Shown: piece by piece, positions 1-64,000 of the stretch
How positions within the stretch are numbered: position 1 is the first letter of the stretch
Layout: each line of letters opens with the position of its first letter
Assembly (NCBI GenBank): GCA_001179505.1
Contig: CDMY01000273.1
Span: 1-64,000, forward strand
Origin: Vitrella brassicaformis CCMP3155
Lineage: Eukaryota; Protista; Chromerida
Length of the DNA stretch: 64,000 bases
Reading direction: 5' to 3'
Notes under the pieces: model-generated
Told to the model about the DNA's origin: nothing
Database searches by the model: none
What the model saw: only the letters and a program-made list of their open reading frames with translations
Translations under genes and position numbers: made by a program

Positions 1-1683
1 GTCGGCCCCCGCCCGCAGCAGGGAATGGATGATCAGCTTGTACTTGTCACTCTCGGCTCGACACCGCTCCTTGATGTGCTCGGGTGTGTTGGGGTCCTGC
101 AGCCCTTGGGTGCAGCAATCGAGCTGTCTGGCAGCGATGGCAAGGGGCGTGTCGTTTGTGTAGCGCGTCCGTCTGTTGATCTCGGCAGCAGGCAGCTTGC
201 GGCAGAGGTAGCCGGCCACATAGACTGAGCCATAACTTGTGGCTTCGTGCAGTGGCGTCCATCCAGTGCGGTCGTCTGCCGTCATGTCGGCCCCGTTCGC
301 TGTAATGAGGTCCAGGTAGGCGTTGATGAAGGACTGGGGATAGTGCGCATTTGAGTGGATGGCTGCCTTGTGCACCAGGTTTTCGCCATTGTCGAATCGT
401 TGGGTTGCGAGTGTGGGGTCTCGTTCGATGAGTTGCCGATACATCGACAGCAGCTGCTGCAGATACTCGGGGGGAGGCTGACGATGCAGACGGGGCAGCT
501 TCCACAAGTACAGGTCGATGTGACGCACCATGAGGGTGTCGAAGGCCGTCTGGTTGCCGGATGCGATCGCCAAGCAAATGGGCAGCTCGAGGTCGCCTTG
601 GTCATTGGCTAGGTGGTTGGGGTCGACGCCTCCGTCGATGAGTGCGGTCAGGATGGCCGCCTGCAGCTCGTCAGACGACCACTGGGGCAGGGCCACGGGA
701 CGGGGGTCATAACCACCATCATCTACTTGGATGGTCGGGACGGCATGATCCGACTTGTTGTCAATGGCGAGAAGGACCAGCGACTATTGAATGCCAGCAC
801 ACCCGCTGCCCTTCTGCCGCAGCCGAGGCTCGACATTCGAGTTGGCGCCCTTCTTGATGAGGTCGGTCACCTGCTGCGGGGCCTAGATGGTGCGGCCGAT
901 GATGCCCAGTGTCAGCTCCTTGGTGAGGTCGTCGGTGTTGTGGAGGAATAGAGCCTCGGTGTTATGGGGTCCCAAACAGCCGTCAGGCACCTCGACCGTG
1001 GTGGCCACCACTATTGGATGGCCTGCAACACACACACAGCCACCACACGACACACACAGTGAAGGAATGTGTGTGCGGATCACATTCTTTCGCGTCTGTC
1101 TGTCTGTCTGTCTGGCGTACCGTCCTCCTCATAGCCGTCGTCTTCATCGCTCTCGTCGTCATCGAAGCCGTCGCCCAGCGGCCCTCCGTCGTCATCACTG
1201 TCGTCCTGCACACCATCCTGACACAACAAAGAGGAACAGGGAGGAAAACTGCTGACGCTCGTCGCATGGGGCGGTTGGTGCTGTCAATGAGCGACTCACC
1301 GATTCGGATTCGTTCTCAGCTGCCGCCTGTGGACCTTCCTCCTCCTCGGCCATCTCGCCGTCCTCCTCCTCACGCAACAAATCTGAAACGAAGACACACC
1401 AACACATTCGTCAGCATGACTGAACACAGACACACTGCTCGTGTGATGGTCGGTCTGTGTGGCGTGCTGTTGACTCACCACTGTCAGCGTCATTGTCTTC
1501 TTGCCCGTCTGGCTGCCCGCCGCCATTGTTATCCTCCTCAGCTACATCGTCTGCACACACCATCGAAGACCACACACACACAGACGTGTGGCGCTGATGC
1601 TGTGTGTTTGATGTGTCACATTCATCTGTGTGTGGCGTACCTGCGTCGCCATCGCCACCGTCCGCCATGGCAGCCGAGGCCAT
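1..1683 (-). pseudogene. Ankyrin-repeat protein of a lineage-expanded family; acidic N-terminus over 4 small exons; two in-frame TAG stops in the main exon; runs off the left edge
   Basis: Manual minus-strand translation: MASAAMADGGDGDA|DDVAEEDNN..|DLLREEEDGE..|DGVQDDSDDD..|GHPIVV..GIIGRTI*APQQVTDLIKKGA..GIQ*SLVLLAID..GENLVHKAA..NGADMTADDRTGWTPLHEATSYGSVYVAGYL..NDTPLAIAA. The ankyrin consensus (GxTPLHxA, TPLAIAA) is clear. TAG codons at 883-885 and 784-786 are in the same frame. GT-AG junctions are intact. Confidence 0.8.
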
Positions 1684-2940
1684 GTGGCTGTCGTGACCTC
1701 CAGACATCTCACTCAAACAGACACCAACAGCTGCACCGACCACACACAGAGAGGCGACAAGAGATGGGCAGTCAGTGAGTCCTTCCCTTCGTCATCTTCC
1801 CCTCCTCCTCTCCCTTCTTGAGTTGCTGTGTGCCGAACACGCACCGTGGTCAGAAGGATCAATCTCTGCCGTACAAGCCTTCACGGGTCCATCATGGGCA
1901 TGGCCGGCCCCAAGCAACACACGCACGAGAGCTGCCAACGCAATAGAGAGACGGGTCTTCAATCCAAGCGAGGACAAACCTTGCTGTCAGAACCCTACGC
2001 CCCGTCTGCGAGCTTTTCGAGGAGAAAAGAAGTCGATAAAGGACCCCGTTTGAAGAGATCTGAGACAGGCAACACACGAGCAGGCAATCCGGACCGACAA
2101 AAGCTGAAAGTGACGGCGAAAAACCGACACGACCGACCCTGGCCGCCAAACAACCCAGCCGTCTTGTTCGGTCGTTGGTTCCCGCGATGGCACAGCCTTA
2201 GCCCGAAGGTATCAATGCGCAGATGGCTCGACAACTACCATGGAAAAGCGAATGTTGTATGTCTTGCAGCCACGGCATCTGTGGCCACTGGCGAGTCCGC
2301 CACGACCTCTCAGCAGCAGCAGCAGCCGTCGGGTGCCCTCGCCATGGCAACAGCTGCTGCCGTCGGCGCCACGGGCAATGGCAATGCCAGCGGCGGATAC
2401 GGTAAGCCTGACATCAGCTGCCGGACAGATGGATGGATGGATGAATGTCCTCTCTTCCGCGTGTTGTCGCTGCGTGTCTGTTGGTATGGTGACCCATGCA
2501 GAGCAGCTGACGCATGCAGAGCGACGCTGCCTGCCTGCCTGCCCGACTGCCTTCTTTCTCTGGCTGGCTACGTCGTTCGTGTGTGTGGTTTGGGGTGTAG
2601 GTGTGGGTTTGTGCATGTGTGTGTGTGTGTGGACCGTTTCTCGACACTTTGGCATGGAGCGACTGGATGGATGAAATGCGAATTGATTGATGCGCAGCAA
2701 GTCACACGAGCGAACAGATACCACAACAGACAGACAGACATACATACACCCACCCTCCCTGTCTACCCAGTGCCACCACCCGCTGCCCCGCCTGTTTGAA
2801 CAAAGGCACCCAGGAACACGCAATAACTGCGTGCCTACAAATAGAGACTTAAACCAGCACCCCCTTGTCGCACCACATGTTCCCTCCCACCTGAAGCCAG
2901 CCCTCCTCCCTCCCTCTCTCTGTGGCCGACCAGCCGACCC

Positions 2941-4740
2941 CTATGCCGCCACCTTCTGGCGAACAAGCGCAGCTGTCTGAGGGTACCGCTCATCTGGGCG
3001 GCGCTTCCAAGCAACGGGGAGCTCCGTGGTGCAGATCCTCAGGCGCGCGTCAACGCGGACCAGGAAATCATCGGCCGCCTTGTCCCCACACAGAATGAAG
3101 ATCGTCCCATGCCACCGCATACTTGCGCCGTCGACCCACCAGTAGACCACTTTGCGGCAGCCCTTCCACTGTCCCCTTGCGTGCCGCATGACGTCTCGGG
3201 TGAGCTGGTACTCGGTGGGCCGTGGAGTGAGGAGTTGGCTTGGGTGCGTGTGGTGGGGGCGCAGCCGAAAGTGGATCCCGTCGGTCAGGTGCTTGTCGGT
3301 CAAGAAGACTATGATATCCGTGAACGAACAGTAAACGTACTTGCCACCTGCAGACAGACAGCAGACATGGAGGATTCACACATTTATCTCTCCGCCATCC
3401 CACGAGGGTTCTGTCGGCTGCTGCGCTCACATTTGGTCGGCGGGTCGGGATCAGTCAAATCGATGGTTACGTAGGTCAGGGGGTGGGTCAGCCATGAGGG
3501 TCCCACATGATCTTGGCCATTGGCGCGGACTAGACCCGCATACGCATCGAAGATACGGTAACTGAACAGCGAGTACTGGCGCACCGCCTCCGGCCGCGTG
3601 TCGAAGACCGCCCGGCTGCCCACCTGCCGCAGATCATCTGGCGTGATGATGATAGGCAGAGAGGGAAGTTCGCGGCAGTTCTTGAGGCAGTGGATGAGCG
3701 ACACACATCGGTCCCAGCGGCCGCCCTCCTCGATGACGTACAACACCCTCAACAGATAACTCACCCTAGTGTCTCGACGGATCAGCAGCAGCACGTCCAT
3801 TAGCCCACTCCAGATTAGAACGCACATTACGAACAACCAAACCGACGATAAGACGCGGAGCAGCCAACCATGATCGCAACGCCAAGCGGCGGGGTCAAAT
3901 CCCGCTCGAGTAGCCTCCCCTTGGCACACTCGAGGAGTATCCACACACCCAGACCGTGACCCAAGTCGTCAAACGCCAAACAGAACTGCCTATACGCTCG
4001 CACGACGAAGGACGCCTCCCCAAGCCATCGGATGGCCGCTTCAATCACAAAAAAGGGGACCGCCCAGGCAAGAAGGGAGAGAAGCCCCTGGATGGGCCAC
4101 TGAATCCACGGGAACACGGCCAGCGGCTGCAGCAGAAAGGATGCCGGGGGCCCTATCAGGTTGGCGGTATAGTAGAGGAGGAGCCCATAAACGAAGAAGT
4201 AAACGTTTGAGCCCACGACAACTTGAGCGATAGCAGAGACCACACTGAAGATGGCCGCCATCCACTGCAACAGAATAAGCAGGACCGTCTCGCACCGCTT
4301 CTGGTAGGTGAGCACTCCATCAAGGCCCTTCTCGCGAAGGGCCGCGTCGAGGCGGTGCGTCACATAGCCCTCACTGATGAGCTGGCAGCCGACACTCTTG
4401 GATGAGGCTCGAAGGGCGACGCAGTCGTGAGCTCTGAGGCAAGCCAAAGTTTGCCTCTCGACATCCTCAGGCAAGCCGACCAGATGACACGCACTAGTGC
4501 CCGACTGACGTACACACACCCACGCAGACCGACAGACGCGCACAAGGCAGACATTGAATGGCCGCCTCCGCTCATTATGTGTTGTTCCTCACTCACCGGC
4601 GGCGCCCCTTCTCGGCTCTTGTACGTCTCGCTGTCCACCGGTAAGTTCAGATCCTGCATAAACCACAGACCATTAACACGGACAGCGGTGTTCGTGTTGG
4701 TGTTCGTCGTGCTGCCGGGCACTGTGCTGCGCACCGGCAT
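2941..4740 (-). pseudogene. Copy A of a lineage-specific protein with an F-box-like N-terminal motif and a hydrophobic multi-TM insert; apparent 1-nt frameshift near 3870
   Basis: GLPEDVERQTLACLRAHDCVALRASSK fits the F-box pattern LPxD/E..L..L...D...LR..SK. Introns ~4596-4505 and 3430-3348. The reading frame jumps from ORF 3827-4543 (..LTPPLGVAIMVG) to ORF 3384-3944 (WLLRVLSS..YLLRVLYVIEEGGRWDRCV) where copy B is continuous. The last exon ends RQKVAA-TAG at 2941. The start codon is uncertain. Confidence 0.6.
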
Positions 4741-4857
4741 CTGCCGCGACAAAGGATGGGCCCAGGGATCCGTAGCGCAGGCTATCAATGATTGTCCTCG
4801 GTTAACAAATGACCACACTCGAGGGGGTTGGTTGGTTATTGTGTTTAACGAGGGGGA

Positions 4858-4971
4858 GAGAGCAGATCCGATCAGCCGCATGCAATGCGAAGATCGGAGC
4901 TCGCAGAGCGTTAAAACCGGGCAAAAGGGAGATCTGACGCGCATTGCACGTGGCTGATCGGATCTGCTCTC
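4858..4971. promoter_or_regulatory. 32-bp inverted repeat (2 mismatches) with a 50-bp spacer at the palindrome centre, probably the shared bidirectional promoter
   Basis: 4858-4889 is gagagcagatccgatcagccgcatgcaatgcg. The reverse complement of 4940-4971 is gagagcagatccgatcagccacgtgcaatgcg. It lies between the two divergent putative ATGs (4740 and 5038). Promoter role is inferred. Confidence 0.6.
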
Positions 4972-5037
4972 GAGTGTGGTGATACCTGGGAGAGTGATGA
5001 TGATGCACGCCCTCTGACCCATCCTCTGTCGCGGCAG

Positions 5038-6913
5038 ATGCCGGTGCGCAACACCTTGCCCATGGGGCACGACGAACACCAGCACGAACAGCACGGTGGC
5101 TGTGTGTATGCACGGTCTGCAGCCAGCGGTGGACAGCGAGGCGTACGAGAGCGGAGAAGGGACACCGCCGGTGAGTGAGTGAGCACTCACACATGACCGC
5201 ACACGCATCCATTGCGCACGTGCGCCGGGTCTGTGTGTGTGTTTGTCCACATCAGTCGGACGCCAATGCGTGTTGGTTGGTCGGCTTGCCCGAGGATGTG
5301 GAGAGGCAACTTCTGGCCTCCCTCACGGCGGAGGACTGTGGCCAGTTCCGCGCCTCGTCCGAGGGTGTCGGCTGCCAGCTGGTCAACGAGGCCTACCTGA
5401 CGCACCGCATCGATGCTGCCATTCGCGATAAGGGCCTCACTGGCGTGTTCACGTACCAGAAGCGCTGCTTGACGGTCCTGCTGCTCCTGCGGCAGTGGAT
5501 CACGTCCACTTTCAACGCGGTCTCCCTTCTCGTTCCAATTGCCGTGGGCGGGATCGTTCTCGTCGTCCTTTATACGCCCATCCTCCTCTGTACCCTCGTC
5601 CTGACCCGTGGGCTGGTCGTCGACCTTCTGGCGCCGCTGACTCCATTTCCGTGGATTCACTTGATTCAGTGGCCTATCGTAGTGATATATATGATTCTCT
5701 CCCTTCTCTTCTGGGCGGCCCCGGTTTTTGGGATCCTATTTGCAATTCGATTGCTTGGGGAGGCGTCCTTTGTCGTGCGAGCGTATCGGCAGTTTTGGGG
5801 TGGCGTGGGACGGCGTATGTGACCTTCTGTGGTCCGTCGCTCGCTCTGTCGTGAGTAGGCTGCGTGTGGCGCTGTCAAACGGCAAGCTATTCCTCGGCTC
5901 TGCAGCCACCTTTGGGACCTGGATCGCCTGGCTTCGGTCCCCGAGCGGGAAGAGGTTTCTGCTTCAGCTGGGCGTGATCCCGCCACTCATCATTGTCGCC
6001 ACAAGATGGGTAGTGCCCTGCAACTTATCATCGCTCGTCTGCCTAACCATTGTATGCCATCTGCTCTGGAGTGAGCTGGTGCTGCGGCTGGTCGAAACCA
6101 GGGAGGGCTATCTGTTGCGGCTGCTGTACGTGATTGAGGAGGGCGGCCGCTGGGACCGGTGTGTGTCGCTTATCCACTACATCAGGAACTGCCGCCTCCT
6201 CCCCTCTCTGCCCATGACCATCACGGCACAAGATCTGCAGCGAGCGGGCAGCCGGGCGGTCTTCGACACGCGGCCCCCGGCGGTGCGCCAGTACTCGCTA
6301 TTCAGTCACCGTATCCGCGAAAGGTTTGCGGGTCTGAGCCGTGTCAACGGCCAGGACTATCTGGGCTGCCCAGCATACGGCGATACGCTGTCGTACGTCA
6401 CCATCGATTTGACTGATCCCGACCCGCCGACCGAACGTGAGCAAACCAGCCAAGAGAGATAGCACAGTGTGTGAATCGTCTCATGTCTGCTGTCTGTCTA
6501 CAGGTCGTGCGTACGACTACTCTTCGTTCACAGACTTGATAGTCTTTTTGATCGACGCGCATATGAGGGACGAGTCGAGCACCGGGACTGAGCTTCGTCT
6601 GTGCCCCCACTTTACCCACCCAAGTGACCTCATCATTCCACCTCCCAAGCAGTACCAGCTCACCCGAGGTGTGATGCTGCACACAAGGGGCCAGTGGAGC
6701 GGCTGCCGCAAAGCGGACGAGCGGCTGGTCGACAAACCTATGGCGGCGATCTTGATTCTGTGTGGGGACAAGGCGGCTGATGAGTTCCTTGTCCGCATCA
6801 ACTCGAGCATGGAGATCTGCACCACTGAGCCCCCCGTTGCTTGCAAGCGCCGCCCAGATGAGCGGTACCCTCAGACAGCTGCGCTCATCCGCCAGAAGGT
6901 GGTGGCCGCATAG
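5038..6913 (+). CDS. Copy B of the same F-box-like/multi-TM protein; either a +1 G frameshift at 5797-5800 or a 91-nt intron at 5815-5905
   Basis: Sequence reads GLPEDVERQLLASLTAEDCGQFRASSE..YLLRLLYVIEEGGRWDRCVSLIHY..ILILCGDKAADEFLVRI..RRPDERYPQTAALIRQKVVAA-TAG. Introns end at ~5254 and span 6437-6503. ORFs 5175-5822 and 5728-6462 overlap in different frames. Confidence 0.65.
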
Positions 6914-7917
6914 GGGCATTCTGCCATACAGACACGCACAGAGAGGGAGGGAGGGGGGCTGACTTCAGGTGGGAGGGTACGTATAGTGCCACGAAGGGGT
7001 GCTGGTTTAAGTCTCTATTTGTACGCACCGCACGCAGTGATTGTGTGTTCCGGGGTGCGTTTGTTCAGACAGGCAGGGCAGGGGGTGTATCAGTTATCTG
7101 CATGACGATCTTGATCCATCTGAGTAGACAGGGAGGGGCTGTGTGAACTGTGGTGCCTATGCCTTCGTGTGACTTGCTGCGCATCAATTAATTCGCACTC
7201 CATTCATCCAGTCGGTCCATGCCAAAGTAGCGGCAAACAGTCAGCACACACACGCACACACACACACACCCCCCAAACCACACCACATGAACGACTTAGC
7301 CAGCCAGAAAATGATGGGACAGACGAAAGGCAGGCAGGCAGGAAGAGGCTCTCTGCATATATGGGTCAAGACGCGGAGACGACATACAGAGAAGGCAAAG
7401 TCTGTGTGAGCTTTCTCCCTTGCCGGCGGTGCGTCTGCTGCGTCTGCTGCCCCGTCCCCTCCGTGTGTTGTGTTGGTGGGCGGCAGAGCCTCGCCGGCAG
7501 ACAGAAAGGAGGCCGACACACAGATCCAACACACAGCGGCCGACGGATGGATGGCGCTGCACGTGTGGCGAGTGGGATGGATGGATGGACCAGCAGCAGC
7601 GTTTCACTAGCCTGAGTGTCTGTCTGCCTACGCGAGTGCCTCGACTGTCGTGTGTGCTTGTTGTCTGCATGACTGAGTGGGCGAGTGCCACTGACTCTTG
7701 TTGATAACTCAAATCGCTTCAACACATCAGAAGCAGTCAACACATCAGGCCAACCGTCTCGATTAGCTACCCATTGTGTACACCCACCCACACAAAGACA
7801 CCGCAGCTGCACCGACCACAGCAGCCTCACTGTGGACCTCTCTGACACGCAAACAAGTCAGCCACTGCAAACACCCCCTTCCCCCTCCCTCCCTCCCTCC
7901 GCCCGTCCTACGTTACA

Positions 7918-8238
7918 TTACATTCTGTACATATTTCTGTTGTGCATCTTGAAGATGTTCTTGCGCAGGACGCCGGCGTGGGTGCGGTAGTAGTCCCTCA
8001 CCTGGCTGACCACCTTGGGCGACGCCGAGAAGGCCGTGTAGAAGAACCGCCCGTACCAGTTGAACCCCACACGCGGCTTGTCCACGCGGAAGCACGTCTT
8101 GCGCCAGCCGAGGTCCTTCAGGCGGAACAGCACGCCGTCGTTGGCATGGATGATCTTGGCGAGGTCGCGGAACAAGGCGCGGATCTCCTCGTCGCCCAGC
8201 CGCTTTGATAGCATCAGGTAGCTCTCGTAGAAGACCAT
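7918..8238 (-). CDS. MRPS6: Mitochondrial ribosomal protein S6 (bS6m), intronless, 106 aa
   Basis: MVFYESYLMLSK..DGVLFRLKDLGWRKTCFRVDKPRVG..FSASPKVVSQVRDYYRTHAGVLR matches the bS6 pattern (YE..; DxGxRxLAYxIxK; ..VLR) and resembles apicomplexan mitochondrial S6 as I recall it. High GC3 codon usage. Confidence 0.85.
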   Translation of the reverse strand: MVFYESYLMLSKRLGDEEIRALFRDLAKIIHANDGVLFRLKDLGWRKTCFRVDKPRVGFNWYGRFFYTAFSASPKVVSQVRDYYRTHAGVLRKNIFKMHNRNMYRM

Positions 8239-9333
8239 AACTCAGACGCAATTAAGGGGGAAGCAGAGAAGAGGGAAAGATTGATCAGATCAGCAGCGCG
8301 TGAAGGGTTCAGCCAAGGGTGCTTGATGCCATGATGATCTCCATTGACGATGACCTTGCCAGGAGCCTTGATGATGTCCTGATATGATGCAATGTGTTGC
8401 GGGAAGTGACAGAGGGGCCAGATCTGCATACCCTGCAACCCGAACCCTGTGCACTGCAGTGGGGCTGCATGCGACGTAGATCTGCATTTCAGGAGTCGTT
8501 CATTGTCTGGATGGTCTGTCCATCACTCTCACTCATAAAGCGTCAAAATGGCCTGACTGGGTGATGTGACAAGAAGTGTCGAAAAGGACGGACCATCAAT
8601 CAATCAATGCTATGCCATGATGAGATAATGAAACATAAGACGTGTGGACTCTCGCGCCACTCACTCTCTGCCCACCCAGAGATCCCCCCTCCCTCCCTCC
8701 CCCCCTCCCTCCCCCCTGTAAGAAAACACTCACTGGTACGTGATGTGATGTGATGATTAGTATACACACACGGTAGACGCCGAATAAAAGACAAGCAGCG
8801 ATAGCAGCGGGTGGCTGGGTGGGTGGCTGGCTGGCTGGACCAGGGGGATCGGCTCTCACAAGCCAAGCCCAGAGAAGCATATGCGCCCGACCACCCGCCG
8901 GCTCATGGACAGAAAAAGCACACACACACACACACACGAAGGAAAGAGTGTGCAGAAAACATGGCGTGTCCCTCACTGACTGACTGACAGGGCCCATCGG
9001 GCGCTGCACTGCACAGAACACCGACTCGGCAGGTGTGTGAAAGTCTCTCTTACTGGAAGGGCAGTGGGTGCATCTCTCAGTGAGAGAAAAAATCACGTTT
9101 CATAAACGGTGCGGTTCACGTTTGTATGTATGTACGTATGTATGTATATGTGGACGATAAAAATGATGCCTGCCCCACCGCCCCATCCACACACCACCAC
9201 ACCAACACATACACCGACTGCATCAACTCAACACAACACAAGAACACATGAACCCTCTGCGCTCTCTGCTGCTCTCCCTCCCCCTCTCTCTCTCCCTCTC
9301 GACCAGCCCCTCTCTCTCTCTTTCACTCTTGAT

Positions 9334-12300
9334 TCACCTTCCCAACAGGAGGAAGAAAAACTCTGAGCTCTCCTCGCTCATCGCCCCCGTTGCACGCCCT
9401 GTGTCCTCCCCCTCCTGATGCTGCTGCCGGTTGCCCAGCGACCGCTCCGATGCCGTCTCGCCCTCCTCGGACGGCACCCTCACGCTCCTCTCATCAGGGC
9501 TGGACGCATCATGCACCTTGGGCCGTGACCATGGGATGACGGGCAGCGACCATGAGGCGTCAGATCCCGCGTCGCTCCGCCGCTCGTCGGGAACGTCCAG
9601 TGAGAGCTCCTCTGGCGCGAGGAGCGACTGGTAGTCGGAGCCGACCTCGTCGCTGACATTGCCCTCGGACTCGTCGGCGATGCACTCGTCGAGGTCGAGG
9701 TTGGGCAGCTCGCCGTCATCGCCCTCTTCTCCTTCCTCACCACCGATGAATGGCGACGGGGGGGAGGTGGTGGTGGCCTGCTGCTTGTGGGTCACTGCTG
9801 GTGGCGTGACGGGCAGGGGGATGGGTGACGTCTGTGTCTGTTTGTCGATGCAGAAGACGTCACTCCTGGCCCCGCTGGGGTGTTGGTGGTCGTTTTGGCC
9901 GTTTGACGAGAGGGTGTCCTCCAGCGCCTCCTCGAGGATGTCGGGGAGGGAATGGCACCGCCGACTCGACGACGACCCGCCGCTGCTGCTGCTGCGGCTC
10001 TCGTTGTCGGCATAGTCGTAATCCTGGTACGGCTCCTCACCCTCTTGACCCTCGATGTGGTGGTGCTGCTGCTCGTGTGCATCCGGCGGTGAGCCGGGGG
10101 GCTGTGGCCAGTCCATGTAGACGTGCGATGGGGGAAAGGACGACCGGAATTCGGACTCGTCGCCCCTGCCCCACGGCTCCCCGTATGACGGCTCGCCGCC
10201 CGCAGTAGCAGCAGCAGCAGCAGCCATGTGGTGGTGGGGATGGTAGTGATTAGCCTCCTCCTCGTGGTGAGACTCTTCCTGGTCAGCGCCGTAGTACGTC
10301 ACATCAGCCTCGTGCTGCTCCACCGTCCCCTCGTCGCCGTGCAAATGACCATGGACATCGTCGGCATAGCCGTCTTCCGTCACGGATGGCTCATACTCAT
10401 GGCCGTAACCGTCGTCCACTGACGGCTGGTCGTCGTATGCACCATGGTGGTGGACATGGTCGTGGTGGATGACCTCCAGCTCGACATAGCCGCCGTCTCG
10501 CCTCTCTGATGTCATCGACAGTGTGTCGTCGACGTACCCCATCTCGCCGTCCATGAGCTGCAGTGGATGGGCCCCCGTGAAGACCTCGCGATGAGTCGAT
10601 GGCGGAGGCGGCCTGTAGAACGGAGCTATGGTCGCCGGGTGGGGAATCGGAGGCCTCGCCGGCTCCTGACTCTCGCCCTGCCAACTGTGGCTGTCGCTGG
10701 GCTGCCCGACATCATCACGTGACCGCACATGAGCGTCAAAACCGGCTCCACGATGGCTGCCTGATGAGGGGGCGGCGCTGGCGCACGGGGCCGTGGCTGG
10801 CCTCGGTGTCTCTTGCTGTGGTTGGGGCGGAGGTTGTGAGGGAGCACCGAACCGCTCGTGTGGCTCGGGGATGCCCTGCGCCCTTCTGGCTGCTCGGGCA
10901 GCCCGCAGAGCGGCTGACTCGCGCAGGAAGGCCTTCATGATCTCGCTCTCGCCGGAATCCTCATCCTCCTCTCCCTCTCGCTCGGCTGCCGAGGGTGCTG
11001 GCGGTGCCAGGGGTGGCGGGACAGGCTGCTGGCTGGGCTCCTGGATGGGTGGCTGGTGCCTGACCGACATGACAGTGATGGGGGGAGGGCTCCAGAAGCC
11101 ATACTGGGGCGGGGGCGGGGGGACGGGGCTCTCGACGTCTGCTGGCGCACGATGCTCATCCACCACGGGCATCGTCGGGACCGACGGACGCTCTTGTCTC
11201 GGGGATGGCGCACGATTGGCGACCACATGCTCGTCTGTCAGCGGCTCGACGGCGATGCCAAAGGGAGGCCGTGTGTCGACTCGTCGGCCGCGAGGCATGA
11301 CGTCTCCCGGCGGGGGCGAGGGCGACTCCTCCCCGTCAGCTTGAACCGACGACACAGGGGACTCGCACACCCCCTCCCGCTCCCTGACCAGAAGCGGCGA
11401 CGAGTGGGCGTGCCGCCGCGACCTCAGTGGCAGCCGGAGGGTCTCGCGGGTGGTGCCGGTGGCATACAGGGGCTGGCTGAAGGGGTCGGCGATGCGCACC
11501 TCGAACGAGAGGCCGACCGCGTCTCGGATGAGGTGCCATGACCGGCTGACGGTCATGGAGTCGAAGGGCGGGGGCTGGTCCACGTCTTCATCCTCACCCT
11601 CACCCTCCCTCTCCCTCTCCTCTGGGTCGTCGTCATCAATAATGATGTCGTCTCTGGGGTTCCTGCCGTAGAGCTGGTAGTAGGCGTCGACCCTTGCATG
11701 TATCTCCTTCTCGTGTGAGGGGTGGAAGGTGGTGCAGACGATGCGCAGGTAGTCGAGGGCCTCTTGCAGGTGCTCCGCCACACGCTGCAGGCATGGCGAC
11801 GGGAACTCAACCTGACACGCACACACACACAGGAGACACCATGAATGAGGACAGTGTGAGGCTGTTTCGGTGCTTGGGCGGGGCGTGTGTGTGTGTGTTA
11901 CCTGTGCGTCGACGGCGAGTAGGTTCATGAGGCAGAGGTAGTGTGTGAGCCGGTGGGGGTCGCTGGGCGAGTACTCGGGGAACAGCGCCTTGAGCACCGT
12001 CACGGGATGCGCCCGCTGCTCGTCGCCCAACTTCTCAATCGTCTCACGAAGCCGCTCCATCGCCTACACAACACCACCACACACACACACAGTGGGCCCT
12101 GTGCCATCATGTGATCTGTCGGCCCAAAGCTCACCTCTTCGCCGTCGACGGTGTGGCTGAGCACCCGCAGTGCCAGCCATCGGTAGGTGGCGTCCTGGTC
12201 GTCCTCCATGACCTTCTGCCGCCACTTGCCCTCGGCCACACAGAGGGACGACACACTGCCGCCCCTCCTGTCGCAGTGTGGGGGCGACAGCGATGCCGGC

Positions 12301-13943
12301 ATGTCGGGCAGCCGGGAGGCCGAGTGGCTGCGGTGGGGGGCGTGGGGGTTGGTCTGCACCGATGCGACATCCATGTCGTCGGAGGGCTTGCGGACCCTGA
12401 TCCATTGGCACACAAGAACGAGCCGATGACAAGTCGTGCATTCAGGCGTGTCTATGCGTTTTCTTTGTCTCGCTCACGTCGTGGTGGGTTCTGGTGGTTG
12501 TGGCTGCTCTGCTGGCGGGGGTCGCGATGATGAGTGTGGTGTGGATGAGGGTGCCTGGGAGTAGGGGGTGGTCGGGGGGTCCTCGGGGGTGCCCTTCGAC
12601 TCAGACACCGAGGGCGACGACACAAACGGCCTGACGTGCCCAAAACAAGGAAACACGCCAGTTCTTGTCAAGAACTGTTACAGCTTTATCTCTTCTGTCG
12701 TGTGGCTTACGCATCACTGGGGCGAGGCGCCTTGTTGGACCTACACAGACACACAGACACCCGAACAGAGAAATGCTCCTGCATGCTCCCTTCCTTGCCC
12801 ACCCCCCCTCATGGTTTATTCTCACTGTCTCTGCGCCCAGAACCGCATGTGTGACGCCCTCGTGTTGAAGAGCGCCTGCTGGTCGCGCAGCAGCGCCTCC
12901 ACACTCTCATAGACACCCAGGATGGGCCCAGGCAATGGCGGCGACATGCTCTCCAGCCGCCTCGCCAGCCCCCGCCCCTCCTGCCGATACCGCACATGAG
13001 GGTCGCCCTTGGTCTCGTCGCTGGCCCTTGCGAACGCCCTCGCGTCAAAAATGTTGATGAGGCTGACACGGATGCTGCCGCCGTACCCCTGCATGGCCTG
13101 CGCGCAGACGAGCCAAAAATCGCCGCGCTGCCCGACCATCCAGACGCCGCTGCTGCCGTCCGCCACAGGGATGGGCTTGCCCAGCCGCCGCTCGAGCTCG
13201 GCAAAGACCTTCCTGCGTGTGGCGTTGTCATTGGTCGAGGGCCGGCTCTTGATCAGGATCTCGCCCCGCCGCGTGCACTTGAGGGACTGGCAGTCCTTCC
13301 GGGTGGAGATGGTGTGTGTGACGGCGGTGCTGAAGAGCTTGTCGGGCCTGCACTCGGCGACGGGCAGCTGCTGCTGGTGGTGGGCGTCGGCCGTGTGTCG
13401 GTTTTTCTTGCGGCCTTTGCCCTTCTTCCTGGTGTGCACCAGCGGCCAGAGGACGGGCCCGATCTTGGTGCGGAGGAGCTCCGTCTGCACGGCGGTGGTG
13501 ACGTCGTCTTCATCGGCGCCCCCCTCCTCGAGCTGCTGCAGGGGGATGGGGTTGGCCTTCAGATCTTCCTCCGTGATGCGGATGGGCGGCTCAATCCTCC
13601 CGGTGCAACTCAACAGCCGAAGCAGTGGCTCCCTGCAGACAGACAGACAGACAGACAACCACACCCAACGACACACACAGAATGAGCCGAATCCACGATG
13701 ACCATGCATAGCCGTGCCGTGCTGTGGTGTGCAGTCAGTGGTCGTGTGTGCGTACCATTTGTCCCATGCCTTCTTGCTGCGAAGGACGAGAGGGAGGTGC
13801 GCCGGCGCCATTCGCGCGAGCAGCAGATCCGGCGCCACGAGACAGACCTCAGAGATGCATGGCTCGTGACTGCGCGCTGAACTCGATGAGGCGCAGGTCT
13901 CGCCACAGCTCATGTAACCGGACGAGGCACCGAACAGCGCCAT
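9334..13943 (-). CDS. Large multi-exon hypothetical protein: globular N-terminal region, helical middle, long acidic/Pro/His-rich disordered C-terminus
   Basis: ORFs 12822-13943, 12000-12413 and 9334-12060 can be joined through GT-AG introns with SSR-rich interiors (around 13750-13635, 12825-12730, 12480-12400, 12135-12065, 11900-11812). There is no recognisable catalytic motif. It could be two genes. Confidence 0.6.
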
Positions 13944-14081
13944 CTGGTTCAGCGATGCTGCGGGACGAAATCCCGAGACTGCGGCGGTTCCCTACCGCAT
14001 TGGGAGGACAAGGTGAAGCGCGTGAAGCCCAAATGAGATTGGGGAAAGGTCTGCGAGCTTGGCTGCTGTCTGCGAGCTTGA

Positions 14082-14247
14082 AGTTGGAGTATCAGCAGTA
14101 GCTCGGGGTAGCGAGTAGGAATGTGACGAAGCCGAAAGAAGCATTCAGTGACGACGGAAGTCTCATGGACACGCAAGCTTGGGTCCACAACCATCGCAAT
14201 TCATGTCTCGTAGATCTCGCCCGTGTAACCCGGTCTCCGCTCTAACT
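14082..14247 (-). repeat. 3' LTR (166 bp)
   Basis: On the minus strand it begins AGTTAGAG and ends CTCCAACT (8-bp terminal inverted repeat, 7/8 match). It is a near-identical direct repeat of 18101-18266. Confidence 0.85.
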
Positions 14248-14256
14248 CCCCCTCTC
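14248..14256 (-). other. Polypurine tract immediately upstream of the 3' LTR
   Basis: Minus strand reads GAGAGGGGG directly before AGTTAGAG, which is the typical Ty1/copia PPT position and composition. Confidence 0.75.
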
Positions 14257-15192
14257 GCTCGTCAGCTTTTGCTTGTCGTTGCTGCCGAGCGCTCATCATG
14301 AGGTGTTGGCGGTCAGCGAGATCGTCGAGAAAGAAACAGACGAGGTGCTTTTTCGGCTGTTTATCAGCTCACAGCAGCTCGTCAAGCCATGCGGATGACG
14401 CTTGGAGAGATGGGAGGCATCTTGTGCTCTTGCTACCACCTCCGCATCACCACGCGGCTTGGTACGGCACTCACATGCAGATCATGAACATGCAAGTGTG
14501 CCTTTCATTGTTCTGGCTGGCTGTCTGCCCCATCTATCTGCCTTTCCTGCCTGTCTGTCCTTTTCTAGGTCCAGACTCGGCTGCGGCAGAAGACACACAC
14601 ACACGTAAGCATGTGTCAATGTGAATTGTGTTTGTTTCTTTTGTTGGCTTCAGGGCTTGTGACAAAGCGCCACGCAAGCATCCTGAAGACCATGGTGCTG
14701 ATGTGTCTGCAGCCTGAGCTGACCATTCTTGGGTCGCTCTGCTGTCACAGACATCAGCTACTTACCTGACGGTCGATAGCGCCTTTATTTCTATTGCTTA
14801 CCTTTTCTCGGCGCCTTTTGTGTGTGCCTTTTTCGCTCTTTTTTCTTGTCTATACGGTCAGTGATGGTGGGTTTGCTTGCCTGTGTTGGCTTATATTGTC
14901 TCCCCCTCTTGACCGTATAGGTGAGCGAGGCATTAGAAGCACATGACGTGGCAAACATGCATGCCAGCTTGCTGAGTCAGATAGAACAGCCCTGCATGAG
15001 AACTGCTCTGTGTCAGTTTCTCGAATCACAAGAGAGACTGCAGGCCATGCGGATATTCACGGCCACGTGAGGGTGTACAGTCCTCACGAGTCGTGATGTC
15101 CGTGCACACGTGGCTGCTCTCAATCTTCCCATCTTCTAGATAGGTGGCTCTCGCCTCACACAGTACCTCTATGAGTGTCTGTGGCGATTCTG

Positions 15193-16887
15193 AGGTCTAT
15201 CTCAGTCGTCCCTCGCTTTTGCCATTGCGTCGCTCTGTGCCTTGTGTGTCTATGAACACACAGTGGCATTGGCATGCAATGGGTAAGTCAGACACATTTG
15301 TTTTTGTAAGACATCTGTGATGTCTTTCTGGTGTGTGGCTCGACCTAGCTGTCTGTCTTTGTGCAGCGAGCGAACACACACATGTGTCTAGACGAGCTGA
15401 GACCGCATCAGGCCAGCTGCGCTATTTGTGCGCTGTGCTGTTATTGCTTTGCCTAATGCCCCCTCTGAGCTCAATGCCCAAGGAGTGAGCCAGCAATTGA
15501 GAGTCAGGCTAGGTTTTCAATGAACCCACTTAGGACGCAGAGCGTCATCAATGCATTTTGTGTATGCATGCGACACTCCACCGTGCGCTGGTCCGTGACT
15601 CAATGCTGTACATTTTTGATTTTGCGTGAGGGACATCTGGACTTTGAAATAGAGGTGACGAATCACTTGGTGCAGCCATGGCACATACTCTTCTGACTGC
15701 ATCTGAGCAATCACATCACTCTCTAAGTCCTTTCCCTCTCGCACGTACTGTCAATGTGTTCCTTGATCAAAAGTATGACTGCACGCAGACCAATTCCTCA
15801 TGGAATCGATCAACAGCAGATCACTTCTCTCTCAGTCAGTTCTTTCTCAGCCCTCATCAATCAATGCACATCTGTCATCCATCGATCAANNNNNNNNNNN
15901 NNNNNNNNNNNNNNNNNNNNNNNNNNNNNNNNNNNNNNNNNNNNNNNNNNNNNNNNNNNNNNNNNNNNNNNNNNNNNNNNNNNNNNNNNNNNNNNNNNNN
16001 NNNNNNNNNNNNNNNNNNNNNNNNNNNNNNNNNNNNNNNNNNNNNNNNNNNNNNNNNNNNNNNNNNNNNNNNNNNNNNNNNNNNNNNNNNNNNNNNNNNN
16101 NNNNNNNNNNNNNNNNNNNNNNNNNNNNNNNNNNNNNNNNNNNNNNNNNNNNNNNNNNNNNNNNNNNNNNNNNNNNNNNNNNNNNNNNNAGGTCTATCTC
16201 AGTCGTCCCTCGCTTTTGCCATTGCGTCGCTCTGTGCCTTGTGTGTCTATGAACACACAGTGGCATTGGCATGCAATGGGTAAGTCAGACACATTTGTTT
16301 TTGTAAGACATCTGTGATGTCTTTCTGGTGTGTGGCTCGACCTAGCTGTCTGTCTTTGTGCAGCGAGCGAACACACACATGTGTCTAGACGAGCTGAGAC
16401 CGCATCAGGCCAGCTGCGCTATTTGTGCGCTGTGCTGTTATTGCTTTGCCTAATGCCCCCTCTGAGCTCAATGCCCAAGGAGTTAGCCAGCAATTGAGAG
16501 TCAGGCTAGGTTTTCAATGAACCCACTTAGGATGCAGAGCGTCATCAATGCATTTTGTGTATGCATGCGACACTCCACCGTGCGCTGGTCCGTGACTCAA
16601 TGCTGTACATGTTTGATTTTGCGTGAGGGACATCTGGACTTTGAAATAGAGGTGACGAATAACTTGGTGCTGCCATGGCACATGCTGTTCTGACTGCATC
16701 TGAGCAATCACATCACTCTCTTAAGTCCTTTCCCTCTCGCACGCACTGTCAATGTGTTCCTTGATCAAAAATATGACTGCACGCAGACCAATTCCTCATG
16801 GAATCGATCAGCAGCAAATCACTTCTCTCTCAGTCAGTTCTTTCTCAGCCCTCATCAATCAATGCACATCTGTCATCCATCGATCAA
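15193..16887. repeat. ~697-bp direct duplication (15193-15889 and 16190-16887; period ~997 bp) flanking a scaffold gap
   Basis: Both copies start aggtctatctcagtcg and end catccatcgatcaa. There are about a dozen substitutions/indels by eye, all in the second half. Confidence 0.9.
15890..16189. other. Assembly gap (300 N)
   Basis: Run of N. Confidence 1.
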
Positions 16888-17086
16888 CCAGCCGGCAGAC
16901 CAATCGACCAACAGACGGCAAGATAGCACTGAGTGAGTGACGAGACGATAGAGAGAAAAATACTTCTGTACATATACAGACGTACATGACGTCCATATGT
17001 ATACGTACACACAGCTTCACTTGCACTAGCCCCCTGTCTTCGTGAGCTCTTGGGTGCCAGCTAGTGCGCTGTTGTCTTGTAGAGCC

Positions 17087-18022
17087 TCATTCGTCTGGCT
17101 CAGATCCATCGTCACTGTCTCGCACCTCTTGCAGCATATGGCCGAGCACTCGACATTCATCTGTCGTGTGATTGAACAGCGAACGTTCTCGTCGCGTAGA
17201 GCAGAGACGACAGAATAGTTGCCGGCGCTCTTGGGCGGCACCAGCAACGGGCAATAATACCACAGTCGATGCTCCCTGTCCTGTATTGCGTCCAGACAGG
17301 GTGTGCGGGTCAGATGGACCATGCGTACCGTCACCGAGCTCCGCAATAATGCGAGCGGCCATACGGCGCATCTTTTCGTGAGTGAAGTCCACCTGCCCGA
17401 TGAACACACTCCACAGAAAAGCACACATTGGTTCGCTCTGAGCACCCAGACGCACGATCATCTTCTGTACGACGTCGTCTTTTGTGCGCCTTTCTGTACC
17501 ATACGCCTTGTTGACGGCAAGTGAGAGACGATCAAGGTCTCCAAGATTATCCATGAAGCCCTTGCTCTTGTCATAATCCCACCTGTCGTATTCGACATTT
17601 GTCTGTGTGCGCCTCTGCTCGATGCTCGGCTCATATCTGCGACGCAGAGCCAACAGAGACACATACTCATCGTGTGTGGTGGTTGCCTCCTGGACCGTTC
17701 CTTGATAGTCCTTGCCCTCTGTGGCCCTATCCAGTGCTCTCCACAACATCCATCTTCCCATCCTCATGTTGCGGCGTTGGACATCTGTGAGCGACTCGTC
17801 AGCGAGCAGCACCGACAGCTCGTCATCGGTTGACGGATGGAAGTACTTGGCCATGCCATCGATGCCATAGAACATGCCAGCAAACGACTGATGCCAGCTG
17901 TGGTAGTCGCTCTCTTTGCCGCTGAAGCGAGGAGGGTTGGCGGCGATGCCATCAGCCATCTTGTACCACAACTCACTGTGTGTCACTTGTTGGATGACGT
18001 CACGTTGTTTGGTCATCATCAC
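17087..18022 (-). CDS. Retrotransposon Gag-like protein (311 aa) with a C-terminal CX2CX10HX4C zinc knuckle
   Basis: The intronless ORF starts ~65 nt after the PBS. N-terminal PPRFSGKESDYHSW resembles the copia Gag F.G.NY..W start. LLALRRRYEP and DDVVQKMIVRL resemble the UBN2/Retrotran_gag_2 helical core. The C-terminus has CRLCSTRRERSLFNHTTDEC. Confidence 0.75.
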   Translation of the reverse strand: MMMTKQRDVIQQVTHSELWYKMADGIAANPPRFSGKESDYHSWHQSFAGMFYGIDGMAKYFHPSTDDELSVLLADESLTDVQRRNMRMGRWMLWRALDRATEGKDYQGTVQEATTTHDEYVSLLALRRRYEPSIEQRRTQTNVEYDRWDYDKSKGFMDNLGDLDRLSLAVNKAYGTERRTKDDVVQKMIVRLGAQSEPMCAFLWSVFIGQVDFTHEKMRRMAARIIAELGDGTHGPSDPHTLSGRNTGQGASTVVLLPVAGAAQERRQLFCRLCSTRRERSLFNHTTDECRVLGHMLQEVRDSDDGSEPDE

Positions 18023-18086
18023 CGGGAGATGGTGTCTCGCCAGATGGTGAGGGAGTGCACGCCAGATGGCTCATCATACCCGAGGT

Positions 18087-18100
18087 GGGCGTTCATAACC
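18087..18100 (-). other. Primer-binding site complementary to the anticodon arm of initiator tRNA-Met (Hemivirus/copia type), with a 2-nt insertion
   Basis: Minus strand reads GGTTATGAACGCCC directly after the LTR end. Drosophila copia uses GGTTATGGGCCC. The complement of the iMet anticodon arm GGGCUCAUAACC is GGTTATGAGCCC. Confidence 0.7.
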
Positions 18101-18266
18101 AGTTGGAGTATCAGCAGTAGCTCGGGGTAGCGAGTAGGAATGTGACGAAGCCGGTAGAAGCATTCAGTGACGACGGGGGTCTCACGGACACGCAAGCTTG
18201 GGTCCACATCCATCGCAATTCATGTCTCGTAGATCTCGCCCGTGTAACTCGGTCTCCGCTCTAACT
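18101..18266 (-). repeat. 5' LTR (166 bp)
   Basis: Same length and the same AGTT...AACT termini as 14082-14247. Confidence 0.85.
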
Positions 18267-18335
18267 CCCGCTACCATCACGTTTTCCACAGCTCGCACAT
18301 GAAGAGAGCGCCTCCACTCTCCGCTCTAGAAAGGA

Positions 18336-19380
18336 ATGCATGAGGAGGACATCGCTTGCATGGATCGTGAAGAAGACGACTCTTCGCCGTTCGACCCATG
18401 GCAGATAGACGTTCCGTCTGCGGATGGGGTGGCGACCAGCAATATAGAGGTCGCGGAAGGCAGCCTGCAGACAGCAATGACTTCCCTCACTTGCGCTCTG
18501 TTGATGTTTTGCGTGCAGGAAATCAAAGACTGTATGTTTCAAGACGGTCAGTGGTACTTCCTGGTGTCGTACGCGTTTCTGGATGACTCATACAACACAT
18601 GGTAAGCATCACCGTACCAGGGACATCACGAAGGGCCCGCAGTGCGTTTGTGTTTTAACAGTGCCGGTCATTGGTCGCCCTGTTGTGGGTGCGCGCGTGT
18701 GTGTCTGTAGGGAGCCTGAGGCATCTCTGCAACAGTCGCTGCCCGAGTCGCTGCAGACAGTGTGTGAGCAGCTGAAGCAGAACGCCCAGTACGCCATCGA
18801 TGACATCAGAGAAGTCCAGTAAGCAGACACGGTCACTCACGGCACACCCGTCCGTCCCACACCCGTGAGGATGCTGCGCCTGCCTTCCTTGTGCTGTCGC
18901 ATCTGTGTGTGCACTGCAGGTACAACAAGCCTGACTCCAAGTACTACTTTCTGATCAAGTGGTTGGGGTTCGACGAGAACGAGTAAGCCGCATCGCATCG
19001 CCAGGCAGGCAGGCAGCTATGTGACGCCATTCACACAAGTAAGAGTGGTGTCCTCTCCTCTGTCTGCATCAGAAACACATGGGAGCCGGAGGAGAACATT
19101 CTGGATACCGACTTGTGCTCGAGTTTGAAGCTCAAGTCGCTCGGGCCATGGTGAGACGGGCACCACCACAACCACACCTATCAATCGCATATGATGCTGA
19201 TGGATGGATGGCATGTCTGTGTGTACGTCCCTGGTTCGTGCTGTTTGTTTCAGGTTCACTGCGTTGGTGCCTCAGATTGAGAGCGAGCCTGTGCAGCCGT
19301 TGCCGCCCAAACCTTCCCCCTCTGCTGGAGATGATGCCGCGTCGCCGCCCGACCTCGATACGGACTCAGAGCCCTTTTGA
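18336..19380 (+). CDS. Small tandem-chromodomain protein (~185 aa, 6 exons)
   Basis: Exons 18336-18449, 18519-18601, 18711-18818, 18920-18982, 19073-19135 and 19254-19380 join in frame (558 nt). CD1 is NIEEIKDCMFQDGQWYFLVSYAFLDDSYNTWEPEASL. CD2 is YAIDDIREVQYNKPDSKYYFLIKWLGFDENENTWEPEENI. Confidence 0.85.
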
Positions 19381-19750
19381 TGCATGGCGGTGCCTAGCCG
19401 GCTGACCACTCGTCCTCTCTGGCTGGCCCATTTGTTTCTGTCCATACGTTCTGTTTTCTTGCGAGACTGTGTGGACGCCCTGGACCTTGCATGTCTATTG
19501 GATGGACAAGGAATGGGCGGGATGATTGGATAGGAGGAGACGGTGCGGCTGGGGGGGCATGGGGGCGGGCTCGCAGTCTCAGACGGAAGACTCGCATTCT
19601 TGACGTGTTGGTGAACAGCATCTGTGCGCCATCGTCAAGGCAGCGCTAGCGGCCTAATTTCTACAGCCGCTCACCCACAAACAGGAGACTTCAGCTTCCA
19701 ACGGCCCCTCGACTGCAGCGCAGCGCGTGTTGTGGTGATTGGAAAGCATC

Positions 19751-22700
19751 ATGGACCACGGGGAGGACGACGACCCCATCAACCCCGACTTCTGCGCCGA
19801 ATGGCTCAAGGCCCGCCTCAATCTCGCCGGCTTCAATGAGGATGAGATGCTCGGGCCCGACGTAGCCATCTCGCTCTACAGCTGGTTTGAAGATGCAGCG
19901 CAGAAGCGGCTGTACCTGTGGATCGGCGACAAAGAGGGAGACGAGACCGACGGCGGGGCGACCCCGGCTGGCGCTGGCAGCAGCAGCGGCAGACAGGCCC
20001 TCATCACCGACACCGCGGTGTTGCCGCTGCCGATCCGTCAGGGGTCGGTCAAGGAGTTTTGCTATGTGTATAAGCGGCCGAACACGGACCATGAGGTCAT
20101 CACCAAGGGGTCCATCAGCAAAGTGTTGCTCATCGGCACCATCAAGGATCACCTACTCGACTATCTCCTCACCGTCATGAACGGCGCATTCATTCCCATC
20201 TCGGCATCTGACCACGGGTATGTAGTCTATGTCCATTCATTGCACTGATTGATTAAAGAAAGCACCACATAACATACGGGATAGGTATCTGTAATGCATT
20301 GATTGCTTTATGCATGGCATGCAGGTGGCCGGAGAATCTTAAGAAGGACTTCACGGGACAAATTCAGAAGTTCATGGCCCGGCTCACCGAGATGACCTTC
20401 CTCTCGCGCGGCGCCACGGTGCTGTACGTGCCGCCTGACGACCTCTCGGACCTCGACAAGGTGTCCAAGGACAAGGATGCCGTGCAGCGGCTGGAGTCGA
20501 CGCTCATCCACTGGACGAGACAGATCAAGGAGGTCACTGCACAGCAGGATGCATCCCGAGGGGGAGGGGAGGCGGCATCGATGGGCGACGCCGAGGTGGC
20601 GGGCCCCCTGGATGAGATTCAGTTCTGGCGGGCCAGAAACGTCGACCTCTCCCGTCTTCACGCACAGCTTGAGACGCCACAATTGCAGGTGACATACTCA
20701 CTGATCGGTTAGTGAGTCCACTTGTCGAGCGTTTTGTCTGTCTGCCTACCTGTCGCATGTTTAGAGGATACTGCGTGTGCTGGAGGCGTCCAAGTCGAGT
20801 TATTTGAAACACTTCAGAGCGCTGCAGAACGACATTTCCCGCGGGTCGATCGAAGCGCAGGCCAACCTGAAGTTCCTGTCAGCTCTGGAGGAGCCCTGCC
20901 TGAAGCTGACGGCGGCCAGCCCCGTGGTCATCCCCGAGAACCTGCCCTCATTGCTGCACAGTGTGCGCATGATCTGGACTATCTCAACACACTACAACAC
21001 CGCGGACAGAATCACCGGTGCGCTGGCAAGGAGACAGTTGATGTAGACTGCTGACATGAGACATGTGCCCCGCTGTGTTCTCAGGTTTGTTGCGTAAGAT
21101 TTCCAACGAGATTATCCGCCGTTGCCAGGACAGCATTCAGCTGGAGGCCATCTTCGCGGGTCGGGCAACCGACATGCCCGAGGAGGAGAGGGCTGAGGGA
21201 CACCCCGACGGCATGACCGTCAAGGACATTCAGGAGGCCACACAGAGACTTGAGGAGTCCGCCGCCTGTGGGAGGGCGTGGAAGCAGACCTACCAGCGGA
21301 CGGCCAAGCTGCTGGCCAGACACAACCCCACACGCAGATGGGACTTCTCGGAGGGATCGATATTCGCTCAGGTTGATGCATTTGTCCAGCGGTGTTGCGA
21401 TTTGCTCGAGGTGTGTGAAGGCCAGCTGCAGTTTGCGGCCAAGGCACGGTGACCAATCAATCCAACACACTCGGGGGGAAGAAGAAGAGTCAAGACGCCC
21501 GTGAATCTTTGTCTCTGTGCTGTTGCTGCTTGTGTTGTGTCAGTGGGATTGAGTTGCCTAGGTTTGGAGGTGCTCGTGCGCCTGAGGTGATCAAGAGCCT
21601 GAATGAGATTGAGACATCTTTCCTCAACAATGTGGCCAAGCTGCGCAACCTTTCGTACTACATACTCGACGTCAAGGTAACCATTCATTCACTCAGCGAA
21701 TGATGCCTGCCTTGCCTTGTCCGTGTTGCCTGCCTGATATTTTCATCATCCCATATATGTATTCTTGTCACCTCACTAACTAACTAAGTGCAGACGACGA
21801 GGTGGCACGATGACTATTCGCACTTCAAGAACCAGATGAAGGACTTGGAGGTCATGTACATGAATGTCATCACCTCGGCATTCGAGGGTGTGTCGACGGC
21901 CGAGGCGGCAATCGAGCTCTTCGACGCCTTCTTTTCACTGTCAAAAAGGCCGCGGATTAAGGGCTTTGTCGAGAAGAAGGCCATCGACGTGTATAACCTC
22001 TTCTCACAGGTGTGTTTTCCTCTCTGGCCGACCACAGCACACGTCAGGGGAATGACTTCGATCCACGTGTGTCTGCAGGAGATGATGAGTCTGCGTCGTG
22101 AGTTTGAGCAGTATCGCAAGAAGTGTCTGCTGCCGGTTGCGCTAGGCCACCCCACACACGCGGGCACTGCCCTGTGGGCGCGAGGCATCGCACTGCGGCT
22201 GCAGCGCCAGATGGAACTCATCGACACCATCGCTGTGCACGGATTCGAAAACAGCAGAGAGGCCGAGGTACACTCATTACACTCTGTGAAAGGGAGGGAG
22301 GACACCCAACCACCCCAATGAGAGTATGTTTGCCAGGGCCTTGCCGTGTGACCACGTGTGTGTCGTCAGGTTGCAAAGGAGACGTATTCGAATTTCCAGT
22401 CGATTTTGGAGGGTTTTGTGAAGCAGACGTTTGACGAGTGGCTGCAGGAGCTGAACAACATGGACACCAACACGTTCGGCAGGCGACTCAACCAGCCGCT
22501 GCTGGGGAGACAGGAGCAGAACATTCTCGCGAGAGGCAAGGGCGGGCAGCTGGAGAGCAACTTCGACAAGGGTCTGATGAAGATGTTCCAGGAGGTGTAT
22601 TATTGGGAGAAGATACAGGGACACGGCATCGTCGTGCCCTACGCTGCACACGAGATGTTTACACACCGGGACACTCTCCGCGTACTCAGGTGGATTGATT

Positions 22701-25700
22701 AGCTTGGGGTGCTGGCTAACTGGCGCAACGCATGTCTCTCTCTGTGTGTGTGTGTTTGCAGAGAGCACGTGCTGCGTGTTGTGCGAGAGTACAACGTCAT
22801 CATCGACAACCTCGCCGTAAGACATAGAGATGCTCTATGTTCGCTGCTGCGTGTAGTGAGTATTACACATCGTGTCGATGTATGCAATGCAGCCCGAGGA
22901 GCGTCGGCTGTTTGCCCACCACATCAAGACGCTGGATCGTCGGATATCCCCCGGCATCCAGCGGCTGACGTGGAATTCCCAAGGCATCAAGGAGTTCTTC
23001 GTGCGCGACTCGTGCCGCGAGTGCAACAAGGTGTACGACTTCGTGCTGCAGTACAAGGCCAACCACCACAGGGTCAACGTGCTTTGCAAGAACATCAGCG
23101 ACAGGCACATGATCCTCATTGATAAGAAGACCATCTACACTGTCGAGGAGTTCAAAACGGTCCAGGAGAAGCACAGGGTTGAGATTGTCGACTTCCTCCA
23201 GAACACGCACGCCGAGATCACCGACACCATGCTCGCTACCTACCAGGTAAGCTGGTAAGTGTGTGGAATGGTTGGATGAGCAGCACCAACACATCCAATC
23301 CAATGTGTGTGCTGTTTTGTTTGTATTCAGTTTTTCGAGACGCATCCACAGGAGATCCAGCGTGAGTGGAAGCAATATGTCGACAAGATGGACAAAAAAG
23401 TGAGCAGGTCAAACCCTCTCCTTTGCACAACCGCAGCCATCACATCGATGGATAAATGGATGGATGGATGGATGGATGGCTACATAGGTCGAAGAGGCGC
23501 TCAAAAAGGCGGTTAAATCGTCGCTGCAGGACCTGTCGAAGGCCCTCAACTCTAGTGACGGCAAACGGGGCGAGATGGACATCGCTCCGCTGTTCAAAGT
23601 GCACGCCGTGCTTAAGGGCACCAAGATGGATTTTCGCCCGACGATGAGCCAGCTGAAGGACATGCTGCAGCTCATCTGTCGGGAGATGACCATGACCCTC
23701 ACTGTCGTGCCGCGGCTGTCGGAGCACCTGAGGGTGGAGAAGACCCGACGGGATATCCTGAAGAAGGCCGCGCTCGAGAAGGCCGGCGACATCGCGGGTG
23801 CGTCGGCCATCATCATTCCCGACGAGGAGGAACTCGCCAAGAGCCACAAAAAGAAGAAGTCGTTCTTCGACGAAATCTCCAAGGACGACGAGATTGTGCG
23901 GATCATCGTGCAGATCATGAAGGGGCACAACAACTGCGCCACCAAGCTGCAGGACAGACTCAAGTGGTGGCACAACTCGTACCAACCTATCGTGTCACAG
24001 GACAAGGACGCATTCATCAAACGGTCAGTCACGTCACGCACTCAGGCGAATGGCGATGAATGATGAATGAGATGCATGGAATGCCGTGCGTGTCTCTCTT
24101 CTCTGCCCGCTGCCAGCTATGCCCGCACTGAAAGGCCCCTCGCGGTGGTTGGCACGGACATCCAGCGGTACAAGGAGGTTCAGAGCGATATCCAGCAGGA
24201 GGAATTCAAAGTGAGTGAGACACAGATCAGATCTAAGCCGTCGATGAGTGCACTGCACGTGATTGGGCGTGTCGTCTCATCCGCACGATGTGTTCAGGTT
24301 ACGATATGTTTCATCGAGGCCGACTTCACACTGCTGAAGCAGGCGCTTGTGCAGCACTGCCAGCAGTGGCAGTCGAAGCTCACAGGCCTGCTCAACCAGA
24401 ATGCCCTCAAGGAGCTCAACGCACTACTCGACTACTTCCAAATCAACTCAAAGGTGAGCAAGGCAGGCAGGCCCGGTATTCACGAGAGGGAGACAAGATG
24501 GATACGCTCCATGGATGTGTGTTATCTCTTCAGACCCTGCTGGAGGCCCCCAAGACCTTAGACGAGCTCCGCCATCATCTCACCCTCTTCGACAAGTGCA
24601 AAGCCGACATACCAAGCCTCGAGGTCGATAGGAAAGAATTGTGCCTTCTGCCTCATGGCAACCACTCGGCTTGATCTTCGGCTGCAGGATCGCATCCAGC
24701 CTGTGGAGGACCAGTACGCAAAACTTGCAGAGTTCGACGGTAGGTCGCCACGAAGACACACATTCGTGCATTGGCGTGTATTCCCTCGTGCGTGTGTATG
24801 CAGTTCAGGTTGGCGATGACGAGGAGGCGATGAAGAAAAGCCTTCGGCCCGCTCTCGAGACATTCAAAACCACACTCGTCGAGGCTGACCAAATACTCGC
24901 CAAGTGAGACACACACACACACACGGTGGATGCATGTCTCTGCCTGCGTTCACTCTCCCGGCTGGCTTTCTTGGTGTTCAGGTCGAAGAAGATAATGAAG
25001 GCTGAGTTGGAGAGCAACCTTGGTCAGTTCCAGAAGCAGGCTGCAGAGGCGCAGAAGGTCTTCAAGGCTGCGGCGCCATTTGACGCGGAGGCGACAGCCA
25101 ACGAGAAAGCCTTTGCGCTGATCCAGAACTACCGCAGTGAGGTGGAGAGGATGCGGCTGACCGAGCAGGGCATGCTGCCCAAGATCGAGCTGTTCGGCAT
25201 GGAGGCGTCGCAGTACAAGGAGATCGACGACATGGAGAAAGACCTGCAGCTGCTGACCTCGATATGGACCATCAAGGAGGAGTGGGACGAGCAGTGGAAC
25301 GCGATGAAGACGGGCAAATTCCGCGACTTGAACGTGGACGAGATGGACACGATGGCGTCGACGTACCAGAAAAGGATCCAGAAGATGAAGGAGATCAAGC
25401 AGTGGCCCATCTGGACCCGCGCCAAGCAGGACATTGAAGACTTCAGGGCGGCCATGCCCCTCATCACCAACCTGAGGAGCGAGGCGCTTAGAGACAGACA
25501 CTGGAAGAGAATCAAGCAGGAGGTGGCCGAGCCCTTTGATGCTCGCTCGCCCGATTTCACACTCAACTCTGTCTTCCAGCTCGGACTCCCACAACACGCT
25601 GGTCAGCACATGACACATCGATAGCAGCTGGCATACATGGCTGATCCATTGATCAGAGTTGATTGCCCGTCTGGCTGACGAGGCGAGGAAGGAGTACAAG

Positions 25701-28700
25701 ATAGAGACGGGCCTCAAGGACATCGCAGAAAAGTGGGAGGACGTCCTGCTCGACATCGTCGTCCACAAGGAGGTGAGTAGCACAGAGAGGCTGCCAGCGG
25801 AAGTGGAGCACAGTGGCATTTACAAATTCAGGTGTACTACAAGCTTCGCACGTCAGAGGAGCTCTTCACGATGTTGGAGGAGCACATCCTTAGTCTGTCG
25901 TCAATGAAGTCATCTCAGTACTACCTGCCCTTCTCAGAGACAGTACAGAGTCACTTCCCCTTGTCCACAAGATACAAACTCACCGCCTTTCACCTTGTAT
26001 CGTCTGATCGATCAGGTCGAGCATTGGGAGAAGGCGCTGGCCAACATATCAGAGGTGATCGAGCTGACTCTCCAAGTGCAGCGGCAGTGGATGTACCTCG
26101 AGAACATCTTCGTCGGCTCCGACGACATCCGGCCGGTCTTGCCGCAGGAGGCCGGCTGGTTCGACGAGGTCAACGCAGGATTCAAGCAGATGATGGAGAA
26201 GATTTACCACGAGCCAAAGGCGCTCAAGGCCTGTTCCACCCCCGGGATGCTTGACAGTCTTATGGCCATGAATGCCAAGCTCGAGCGCATCCAGAAGTCC
26301 CTCGACGACTACCTCGAGAGGAAGAGACAGGAGTTCCCGCGTTTCTACTTCCTGTCCAGTGACGACCTGCTTGAGATCCTCGGCCAGTCGCGTGATCCCG
26401 AGATGGTGCAGAAGCACATCAAGAAGTGCTTCGAGGGCATCAAGGTGCTCGACTTGTGCCCACCTGGCAAGCAAGGCAACCGCACATGGGAGGCGCTGGG
26501 CATGGTGGCGCCCGACGGGGAGAAGGTCAAGTTTCATCCCAAGAGCGTCGTCATCGAGGGGCCCGTAGAGCAGTGGCTCATTAGGGTACGTGGCACACGT
26601 GCATCCAGTCCACCCCGTCCACATACATGTGATGTGTGTCGATTTAGGTAGAGAAGGCGATGAAGGAGACGCTCAAGCGGCTGTTGGTGATGGTGCACCA
26701 GGCCAACCTCGCCAAGGGGACCAAGAAGGAGAAGTGGATCAAGGACAACCCCGGCCAGCTCCTCATCACAGCCGGACAGATCGCATGGACCACCGACAGC
26801 GAGGCGGCACTCCGCAAGATAGAAAAGGGCGGCAAGAACGCTATGAAGCTCCTTAAGAAGCACCAGACTAAGTACCTCGCCAAGCTGACTGACCTGGTGC
26901 GAAAGCCGCTCAGCAAAGTGGAGCGTCTCAAGCTGGTCGCCCTCATCACCATCGAAGTCCACGCGCGAGACGTGCAGGTACGCAAACGGACATGCAGGCA
27001 TCATGTATTGGAGCTGACGGCAGCAAATGTCTACGAATCCTCTTTGATCTTGTCAGGAACGTTTGATCCAAATGAAGTGTGAGAATGAGAATGCCTTCCC
27101 ATGGAAGTCACAGCTGCGCTTTGAACTTCGCGAGGAGGTGGACTCGGCCGCTGCAGGAGGTGCGCCGCCGGCGGGCGGCATGACGTGCCGGGTCCTCCAA
27201 ACGGAGACACTCACGCCGTACGGCTACGAGTACCAGGGCAACAACGGCAGGCTGGTGGTGACGCCTCTGACGGACAAATGCTACATGACCCTAACGATGG
27301 CACTGCACTTAAAGCGTGGGGGTGCACCACAAGGGCCGGCGGGGACGGGGAAGACGGAGACGGTGAAGGACTTGGGGAAAGGGCTGGCCAAGTACGTGAT
27401 TGTGATGAACTGCAGCGACGGGCTGGACTACAAGAGCCTGGGCCGAATGTTCTCGGGCATGGCGCAGGTGCGGGGGGGAATGAATGGGTGCGCAGAGATA
27501 GCCCCATTCTGTCTGTCTATCTGTCTGTCTGTCTGTCTGGATGTCTGTGTCTATCTGTCAGGCTGGGTGTTGGGGTTGCTTTGATGAGTTCAACCGTATT
27601 GAAGTGGAGGTGCTGTCCGTGGTCGCGCAGCAGATCATGACCATCCAACAAGCCCTCAAGTAAGCAGTGCAGTAGAGCGGCTCCGTCCCTTCTTGTCGCC
27701 CACACACGATACATACGTCTGTCTGTGCCTTGGCTACTCATTCGACCAGGGAGATGCCCGACACGGATGACCCGTCTCAGCCGTTCAAGTTTCTGTTTGA
27801 GGGCCACCGCATCCGGTTGGACAGAGGGTGCGGTATCTTCATCACCATGAACCCAGGATACGCCGGCCGCTCGGAGCTGCCCGACAATCTCAAGTCGCTC
27901 TTCCGCCCCGTTGCCATGATGGTGCCCGACATGGCCATGATCGCGGAAATCATGCTCATGAGCGAAGGATTCAAGGACGCCAAGTCGCTGGCCAAGAAGA
28001 TGGTGACTCTCTACCAGCTGATGGTGCAGCAGCTCTCCAAGCAGGACCACTACGACTTCGGGCTCCGAGCCATTCGGTCGGTCCTCAACAGAGCTGGCTC
28101 CCTCAAACGTGCCGACCCTGACCTGCCAGAGCAGGAGCTGCTGATGCGGGCAATTCGAGACATGAATGTGCCCAAGTTCGTTGCTGAGGACCTGCCCCTC
28201 TTCGAGGCGCTGCTGAGCGACCTCTTCCCTGGTCTCGAGCTGCCTGAGGTAAGTGTGAGCTCACTCTCATTCGGTCTTGCGTGACTGGGCGTGTCTCTTC
28301 ATCAGCCCGAGTACGGGAAGCTTCAGGAAGCGATCGAGGCCGTGCTGGACGAGATGGGGCTGCAAAAGGTGCCTCAGATCATCAAGAAGACCATCCAGGT
28401 GAGCAGCTTTCCCGACACCAGAAGATGTTCGCGGCCTGCTTCCCTCTGTGCCTCTTTCTTGTGGGGTAGGTGTACGAGACGAAGCTGACGCGGCACGGAA
28501 ACATGATTGTGGGCCTGACGCTCTCGGGCAAGTCTACATGCTGGCATGTGCTGCAACAAGCCATGACAGCCCTCGCCAAGCAGGGCGTCCCGGACTTCGA
28601 AGCCGTCAAGTGAGTGAACCATCCGGCCATCCATCCATCCACCAACACTGCTGCGCTGCATTACATACATGGTGTTCGTTGTTCATGGATGCAGGACGTA

Positions 28701-31700
28701 TGTGATCAACCCCAAGTCGATAGACATGAATGAGCTGTACGGCTCGTTCGACCTGCAGACCATGGAGTGGACCGACGGCATTCTCTCATCGATTATGAGA
28801 ACAGCTTGCCAGGACGAGAAGCCTGACCAGAAGTGGATCATCCTGGACGGTCCGGTGGACACTCTGTGGATCGAGTCGATGAACACCGTCCTCGACGACA
28901 ACAAAATCCTCACACTCATCAACGGAGACCGTATAGCCATGCCACTACAGGTTAGGTTTCCTACTTGCCTGCGATGCCTTATGTCGTCCGCTCCGCTTCA
29001 CCATCCGTGTGTGTCAGGTGTCTCTTTTGTTTGAGGTTGAGGATTTGGCTGTGGCCTCCCCTGCCACCGTCAGTCGAGCGGGCATGGTCTACCTGGATGT
29101 CATCGACCTGGGTATTTGGAGGCAGCGCAGCACAACACCTGTGCACCGCACCGCCCTTACCCCTTGTCCCTTGTGTCAGGTTGGAAACCGTATGTCGACA
29201 CGTGGGTGACGAAGCAGACCTCCTTGTCGGGGGACCACCGCAGCCTTCTGGCTAGCTTCTTTGAGAAATACGTAGACCAAGTGCTCAAGGTACCGGCCCG
29301 CCCCATCTATCAGTCAGGCGGACAGACAGACACAGCACCCACCATTGCACGCACACACCTGTTGTCTTGTCTGTCTCTCATCCGTTAATTTGTTCATTCA
29401 TTCAGGCGCGCCGCGATCAGTGCAAGGAGGTGGTGCCCATCTCGGAGGTCAACGGCGTCATGTCTCTCTGCCGCCTTTTCGAGGTGTTCATACAGAAGTG
29501 CGACCTCGCCGCACACGGGGAGAACGCGGCCCGGGTGCTCGAAAGGATATTCGTCTTCTCGCTGATCTGGTCGCTGGGGGGCTCAGTGGACGGCGACTCG
29601 CGGCCGATCATCGACCAGCGGATTCGTGAGATCGACAACATGTTCCCGCCCACCCAGACGGTGTACGAGTATGGATTGAATTTTGAGAAGGGCGAGTGGA
29701 TACACTGGGAGGAACGACTACCAAACCCATACAAGTAAGTGCGTCTGTGTTCGCATGCGCGTAACTAACTTGACACCAACATGTGTGTCTGTCGCGTGCT
29801 GTGGATTGTGTGGGTGACACGGCAGGCCGTCCGAGGGTACCAAGTTCCACCGCATATTGGTGCCGACAGTGGACACGGTGCGCAACTCGTACATCCTGTC
29901 GGGTCTGGTGCACCAACGCTTCCACACCCTCTGTGTGGGCCACACGGGCACCGGCAAGACGTCGTGCGTGGCCTCAAGCATCCTGCAGAACCTCGACGAC
30001 CAGGTGTACGCCATGCTCACCATCAACTTCTCGGCACAGACCAACTCACTCAAAACACAAAACGTCCGCAGCCACTCCACACCATACAATACATAGACGG
30101 CGCGATTGTTTCACACAAGCGCTGATGGTTTGGTCATAACAGATTATTGAGGGCAAGTTGGAGAAGCGGATCAAGAATAAGTTCGGTCCGCCGGGCAACC
30201 GCAAGCTGGTGTGCTTCTGCGACGACCTCAACATGCCCCGCAAGGACACCTTCGGCTCCCAGCCGCCCCTCGAGCTGCTCAGACAGTGGATGGACTACGG
30301 ATGCTGGTACGATCGTTCGAAGCAGCAGCTCAAGTACATCCAAGACATGCAGCTCGTGGCGGCGATGGGGCCACCGGGCGGTGGCCGGTCGGTCATCTCA
30401 CGGCGGCTGGAGTCACGCTTCAACCTCATCAACTTCACCCTCCCCAGCGAGAGCCAGATCAAGAGAATATACAACACACTCGCACATTACAAGTTTAACG
30501 ACTTCAGGGAGGACCTGAAGCAGCTGGCGGAGCCGCTGGCTGCGGCGACCATCAGTCTGTACGACACGGTCAACAGCACCTTCCTGCCGACCCCCGACAA
30601 GCCGCACTACCTCTTCAACATGCGAGACATTAGCCGTGTGTTCCAGGGGCTGTACCAGGCCAACCACCAGATCATCGAAGAGAAGGAAAGCCTCGTCCGC
30701 ATGTGGTATCACGAGAACCTCCGCGTCTTCCACGACCGGTGGGCACGACAAAGGGAGGGAGGAAGAGGCACGATGGATGGATGGATGGATGGATGCGTGT
30801 GTGTGCAGGCTGATCAACACGCAGGACCGTTCGGACTTCAAGCAGATGGTTGACTCTGTGTGCGACAGCGTTCTCCAAATGCGGCTCAAGGACATCTGCA
30901 AGGACCAGGACGGTGACCCTATCTTCGCCTCCTTCTCGGTCAACAACCCAGACATGGAAAACGCCCCCTACGACCAGATCACCGACGCCGGGTTGCTACG
31001 GCAGTTCATGCAGCTCAAGCTGGAGGAGTACAATGAGCAGTGCAAGGGCGCCGGCATGGACCTGGTGCTCTTCAGAGACGCCATCGAGCACTGCTGCCGC
31101 ATCCACAGGGTGATTTCGCTGCCTAAGGGCAACGCGCTGCTTGTGGGGGTGGGCGGGTCCGGCCGCCATTCCATGACGCGGCTGGCTTCGTTCATCTCGG
31201 AGTACGATTGCTTCCAGATTGAGATCAGCAAGAACTACAGACACGTGGAGTTCCAGGAAGACCTCAAGAAGCTCTACCACACTGCAGGGGTCAGTGACAC
31301 AACTCATGCGCACACAGGTGCATGCATCGGTAGGTACGTCCATGTGTTTGTCAGGTGAAGGGCAAGGCCACCACTTTCCTGTTCTCTGACACGGAGATCG
31401 TCACCGAGTCGTTCATCGAGGACGTCAACAACCTCCTGGGGTCCGGCGAGGTGCCCAACCTCTTCGTGGCCGACGAGCTGAGCGCCATCCGCGCTGAGCT
31501 GGAGAAGCCCGCCAAGGAGGCCGGGGTGCCCCTCATGGCCGAGCCGCTGTATGACTTTCTCCTCAGCAGGGTGCGGGAGAACCTACACGTGGTCATCTGC
31601 ATCTCGCCCATCGGCACTGCATTCAGGAACTACTGCAGGTAAGCGAGGAGATGACACAACACAAGACAACACAGGGAGGGACAATCCATGGGGTGGGACC

Positions 31701-34700
31701 TTTCCCATCAGGATGTACCCGGCTTTGGTGAACAACACGACGATCGACTGGTTCCTGCCCTGGCCGGCGGATGCGCTCTCCGAGGTGGCCATCAAATTCC
31801 TGTCGGCGCCTTCCGACGAGGTGTCGATTGAGGAGGAGCAGCGCAAGGCCATCGCCGACATATTTGGGCAGTCCCACATGGCCGTCATTGACCTCAGCGA
31901 CCGCATGATGGCAGAGATGAAGAGGAAGAACTACGTCACGCCCACACACTACCTAGAGCTCGTCAAGGTATGGGTGTGATGTGATGGGGTATGCCTTGTG
32001 CTGGGAATGCGCTCTCTCTACCTGTCCTGTGTGTGTCGTGTCTCCCTCGTGTGCGTGCCTCCTCCCAGGGGTACGTGTCTCTGCTGGTTGAGAAGAACAC
32101 AGAGATCGGGGAGATGGCCAATAAGCTGCGGAACGGTCTGGACAAGCTGACGGAGGCGCGCATCCAGGTGGAGGAGATGGGAGTGGACCTCGAGAAGAAG
32201 AAGGACATCGTCGCCAAGAAACAGAAGGAGTGCCAGGACCTGCTCGTCGTCATTGTCGAGAAACGCATGTCGGCCGACGAACAAAAGAAACAGGTCTGCC
32301 TGCCTGCCTGCTCGCTCGGATGGCACACACGCCCACACAACCTTTGTGTTGATTGATGTGTGGACGAATGCAGGTTGAGGCGGACAGCGAGAGGATCGGC
32401 AAGGAGGAAGCAGAGACCAAGATCCTTGCCGACGACGCCCGTCGCGATCTCGCCAAGGCCATGCCGGCCCTCGAAGCGGCCATCGATGCGCTTGAGAAGC
32501 TGGACAAGAAGGCCATCTCGGAGGTCAAGGCCTACTCGAAGCCGCCCGACCTGGTGATGAAGACGATGGCTGCCGTCATGACGGTCATGGATAAGACGCC
32601 CTCGTGGCAGCAGGCCAAGCTGGAGCTCAACGACCCCGGCTTCCTCACCAAGATCAAAAACTTCGACAAGGACAACATCTCCGACTCCACTCTCAAGAAG
32701 ATCATCAAGTACACCAAAGACCCAGGCTTCACTCCCGAGGCCGTCACCAAGGTCAGCAGCGCCGCCGGCGCACTCTGCCTGTGGGTGCATGCCATGCGCC
32801 TCTACTCGGAGGTCTACCGAGAGGTGGAGCCCAAACGACTCAAACTCAAGATGGCGGAGGAGACACTGGCCAAGAAGCAGAGCGATCTCAAGGCGGCCAC
32901 TGAGCGGCTCAAGGACATCCAGGAGAGAGTGCAGGCGCTCAAGTTCCAGTACGACGAGTCCATGCGCACCAAGGACGAGCTGACAGCGAGCGCAGAGGAG
33001 CTCAAGGTGAAGCTCGAGCGGGCCGAGAAGCTCGTCACGGGCCTGGCTGGCGAGAAGGACCGCTGGGAGGAGTCAGTACAGGCGTACAACGAGCAGATAT
33101 CCTACCTACCCGGCGACTGCCTCGTCGCCGCCGCCTTCCTCTCTTATGCGGGGCCCTTCAACTCCACTTACCGGAACGACCTCGTCACGAGACACTGGGT
33201 GCCGTACGTCAAGGAGTACTCTCTGCCGCAGTCGCCCAACTTTGAGTTCGCCGGATTCATGTCCAAGCCGACTGATGTGAGGCAGTGGAATATCCAGGGG
33301 CTGCCGACGGATCGGTTCAGCACGGAGAACGGCGTGCTGGTGACGCGCACGAAGCGGTGGCCGCTGATGATCGACCCGCAGGACCAGGCCAACAAGTGGA
33401 TCAGGAAGATGGAGGCCTCCAGCGACTTGAAGGTCATCGACCCCAAGACCAAGGACTTCATGCGGCTGATCGAGCGAGCCATCGAGCTGGGCAAGCCCAT
33501 CCTGATGGAGCGAGTGCAGGAGGAGCTGGACCCGTCGTTGGAGCCGGTGCTGTCGAAACAGATCATCGACAGCGGTGGGTCGCTGTCGATCAAGATCGGC
33601 GACAACACGCTCGACTACAACCCGGCCTTCATGCTGTACCTGACGACCAAGATGACCAACCCCCACTACACCCCCGAGGTCTCCACCAAGACCACCATCG
33701 TCAACTTCATTGTCGTCGAGGCCGGTCTCACCGACCAGCTGCTGGGCATTGTCGTCATGAAGGAGGAGCCACGTCTCGAGGAACAGAAGGGCGAGCTCGT
33801 CGTCAAGGTCGCCGATGGCAAGAAGCGTCTCAAGGACCTGGAGGACGAAATCCTGAGGCTGCTGTCCGTCTCCCAGGGCTCGCTCATCGACGACATTGAC
33901 CTCATCAACACACTGCAGGAGTCAAAGACCATATCCGAGGAGGTGACGCAGCAGCTGGAGATCTCGGAGCAGACGATGAAGAAGATCGACCAGGCCCGTG
34001 AGGCGTACCGGCCCTGCGGTCGTCGTGCGTCGCTGCTGTACTTCGTGCTCAGCGACCTGACAAGCATCGACCCCATGTACCAGTTCTCCCTCGACGCCTA
34101 CAACGAGGTCTTCATCAAGTCCATCGATGTCTCGCGCGAGAAGAACCCCATGACCAGCTCCGTCGAGGAGCGGCTTGGCGTCCTCAACCAGTGGCACACA
34201 CTCGCCGTATACAGGTAGACATACAGACACGTGGCCTGCCTCAGACGGACTCCACTCCCACACATGAAGATTGCAATGCAATGCAATGGCGTATGTATGT
34301 GTCTCACTCAGGTACGCGTGTCGGGCGCTGTTCGAGAAGCACAAACTGCTGCTGAGCGTGCACATGGCGTCGAAAGTGCTCACTGCGGAGGGCCAGCTCA
34401 GCGCGTCCGAGTATGCCTTCTTCTTGCGCGGCGGACAGGTGCTGGACCGGTCGTCGCAGACGCCTAACCCCTCCCCCGACTGGATCAAACAGCCCATGTG
34501 GGACGGCATCACAGAGCTCGACAAACTCGAATCCTTCAAGGGATTTCCCTCATCATTCGAGCAAACACTCAGGTCAGCCAGGGATTATCACACCCGGAAC
34601 GCAACGAGACACATGTGAGTTATGCGGTTGTCTGCCTGCAGGGAGTGGAAGAAGTGGTACATGTCGGCGGAGCCCGAGAAGGAGGGTCTGCCAGGCGAGT

Positions 34701-37239
34701 GGGACACCCGCCTGGACCCGCTGCAGAAGCTCCTTCTCGTCAGATGTCTCCGCCCCGACCGGGCCCTGCCGGCCGCAACGAACTTCGTCGCCGCCAAGAT
34801 GGACCCCAAGTTCGTCGACCCTCCGCCCCCCGACCTCGAGTCGTTCTACGAGGCGTCATCGGCCACCGTGCCAATGATCTTCGTCCTTTCACCCGGGGTC
34901 GACCCCGCACAGAACCTCATGTCGCTCGCAAATGCGACCGGGATCAGGGTGGCGTCGATATCGCTGGGGCAGGGCCAGTCGGTCAAGGCGGAGAGGATGC
35001 TGCGCGACGGTGCGGCCCAGGGCTTCTGGGTTTTTCTGGCCAACTGCCATTTGTCGCTGTCGTGGCTGCCTGAGCTGGAGAAGCTCATTGACCAGATCGT
35101 TGAGGAGAAGCCGAGGCCGAACTTCAGACTGTGGATGAGCAGCGAACCGACGCCTAAGTTCCCCATCGCCCTGCTGCAGCGGTCCATGAAGATGACCACC
35201 GAGCCACCACGCGGCCTCAAGGCCAACCTGCAAAGGCTGCTTGTCCAGGTGTCCGATGAAGAATTCTCCAGGTGGGTAAACAACACACCCACACAAATGA
35301 CCACCTTTCTCCATTTTGTCTGTGTCTCAACACATACAGAGTGAGGATCCAGGCCGACAAGTACCGCCGCCTGTTCTTCAACCTCTGCTGGCTGCACTCT
35401 GTCGTCCTTGAGAGGAGGAAGTTCAAGACGCTCGGGTGGAACGTGCCCTACGACTTCAACGACTCTGACTTTTCCATCTCCGACAACATCCTGGCCATCT
35501 ACATCGAGCAGTACTCGCAGGACGTCCCATGGGAGGCCATCCGCTACCTCATCGCCGACGCGTCCTACGGCGGGCGCGTGACGGACGACCGCGACCTGCG
35601 GCTGCTCAAAGTCTACTGCAACGAGTTCTTCTCACCGGCAGCCGTGCAAGCCAAGTTCATGCTCTCCACACTGCAGACCTACTTCTGCCCGGAAGACCTC
35701 TCACTCGTAAGCTAGATGGAGCACGCTCACAAGAAGCTCTCTGTCTGTCTGCCTTCCCTCAGTCGTCTTTCCGCAACTATGCTCGCGAGCTTCCGCTGAT
35801 CGACTCGCCGGAGGCCTTCGGGCAGCACGTGAATGCGGAGATATCGTCACAGATCGCCGACACCAACGCCCTCCTGGCCAATTTGGTGTCCATCCAGCCA
35901 CAGGGCGGCGCCGCAGCCGCACAAGAGGGAGGGGGAGCCGTCGAGACCAAAGATGACGCCGTAAGTGGGCGTGTGCGTGGTGTTCGAGCTGCCTCGATTG
36001 ATTGTGCATGTTATGTAGGTGCTCCGTCTGTGCACTGCGCTAGAGGAGAAGATGCCCGAGGACATCGACTACAGGGAGATCTACCAGCGCAACGAAAGCG
36101 ACCCCTCCCCTCTGCGCGTGGTCCTGCTGCAGGAGATCCAGCGGTACAACAAGCTGCTGCGGGCGGTGCGGAGCTCCCTGGCGTCTTTGCAGAAGGGCAT
36201 CAAGGGGCTGGTGGTCATCAGCGAGGAGCTCGAGGAGGTCATGCAGGCCGTCTATGAGGGGAAGGTCCCAAAGATGTGGTCCTTCGCATACCCCTCACTC
36301 AAGCCGCTGCTCTCGTGGGTGGCTGACCTCACCGAGAGAATCGAGCAGCTCAACAGATGGGGGCTGGAAGGTACGTACGTACCGCTGCATAGCTGGGAGG
36401 GGAGAGACACAGTCAGTGCTGCATACTTACTGTGTCTTGCTGGCTGGATGCAGGTGCTCCCCGTGTGTTTTGGCTGGGTGGCTTCACTTATCCGACTGGC
36501 TTCCTCACTGCCCTGCTGCAGCAGTCTGCCCGCAAGAACGTCATCTCCATCGATGCTCTGTCTTTCGACTTTGTTGTCCAGGTCGGGTCGTTGATTGCAG
36601 CGAACCAACACCGGTGCAGTGGGTACTGTGTGTGTTGCATTTGGCGTGTGTACAGGCGACATCCGATGAGGGTCAGGTGCATCAGCCGCCCAAAGAGGGC
36701 GCCATGGTCAAGAGAATGATCCTCGAGGGCGCCAAGTGGGACTATAACGCCGGGGTAAGTGATTGAGGCAGACGCAGACCGACCGACACACGCCGATGTC
36801 TCCTCCGCCTTTGTGTGTGTGTGTGAAAATGTGTTTAGCATTTGAGCGAGCCAGAGCCGATGGAGCTCTTCGCTGACATGCCAATCGTCCACTTCAGGGT
36901 CAGTCAGTCAGCCCGGCAACCACACACAGTGACAGACGGAGACACGACTGTACTTCTGTGTGTGCATCCCAACGTTGATGCAGCCTGTGGCGAAGAAGAA
37001 GGGGCCGTCTGATGACATGTACGGCTGCCCGCTGTACCTCTACCCCATTCGCACGGGCACCAGGGAAAGACCTTCCTTCATGATCACGGTCAGCCAAAAG
37101 CTCTCTCTATACAACACCCTCGGTCGGCCCCAGTCAGTGTGAGCTCCTCTGTTTGCAGGTCGATTTGAAGTCCGGGTCGCGGGACCCCTCTTATTGGGTG
37201 AAGCGGGGGACGGCCTTGCTGCTCTCAAAGGCTGACTAA
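19751..37239 (+). CDS. DNAH2: Axonemal inner-arm dynein heavy chain, I1/f-beta class (DNAH2/DHC10 ortholog); dozens of short introns
   Basis: The tail has [16 protein letters not shown] and GPLDEIQFW (DHC_N1). [16 protein letters not shown] is DNAH2-like. P-loops: GPAGTGKT (27333), GLTLSGKS (28512), GHTGTGKT (29938) and degenerate GVGGSGRH (31146). The stalk/AAA5 exon spans ~32374-34214. The C-terminus is [37 protein letters not shown]. Confidence 0.93.
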
Positions 37240-37374
37240 GAGTTGGGGGGCGTGTGTTCTGTGTGTCCATTTGGGAACACTGAGGGTCTTTGCTGACTGG
37301 GCTGGGCTGGGCTGGGATGGGCTTGGCTTAACTGGGCTCTGCAGTCTTTGCTGGTGGGTATGTCGGGTGGGGGG

Positions 37375-37674
37375 NNNNNNNNNNNNNNNNNNNNNNNNNN
37401 NNNNNNNNNNNNNNNNNNNNNNNNNNNNNNNNNNNNNNNNNNNNNNNNNNNNNNNNNNNNNNNNNNNNNNNNNNNNNNNNNNNNNNNNNNNNNNNNNNNN
37501 NNNNNNNNNNNNNNNNNNNNNNNNNNNNNNNNNNNNNNNNNNNNNNNNNNNNNNNNNNNNNNNNNNNNNNNNNNNNNNNNNNNNNNNNNNNNNNNNNNNN
37601 NNNNNNNNNNNNNNNNNNNNNNNNNNNNNNNNNNNNNNNNNNNNNNNNNNNNNNNNNNNNNNNNNNNNNNNNNN
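37375..37674. other. Assembly gap (300 N) flanked by G runs
   Basis: Run of N with poly-G on both sides. Confidence 1.
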
Positions 37675-38105
37675 GGGGCATCTATCGCATGTTGGCACCC
37701 GCCTCAGGCGGGCGGGGGGGCGGGGGGGGGCATTTGCTATCTGTCCTACCTACCTATCGGCGGTGCTTTGCTCCTTCCCTCCACGTTTGCATTCTTTGCA
37801 CGAGGGTGCTTTATCGAGGGCTGAACCGCACCCACCCCACCACACCAGGAAGAGCATTCGTCCATGAGGGCACACCACCCATGCCATGGACATGACACAC
37901 TCCTGTCCTACATGCTCCTGTCTGTCTGTGTCGTCACACAAGACATGTGCTGCCTGTATCTGTGAGCTCAGATGTGACCTTCGCCCTAGCTACTTACTGC
38001 ACAGACACGTACTCACATGGACCAACCATACTGTCCAAATGTCATCGATTCTCACAGACGGGATGGACGGAAGCAATTAGTTAACTACGTGGCACCGCAC
38101 CCCAG

Positions 38106-41100
38106 CTAAGCTACCCCACCCCTGTCGGTCTGTCGCACTGCGCCGAGTGAGTCCGCCACGTTGCGGAGGCACCGAAGAGACAGACACCTGCACACACATA
38201 GGCACCGCACACAGCCGGCCGAGATATCTATCTACCGCAAGTGACGGTCGTGTGGGTGTGGTTTAGTGGGTTCCACTACTTAAGTACTTACTTACCTGAG
38301 TGTGAAGGGGAGACAGCAATACACACAGCTCATCAGGATGATCTCCAAACGACACAGATCCGCTGCACTCGTGCAGTGCACGCCACACACACACACAACG
38401 TTGACCTTCCACTTCATGTGAATGCAGTGCGTCCTCCCTTGCCGTTTGACCGACTGAGTGACAGGCTTACATGGATAGGCGCTGGAGGTCCTGCCTTGCG
38501 CCTGACACAGACAGACAGAGACACACAGACAGACCCCAACGACTGACTGACCCCGATCTCCCGTCTGTCTCCCTCTCCCCTCTGCGTCTGTCTGTCTGCA
38601 TGGTCCCTCCCTCCCTCCTCCCTGCCATCCCATCATTATTATCATTTACCAGAACGGACGTCAGCCTCCTGAACACCGCCCGTCGCACAGCGGCACCACT
38701 GGCCTCCCATGAAGAGTCACTCTGACCATCATGGCCCAGAGCATTGCCATCGTTGTCGTGGACCAGCGGGGCCGGTGAGTGTGAGTGGTGGTACAGTGAC
38801 AGCGAGTACGCCCAGTGCAGCGCATTGGAGGCCGACAGGAGGCGGAAATTGTCACCGCTCGACTGCACAGACAGCACATGGACACAGACATCGCATCGCA
38901 TCGCATACACTGTGTGTGTCATTCATTCCATTCATTGTGTACTCGCTGCGCTCACCAGTGTGTCGGCGACTCGCTGCAGCAGGGGTCCCAGTTTCAACCG
39001 CCCCTCACCACTACCACCGTCACCACTACCGCCGCCCTGCCAGGTGGCACCTCCCATGCCTCTGAGTTCCAGCACGGCCACGTACCACCGCACACTGGCG
39101 TCCAGCGCAGACGGGGAGAGGGTGGCCTGCGACCGAGCATCGTCGGTGAGGCGGTCCACCAGCATTGACAGGAAGCCTTCGCTCATCAGACCCACACGCT
39201 GATATACCGATCACTCAACGGCGGAGAAAGAGAGTGGTGTGTGTGTTGTGTTGTGTTGTGTTGTCTCGTCTCGTCTCGTCTGGTAGTGTCAGTCACCTTT
39301 GTGAATGACGAGAGGAGGAAGGCCACATCGACCGGCTGCAGCTCAGTCACCCGCTGGGCAAACAGCTGCTGGCACGCCTGACGAGAAGGGGACCCTTGGT
39401 TCAGTCAGTGTGCTTCCTGCCCCACCCCCCACCCTCCCACTCCCACCCTCCCACTTACCATGCAGACGTCATCGCTTCTCGGCGACCGCACCGAAGTGAA
39501 AGCCTCAGCCACCAGACACAGCTCCTTTACCTACACACACACACACATCGACGAACACGCATGTGTGACCGACCGCCCCACTCACCGAGTAATCCGCCAG
39601 CGGCAACACAGCTTGTGTCGCCCCCCGTCGTCTCACGGTCCAGCCATCCCCAGCACCACCAGCAGCAGTAGTAGTTACGGCAACAGGTGTGGTGAGGTGG
39701 GCGGCCAACCAGTCCATGAGCGGCAGTGACGGCAGTTCGTGCACTTGGCCTTCCTCGATGTCCTGCCACTTCCTCAGCTCGTGTCGGGACTTGCGGGCGT
39801 GTGCCTGCTCGGCCTTCTGGTGCAGCTTGGCCAGGCCGTTGGTGAACGACGACACCTCCTGCGGCATCCACTGGGCCACAGGGGGGACCTGGGGATGCTC
39901 CATGACCAGACGACACAGTGCCTGGAGCCAAATCAATACACACACACACACACACACACACAGAGAAAAAGAGAGAAGTGTGTGTGTGTGTGTGTGTACC
40001 GGCCTTATGTGTGTTGTGTCAACCTACTTTGGTGATGGCAGGGAGCTGTTCCTCGAGCAGTGAGTGGTCCCGGTGTTTGGCGAGTGTGGAGCACCAGATG
40101 GAGAGGTGGTGCGGCCGCACCACCAGCCCGCCCTCCAGCAGCGCCAAGATCCGCGGCACCAGCCGCACCACCACCTCCCTCATGTCAAAACCACAACCAC
40201 CTCCCTGGGCTGTGCTCTCCCTTGCATCTGCTCCAGACCGGTCCTCATCGGCCAATTCCCTTGTGTCACTTGGAGGCTTGTCACGCGTCGTGGTAATCGG
40301 CAGGTCATCGAGCAGGAGGCCCCGCGGGCTTGGCAGCCCACCTGAGGCGCATCCCGTCCCTCTCTCCCTCGCCACGCCTCCCCTCCGTCTCGCCGACGGC
40401 CTCATGTGCACGATCGAGTCTTCTGAGGTCTTTAGATCCGTCGCTGTCTCTGTTTGCTGGGAAAGGACCTCATCTCCTCCGTCATGACGTGATGCCATCG
40501 TGGTGGTGGTGTCACCAACAGGGGACTGTTGGGGCTGCTCGTCAAGAGGGTGTACTGGCGGTGGGGACGGGACCTGCCGGCCGCGTAGGAGTGGCTCCAG
40601 CTGGCCCAGATGCAAGAACAGCATAGCCATGTGTGACGCCTCCAGCTGAGAGGGGTTGGCCAGCAGCCGGCCCTTGCACTCGTGGACCAGCTGCACCACT
40701 GTGTCGTGCTGAACCAGCCACTCAGCTGATAACCCATCGATATCGAGCTGAGCAAGCCGCGCGAGAGACGCCAGGAGGCTGCAGTGGCTGCTGGAGGTCA
40801 TGCCCTCCATGCGGGATGACAGGGCGGGGAGGAGGTGGTCCGTGATGAGCGCCTGGGACCGTCTGAGAGCCAGCCGCTTCCTCTCCAGTGGGCTGGCGTC
40901 CGTCCACTTATCATCATCATTCTCTCGCGTCTTTTTCCCCTCTGTCTTGCCCTCCAGCCGGCGTGTGTCGCTCAGAACCGCAGGCAGCCCCAGCTTGCTG
41001 AAAGCATCCAGGTACTGCACCACATCCTGGCAGTTCCAATCCCGCCCCCTCAGCATCGCCGGCACGCTCTCGATCGTCCTGCGGAAGAACTGCCGATGCG

Positions 41101-41842
41101 CATACTGCAGCTGGACCATGGCGCGGCACACGGCAGCGATGTCCATCGGCCGGTAGGCGTCCATGTGGCTCGTGGCGTGTGTCAGCAGCGCGGGCAGCAG
41201 CAGGTTGGACCGATAGTCGAGGCGCACACACAGCTGCAGAAGCCTCACGAGGGCCTTGGGCGAGAGCCTGCTGAGGTGCCGGGGGTTGGCGAGGTGGGGC
41301 GCCCATCCCTCGAGCGCCCGCGAGATCTCCCCGCACATATCCATGCCGTCGACCCCTCCGAACTCGGCCAGATGGAGCATAGTGGCGCTGAGAGATGAAA
41401 CGTCCTCGCGAAACATGTCGCTGGCCGGCGAGCAGGGGTCGATGGCGGCCATCACGCCCCGCTGCGTGCCTTCGTGTCGACACCTGAGCGCCCTCAGGCT
41501 CTCAACCAGGCTGCACAGCTGCTTGCTGCTGAACTGCTGCAGCCGCGATGGTACGTCCACCTTGTCTAAACACGCCTTGACGACCTGCATACCCAGCTGG
41601 TTGGACCGCGCCACCGACCGCAGGAAGGAACAGATCTGGCTGGGCGTTTCGGTGCCGCTGAGCAGTGAGGTGATGCCGACGAGCTGGCTCGACACCTGGG
41701 GAGGGCCCTTCTGCCGATGTTTCCACAGCACAGCCGGGAGCCGCTTGGGTGTGGGAGGCAGAGTGGGCTCCGGCAGGGCGGACAGATGCCGCAGTGGCAT
41801 CGACCGGGGAGCAGCTTGTTTCGCAAGGGACGTCATGATCAA
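38106..41842 (-). CDS. Helical-repeat protein resembling HPR/OPR/FASTK organellar RNA-binding proteins; basic N-terminal extension
   Basis: The 607-aa first exon and later exons contain repeats such as FSSKQLCSLVESLRAL, YRPMDIAAVCRAMVQLQY, WNCQDVVQYLDAFSKLG, WMPQEVSSFTNGLAKL and LQPVDVAFLLSSFTK. A phase-consistent exon chain can be traced to a TAG at 38106-38108. No RAP domain was recognised. Confidence 0.6.
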
Positions 41843-42187
41843 CTCATGCGTCGTCTTTCCATCTGTGTCGCGAGCTCAAGCTCCCGCCTCTCAAAAGACC
41901 CCCAACGCCCCCCCGCCTTTTCCCGGCCTTCTCTCGCCAGTTTCTTCCCGTGAATGTGTAGGTGACCACACTGAGGAGCGGTTCAGCGCGTTGAATGGCA
42001 AAAAGAATTTGCCGGATTCACGCAAAGCAGCAATTCGATCCTCACTCGATCGGAAGTAAAATCTTCCCTGTCCGACCTTAGGCTTGAGTCCCACGCGCAT
42101 GAGGGCTTCGTGCTGGCAGTGCACAACCGCATACAGTTGAAAGGACTGTCGGCTTCCCGCAAATTTTGCGAGCTCCTACGACAACCC

Positions 42188-42196
42188 AAACCCTAA
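42188..42196 (+). promoter_or_regulatory. Telo-box-like AAACCCTAA in a bidirectional promoter
   Basis: Exact AAACCCTAA about 100 bp upstream of the WDR48 ATG, with a further AAACCC at ~42202. Function is inferred by analogy with plant telo-boxes. Confidence 0.35.
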
Positions 42197-42293
42197 GCTC
42201 CAAACCCGGCGAGGGGCGAGGCCACTTCTTTCACGAGAATCAAGATGAAAACAGATCTCTGTCTTTGACGAGGAAAACCTGTGAACAATCTCG

Positions 42294-45200
42294 ATGTCTG
42301 GCCGTCGGTCAGCGCCTGCAACGGGTGCGCACGAGAGCGTGTCGTTTATCCTGGCAGCATCGACGGCCCGGCCGTGTCACTGCAACGCCGTGACCAAGAT
42401 CCTCAGTGACCCCGATGGATCAAACCATCTGCTCACTGCATCCAGGGGTGAGCAGACAGACAGACAGGCAGGCAGACAGATCTGCGTCTGTCCATTGACC
42501 AATGTGATGTGTGTTGGATGGTGGCCCACGTCAGATTCGACGATTCGGTATTGGTCTTTGGGTGACAGTGAGGCGACCAATCAGTATGTGCTGATGGAGC
42601 ACTCACACTGGTACGAAAGCTGACTGACAGACCCGGCTATGCATAGTCTCGTGGCGTTTGCTTGTTTGGCTGCAGGGTCAACGATGCCGTCATCGTGCCC
42701 TCATACCGCAAAGGTCAGAAAGAGATATCGAAGAATGTCGATTTAATCACATCCGTAGTCCGTCAGGCAGGCACCCAGCAATGTTTTGTCCTTCTGCCTG
42801 CCTGCCTGCCTGCCTGTGTGTATCAGTGATATCGTGTTCAAGCGACAAGCTGATCAAGGTGTGGGACTTACCCAACGTGCGTGACGTCAAAGACCTCCAA
42901 CCGGAGGACCGCACCCCCACCCCCACCCCCTCCTCACGACTCCACCCCCCACACACACACCAAGACAGCCACAACAATGGCGCCGCACCGACTGTCCCTT
43001 ATTCCACCTTCTTCCCGCCCTCCCCTCCCGCCCGGCCGCTGGGGGGGCTGCCGAGGGCCTCGCCTCTGGCCGTCCCGCCATGTCTGCCCGCCATCGGCAC
43101 CATGGCGTTCCATCGCGACTATGTGCAGGCACTCGGGTATGCCTACGACGTGAATCTGCTGGCGTCTGTCGGCCTGGATGGCAAGGTCTGCCTTGCCGAC
43201 GTGACAGTCGCGGTACCGTCGTTCACGATCCCCCCACTGCCGCTGGATCCGACGCCGTCGACGCCTCTGGGGGGGCTGTACCCCACCACGCCCTCATCGC
43301 TGCCCGCACGAACCCCGCAGTCCGCCAGTCAGCGAGTGCCGAAGGAGTCCGCTGTGCGAAGGGTATCAGAGGGGCCCGGCAGGATACACGCAAGGCCTGG
43401 TAGGTACACAGAATGATGAGGAAGAAGCGGCTGGTTAATGGGTCGACATGATGGGTTGATGGACTGCAGCTGGGCGTGTGTGTGTTGCTTGCAGGCGATG
43501 ACGGTCCGGCTGTGATATCGCCGTCGCATGATGATGTGGTGGGCAGGAGGGCTGCTGCCGGTGGCGGCGGCGTTGTGGGTGTGGGTGTGGGCGTGGGCGT
43601 GGGTGGGGGGTCTTCATCGTCCTCTGCTTGTTCGTCCAAGAGGCACACTTTGGGGCGGTTTTCGTCTTCTGGGATGTACATACCCGACTCAGAAGTATGG
43701 AAACACTCCATCTGGTACAGGCCAAGGACAAACCACGGCACGGCAGCCACCCCCTCATATATTGATGCTGGCTGGCTGATGCGGGGGTGAGTGGCTTCAG
43801 GTGTCTGGCCATCAATCGCCGGGGGTCCGTTCTTGTCTGCGGCACACAGGCCGCAGTGAGAAACAACAGCATAGAGGAATGAACATGGGACGCATCTGAC
43901 AGGGCTGATGTGTGCGTGTGTGTGTGCAGAACTTGGTAGGTTGGGATTTGCGTGCGGGTCAGGTGAGCTTCAAGCTCAAGGGTCACACGGACAACGTGCG
44001 GCAAGTGCTCCTCAGCGAAGACTCGACGCTGGCGGTGACGGGCGGGTCTGACCGTCTCCTCAAGGTGTGGGACCTGCGGACCAAGAAAGTCCTCCACACC
44101 ATCACCTCACACACAGACTCGGTGAGCGGATGGCGATGGTGAGGGTGGGTGGTGTGAACAGACATGGATGCGCCAAAGGCACCTTCCTATGGGTGTTTGT
44201 GTCGTCTGTGTATACTAGATCTGGGCTCTGTGGGGCAAGCTGCACAGCCACCCATGGATGTGAGCAAGCCAAGCAGACCAGGCAGTTAGCCACTTTCGTT
44301 GCCCCTACACCCATCCTTGCCTGTGTGTGTATCCCATCTGTCCGGCAGTTATTCCGGTGGCCGCGACGGCCGTCTGTTTGCCCACCATATGAGCAAGAGG
44401 GAGTCGCACCTCATCGGCCTCCACGACTCGCCCATCCTCACCGTCACCGGCCCATCGATGCCACCCGATGGCACCAGCACCAACAGCACCAGCACCAACA
44501 GCACCAGCACCAGCAGCAGCAGCAGCAGGGTGGGGGCGGTCTGGTGCTCCACGATGGACTCGAGCGTCCATCGCTGGGTACGTCAGTCACATGACGGCAG
44601 CATAGCATTACACACACCAGGCACGGTAACATGTCTGTATATGTGCCAGCCACACGTGCCGTCATCTCCTGTGGTGGTGCCCTTCAACCCCCGGCAGGCG
44701 TCCGCCAACAACCTGCAGACATACGACTATGATGTACGTGACGTGAGCCAGGGAGGGAGGGAGCTGAGCTAAGCATTCCACACACAATTGTTGTGTGTGC
44801 TGATTTGATTTCTTCTTTCGCAGGAGGCCGAGGTGCAGCAGCAGCTGAAGCCATCCTACTCCATCGGTGGAGTCCCCCGTCTGGTGTGCCAGCGTGTGCT
44901 GCACAACCAGCGGCTGATCCTCACCCGCGACCTCGACAAGAGAGTGGCGCTGTGGGACGTCATGCAGGGCGCTAAGATCAACGAGTTCGGACAGGAGGAG
45001 GACTTCGACAAAAAGGTAAGTTGAGTGGGGGTGAGGGAGGGATGTCATGTCACCGCATCGGTATCTATCGACACTACTCAGTTTCTCCGTCTTTGGTGCG
45101 TTTGTCAGTATGAGGAGCTTGATTCAATGGTTTCGGTGCCCCAGTGGTTCTCCGCTGATGTGGCTCTCGGGGTGGGTGAGCTCCACGAGAGAGAATATGA

Positions 45201-46685
45201 GGGTGGCGGAGAAATGCGGCGTGGCTGCACCTGTCTGTCTATCAGGCGCTGCGCATCGAGTTGGACGAGCGTCGGGCCTTCTGTGCAGAGGTTTACGCAT
45301 CTGACCTGGGGCTCGGGTCGGCCGACGTCGAACTCAAACGTCAACACACACACACACACACACACGGGCAGACAGACAGCCACACACACACACAGACACA
45401 GAGGGAGAGAGCGTGTGTGTGCCGTGTTTCCATCTCTCTCTATGGACCTATTTCTGTTTGCCAATGTAATCTGTCTCTCTGGATGCAATGCAGTCAACCT
45501 CGGTCAGCGTGCCCTGTGTCACCTCTTCGCCCGCTGGTCGAGGTCCACCGGCATCCGCACAGAGGCAACCACAGCAGACGGCATCACGCACGGCGGCATC
45601 TCGCCCTCCAAGTTCTACAACGCCGCGCGACAAAGCGGCACGCCAGCAGCAGGGGGGGTGACGGTGGCTGACGGCGGGAGCAACGCGCCAGACCTGACGA
45701 TTCTCGCGCTGTCTGGTGAGACGCCCCCCGTGGCTGACGAGAGGGGGAGCAGCGGCCACGGCCAGGGTGGGCGAGAGGGGATCGCGCGGAAGCACTCGGG
45801 CGACGGGAGGCTGGGGCACTCCATCAAGCCGCCGCTCGTCAAGTGAGCTCTCGGCTGCGAGCAGATAGATGGGTGGGTGGAAGGGAATGAGGCGAGACGA
45901 TGGGCGTGTGTGTGTGAATGGTTGGCAGGTATGTGGGTTTGTATGACGGGGGTGAGAGCGAGAAGCGGCTACCGCCATGGGTATTCGACTGCGTCTGGAA
46001 GGTGAGTGCGTGAGAACCACAACAACCCCAACGGATCTTACAGTACATTCATCCATCCGTCTCTTCGCGTGTGTCCCTGCCTGCCTGCCTGCCTGCCTGC
46101 CCCCCGACAGGGCCACACGCCCCCGCCGCCTCCCTCCCTCGTCTACTTCACCCTCAGGCCGCGAGAGGGCTCACAGCTGCCAGCACTGCAGACGTGAGCA
46201 AGACAAGACACCACTACCTAACCTACCACACACAAGTAGTTGACCTGGTGTGTGATGCCATCGTCTGTCTATCTCTGTTGGCTCCCACCCACCCCAGGAC
46301 ACACAAGCTCAGCGCCCCTGCGATCGTGAGGCTGCGAAAGGTCCGCACCTACGTGGTCGAGCGGCTTCGCAACGACCTGACCAAGCTGCAGCAGCAGGGC
46401 GATAAGGGTGCTGGTGGTGCGGCCAAGAGGGGCGGGCCGTCAGAGAGGGAGGAGCGGAGGGCGAGCACTGGTCCGCTGGAGGAGTTGGTGCGGCTGGCGT
46501 GCAAGGGGAGGATACTCAGCGCCGACATGAACCTGGCCACCGTCAAGGACTTCATCTGCAAGTCCCGCACCGACGTCGAAATCACGTACACTCGGATCTG
46601 TGGAGTGAGGCCTGCGGACATTCACCCATATTCTCCTTCGTGTGTATGGATGGTATGCCTTGGTCAGGTATCACTCGGTGTTTGA
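42294..46685 (+). CDS. WDR48: WD40-repeat protein 48 / UAF1 (USP1/12/46 activator) with low-complexity insertions
   Basis: Motifs match WDR48 in order: LLTASR|DSTIRYW, HSHW|VND, SCSSDKLIKVWD, HRDYVQALGYA, KLKGHTDNV, YSGGRDG, ILTRD..VALWDV, VSVPQWFSAD..LRIELDE, NLGQRAL, and C-terminal RLRKVRTYV..DMNLATVKDFI. The 3' end is approximate. Confidence 0.9.
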
Positions 46686-47115
46686 CGCCGACGAGACGAG
46701 CGGGTCCATGACACCATCCTTCCTACCGCTGCAGCGAAAACCGGCAGGCGAGCCTCGCGGAAAGGCCGACCCGCCGCAAGTATAGCCTAGCCTGTCTGAT
46801 TATTGACTGATGTCTGGATGGATGGATGGATGACTGTACGAGTTGCAATGCGTGTGAAGAGCGTTGTGTGGCGGTGCGGTCGGTTGTTGTTGAGAGACGT
46901 CAAGACGAGAGACTGGCCCGTTCGGTCCGGGTATGTGTGCATGCATTTGCATGCAGACGCTGTTCGTGCTGAAGGCCGTGCATCGGTCTGTCTGAGAGAG
47001 ACCCATTGCACGCGCAAACGTGCAGTCCACTCCACTCACCCATGCATGCAGCCTAGTCTGCCTTCTCTCTCCCCCTCCCTCCCTCCCTCCCTCCCAACAC
47101 ACTGACTGATATGGA

Positions 47116-47558
47116 TCAGTAGTCGACGGGCTCGTCGATGTCAGTGTCGCACGCCGAGTCCTCATCGGCATATTTCTCCTCGTCGGCCCAGTGCACGTCG
47201 GCCGTCTTGGGGTAAGCGAAGAAGACCTCTGACTCGGTAATGCCCCAGCGCTTCTTGATGTGGCGCAGACGGCCCTAACACACACACACACACACACGGG
47301 GTGGAATGGATGGTGGTGTGGCTTCAAATGAGGCGGTAAGGGCGGTCGGTCTTACGAATGCCTTTTTGACTTCATGCATACGCGGGAACTCCATGAAGAA
47401 CATCCTGCATCGCATCGATGAGAAGCAGCTCACACGTCGGACCGACGTAATACTCAGGTGGGTGCATTTACTCCATCAGGCACTCACTCACCCGATTCTG
47501 TGCTCGCCGATCGAGTGGCCCGTCACTCGCTGGGGGTACTGCAACACATGGAGCCGTG

Positions 47559-47594
<36 letters not shown>

Positions 47595-49257
47595 CAGCCA
47601 ATCAGCCACACGGCAATGAGGGAGTGTATGGTGTGCATGTGCGTGTGTGTGAAGGAAGCTGTTCCGTCATTCATTCGCCCACGAATGAGATTTCGTTCAT
47701 CATGGCGGTGAAGTCCTCTTCACTCATGTCGTGGTGCCAGCCCGTCGTCACAATCTACCACCCGATCCATCCATCCATCACACAGAATCATATCTACTAC
47801 AACGGAGCCTGGGTGTGGTGTGGTGTGCCTTCCTCCCTCCCTCCGCCTCTCACCTGGTACTTGGACCTTGAGGGCACAAAGTCGAGGTTTGGGTGTGAGA
47901 GGAAGACGCTCGACCGCCGGGCCCAGATGAAGGAACACCCAAACAGAGTGCCGTACTGCACCCTCTTGGGCACGGCCGTCTCCTGCATGCCATAGCCACA
48001 GCACACAAAGGTAAATAACACGTTGCTGTGCTGTGCTCTGTGTGTGGACAGACAGACGGGTGTGTCTTGGCTGTCTACCTGACCTGTATGTGGTGTATGA
48101 CTTGGTTGGCGGCTCGCTCCGTCGGGCACACCACCCACGCCATATCAGACTGCTGACCGTGACGCTTGAACCGAAACACGATGTCCTGCGGAGCCTGCAT
48201 CAAGACACACAGACACAAACACGCATGGCATGACGAACCATCCTTCTTCTATCTCTCGCCCACGCGCAGCGCACAGCCCATACCAGATCGACGTTCGCGT
48301 GTTTCTTGATGAAGTAGGCGAGATCGAGCCGGCCGTAGCTGGTGGGCAGCTCTGTGATGGTCACGGTGCGACGGAAGTTCTCTGGCCGCGCCAAGAACCG
48401 CAGATCCTCAGACAGACGCACATAACGCTCACACCTGAACGGACAGATCAGTCACAAATATGCACTGCACTGTGCATATATCGCTCCCTCCCTTACTGCT
48501 CGACAAATGCCTGGACATCGTATTTGTCCATGATCTTGACGCGAGTGCCCCTGGGCAGATGGCGCAGGAAGTCCTCACTGGCCGTCCCGCCCAGCGGCTC
48601 CTCACAGGCCACCATGGCCCGGCCTGTGGGGCGTCCGAGTCGAGACCGCATTATCAACACATCGTTGGCATCGACAGGCAGGCCCTCCTCCCTGCACGCC
48701 CTCACGATGGCTTCGGCGGTGCACGACTCGGGCGGCAGGTACTCGATGAGCAGACCCTCCTGACGCTCGAGCATCGGGCTGCAAACAGCCACAGCAAAGA
48801 AGCGAAGCAGGGGTCGTCATGTGTGCCACGTGTGCCGTGTGCTTGTTTCTTCTGTGAGGCTTACACAGTGTCGTCTGATGCACGGGCGATGATGCCGCTC
48901 GGAAAATGCCGAACTGACAGATCTGCAGCGAAAGCTTAACTCACGGAAGGGCATACAAGATGGAATGCATCGTCCTCCTCTACCTCTTGACGCATCGTCC
49001 ATCCGCCTGAACGGGTTCAATGCCGTGCGGTGTGGTGGCGCAAAGGCGGCGTGGTGGGTCATAGATCTCCTTCGCAGATGGACGCCCCGTGATGCAGCGC
49101 TCGCACCGAGCTCGCCAGCATTGTTGCTTCTGGACACGAGGGCAGCTGGCACAGGCCGCACTGCAGCAGCTGGTCCGTCAGAACGGAGTGAAGGCGAGAT
49201 GAGTCGAGATGAGGGCCTCTTCTTGAAAGGCAAGGGAGGCGGCCGAATCATCCGCAA
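47116..49257 (-). CDS. Multi-exon protein with quasi-RRM-like domains and an Arg/Ser-rich N-terminus (possibly organellar RNA-binding)
   Basis: Phase-consistent exons give LLIEYLPPESCTAEAI..SRLGRPTGRAMVAC, RTVTITELPTSYGRLDL..FRFKRHGQQSDMAWVVCPTERAANQVI and IVTTGWHHDMSEEDF..GMFFMEFPRMHEVKKAF. These resemble RNP2/RNP1 strands of hnRNP F/H-type qRRMs. It ends DEPVDY-TGA. Confidence 0.6.
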
Positions 49258-49460
49258 AGCTCTTCGGTTGTGGGTTTTGCGAATCGAAAGTCGCGAGCTA
49301 CAGCTCGCAGTTGTGGGGGCGTCTCGCGTTTTGGTTGATTAGAGCGGTTGTCGGGGCTTCAGCATGCTCCAGGGTAGCCTCGACTGTCAGAACGTTCTGT
49401 TGAAGCCTCTCATTGCAAACCTTAAGGCAGCCGGCGCCAGTTCCTGAGTTAGCGTTCCCC

Positions 49461-50141
49461 ATGGGCCTGGCGGCGTCTTGCTGCGGCAAGAACCGCAAGG
49501 AGCATGACGCCAGGTGACAGCCAACAGGCACCCCCTTGCCGCACGCGCTTACCCTGCCACATTTTGCAATGATGCGGCCTTGCCTTCCGATGGAGTTGCC
49601 TCTTCTGCATGCACCGCCCGTCTTGTCTATCTAATGTGTGAGTGTGTGCAGGCCCACGTTTGAGGTTGGGAGTCCCGCGCCATCTCCCCGTGGTGCATGT
49701 GATGACGGCACCTCGTCTGTCGAGTCGCCCTACTACGATTTTGTTTTGGACGTCGTTTCTGATCTCGACGAAGATGAAGTCTGCAGCGTGAGTCTCAGAA
49801 AGAGGAAGCACAGCCATGAGCTCTCTTTGCCCATCCATCATTTGAGATTGGTTGTCAGCGTCAGTGCTGTTTTGAGGAGTGCTGGAGCTCCCGGGAGAGA
49901 GACGGCAGCCGCACGCACCCCCGTGACCTGTTGGAGGCATCCAAAGAGTGTCTCGAGGTGAGGTGTGTGACACAGACACGGAGGCAATAAATTAACCCGA
50001 CAGCCGTTTGCCATCTAATCTACGTGTGTCCGTTGCATTCAGCAGCATGAGTCTCGCATTGCCACTCCAGAGACACTCCTCCCCACTGCCCGAGACAGCG
50101 CCACCTCAGCCGCCCACCAGATCGCATCTTCGTCCGCCTGA
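49461..50141 (+). CDS. Spliced ORF (~128 aa, 4 exons) starting MGLAASCCGK (dual-acylation motif) and ending at a TGA in frame with the next ORF
   Basis: Exons 49461-49513, 49652-49787, 49859-49957 and 50043-50141 are phase-compatible with GT-AG ends. Confidence 0.5.
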
Positions 50142-50162
50142 CAGCACTCCACCAAGAGGACG

Positions 50163-51831
50163 ATGGCCAATGGCACCACTGTGCACCGCTCTCTCAGCGG
50201 CCCGCCGGTCTTTCCCCTGTCCGACCTACCCTCTACCCAGAAGACATCCATCCTCCGCGCCCTCTACGGTGCGGCGCGCAAGGCTGGGAAATACGAAAAG
50301 CTGGCCCATCTCCACCTCATCGCTGCCACTGGGGAGAAACTCGCCGCTGTTTCAAAGCCGCAGGCCGCGAAGGGCGAGGAGGAGGGCGAGGGCATCCGGC
50401 TGGTGGTTCATGGGGATGGGGCGACGGCCGATTGGAAGGAGCTTACAGGGCGGCTGGTGCTGCCAGTCAAGCAGGTCAAGGAGAAGGGCATTCGTGTGTC
50501 TGTGGAGGGAATGATGCCGGCAGGGGTGGATGTGGCGGCAATTTCGGCCAGTAGTGTCATCCTTGGTCCGATGCCTCAGGTGGAAGGAAAGGCAGGGCTG
50601 AGGTCATGATCATACCTGCCTCACGTCTCTGTTTCTTGCAGCTGGTGCCCTCTCCCTCTGCCAGCTGTTCGTCTTCCGGTCAGCACAAGATGGTCCACCG
50701 CAACGTCTCCTCGACCACCACACTGGCCGGCAAGGGCACCACATACGAAGAGGTGATACCACCGCCGCCTGTCGAGGATGGAGACAGCACAGGCAGGCCA
50801 GTCGGCATCGTCTGTGCGGAAGAGGCCAGACGGCAAGGGACTGATCGCAAGCCAAAGACGGCGGCACAGGTGGCGAAGAAGCCCTCTGTCGGGGCAGCCA
50901 CGAATGCCCGTGGCAAGGGGGCGGGGAAGGTCGATGGTGCAGTTGCGAAGCAACCAAAGGAAGCTGCCAAGGTGTGGTGTGTGTGTCAGTATACTTACAG
51001 GCAGCACAGGCGTCTTTGTGTCCACGTGCTGTTGCATGTTCCACTCAGGTGCCTCGTGGTGGTGCCCGCTACGACTCGCCCCCCCTCCACAAAGCCAAGG
51101 CCAGCGGCACCAGCAGCCACGGGACCACCCCTTCTCTCAAGGCTCCTCTCCTCCACCCCCGCCACCCACACAAGAGGGAGGACCCGCGGCCCAATCTTAC
51201 CCCACGGATGAAGAGCAAACCAGTCACAGCTGCTGCAGCCAACGTGACGCCACCGCATCGCACGACGACGTCGCCCTACGCCCACCAGCACACTCCTCTG
51301 AACACCATCAGGCCGGGAGCTGGAGCCCCGATGCACCCGTCTCGCACCACCCTGCCCGTGCGTTTTCCTTGCCCCGTGCCAGTGGACAAGGCCTTCCACC
51401 CGCCCTCGCCCTACCTCATGGCCGCCGTGCTCTCCAGCGACCCGCTGTCTCCGCCCAGGCAGCAGCACATGCAGCTCCACCTGATGCCCCACAATATGTC
51501 GTCTCCCTCGCTCCACCAGACGCCCGAGCGCAAGACAGTGACGGGCACGCCATGCCCTCCTGTCAACACACGCAACTTCCCGCCCATCACAGCGTCCCAT
51601 GGCGTGCAGATCGTCCCGCCACCTCCCCGGCCCCCGGGCGCCGGGCGGCCCGCTGGCGGTTTGCGAGGTGGGTCGGGTGGCGACGCCCGCTCCCGTGCCG
51701 TGGCGATATTGATGGACAAGATGGATGGGCGGGTAGTATCGACATCTCTATCGACATATATGGCTAGGTTGCACTGCAGCATGGCATGCGTTGAGGTGCG
51801 AGCAATGCAGGCAGCGTGGTTGTTGGGGTGA
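50163..51831 (+). CDS. Hypothetical protein: small globular N-region then a Pro-rich disordered tail (3 exons)
   Basis: ORFs 50163-50609, 50606-51211 and 50974-51831 are joined by introns 50580-50641 and 50972-51048. No recognisable domain. Confidence 0.55.
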
Positions 51832-52332
51832 GTGGTTGGCTCAGCTGACCGGATGTGAGTGATACGGTAATGCAATATCGGCGGCTGGCTGTGTGATGGA
51901 TGGATGGATGGATGCGAGGGACGAGCAATGCAATGCAGGCAAGACAAAGGAAAAGTTAATACAATGAATGAAAGCCACCAGAGTCACGTGTGTCACACAT
52001 GCCATGCAGTAAGTACGAGTCTGTCTGCCAGACATCCATCCATCCATCTCACAGGCCAGGCTCCATCCATTCACACACACACAGCTGGGAAGGGCATGCA
52101 TTGGATGGATGTACGCCTTATGCACAAACAACCGCTGACAGACAGACAGGCATGAGAGAGAGTCCTCAGTCAGGGACACGCTCGTAAGAGCGAGCAGACC
52201 AGTGGCGTAGATCAGTGGACGTGACGCCCACACACATACCGTCACAGCGACAGAAAAATGGCTCTCACACAAGCCAAGCCATCGGCTTGCACCCACCCAT
52301 CCCGTCAGTCAGCATCACCGACCTCAGCCCGG

Positions 52333-52683
52333 TCAGAACTCATGTGGGAGGTACTTGACGAAGCACACAAGGCTGGCCTTGTCGACAAGATCACACTCAG
52401 CGAGCGTCTTCATCTTGTCCTCGGTGATCTCCTTTCCCTTCCACTGGCACTGTATGCGGCTCTTGGGGATGCCGCCCTCCCACTTGAGCTTGTCAAGCAT
52501 CGCATCCACCGTCATGTCCCTGGTCAAACCCTCCAAAGTGATGGTCTTCTTGCCGCACCCGAAGTAGGTGTTGAAGGACACGCACATCCGCTCCCTTGCG
52601 CTGCTGGGTTGGGCAGAGTCATTGCGGGGAGGCGCTTGTGATGCTTGAGGAGCCGCATCGGATAATGATTGGCGTTGACCCAT
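52333..52683 (-). CDS. Ubiquitin-like domain protein (116 aa) with an N-terminal MGxxxS motif and no C-terminal di-Gly
   Basis: GKKTITLE..EGGIP..QWKGKEITEDKMKTLAECDL aligns with ubiquitin GKTITLE..KEGIP..IFAGKQLEDGRTLSDYNI. It starts MGQRQSL and ends FVKYLPHEF. Confidence 0.8.
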   Translation of the reverse strand: MGQRQSLSDAAPQASQAPPRNDSAQPSSARERMCVSFNTYFGCGKKTITLEGLTRDMTVDAMLDKLKWEGGIPKSRIQCQWKGKEITEDKMKTLAECDLVDKASLVCFVKYLPHEF

Positions 52684-52800
52684 CTCTGCTCTCTTCGCAA
52701 CTCTGCTTCGCAGACGTCCATCAAGCACCTCGAGCCCTCGATGACGAAACAAAGAGCGTTGGATATCCTTTTCTGTTGGATGGGTTAAGATCTGTCCGTC

Positions 52801-52834
52801 AAACCCGAAACCCTACAATCTAACCCGAAACCCT
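52801..52834. repeat. Four degenerate telomere-like heptamers upstream of the Ubl gene
   Basis: aaacccg-aaacccta-caatc-taacccg-aaaccct. Confidence 0.5.
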
Positions 52835-53441
52835 CAATTGACCCTGATGGCCATACAGGCCACCAGCCCCGCTCCGGGGCTGTGAGGTGGCTGCTGGATC
52901 TGGTTTCCGTGAATGTGTGTGTTTGTTTGCATGTCTCACGCTTGTTTGCAGTGTGCGACGTGTGTTCGCAGTCAACGAGCGTTGTCCATTGTTTCTGCAT
53001 GTATTGTTCCCCTTCGCTTGCTTGATACGAACTGGTGCCTAGACGAACTTCGTCGCCCGTTCATGTATCTACTTAATCTAAAACTGGTTTGTGCGGCCCT
53101 CTGAGGTGACTCGTCGATTGTTTTGCAGCCGATTGAACTGACTGCTCGTCTCAGAAAGCACGGCCGCCATGTCCACTCACAGACACACGCACATGCACAT
53201 GCCTGCCTCCGTAGTTTACCCGTATCAGTATGGTCTCAGCAGCTCCTCTCTCGAACTCACACAATACAGACAGACAGACAGACAGAACAGTCATGCAATT
53301 CACCGTCACGCAAGACAACACACCATGCCAAACCGCCCACCGACCCCAAAACAGCGTAGCAACCCAACCCAACCCCCCTGCCGCAAACACCTTACACAAA
53401 CCCAGCAATGGCTAGAACCAACCAACCGACAACCCGATCTA

Positions 53442-56400
53442 TCAGTCGAGCACCATCAGGCCCTCTCCACCCTCCTCACCTCGGTCACCCTCTCCCACCG
53501 CTTCAGCAGCAGCAGGAGGGCCGCCACCATCCCCCGCCGTCACCAGCTCAAAGTACCGCCTAAAGTCCACGCGAAGAGAGGGGTCGCTGTCCGGCACCGT
53601 TTCCTCACCGAGCCAGAAAGTCGACCCAATGTGATAGACCCGCTGATAGTGGGCGTGCGGCGAGTCGGCATAGTCGTCAAACATCCACTCGGCCGCCGAC
53701 CCACTCTGCGAGCGGGGGGTGGCGGCCGTGTGTGTGTGGCTGGGCGAGTGGCCTGGAGAGAGGGCGGGGGTGGCGGGGAGGGGCAATGAATCTGTTTGCT
53801 GCTGATGGTGAAGCTGCTGAGGCGGCTGAGATGAAGCCGCAGAGCCACTAGCGTCTTGCTGTAGCTGCTGTTGCTGAGATGATGAATCCAATCCGATTTC
53901 CCGAGCCTTGCCGATCCTGTCGCCCGCAGAGCCCTGCCGAGCGCCAGAGGGAGACTCCCGATCATGCTCGTCTTCGCTCTCGTCGTCGAGATCGATCACC
54001 ACTGGCTCATGCTGCTCACGTTGGTGAGACTGCTGAGCCCGATGCTGAGTAGAATCAATCCTTCTTCTCTTGCTGTCTTGCAGAGACGAGTCAGCTGCTG
54101 CTGCTGCTGCTGCAGTCGGTGCTGCACCAGCACCACCAGCACCACTACCCAAAGCACCATCAGCCGAGGCCTCCCCACCGATCTCCCTCTTTCTCTCCTG
54201 CCCAGCATCTGGCTTGGAAGCAGGAGCCGCCCTGGCAGCCAGGCTCGCTACCACTCTCGCGCGGAGCTGCTTGAGCTTCTCGGCTGGGTCGGCTGCAGTC
54301 GGCTGGTTGGCCATAGAGGACGTGCCGACGCCATCCGTCGTCGGAGGGGCCTGCCTCGGAGAGATATCCATGGGTGCAGGTGCGTGGCCGGGTTGCTGCG
54401 CTTCGAGAGGAGGGGCGGCCTTCTTGCTCGGCGTCGACGGGCCGGTCATCGCAACGTCGGGCCGGTCGTCGCCCCTCACTCCTTCCCTCTCCATTGGCGG
54501 CGGCGGCGGCGGCGGCGGCGGCTGCATCTCCTCGTTGACCGCCTGCCCGACCCCTGGGGCTGGCTCAGCAGCTACCTCTGCAGCAGGCGATGCTGAGTCC
54601 CCCTGGAAGCGAGCAAACATCTTGGCATAACCAGAGAGCGCGGGTGACACAGCAGCGCCTTGGCCGTTCGGATGAGTGTCTCGGGCAGGGAAGGGCGGGG
54701 GAGGAGCTGCCACAGCGGGACCAGGAGTAGGAGTGGGAGTGGGAGAAGGGGTAGCAGGCGGCTGCTGCTCGCTGGCCACTGCTGGAGCTGCTGCTGGCGC
54801 TGCTGCTGGAGCTGCCTTCTTGGCATTCCGTGGCGACAGCTGCACCACCCGCTTCGGCTTAGCCGACTCCTTGGCCGTGCCAGCAGGGGCAGCCTTGCCA
54901 TCCTTCGCAGCAGCGGGCGGTGCCTTGGCCTTCTTGGGTGAGGCTTTCTTCTTGAGGGCCGGCGGCGGTTTGAGTCGTGGTGTCGGGGGTGGCTTCAGAC
55001 GAGAGAAGGGAGGGGAGGAGGGAGGCGTGCCACGACCACGATCACGACCACGGCCACTGCCGCTGTCCTTTGCTGACGGGCGAGGCCTCAACGTCACCAC
55101 ACGCCCGGACGGCGTCTCCAGGGGTGCTCCGCTCCCAGGGGAGAAATCTTCAGCTGATACACAGAGAGAGAGAGAGAGAGAGTCCAGCCACACACAAGTC
55201 ATCCGTCCTCCCGTCACATGTCCTCATTCCTGTCTGCATACATACCTGCATGGTGTGGCGAGTATGCTTCGGGCGGCATCATGGGCTGGATGGGGAAGGG
55301 CGGAAGCATGTTGCCGTCCATCCCTAGCTCACGGCCCGGCCCCGGCCCATAATGCCGCCCTTCATTGCCGTTGGCCATGTCATCTCGATAGACGTGCCGC
55401 ACGGGTGGGGGCGGGATGACCGGCGCACGACCCGGCGACAGCACCACGCGTCGGTGTGGCGGCATAGCCATGTCGAAGTCGCCTTGTGGCCGCAGGATGA
55501 CCTCGCGAGGCACCGATGGATGCATGCTGGGCGGCGGTCCATGAAGCAGAGGTGGTAGTTCAGGGGGTGTCAGAGGGGGGAAGCCGTGCAGCAGAGGTGG
55601 GGGGCTCCGGCGCTTGGGTGGGCCGGGGTGGCGACTGCCAGTGGGGGGCGGGGGCTGGGGGGTGGAGAGCATTGGGGGCCGGTAGGTGTCGAGGGCGCAT
55701 GGCTTGGTGGGGGCCTGGTCGCGCCGACAGAGGTAGAGATGCACCAGGGGGACGTCCTCGCGACGCAGATTTGGGTTGTCTATCAGGGGAAAGAGGGAGA
55801 GGGGGGAAGAAGCACACATACAGGCAGGCAGATACATACATGCCATGCCTGACAGCTCTCTGTGCTGTGCACCGACGTCCCTCCCCGCTCTCCTCTCCCT
55901 CCGCGATTGTTTGGCTGGCTGGCTGGGCCCGGTGGGCTATGTGTGTGTGTGTCTGTGTAAGTATGTTATGTGCTGTATGTGTCCGCCCCCCTTGCCCTGT
56001 GGGATCATGCGGCACGAGCGGACGTCGCACTGGGGCCGTCCCCTCTCCGCCTCGCAGTACTTGATGTCATGTCGGTCGCAGTAGTCCAGAAGCTCCTCGG
56101 CATGCACCTGGTTCCGCGCAACGCGGAACCACACCGGCCGCAGGTCGCGCGCATCCACCTCCCCAGGCACCAAACGACACCTGCACGTGTGAATGGAATG
56201 TGTCCACTCGTGGCGCGGTTGGTGCTTGTGCGCGATGGGCGCTTGTGTGAGTGTGTGTGTGCGAACCGGACCATGGGTAGATGACGAGAGGGTGGTCTCG
56301 TATAGAGTAGAGGACGTCCAGTACGCCGACCTCTGTGATGTTGTTGCCGGTCAAGTGGATCTCGCAGAAGGGCTCCTTGAAGCGCCAGATCGTCTCGGCC

Positions 56401-56971
56401 AGATGCCGCATGCCTGACAGACAGACAGCACACAAGAAGACGGCACTCCGCAAAGCAGGCACACAAGCACAGCACAGTCAGGCTCTCATGGTCTCTCTTC
56501 CTTCACACACGTACACGCGTCGGTGAGGAGGTTCTTGTACGCCTTAAATATTACGATTCTAACATCCAGTCGGAACCTGTCAAGCGCGTCCTACACCACA
56601 CACACACACACAACTGTCTGCCGAGAGTCCGGCAGGCACCGTCTCCCCCCCCTCCGTCCATCATGGCTCACGAGGAAGCGCTTCAGGTCGTTGTCGTTGA
56701 GGTCGTTGTCGGACAGGTCGATGACGAGCTCCATGGGGCGGCCCTGCCCGCTGCAGGCCTCCACCTGAGCACCTATCGCACCCATGCCTGTCACACACAT
56801 GCACAACGTGCGCTCAGGTACACATGACGAGGGTCTGGACCATGCCTACTGACATAGGTTGATCCACTTAGACCGCCTTCTGAGGTTCTGGCCCTGGACC
56901 TTCAGGTTCCATGCGCCGTCCAGATAGTACCACGTCTCGGAGGTGAGCAGATGCTGATGCTTGGGAGGCAT
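53442..56971 (-). CDS. RNI-type leucine-rich-repeat protein with a Cys-containing cap and a long Pro/Ala/Lys-rich disordered tail
   Basis: Exons give MPPKHQHLL.., LVIDLSDNDLNDNDLKRFL, IFKAYKNLLTDAGMRHLAE, EIHLTGNNITEVGV and PVWFRVARNQV..C..C..C..C..PLVHL. The final 591-codon ORF is low complexity. Confidence 0.65.
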
Positions 56972-57128
56972 CGTTGGTATGCCACAAACTAGAGTAAGGC
57001 GAGCTGAAAAAATGTCAGTCAGCTATTATCGCCGCGGGAGCGTCTGAAATAATCGGACTTGAACACCGGCCGCCCTCTCTTCCTTTATTCCCCTCCCTCC
57101 CTGACTCCTCTTGCGTCGGCCGCCAGCC

Positions 57129-60100
57129 ATGTACACGCTCGATAGCTACGCCAGCAACGACTGCGAAGGCGTCGCGGAGTACCCCAGCCCGCCGACCTTG
57201 TCGAGGCCCAGGACGCCCAACAGCAGCGGCAACACGCCCTTCAGCACCGCTTCCAACACGCCACCCTTCTTCACTCCTCCCAGCAGCCGCTTCGAGCGCG
57301 TCTCTTTCGACGCCGTGGCCGCCCCGTCGCCCGCATCCACGCCACTCTGTCTCAACGTCCACGCACTCGGCACAGACTCGAGCGCGACGAGCAAAGCCAC
57401 ACACAGCAGCAAGGCCGCCATTGCCAACGCTGCCGATGGCCTGAGCGTGGCGAAAGTGGAGGTGAAAGCGGCGGGGCGCGGGGGTCTGGTGGGAGTGTTC
57501 ATCGGCCATGTGGCCGCGATTGCTGTGGCGCTGAGTGTGGTGAGTGCGGCGAAGCTGTGTCTGTGTGGGGTGTGGGGGAGTTTGCTGGAGAAGTGGACGG
57601 CGGACGAGGCGGACGTGACGGTGGTGGTGGTGGGCGTTGTGTGGATGGCCTCCTTCACCGTCCTCTCGGCTCTGCTCGGCGGTCACATGCTCTTCCTCAC
57701 CGTCACCCGACCCATGCCCGCCCCGCACGGAAGCATCTGGCCCTGCTGGTCCAAGCTGTTCTTTGTGGGGTGCGGTGGGGCGGTGTTCTCCCTCTTCTGG
57801 GCGCTGTGCTACGGCCTCTTCTCGGTCAACGTGATGGAGGAGTCCATGGTGCTCCACTACGCCTGGCTCATCGTCGGCCTCATGCTCTCCCTCCTGCTGC
57901 TCGGGTCCTCCGTCGCCAAGCTCCTCGAGCGCATGCTCATTCGCAAGATGGTCCAGGCGGCAGCACTACTCCCCACCAACCACCAGCCAAGCCCTGAGCG
58001 TGTCAAGAGTGCCGCGGAGATCATCCGGGCGGAGAGGAGGAGGTATGTGTTCGGGTGGCGGGCCATCATCCTGCCGCTGTTTGCGACGGGCTCCTTGCTG
58101 ATCCCGAGAGTGGTGCACTGGTCGAGTGAGGGACAGAGCGTCACGGTCGCGGCGGCGGGGTCGGTCAACGCGTTTGGGGGCGGGGGGCTGCTCGTCGCAC
58201 TGGCGGCCTGTTTCCTCCTCTTCGTGGAGATGATCGCGTAAGCAAACAGGCCTCCACCAAACAACACGACTCTCCTAACGCTTTTCTGCCTGTGTGTGTC
58301 TGTGTGTGTCAGCTTCGACTATGGTCCGATATGGCTGCCCAAGCCCATATCAGATTTCATCCTGGAACGGCTGCCGGGCATCCGCGGCGACTCGGAGGCC
58401 ATCAACGCGTCCCTCACGCTCGTCCTCGCCCCCATCCTCGGCCTCGCCAGCCCCTACGCCCCCTTCGTCTTCGTCGCCTGGCTCTTCGCCAGGTGGTCCG
58501 TGCGGCAGCTGATCAAGAGGGCCGCGCCGAGATACGACGCGGTTAGTGGGTGGGTGGGTGTGGGGTTGTGCATCATGGTGTGTGTCATGGTGTATGTGTG
58601 AGTGTGGTGTTGGCTGCAGCCTGACGGCGAGACGCATGTGGGTCTGTTCCCGTGGTGTATCCTTCTGGCGCCCGTGTTTGCCTCGGCGGGGTGGCTGCTG
58701 GCTTCGAAAGATCACGGGGTGCGTGTGTGTGGTGCAGACAGCCAGCCAGACATCTGTCATACTCACTGACTGGTTGTGTTGTGTTGTATCTATCGGTGTC
58801 CGTCCGTCGTCCGTCGGTCGTGTGTGTCAGGAGATATACTTCATGTGTGCGGTCATCTGCCTGGTGTGTTCCCTGACGGTGCTGCTCATCGCCTCGGGTG
58901 TGTCGGTCATCGTCATGGCCAAACGCCCCTACGACCCACACTCGGGGGAATCCACTAACGCCACACGGTAAGCAAGCGGGAACTATCCTGTGAGCCTCGA
59001 CATTCTGTTTGTGTCCTGTCCTGTCGTTTCCTTAGCAGGCAAACGCGCACCGATTCGTTGGTAGTGTCTTCAACCACAGTGACGTACTCGCCCGGTGCGT
59101 CTGCCACCCCCACCCCCAAGACGGACGACTACATGACGCCCCACGGCCGCCTCGGCACATCCATGATGCACCGCCTCCACACTGCCCCTCACGAGTACGC
59201 CCACCCGCCCTCGATGCTCTCATCCCCGCCGTCGCTCGGGTCGTGCAAGTGCGGCAGCACCCACAACCAGGGCCCCCCCGCCGCCTGCAACGGGGCTCTC
59301 TCGTCTGTGTCTTCCCCCCTGTCCGCCTTGTCGATGCTCGAGAAGGGCAGGTGGACCCCTGCCGTGAGCGTGCTGATCGAGGGCAAGAACGAGAGCCATG
59401 CAGACGATGACGACCCGGATTTTTGCCAGGACAATGAGCAGGAGAGCGTGGGAGTGGGCGTGTCGGTGTGCAGCAGCTATGGGGGCGGCGACCACAAGCA
59501 CGATGCCGTCAAGAGCAGCTGCCACGACGAGAAGGAGAGCGTCTACTACGGCCACGGCGTCGCCAAGACCAACGGCACAGGAACCAGCGAGCGGGAGTCG
59601 AGCGTCGCCGTCTCGTGCGCAGGCACCAACGGCCACCAAACCGCCGGCAGGGAGGGCGGCTTCTCCCTCCCCAGCATCTCGTGCGGCGACTTCCTCGACC
59701 CTGCTGACATCCACAGGAAGCACTTCTCCGAGACGGACTCGTATCAGCAGCTGAGTATGATGAGCGAGGAGGAGGAGGACCTGGTTCGGCCTTCGTCGTT
59801 TGCGTGGTGCTGCGGGTGCGGCGTCAAGAGCCACTCGGTGGGCGTCAACACCACCGGAGACATGTGGCCTTTCATTGCCAGCGAGGGCGGATCGCTCCGG
59901 TCGTTCCACCATAGGCTCGCTGGCCTCATCAGCTCCTCTGGGTATGTGCCAGCTGCTGACACACAGCAGGCAGAAAGGCAGGAGGGAGAAGTTTCTGTGT
60001 GTGTTGTGTGCGCTGCGCTGGATAACTCAGGGATGGGTCAGTGGAGTACCCACACAGTGACTACGACGGCACACCGCGTCCGCCGCACATGAGGATGTCA

Positions 60101-60175
60101 GAGGTGCTGCTCGACCCGCCCGCACCTTTCATCAGGGGCAAAGACGAACGCCGGTCGCTGCTCTCGCCCAGATAG
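57129..60175 (+). CDS. Multi-pass membrane protein of unknown family (about 10 hydrophobic segments by eye) with disordered termini
   Basis: Exon 1 (57129-~58238) has many hydrophobic stretches. Exons ~58311-58541, ~58830-58967, ~59040-59941 and 60031-60175 follow. The last junction is phase-compatible and ends LLSPR-TAG. Confidence 0.7.
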
Positions 60176-60299
60176 ATAGACACACACACGCGCGGACAAA
60201 GAGAGAGAGAGACGGCCGCACACATGGATGGGGCCGATGCGTGTGTACCTGTGGTCGATGCGTGTATACGTGTGCGTATGTCTGTGTGTATGTGCGTAT

Positions 60300-62100
60300 G
60301 TGTGTATGGTTTTATTAACATCGTTTATAGCGAAGGGACATTTTCTTTCCTCTCTCTGCCTGGCCCCTCCGTGGGGCGTATGGCATAGCACACACAGCCA
60401 AGGGCGTGTTCGTTCGTTGGTTCGTTCATGCGCATAGATAGTTTTGTTTTTACCAATTCGGTCACAACCAACGCCCTTCACCTCACCCTCCACCCTGTAT
60501 GTGTGTATGCATCTCTCTGTGTCTGTGTGTGCGTGTTGGTGTGCTTTTTTCTGTTCAAGTTAGCCTCAAGTTCGCCCCAACCCGCACAGCCTATCTGTCT
60601 GTCTGTCTGACGCATTTCTGGGATGGCCCCGATTTCTGCCTGCCTGCCTGCCTGCCTGCGGCTATTTATCTCTTCTGGCCTCTTTCTCTCTTCCTGCCGA
60701 CCTGCCTGGCTGGCCGCTGATCGATCGACCAACCACTCACTCATAAATGCAATTCGTGGCCTTCCTTCCTTGTTGCTTGCTGCTGTTTAGGTTGTGTATG
60801 GGTGTTTTTCCCATCATCCATCACATCGACCGGCCGTTTGTGTGCGCATGTCAGCCGTATCTCTCCGTGCGTGCGTGTGTGTGTGTACCCGCCGAATGCA
60901 TTGACGCAATCAACCAACAAATGGAGGAGAGGAGCCATGTCCGTCTGTCCGTCCGTCCGTCGCTGTGAGTGCAAGTGCGCTTCTCTCCTCCCTTCTTTGC
61001 TGCTAATATGGATAATAAGTGAATGGGTGGCCATCTGCATGTCAGTCATGTCGAATCGATGCCATACGAGTATTGATGGATCCAAATGCATGCATAATTG
61101 TTGATAAGTACGTGGTCATGATGTGCGTGTGTATGTGTATGTGTGTGTATATGTGCGCGCGTGTGTGTGTGCATAATTTGTCACACCAGACAGACAGAAC
61201 CAACAGAAAGGCATGGAAGCTGCGGTGTGATGGGGTGTGGTGTGACGTGTGCGCACGACGGCGGGGGCGCGCGGGCGGGAAGGCAGGCGGCTTTTTATAA
61301 CTAGCGATGTGCATTCCTGAATTCACAGGCACACAGACAGACAGACAGACAGACAGACAAGAGACAGCCAGGCCGCGCCGCCAAACCGACGGATCCGGCA
61401 ACAAAAAATGGTGATGAGCACACTAACGAGACATCCATGGACTCTGATTGAATGAATGCCATTCCACCATGATAAGGTTAGGTCTCTGACTGACCCAACG
61501 ACCGCTGCTGCTTCCGTAGAACGGGAGACCGAGAAGCACTCACAGATACACACACATTAAGATGACGTCACTGTCCCATGCATTCATTCGTGTCTCTTTC
61601 CATCCATCCATCCATCCAGCCGTCTACCGTGCACACACGTGTGACGTCCATTCCATCCACCAGCAACGCACCCTTGCCATGCGATGCCGTCCAAAGAGGA
61701 AAACGCGTGACAGAGCGCAAGGATACATCTTCTACAGTGTGTTTACGCATCAGCGAGTGACTGCACGTGCACATGCTGCTGCGTGCTCGACCGACGGCCA
61801 CCGACACACCAGTGAGTGCACGAATGGATGGATGGATGGATGCATGGATGGATGGCTAGATGTAAGTCAGATGGTCAGTCGGTCGACGGAAGAAGGGCGA
61901 CACACGACGGACGAGAGAGGAAGAGAGAGCAGGCGATGTTTTCGTAGCTTGCCACACACTGTCTCTCTCATCCGCCGATGCCACGCACACCGACGAGAAT
62001 GGATCACATCAATCAGTGTGAGACGCCAGACAAGGAAGCACTCCCCTCTTCCACTCCCTCCCTCCTCGCTGTATATATGTACAAGGGTAACCTACATGCA
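60300..62100. repeat. Microsatellite-rich intergenic/UTR region ((GT)n, (CAGA)n, (GATG)n, (GCCT)n)
   Basis: Multiple short SSR tracts and no coding-like ORF. The same SSRs fill most introns in the window. Confidence 0.7.
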
Positions 62101-62131
62101 TACCTTGCTTGTCTGGCTGCACCTCCCTCAC

Positions 62132-64000
62132 TCATGTGGCCTTCAGTGTGAGTGAGAGGCCATACATGGGAGAGCTGCACTGTGGCTCGGTACACTCACT
62201 CTCTTCAACAGTGTAGTGCGGGGCGGCCTGCCTGGCGCTCTCAGCCGCAAATGAGCGGAGGTCACTCAGCTGAAATCCGGAGGTGAGCCACCCCCCAACT
62301 CGCTCTCGCGCAGCCATGCCTTCAACTCGACACTCGCTGATCGCACAGCTAAGGCTACCTTGATGAACTCCCTCACGCCTTTCTTGCTGGCCAGACGTGA
62401 AGAGGTCAGGCGATGGATGAGAGGCCGGCGGACACCCTGCGTGGCGGGGGCGTCCGCCGGCCACTCAGACACCACATCGCCAACGCACCCAGCAATGTCG
62501 ACCACATCTAGCTGATCTACGGGCAGGTAGCAGAGAAGCTCACGGGCGGCAGCAAAGCTAGACAGGTCTGAGAAGGTGACACTCTTCAGTGTCGTCAACT
62601 CGCCCAAAAGCGGGCTGAGCTTGCTACTGGTGGCACGCACGTCAGCCAAGGACAGCGAAAGATCGTGCACCGTCAACTGCTCGACAGCCGGGAAGTGGCG
62701 GCTCGTCGCCCCCTCCCTCTCAGTCAGCCACTCGGGGATGCTGTCGTTCACTGCCGATGCACTCGCGCCGCGCTTGATGTTGATGGTGAGCTTCTTGGTG
62801 TTGTGGAAGATGAGCTTGCCCCGCCACGACTCGTGCAGCGCTGTCCCGCCGAGCTTCAAACTGACCTGCATGCACACGAAGACACACACGTTGGTGCCCT
62901 GCCTGGTGCACTCCCTCCCGTGTCTGTGCGCTCCTTACCTCGGTCGCCTTGGCCGCCAGCGGCGTTGCAATGTCCCCATAGGGGCCGCCGGGCGCAGGAA
63001 GAGCAGTGGCGTCGCTGCTGCAGTCGATGGTCAGCAAGCTCACTCTCGGCCACTCGATCTGGCAATGGACGTCTGCCGCCCACTTGGTGATGCCCGCCAT
63101 GTCGGCCGCCCCCTGCCTCTGCCCGTAGTCCATCCACCTACGAAAGGCCTCCATGTCGGCCACACCGATCGACGGAATGTCATCAAGCATCACGAACCCC
63201 AGCTTCTTCGGCGCCTCTGCATGCAACGGGTAAGGCAGATAGACAGACCAGCCCCCCGACTAAAGCGATTCGGTCCTTCTGGTCACGTACGCTTCTTGTC
63301 TGGTTTGCTCCAGTTTTGGTCGAGGGCGTTCTTGAGCTGACAGAGGCGGACGAAGTGGCCCATCTTGATCCCGATGCCAGCGATGGTGGTGAGGTGGGGG
63401 CAGCCGACGAGGGCATCGAGGAAGTCGCTCCACCGGGCGTCGTCGAATGTGATGCCGTCGCTGGACTCCAGCCGCTCCATCTTGGGCGATGTGCGGAGCA
63501 GACGCACCAAGGAGGTGGCCATCTCACCGGAGATGCGGCCGACTCGGAGTGTGGTGACTGCCGGGAAGGTCCAGCAACGAGCACTGCAGACACACACGTC
63601 GACTCAAGACAAGAATGACTCGGCGGTGGGGTCAACCCTGACTCCCCTCTCTGCGTACCTGATGTGGTCAAGACCTGCATGGCCAAGGAGGTCCAGGTCT
63701 GTGACTTTGGAGAACACGATGGGCTCGGCATTCGACGTCCGTAGGCGGTCCTTCTCCTCCACGTCCAGCGTCATCTTCTTGAGTGTGTCCCTGCTGGCCT
63801 CCAGCAGCTCCGACGCGACAGACGGCACACAGCCAGCCTCCACATGAGCCACCTGGATCCTGCCCTGCACACACACACACACAAACATGGACAGAGCGCT
63901 GAACCCCCACACACGCCTTCAATGTGTCCCCTGTGAGGCCTCCTACCGCCATGTGCGGCATCTTCTTGACTAGGCAGGCATCATCTACCACAGAGACGTC
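62132..64000 (-). CDS. 3' part of a lineage-expanded LRR-like/solenoid protein family member; runs off the right edge
   Basis: Exon-like ORFs 63604-63912, 63283-63597, 62720-63226 and 62266-62889 (FPAVTTLRV, LVGCPHLTTI, HFPAVEQLTV, LTTLKSVTF) are separated by GT-AG introns. The final frame is ambiguous around a G6 run at ~62291. Confidence 0.6.

What the first reader, a model, noticed from the sequence alone, without database searches (positions are those of the whole stretch)
14082..18266. LTR retroelement whose LTRs end in AGTT...AACT instead of TG...CA
Seen: both 166-bp repeats begin AGTTAGAG and end CTCCAACT on the minus strand, a self-complementary terminal pair present at all four ends, and are bounded exactly by a PBS and a PPT. 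Established: almost all LTRs are TG...CA because integrase acts on the CA end; AGT-starting LTRs are known mainly from Drosophila gypsy-group elements. Inference: copia-type priming signals combined with AG...CT ends, in a chromerid, may mark an undescribed LTR lineage with altered integrase end recognition. Caveat: no TSD is visible (flanks ttga and cccg).
Basis: partly seen in the sequence, partly recalled or inferred. Interest (0 to 1): 0.8.

Follow-up and report, generated by a model that had tools for sequence, protein, structure and literature searches.

The report
Promoter-targeting retrotransposon with unusual ends
This is a small copia-type jumping gene of the alga Vitrella whose repeats end in AG...CT instead of the near-universal TG...CA, and whose copies sit exactly 22 letters from a gene-start signal, so it appears to aim at promoters with single-letter precision.

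Summary
The two 166-bp repeats (14082-14247 and 18101-18266, element on the minus strand) are real LTRs of a family with at least 40 hits in this genome (Vitrella brassicaformis).

- **Ends:** about twenty copies share exactly the ends AGTTAGAG...CTCCAACT. A primer site follows the 5' LTR directly and a purine tract precedes the 3' LTR directly. Five other insertions have perfect 5-bp target duplications, so AG...CT are true integration ends.
- **Identity:** the unit is a 3,193-bp, gag-only, non-autonomous Ty1/copia-type element. Its gag has a capsid-like fold, and a relative carries gag-protease-integrase. [quoted passage not shown]
- **The window's copy is a composite:** a 697-bp duplication flanks the 300-N gap. 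Its LTRs differ at 7 sites (0-2 in intact copies), and it has no target duplication.
- **New here:** insertions lie exactly 22 nt from the promoter word AGCTCGCA. Of 20 genome-wide LTR-end/motif pairs, 12 are at N22, where about 0.3 is expected. One is on a contig with a likely autonomous partner.

RT phylogeny and the partner's sequence could not be obtained. The scan had noted the ends (s1-201944) and the motif (s1-212014) separately on other DNA.

The parts
18101..18266 (-). 5' LTR, 166 bp, AGTTAGAG...CTCCAACT
   Evidence: Direct repeat. Boundaries shared by about 20 genomic copies. The junction with the host flank is covered by a single-copy-depth contig.
18084..18100 (-). Primer binding site GGTTATGA-AC-GCCCACC. 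It is complementary to positions 26-32 and 33-40 of the initiator tRNA, with a 2-nt bulge.
   Evidence: Conserved after every 5' LTR. The initiator tRNA gene was found at G000:C378:53638-53679.
17087..18022 (-). gag ORF, 311 aa (first ATG at 18019), with a C-terminal CX2CX10HX4C knuckle. It is open in this copy and frameshifted in the C737 and C1001 copies.
   Evidence: 46% identical to the gag part of a gag-protease ORF on C1018. Residues about 135-231 match capsid C-terminal domains, including Drosophila Copia capsid.
16190..16887 (-). Second copy of the 697-bp stretch duplicated around the gap (non-coding inner region)
15890..16189 (.). Assembly gap (300 N)
   Evidence: No contig bridges it.
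15193..15889 (-). First copy of the duplicated 697-bp stretch
14264..15192 (-). Rest of the non-coding inner region, with patchy DNA similarity to the pol region of the C1018 relative (remnants of a deleted pol)
14248..14263 (-). Polypurine tract GACGAGCGAGAGGGGG abutting the 3' LTR
   Evidence: Conserved before every 3' LTR
14082..14247 (-). 3' LTR, 166 bp
   Evidence: Junction contig.
14052..14059 (-). Host promoter word AGCTCGCA, exactly 22 nt beyond the 3' LTR end. A second copy lies at 14071-14078. It faces a 373-codon open frame at 12822-13943.
18290..18297 (+). Host promoter word AGCTCGCA, 23 nt beyond the 5' LTR start. It faces an open frame that starts at 18336.

Best explanation
The finding is a copy of a 3,193-bp non-autonomous, gag-only LTR retrotransposon of the Ty1/copia kind in Vitrella brassicaformis.

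How it most likely works:
1. Its RNA is packaged by its own capsid-like Gag. It is copied by protease, integrase and reverse transcriptase supplied in trans by a related autonomous element.
2. Minus-strand synthesis starts from a 5' fragment of the initiator methionine tRNA that ends at C40. The fragment pairs through its anticodon stem-loop with the site directly after the 5' LTR ('half-tRNA' priming, as in copia and Ty5).
3. Plus-strand synthesis starts from the purine tract directly before the 3' LTR.
4. Because both primers abut the LTRs, the finished DNA should be blunt with the ends AGTT...AACT. It is joined to the host as such, with a 5-bp staggered cut.
5. The integrase therefore accepts a ...CT-3' end instead of ...CA-3'.
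6. Integration is not random. The young subfamily inserts so that the LTR end lies exactly 22 nt (5-bp duplication plus 17 nt) on the upstream side of the promoter word AGCTCGCA, in either orientation but mostly co-oriented with the gene. The most likely cause is that the integration complex is held by whatever protein sits on that word.

The copy in this window is not one clean insertion. Its two halves come from two different insertions next to two divergent gene starts. They were joined either by recombination or tandem collapse, or by the scaffolder across the gap.

Shown: the ends, duplications, spacing, tRNA complementarity, gag fold and composite nature. Inferred: trans-mobilisation, blunt-end integration and tethering.
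For: **Ends and boundaries**
- 43 LTR hits in the genome.
- About 20 copies have identical boundaries, all 5' LTRs followed by the same primer site and all 3' LTRs preceded by the same purine tract.
- Perfect 5-bp duplications abut AGTT and AACT: ATCTC (C737), GAGGA (C1001), GCACT (C343 solo), CTTAG (C170), GTAGG (C615/C630).

**Unit length and age**
- C737 and C1001 are both 3,193 bp.
- Their LTR pairs differ by 0 and 2 sites, against 7 in the window copy and 4-9 between unrelated copies.

**Copia kind**
- The gag is 46% identical to the N-terminal part of a 610-aa ORF on C1018 that continues into a Pol_BBD protease region. That ORF is followed by gag_pre-integrs plus rve.
- The C1018 element has a 152-bp LTR with the same AGTTAGAG...CTCCAACT ends and a sister primer site.
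- Its integrase's best matches among 1.8 billion representatives are Ty1-copia / TNT 1-94 polyproteins, at 31-36% identity.
- The confident part of the gag model matches capsid C-terminal domains, including Copia capsid 8vvw (Z 8.3).

**tRNA**
- The only genomic hit to an initiator-type pattern is on C378. It has anticodon stem GTGGG/CCCAC, loop CTCATAA split by a 9-nt intron, and T-loop ATCGAAA.
- The C89 family's site GGTTATGAGCCCAC is a perfect 14-nt complement of positions 27-40.
- The window family and C1018 pair over 15 nt with a 2-nt bulge.

**Targeting**
- Eight held flanks have the motif at offset exactly 22, and two more at 23, one of them a 7-of-8 match.
- Genome-wide, CTCYAACT-N{10,40}-AGCTCGCA gives 20 hits against 1 for the reversed control. 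Twelve are at N22 and one at N23. The other seven are spread over N12-N35, about 0.25 per spacing.
- The motif occurs only 7 times in this 64-kb window, and 3 of those are beside the element.
- The 17 nt between the duplication and the motif differ at every site.
- ATG-led open frames follow the motifs, pointing away from the element.

**Partner**
- C511 has a gag C-terminus 86% identical to this gag and an RVT_2 domain in a 731-aa open frame.
- It also has CTCCAACT + N22 + AGCTCGCA at 4359-4396.

**Expression**
- Transcriptome contigs carry both gag families.
Against: - No autonomous copy with this family's own LTR was seen. C511 gave no rve hit and no LTR hit, and its DNA could not be read, so the partner is inferred.
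- No RT was placed on a tree.
- The primer site of the window family has a 2-nt bulge against the tRNA, so priming efficiency is unknown.
- The tRNA has C1:G72 rather than the usual eukaryotic initiator A1:U72, and ARAGORN does not call it.
- Older or divergent copies (LTR identity under 93%) show no motif nearby, so targeting is a property of the young subfamily or is not universal.
- Three to four young copies known from one side only lack the motif on that side.
- That AGCTCGCA marks transcript starts rests on earlier scan notes and on open frames seen here, not on start-site data of my own.
- The contigs that confirm the two junctions may come from the same reads as the assembly.
Confidence: 0.8

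Rival explanations
1. The boundaries are misplaced by a base or two and the true LTRs are ordinary TG...CA repeats. On this reading AGTT/AACT is part of the flank or of the inner region.
For: In this window the repeat can be extended to 172 nt with mismatches. This copy also has no target duplication to fix the ends.
Against: In five independent insertions a perfect 5-bp duplication abuts AGTT on one side and AACT on the other. Flanks diverge completely beyond those letters in about 20 copies. No TG/CA pair lies within 2 nt of either end.
Confidence: 0.02
2. The 22-nt spacing to AGCTCGCA is not integration targeting. The motif and spacer either belong to a host repeat into which the element fell once and was then copied, or were carried along with the element, or only insertions at that place survive selection.
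For: Some sites are duplicated in the assembly: C646 twice with identical flanks, and C615/C630. Insertions elsewhere in a gene-dense genome may be purged.
Against: The 17 nt between duplication and motif, and everything beyond, are unrelated between the 10-11 distinct sites. The target duplication sits between LTR and spacer, so the spacer is host DNA. Selection cannot set a spacing to the exact base. The motif is a general promoter word found all over the genome without the element (earlier notes s1-212014, s1-248694).
Confidence: 0.06
3. The element is a relative of the Drosophila errantiviruses (gypsy group), the one group known for AGT...AnT ends, rather than a copia-type element.
For: The terminal trinucleotides AGT...ACT are the same as in errantiviruses, which are also site-specific integrators (PMC5408687).
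Against: - The relative on C1018 has integrase directly after protease, with the copia-specific gag_pre-integrs domain.
- The nearest integrases are Ty1-copia polyproteins.
- The putative partner has RVT_2, the copia-type RT family.
- Duplications are 5 bp.
- The primer is half an initiator tRNA.
- No env is present.
Confidence: 0.02
4. The window's copy is one genuine insertion. On this reading it carries a real internal 0.7-kb tandem duplication, its target duplication has mutated away and its LTRs have aged.
For: Both host junctions are supported by contigs at single-copy depth. The two flanking genes face away from the element as at a normal two-way promoter.
Against: None of the 5 duplication positions match. 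The LTRs differ at 7 sites, as much as unrelated copies, while the gag is the only intact one. The two copies of the duplicated stretch are identical for about 300 nt and then differ at 12 sites, as expected of contig ends built from different copies. A motif at the canonical distance on both sides fits two separate targeted insertions.
Confidence: 0.1

Closest known systems
Ty1/copia elements primed by half an initiator tRNA (Drosophila copia, yeast Ty5)
   Same: - Gene order gag-protease-integrase in the relative.
- 5-bp duplications and short LTRs.
- The primer site pairs with the anticodon stem-loop of tRNA-iMet instead of its 3' end (PMC5371799).
- Capsid fold like Copia capsid.
   Different: - The ends are AG...CT, not TG...CA. 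Drosophila Copia-group elements have TG/CA (PMC5408687).
- The window family's primer site carries a 2-nt bulge.
- The integrase is only 31-36% identical to any known one.
- Copia and Ty5 do not insert at a fixed distance from a promoter word. Ty5 goes to silent chromatin (my knowledge).
TR-GAG non-autonomous LTR retrotransposons of plants (PMC4350172)
   Same: Under 4 kb, two LTRs, primer site and purine tract, and a single ORF for Gag. They depend on a partner for pol functions.
   Different: TR-GAG was described in angiosperms, whereas this one is in a chromerid alga. It has non-canonical ends and a defined target.
Drosophila errantiviruses (gypsy, ZAM, Idefix groups)
   Same: AGT...AnT terminal trinucleotides with several complementary end bases. 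They integrate site-specifically, and authors link the odd ends to that specificity (PMC5408687).
   Different: They belong to a different superfamily (Ty3/gypsy, RT before integrase, env gene), have 4-bp duplications (my knowledge) and use whole-tRNA priming. The resemblance is convergent.
Non-TGCA Copia elements of plants (Tos17, AtRE1, TARE1; LTR_retriever survey)
   Same: They are mostly Copia, have very short LTRs and small elements, and insert near or in genes (bioRxiv 10.1101/137141).
   Different: All seven plant types keep the first T ('only the first nucleotide is invariable'), whereas here the first letter is A and the last is T. The plant elements show a regional preference, not a spacing exact to the base.
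Ty3 of yeast and DGLT-A of Dictyostelium (position-specific integration next to Pol III genes)
   Same: Integration falls within a window of a base or two, set by a protein complex bound at a start site, and either orientation is possible (PMC8632968, PMC6101501).
   Different: Those are Ty3/gypsy elements aimed at tRNA genes through TFIIIB/TFIIIC. Here a copia-type element is aimed at a word found at protein-coding gene starts. The tether is unknown.

Membership tests
LTR retrotransposon | Two direct long terminal repeats with short terminal inverted repeats | tested here: met
   166-bp repeats. AGTTAGAG versus the complement of the end, AGTTGGAG, match at 7 of 8.
LTR retrotransposon | Primer binding site after the 5' LTR and polypurine tract before the 3' LTR | tested here: met
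   Both are conserved in all copies. The primer site is complementary to the genome's initiator tRNA.
LTR retrotransposon | Target site duplication of fixed length | tested here: met
   5 bp in five other insertions. It is absent in the window's composite copy.
LTR retrotransposon | TG...CA terminal dinucleotides | tested here: not met
   AG...CT in all copies of three families. The feature is typical of the class rather than strictly defining, since exceptions are known.
Ty1/copia (Pseudoviridae) | Gene order gag-protease-integrase-RT | tested here: inconclusive
   gag-protease-integrase is seen on the C1018 relative, whose contig ends before any RT. C511 has gag and then RVT_2 2.4 kb later, but no rve hit, and its DNA could not be read.
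Ty1/copia (Pseudoviridae) | Integrase and RT homologous to copia-type ones (gag_pre-integrs, rve, RVT_2) | tested here: met
   gag_pre-integrs plus rve on C1018. The best matches are named Ty1-copia / TNT 1-94. RVT_2 on C511.
Ty1/copia (Pseudoviridae) | RT groups with copia RTs in a phylogeny | not tested
Ty1/copia (Pseudoviridae) | 5-bp target duplication | tested here: met
TR-GAG (gag-only non-autonomous LTR element) | Under 4 kb, LTRs plus primer site plus purine tract, a single gag ORF, no pol | tested here: met
   3,193 bp. The only ORF with homologues is gag. pol is reduced to short DNA remnants.
Errantivirus (gypsy group) | Ty3/gypsy pol order and env | tested here: not met
   Integrase follows protease. 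The domains are copia-type and there is no env.
Position-specific integrators (Ty3-like behaviour) | Insertions at a fixed distance from a defined host signal | tested here: met
   12 of 20 LTR-end/motif pairs are at N22, with about 0.3 expected per spacing and a control of 1 in all. Flanks.
Position-specific integrators (Ty3-like behaviour) | Physical tether between integrase and a host factor at the signal | not testable with these tools
   Neither the partner's full integrase nor the motif-binding protein is known.

The most novel reading that the evidence does not exclude
A copia-type lineage in a chromerid alga has changed both halves of the integration reaction together. Its integrase joins ...CT-3' ends instead of ...CA-3'. 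It is also held by the factor bound to the core-promoter word AGCTCGCA, so the element lands exactly 22 bp upstream of protein-coding gene starts. That would be a Pol II counterpart of Ty3's single-base precision at Pol III genes. It would have arisen independently, and it is shared by autonomous, gag-only and perhaps miniature elements of the same genome.
Probability: 0.5. Interest if true: 0.85.

Novelty: new variant of a known kind. Interest (0 to 1): 0.7.

Why it matters
- **Integrase chemistry.** The CA-3' end is treated as near-obligatory for retroviral-type integrases. A survey of 50 plant genomes found that even non-canonical LTRs always keep the first T. A copia-type family with A...T outermost letters, recently active (identical LTRs on C737), gives a natural system for asking which integrase residues read the end.
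- **Target choice.** Integration exact to the base next to a word that marks protein-coding gene starts has, to my knowledge, only Pol III-directed parallels (Ty3, DGLT-A). If a tether exists, it would identify the protein that reads an otherwise uncharacterised promoter element of chromerids, the closest free-living relatives of apicomplexan parasites.
- **Annotation.** LTR finders set to TGCA will miss these families. That may be part of why only 1.5 Mb of transposable elements was reported for this genome.

Tried and rejected
**Initiator tRNA**
- The canonical GGGCTCATAACCC has no exact match.
- Near-matches and 40 Rfam-tRNA loci held no initiator. A T-loop-anchored pattern without an intron also failed.
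- It was found only after allowing an intron. ARAGORN does not call it.

**Own-genome DNA**
- I did not try to get the same contigs through another tool.
- Because of this, C511, C425 and C646 were not inspected and no RT tree was made.

**Protein searches**
- Pfam finds nothing in the gag.
- Word searches find no gag relatives outside Vitrella.
- The AlphaFold model of gag is poor overall (pLDDT 51). Only its confident part (residues 135-231) was used, and Z 8 is modest for a helical domain.

**Transcript contigs**
- L131 starts at LTR position 15 of the C1018 family.
- L132 starts in the flank of a truncated solo LTR on C592.
- Assembled contigs cannot fix the U3/R/U5 borders, so I make no claim about them.

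**Reads**
- All runs are Logan contigs, broken at repeat borders. None bridges the gap or the whole element.

**Other**
- Rfam finds nothing in 13500-18800.
- Literature searches for the motif as a string and for 'AG...CT' notations gave nothing relevant.
- The C1018 copy (motif 125 nt away) and the C89 copy (no motif nearby) do not show the N22 spacing on their 5' side.


Full report
**Source.** The genome has 72,700,666 bases in 1,064 contigs. That matches the published Vitrella brassicaformis assembly of 1,064 scaffolds and 72.7 Mb (PMC4501334). Proteins on contigs of 6,097 and 6,701 bases, the lengths of C1018 and C1001, are named Vitrella brassicaformis CCMP3155 by NCBI.

**Observation.** The two repeats lie at 14082-14247 and 18101-18266.
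- On the minus strand each reads AGTTAGAG...CTCCAACT.
- The 5' LTR (18101-18266) is followed directly by GGTTATGAACGCCCACC.
- The 3' LTR is preceded directly by GACGAGCGAGAGGGGG.

**Gap.** The 697 nt before the gap (15193-15889) recur after it (16190-16887).
- The two copies are identical over the first 300 nt or so. They then differ at 11 substitutions and one indel.
- Gap-free copies on C737 and C1001 are both exactly 3,193 bp. The window copy aligns to them as 1-2077 and, after the gap, from 1383 to the end.
- So the real unit is 3.19 kb, and the extra kilobase is duplication plus N.
- No ORF crosses the gap.
- Public contigs do not bridge it.

**Are the ends real?** The LTR has 43 matches in the genome.
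- Placing about 30 of them in register shows that conservation stops exactly at AGTT on one side and AACT on the other.
- Every 5' LTR runs into the same primer site, and every 3' LTR is preceded by the same purine tract.
- Five other insertions have perfect 5-bp duplications that abut those letters: ATCTC (C737), GAGGA (C1001), GCACT (solo LTR, C343), CTTAG (C170) and GTAGG (C615/C630).
- Because the primer site and purine tract touch the LTRs with no spacer, the finished DNA should already end AGTT...AACT and need no trimming. This last point is inference.

**What kind of element?**
- The only ORF with relatives is 17087-18022 on the minus strand (311 aa). Pfam is silent on it.
- Within the genome it matches other copies. 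At 46% identity it also matches the first half of a 610-aa ORF on C1018.
- That ORF continues into a Pol_BBD protease region and is followed by gag_pre-integrs plus rve. This is the copia order.
- The C1018 element has a 152-bp LTR with the same AGTTAGAG...CTCCAACT ends and the sister primer site GGTTATATGAGCCCACC.
- Its integrase piece, scored against 1.8 billion representatives, finds 16,715 relatives. The best reach only 31-36% identity and are named Ty1-copia or TNT 1-94 polyproteins of plants, a green alga and a pseudoscorpion.
- The gag model is poor overall. Its confident part (residues 135-231) matches capsid C-terminal domains in about 25 of the top 30 rows. These include Drosophila Copia capsid (8vvw, Z 8.3, 90 residues, rmsd 3.4) and a Ty1 Gag CA-CTD.
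- The gag ends in a CX2CX10HX4C knuckle that is conserved between the two families.
- The inner 1.9 kb has only short DNA remnants of the C1018 pol region.
- The element is thus a gag-only deletion derivative, the type called TR-GAG in plants (PMC4350172).
- Only the window copy keeps the gag frame open. C737 and C1001 have frameshifts.
- Transcriptome contigs carry both gag families.

**Primer.**
- The usual initiator anticodon arm has no exact match in the genome.
- Allowing an intron gave one hit, on C378. Its features are acceptor CGCAGCA/TGCTGCG, anticodon stem GTGGG/CCCAC, loop CTCATAA interrupted after position 37 by TGCAGGGAC, and the initiator-type T-loop ATCGAAA.
- A third family (C89) has GGTTATGAGCCCAC straight after an LTR ending ...GCAACT. 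This is a perfect 14-nt complement of tRNA positions 27-40.
- The window family pairs with positions 26-32 and 33-40 around a 2-nt bulge. C1018 does the same with the bulge elsewhere.
- Pairing stops at C40, so the primer would be a 5' fragment of the tRNA. This is the 'half-tRNA' mode known from copia and Ty5 (PMC5371799).
- An earlier scan note on miniature LTR elements of this genome reached the same reading (s1-212038). I tested it independently by finding the tRNA.

**The window's copy is a composite.**
- LTR pairs differ at 0 sites (C737) and 2 sites (C1001). The window's pair differs at 7, the level seen between unrelated copies (4-9).
- With no duplication and the non-identical overlap at the gap, this means the 5' half and the 3' half stem from different insertions.
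- Each junction with host DNA is backed by a contig at single-copy depth. These may be the assembly's own reads.
- Three histories fit: two insertions in one intergenic region followed by recombination; two tandem elements collapsed by the assembler; or a false scaffold join. I cannot tell which.

**Unexpected result: a fixed target.**
- Reading outward from the LTR ends, AGCTCGCA starts exactly 22 nt away in eight held flanks (C737, C1001, C343, C782, C1012, C170, C581 and the window's 3' side). It starts 23 nt away at the window's 5' side, and at 23 nt as a 7-of-8 match on C687.
- Every young insertion known from both sides has it on one side.
- The word is not common. It occurs 7 times in this 64-kb window (3.4 expected), and 3 of those are beside the element.
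- A genome-wide pattern, LTR end or start, then 10-40 free letters, then the word, gave 20 hits against 1 for the reversed control.
  - Twelve are at N22. New among them are C425, C511 and C646 (twice, with the same flank).
  - One is at N23.
  - Seven are spread over N12-N35, about 0.25 per spacing.
- Nine of the twelve N22 hits are 3' ends, so most elements point the same way as the downstream gene.
- The 17 letters between duplication and word differ at every site. The spacer is therefore host DNA, and the spacing cannot be inherited or carried along.
- In four sites a second copy of the word lies 3-6 nt from the LTR.
- Older copies (under 93% LTR identity) lack the word nearby.
- The scan's earlier notes, 25 of them, independently call AGCTCGCA a promoter or start-site word of this genome. 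One followed-up note places it where mRNAs begin (s1-212014). None links it to LTR elements.
- In this window both element-side words are followed by ATG-led open frames that point away from the element.
- I read this as integration anchored by a protein on that word. It resembles Ty3 and DGLT-A at Pol III genes (PMC8632968, PMC6101501), but at protein-coding promoters and in a copia-type element.

**Partner.**
- C511 starts with a gag C-terminus 86% identical to this gag.
- It has RVT_2 at 2578-3246 inside a 731-aa open frame.
- It shows CTCCAACT, 22 letters and the word at 4359-4396.
- That is the layout expected of an autonomous relative with the same ends and target.
- However, it gave no rve hit and no hit to this LTR, and I could not read it.

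**Comparison with what is known.**
- AGT...AnT ends are documented for Drosophila errantiviruses, whereas Drosophila Copia and BEL groups have TG/CA (PMC5408687).
- In 50 plant genomes, seven non-TGCA types were found. They are mostly short-LTR Copia elements near genes, and all keep the first T (bioRxiv 10.1101/137141).
- I found no report of a copia-type element with AG...CT ends, nor of chromerid LTR families in any detail. The searchable library is limited and Repbase was not available.

**Verdict.** The finding is a new variant of a known kind, made more interesting by the 22-nt rule.

Noticed in passing
G000:C378:53638-53679 (L128, about 1490-1575, minus strand): The nuclear initiator tRNA gene carries a 9-nt intron after position 37 and has C1:G72. 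ARAGORN misses it. Several other nuclear tRNAs (Met elongator on C322, Tyr, Ile) also have introns.
   Followed up: partly
G000 contigs C991, C1054, C166, C847 (L084-L087): These carry Ile(GAT)-Ala(TGC) tRNA pairs with encoded CCA and a bacterial-type initiator tRNA, as in bacterial rRNA operon spacers. They are probably bacterial contigs in the algal assembly. C467 carries many tRNAs and looks like the plastid genome.
   Followed up: no
window:13900-18450 laid on runs X13-X19: Marine sediment metagenomes from two studies hold 20-33% of the element's words. Run X13, the one laid, has contigs 95-99% alike over the element but none over its flanks. So the family, or a close relative of the alga, occurs in the environment.
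   Followed up: partly
G000:C307:84634-84647 (L072): A perfect complement of the initiator tRNA anticodon arm is preceded by ...CTCAACA (a CA end). It is followed by a T-arm-like GGTTCGAACCCCGG. There is no tRNA call, and its nature is unknown.
   Followed up: no
Flanks on C170, C273 (14071-14078), C737, C646: At four target sites the promoter word occurs twice in tandem, 16-19 nt apart. The insertion lies just upstream of the nearer copy and 22 nt from the farther one.
   Followed up: no
L130 (Logan contig of run SRR646408) against C1018: One contig of the C1018 family lacks 68 nt inside the integrase region that the genome copy and another contig have. It could be a deletion variant or a spliced form.
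   Followed up: no
G000:C581:1-272 (L008) and C1012:4058-4266 (L006): LTR fragments lie head-to-head or partly duplicated, with short CCAACT repeats between them. These are nested or rearranged insertions at contig ends.
   Followed up: no
G000:C592:106570-106683 (L025) and transcript L132: A 5'-truncated solo LTR is read through from host sequence in a transcriptome contig. The contig then continues into gag of another copy, so it is probably an assembly chimera.
   Followed up: partly
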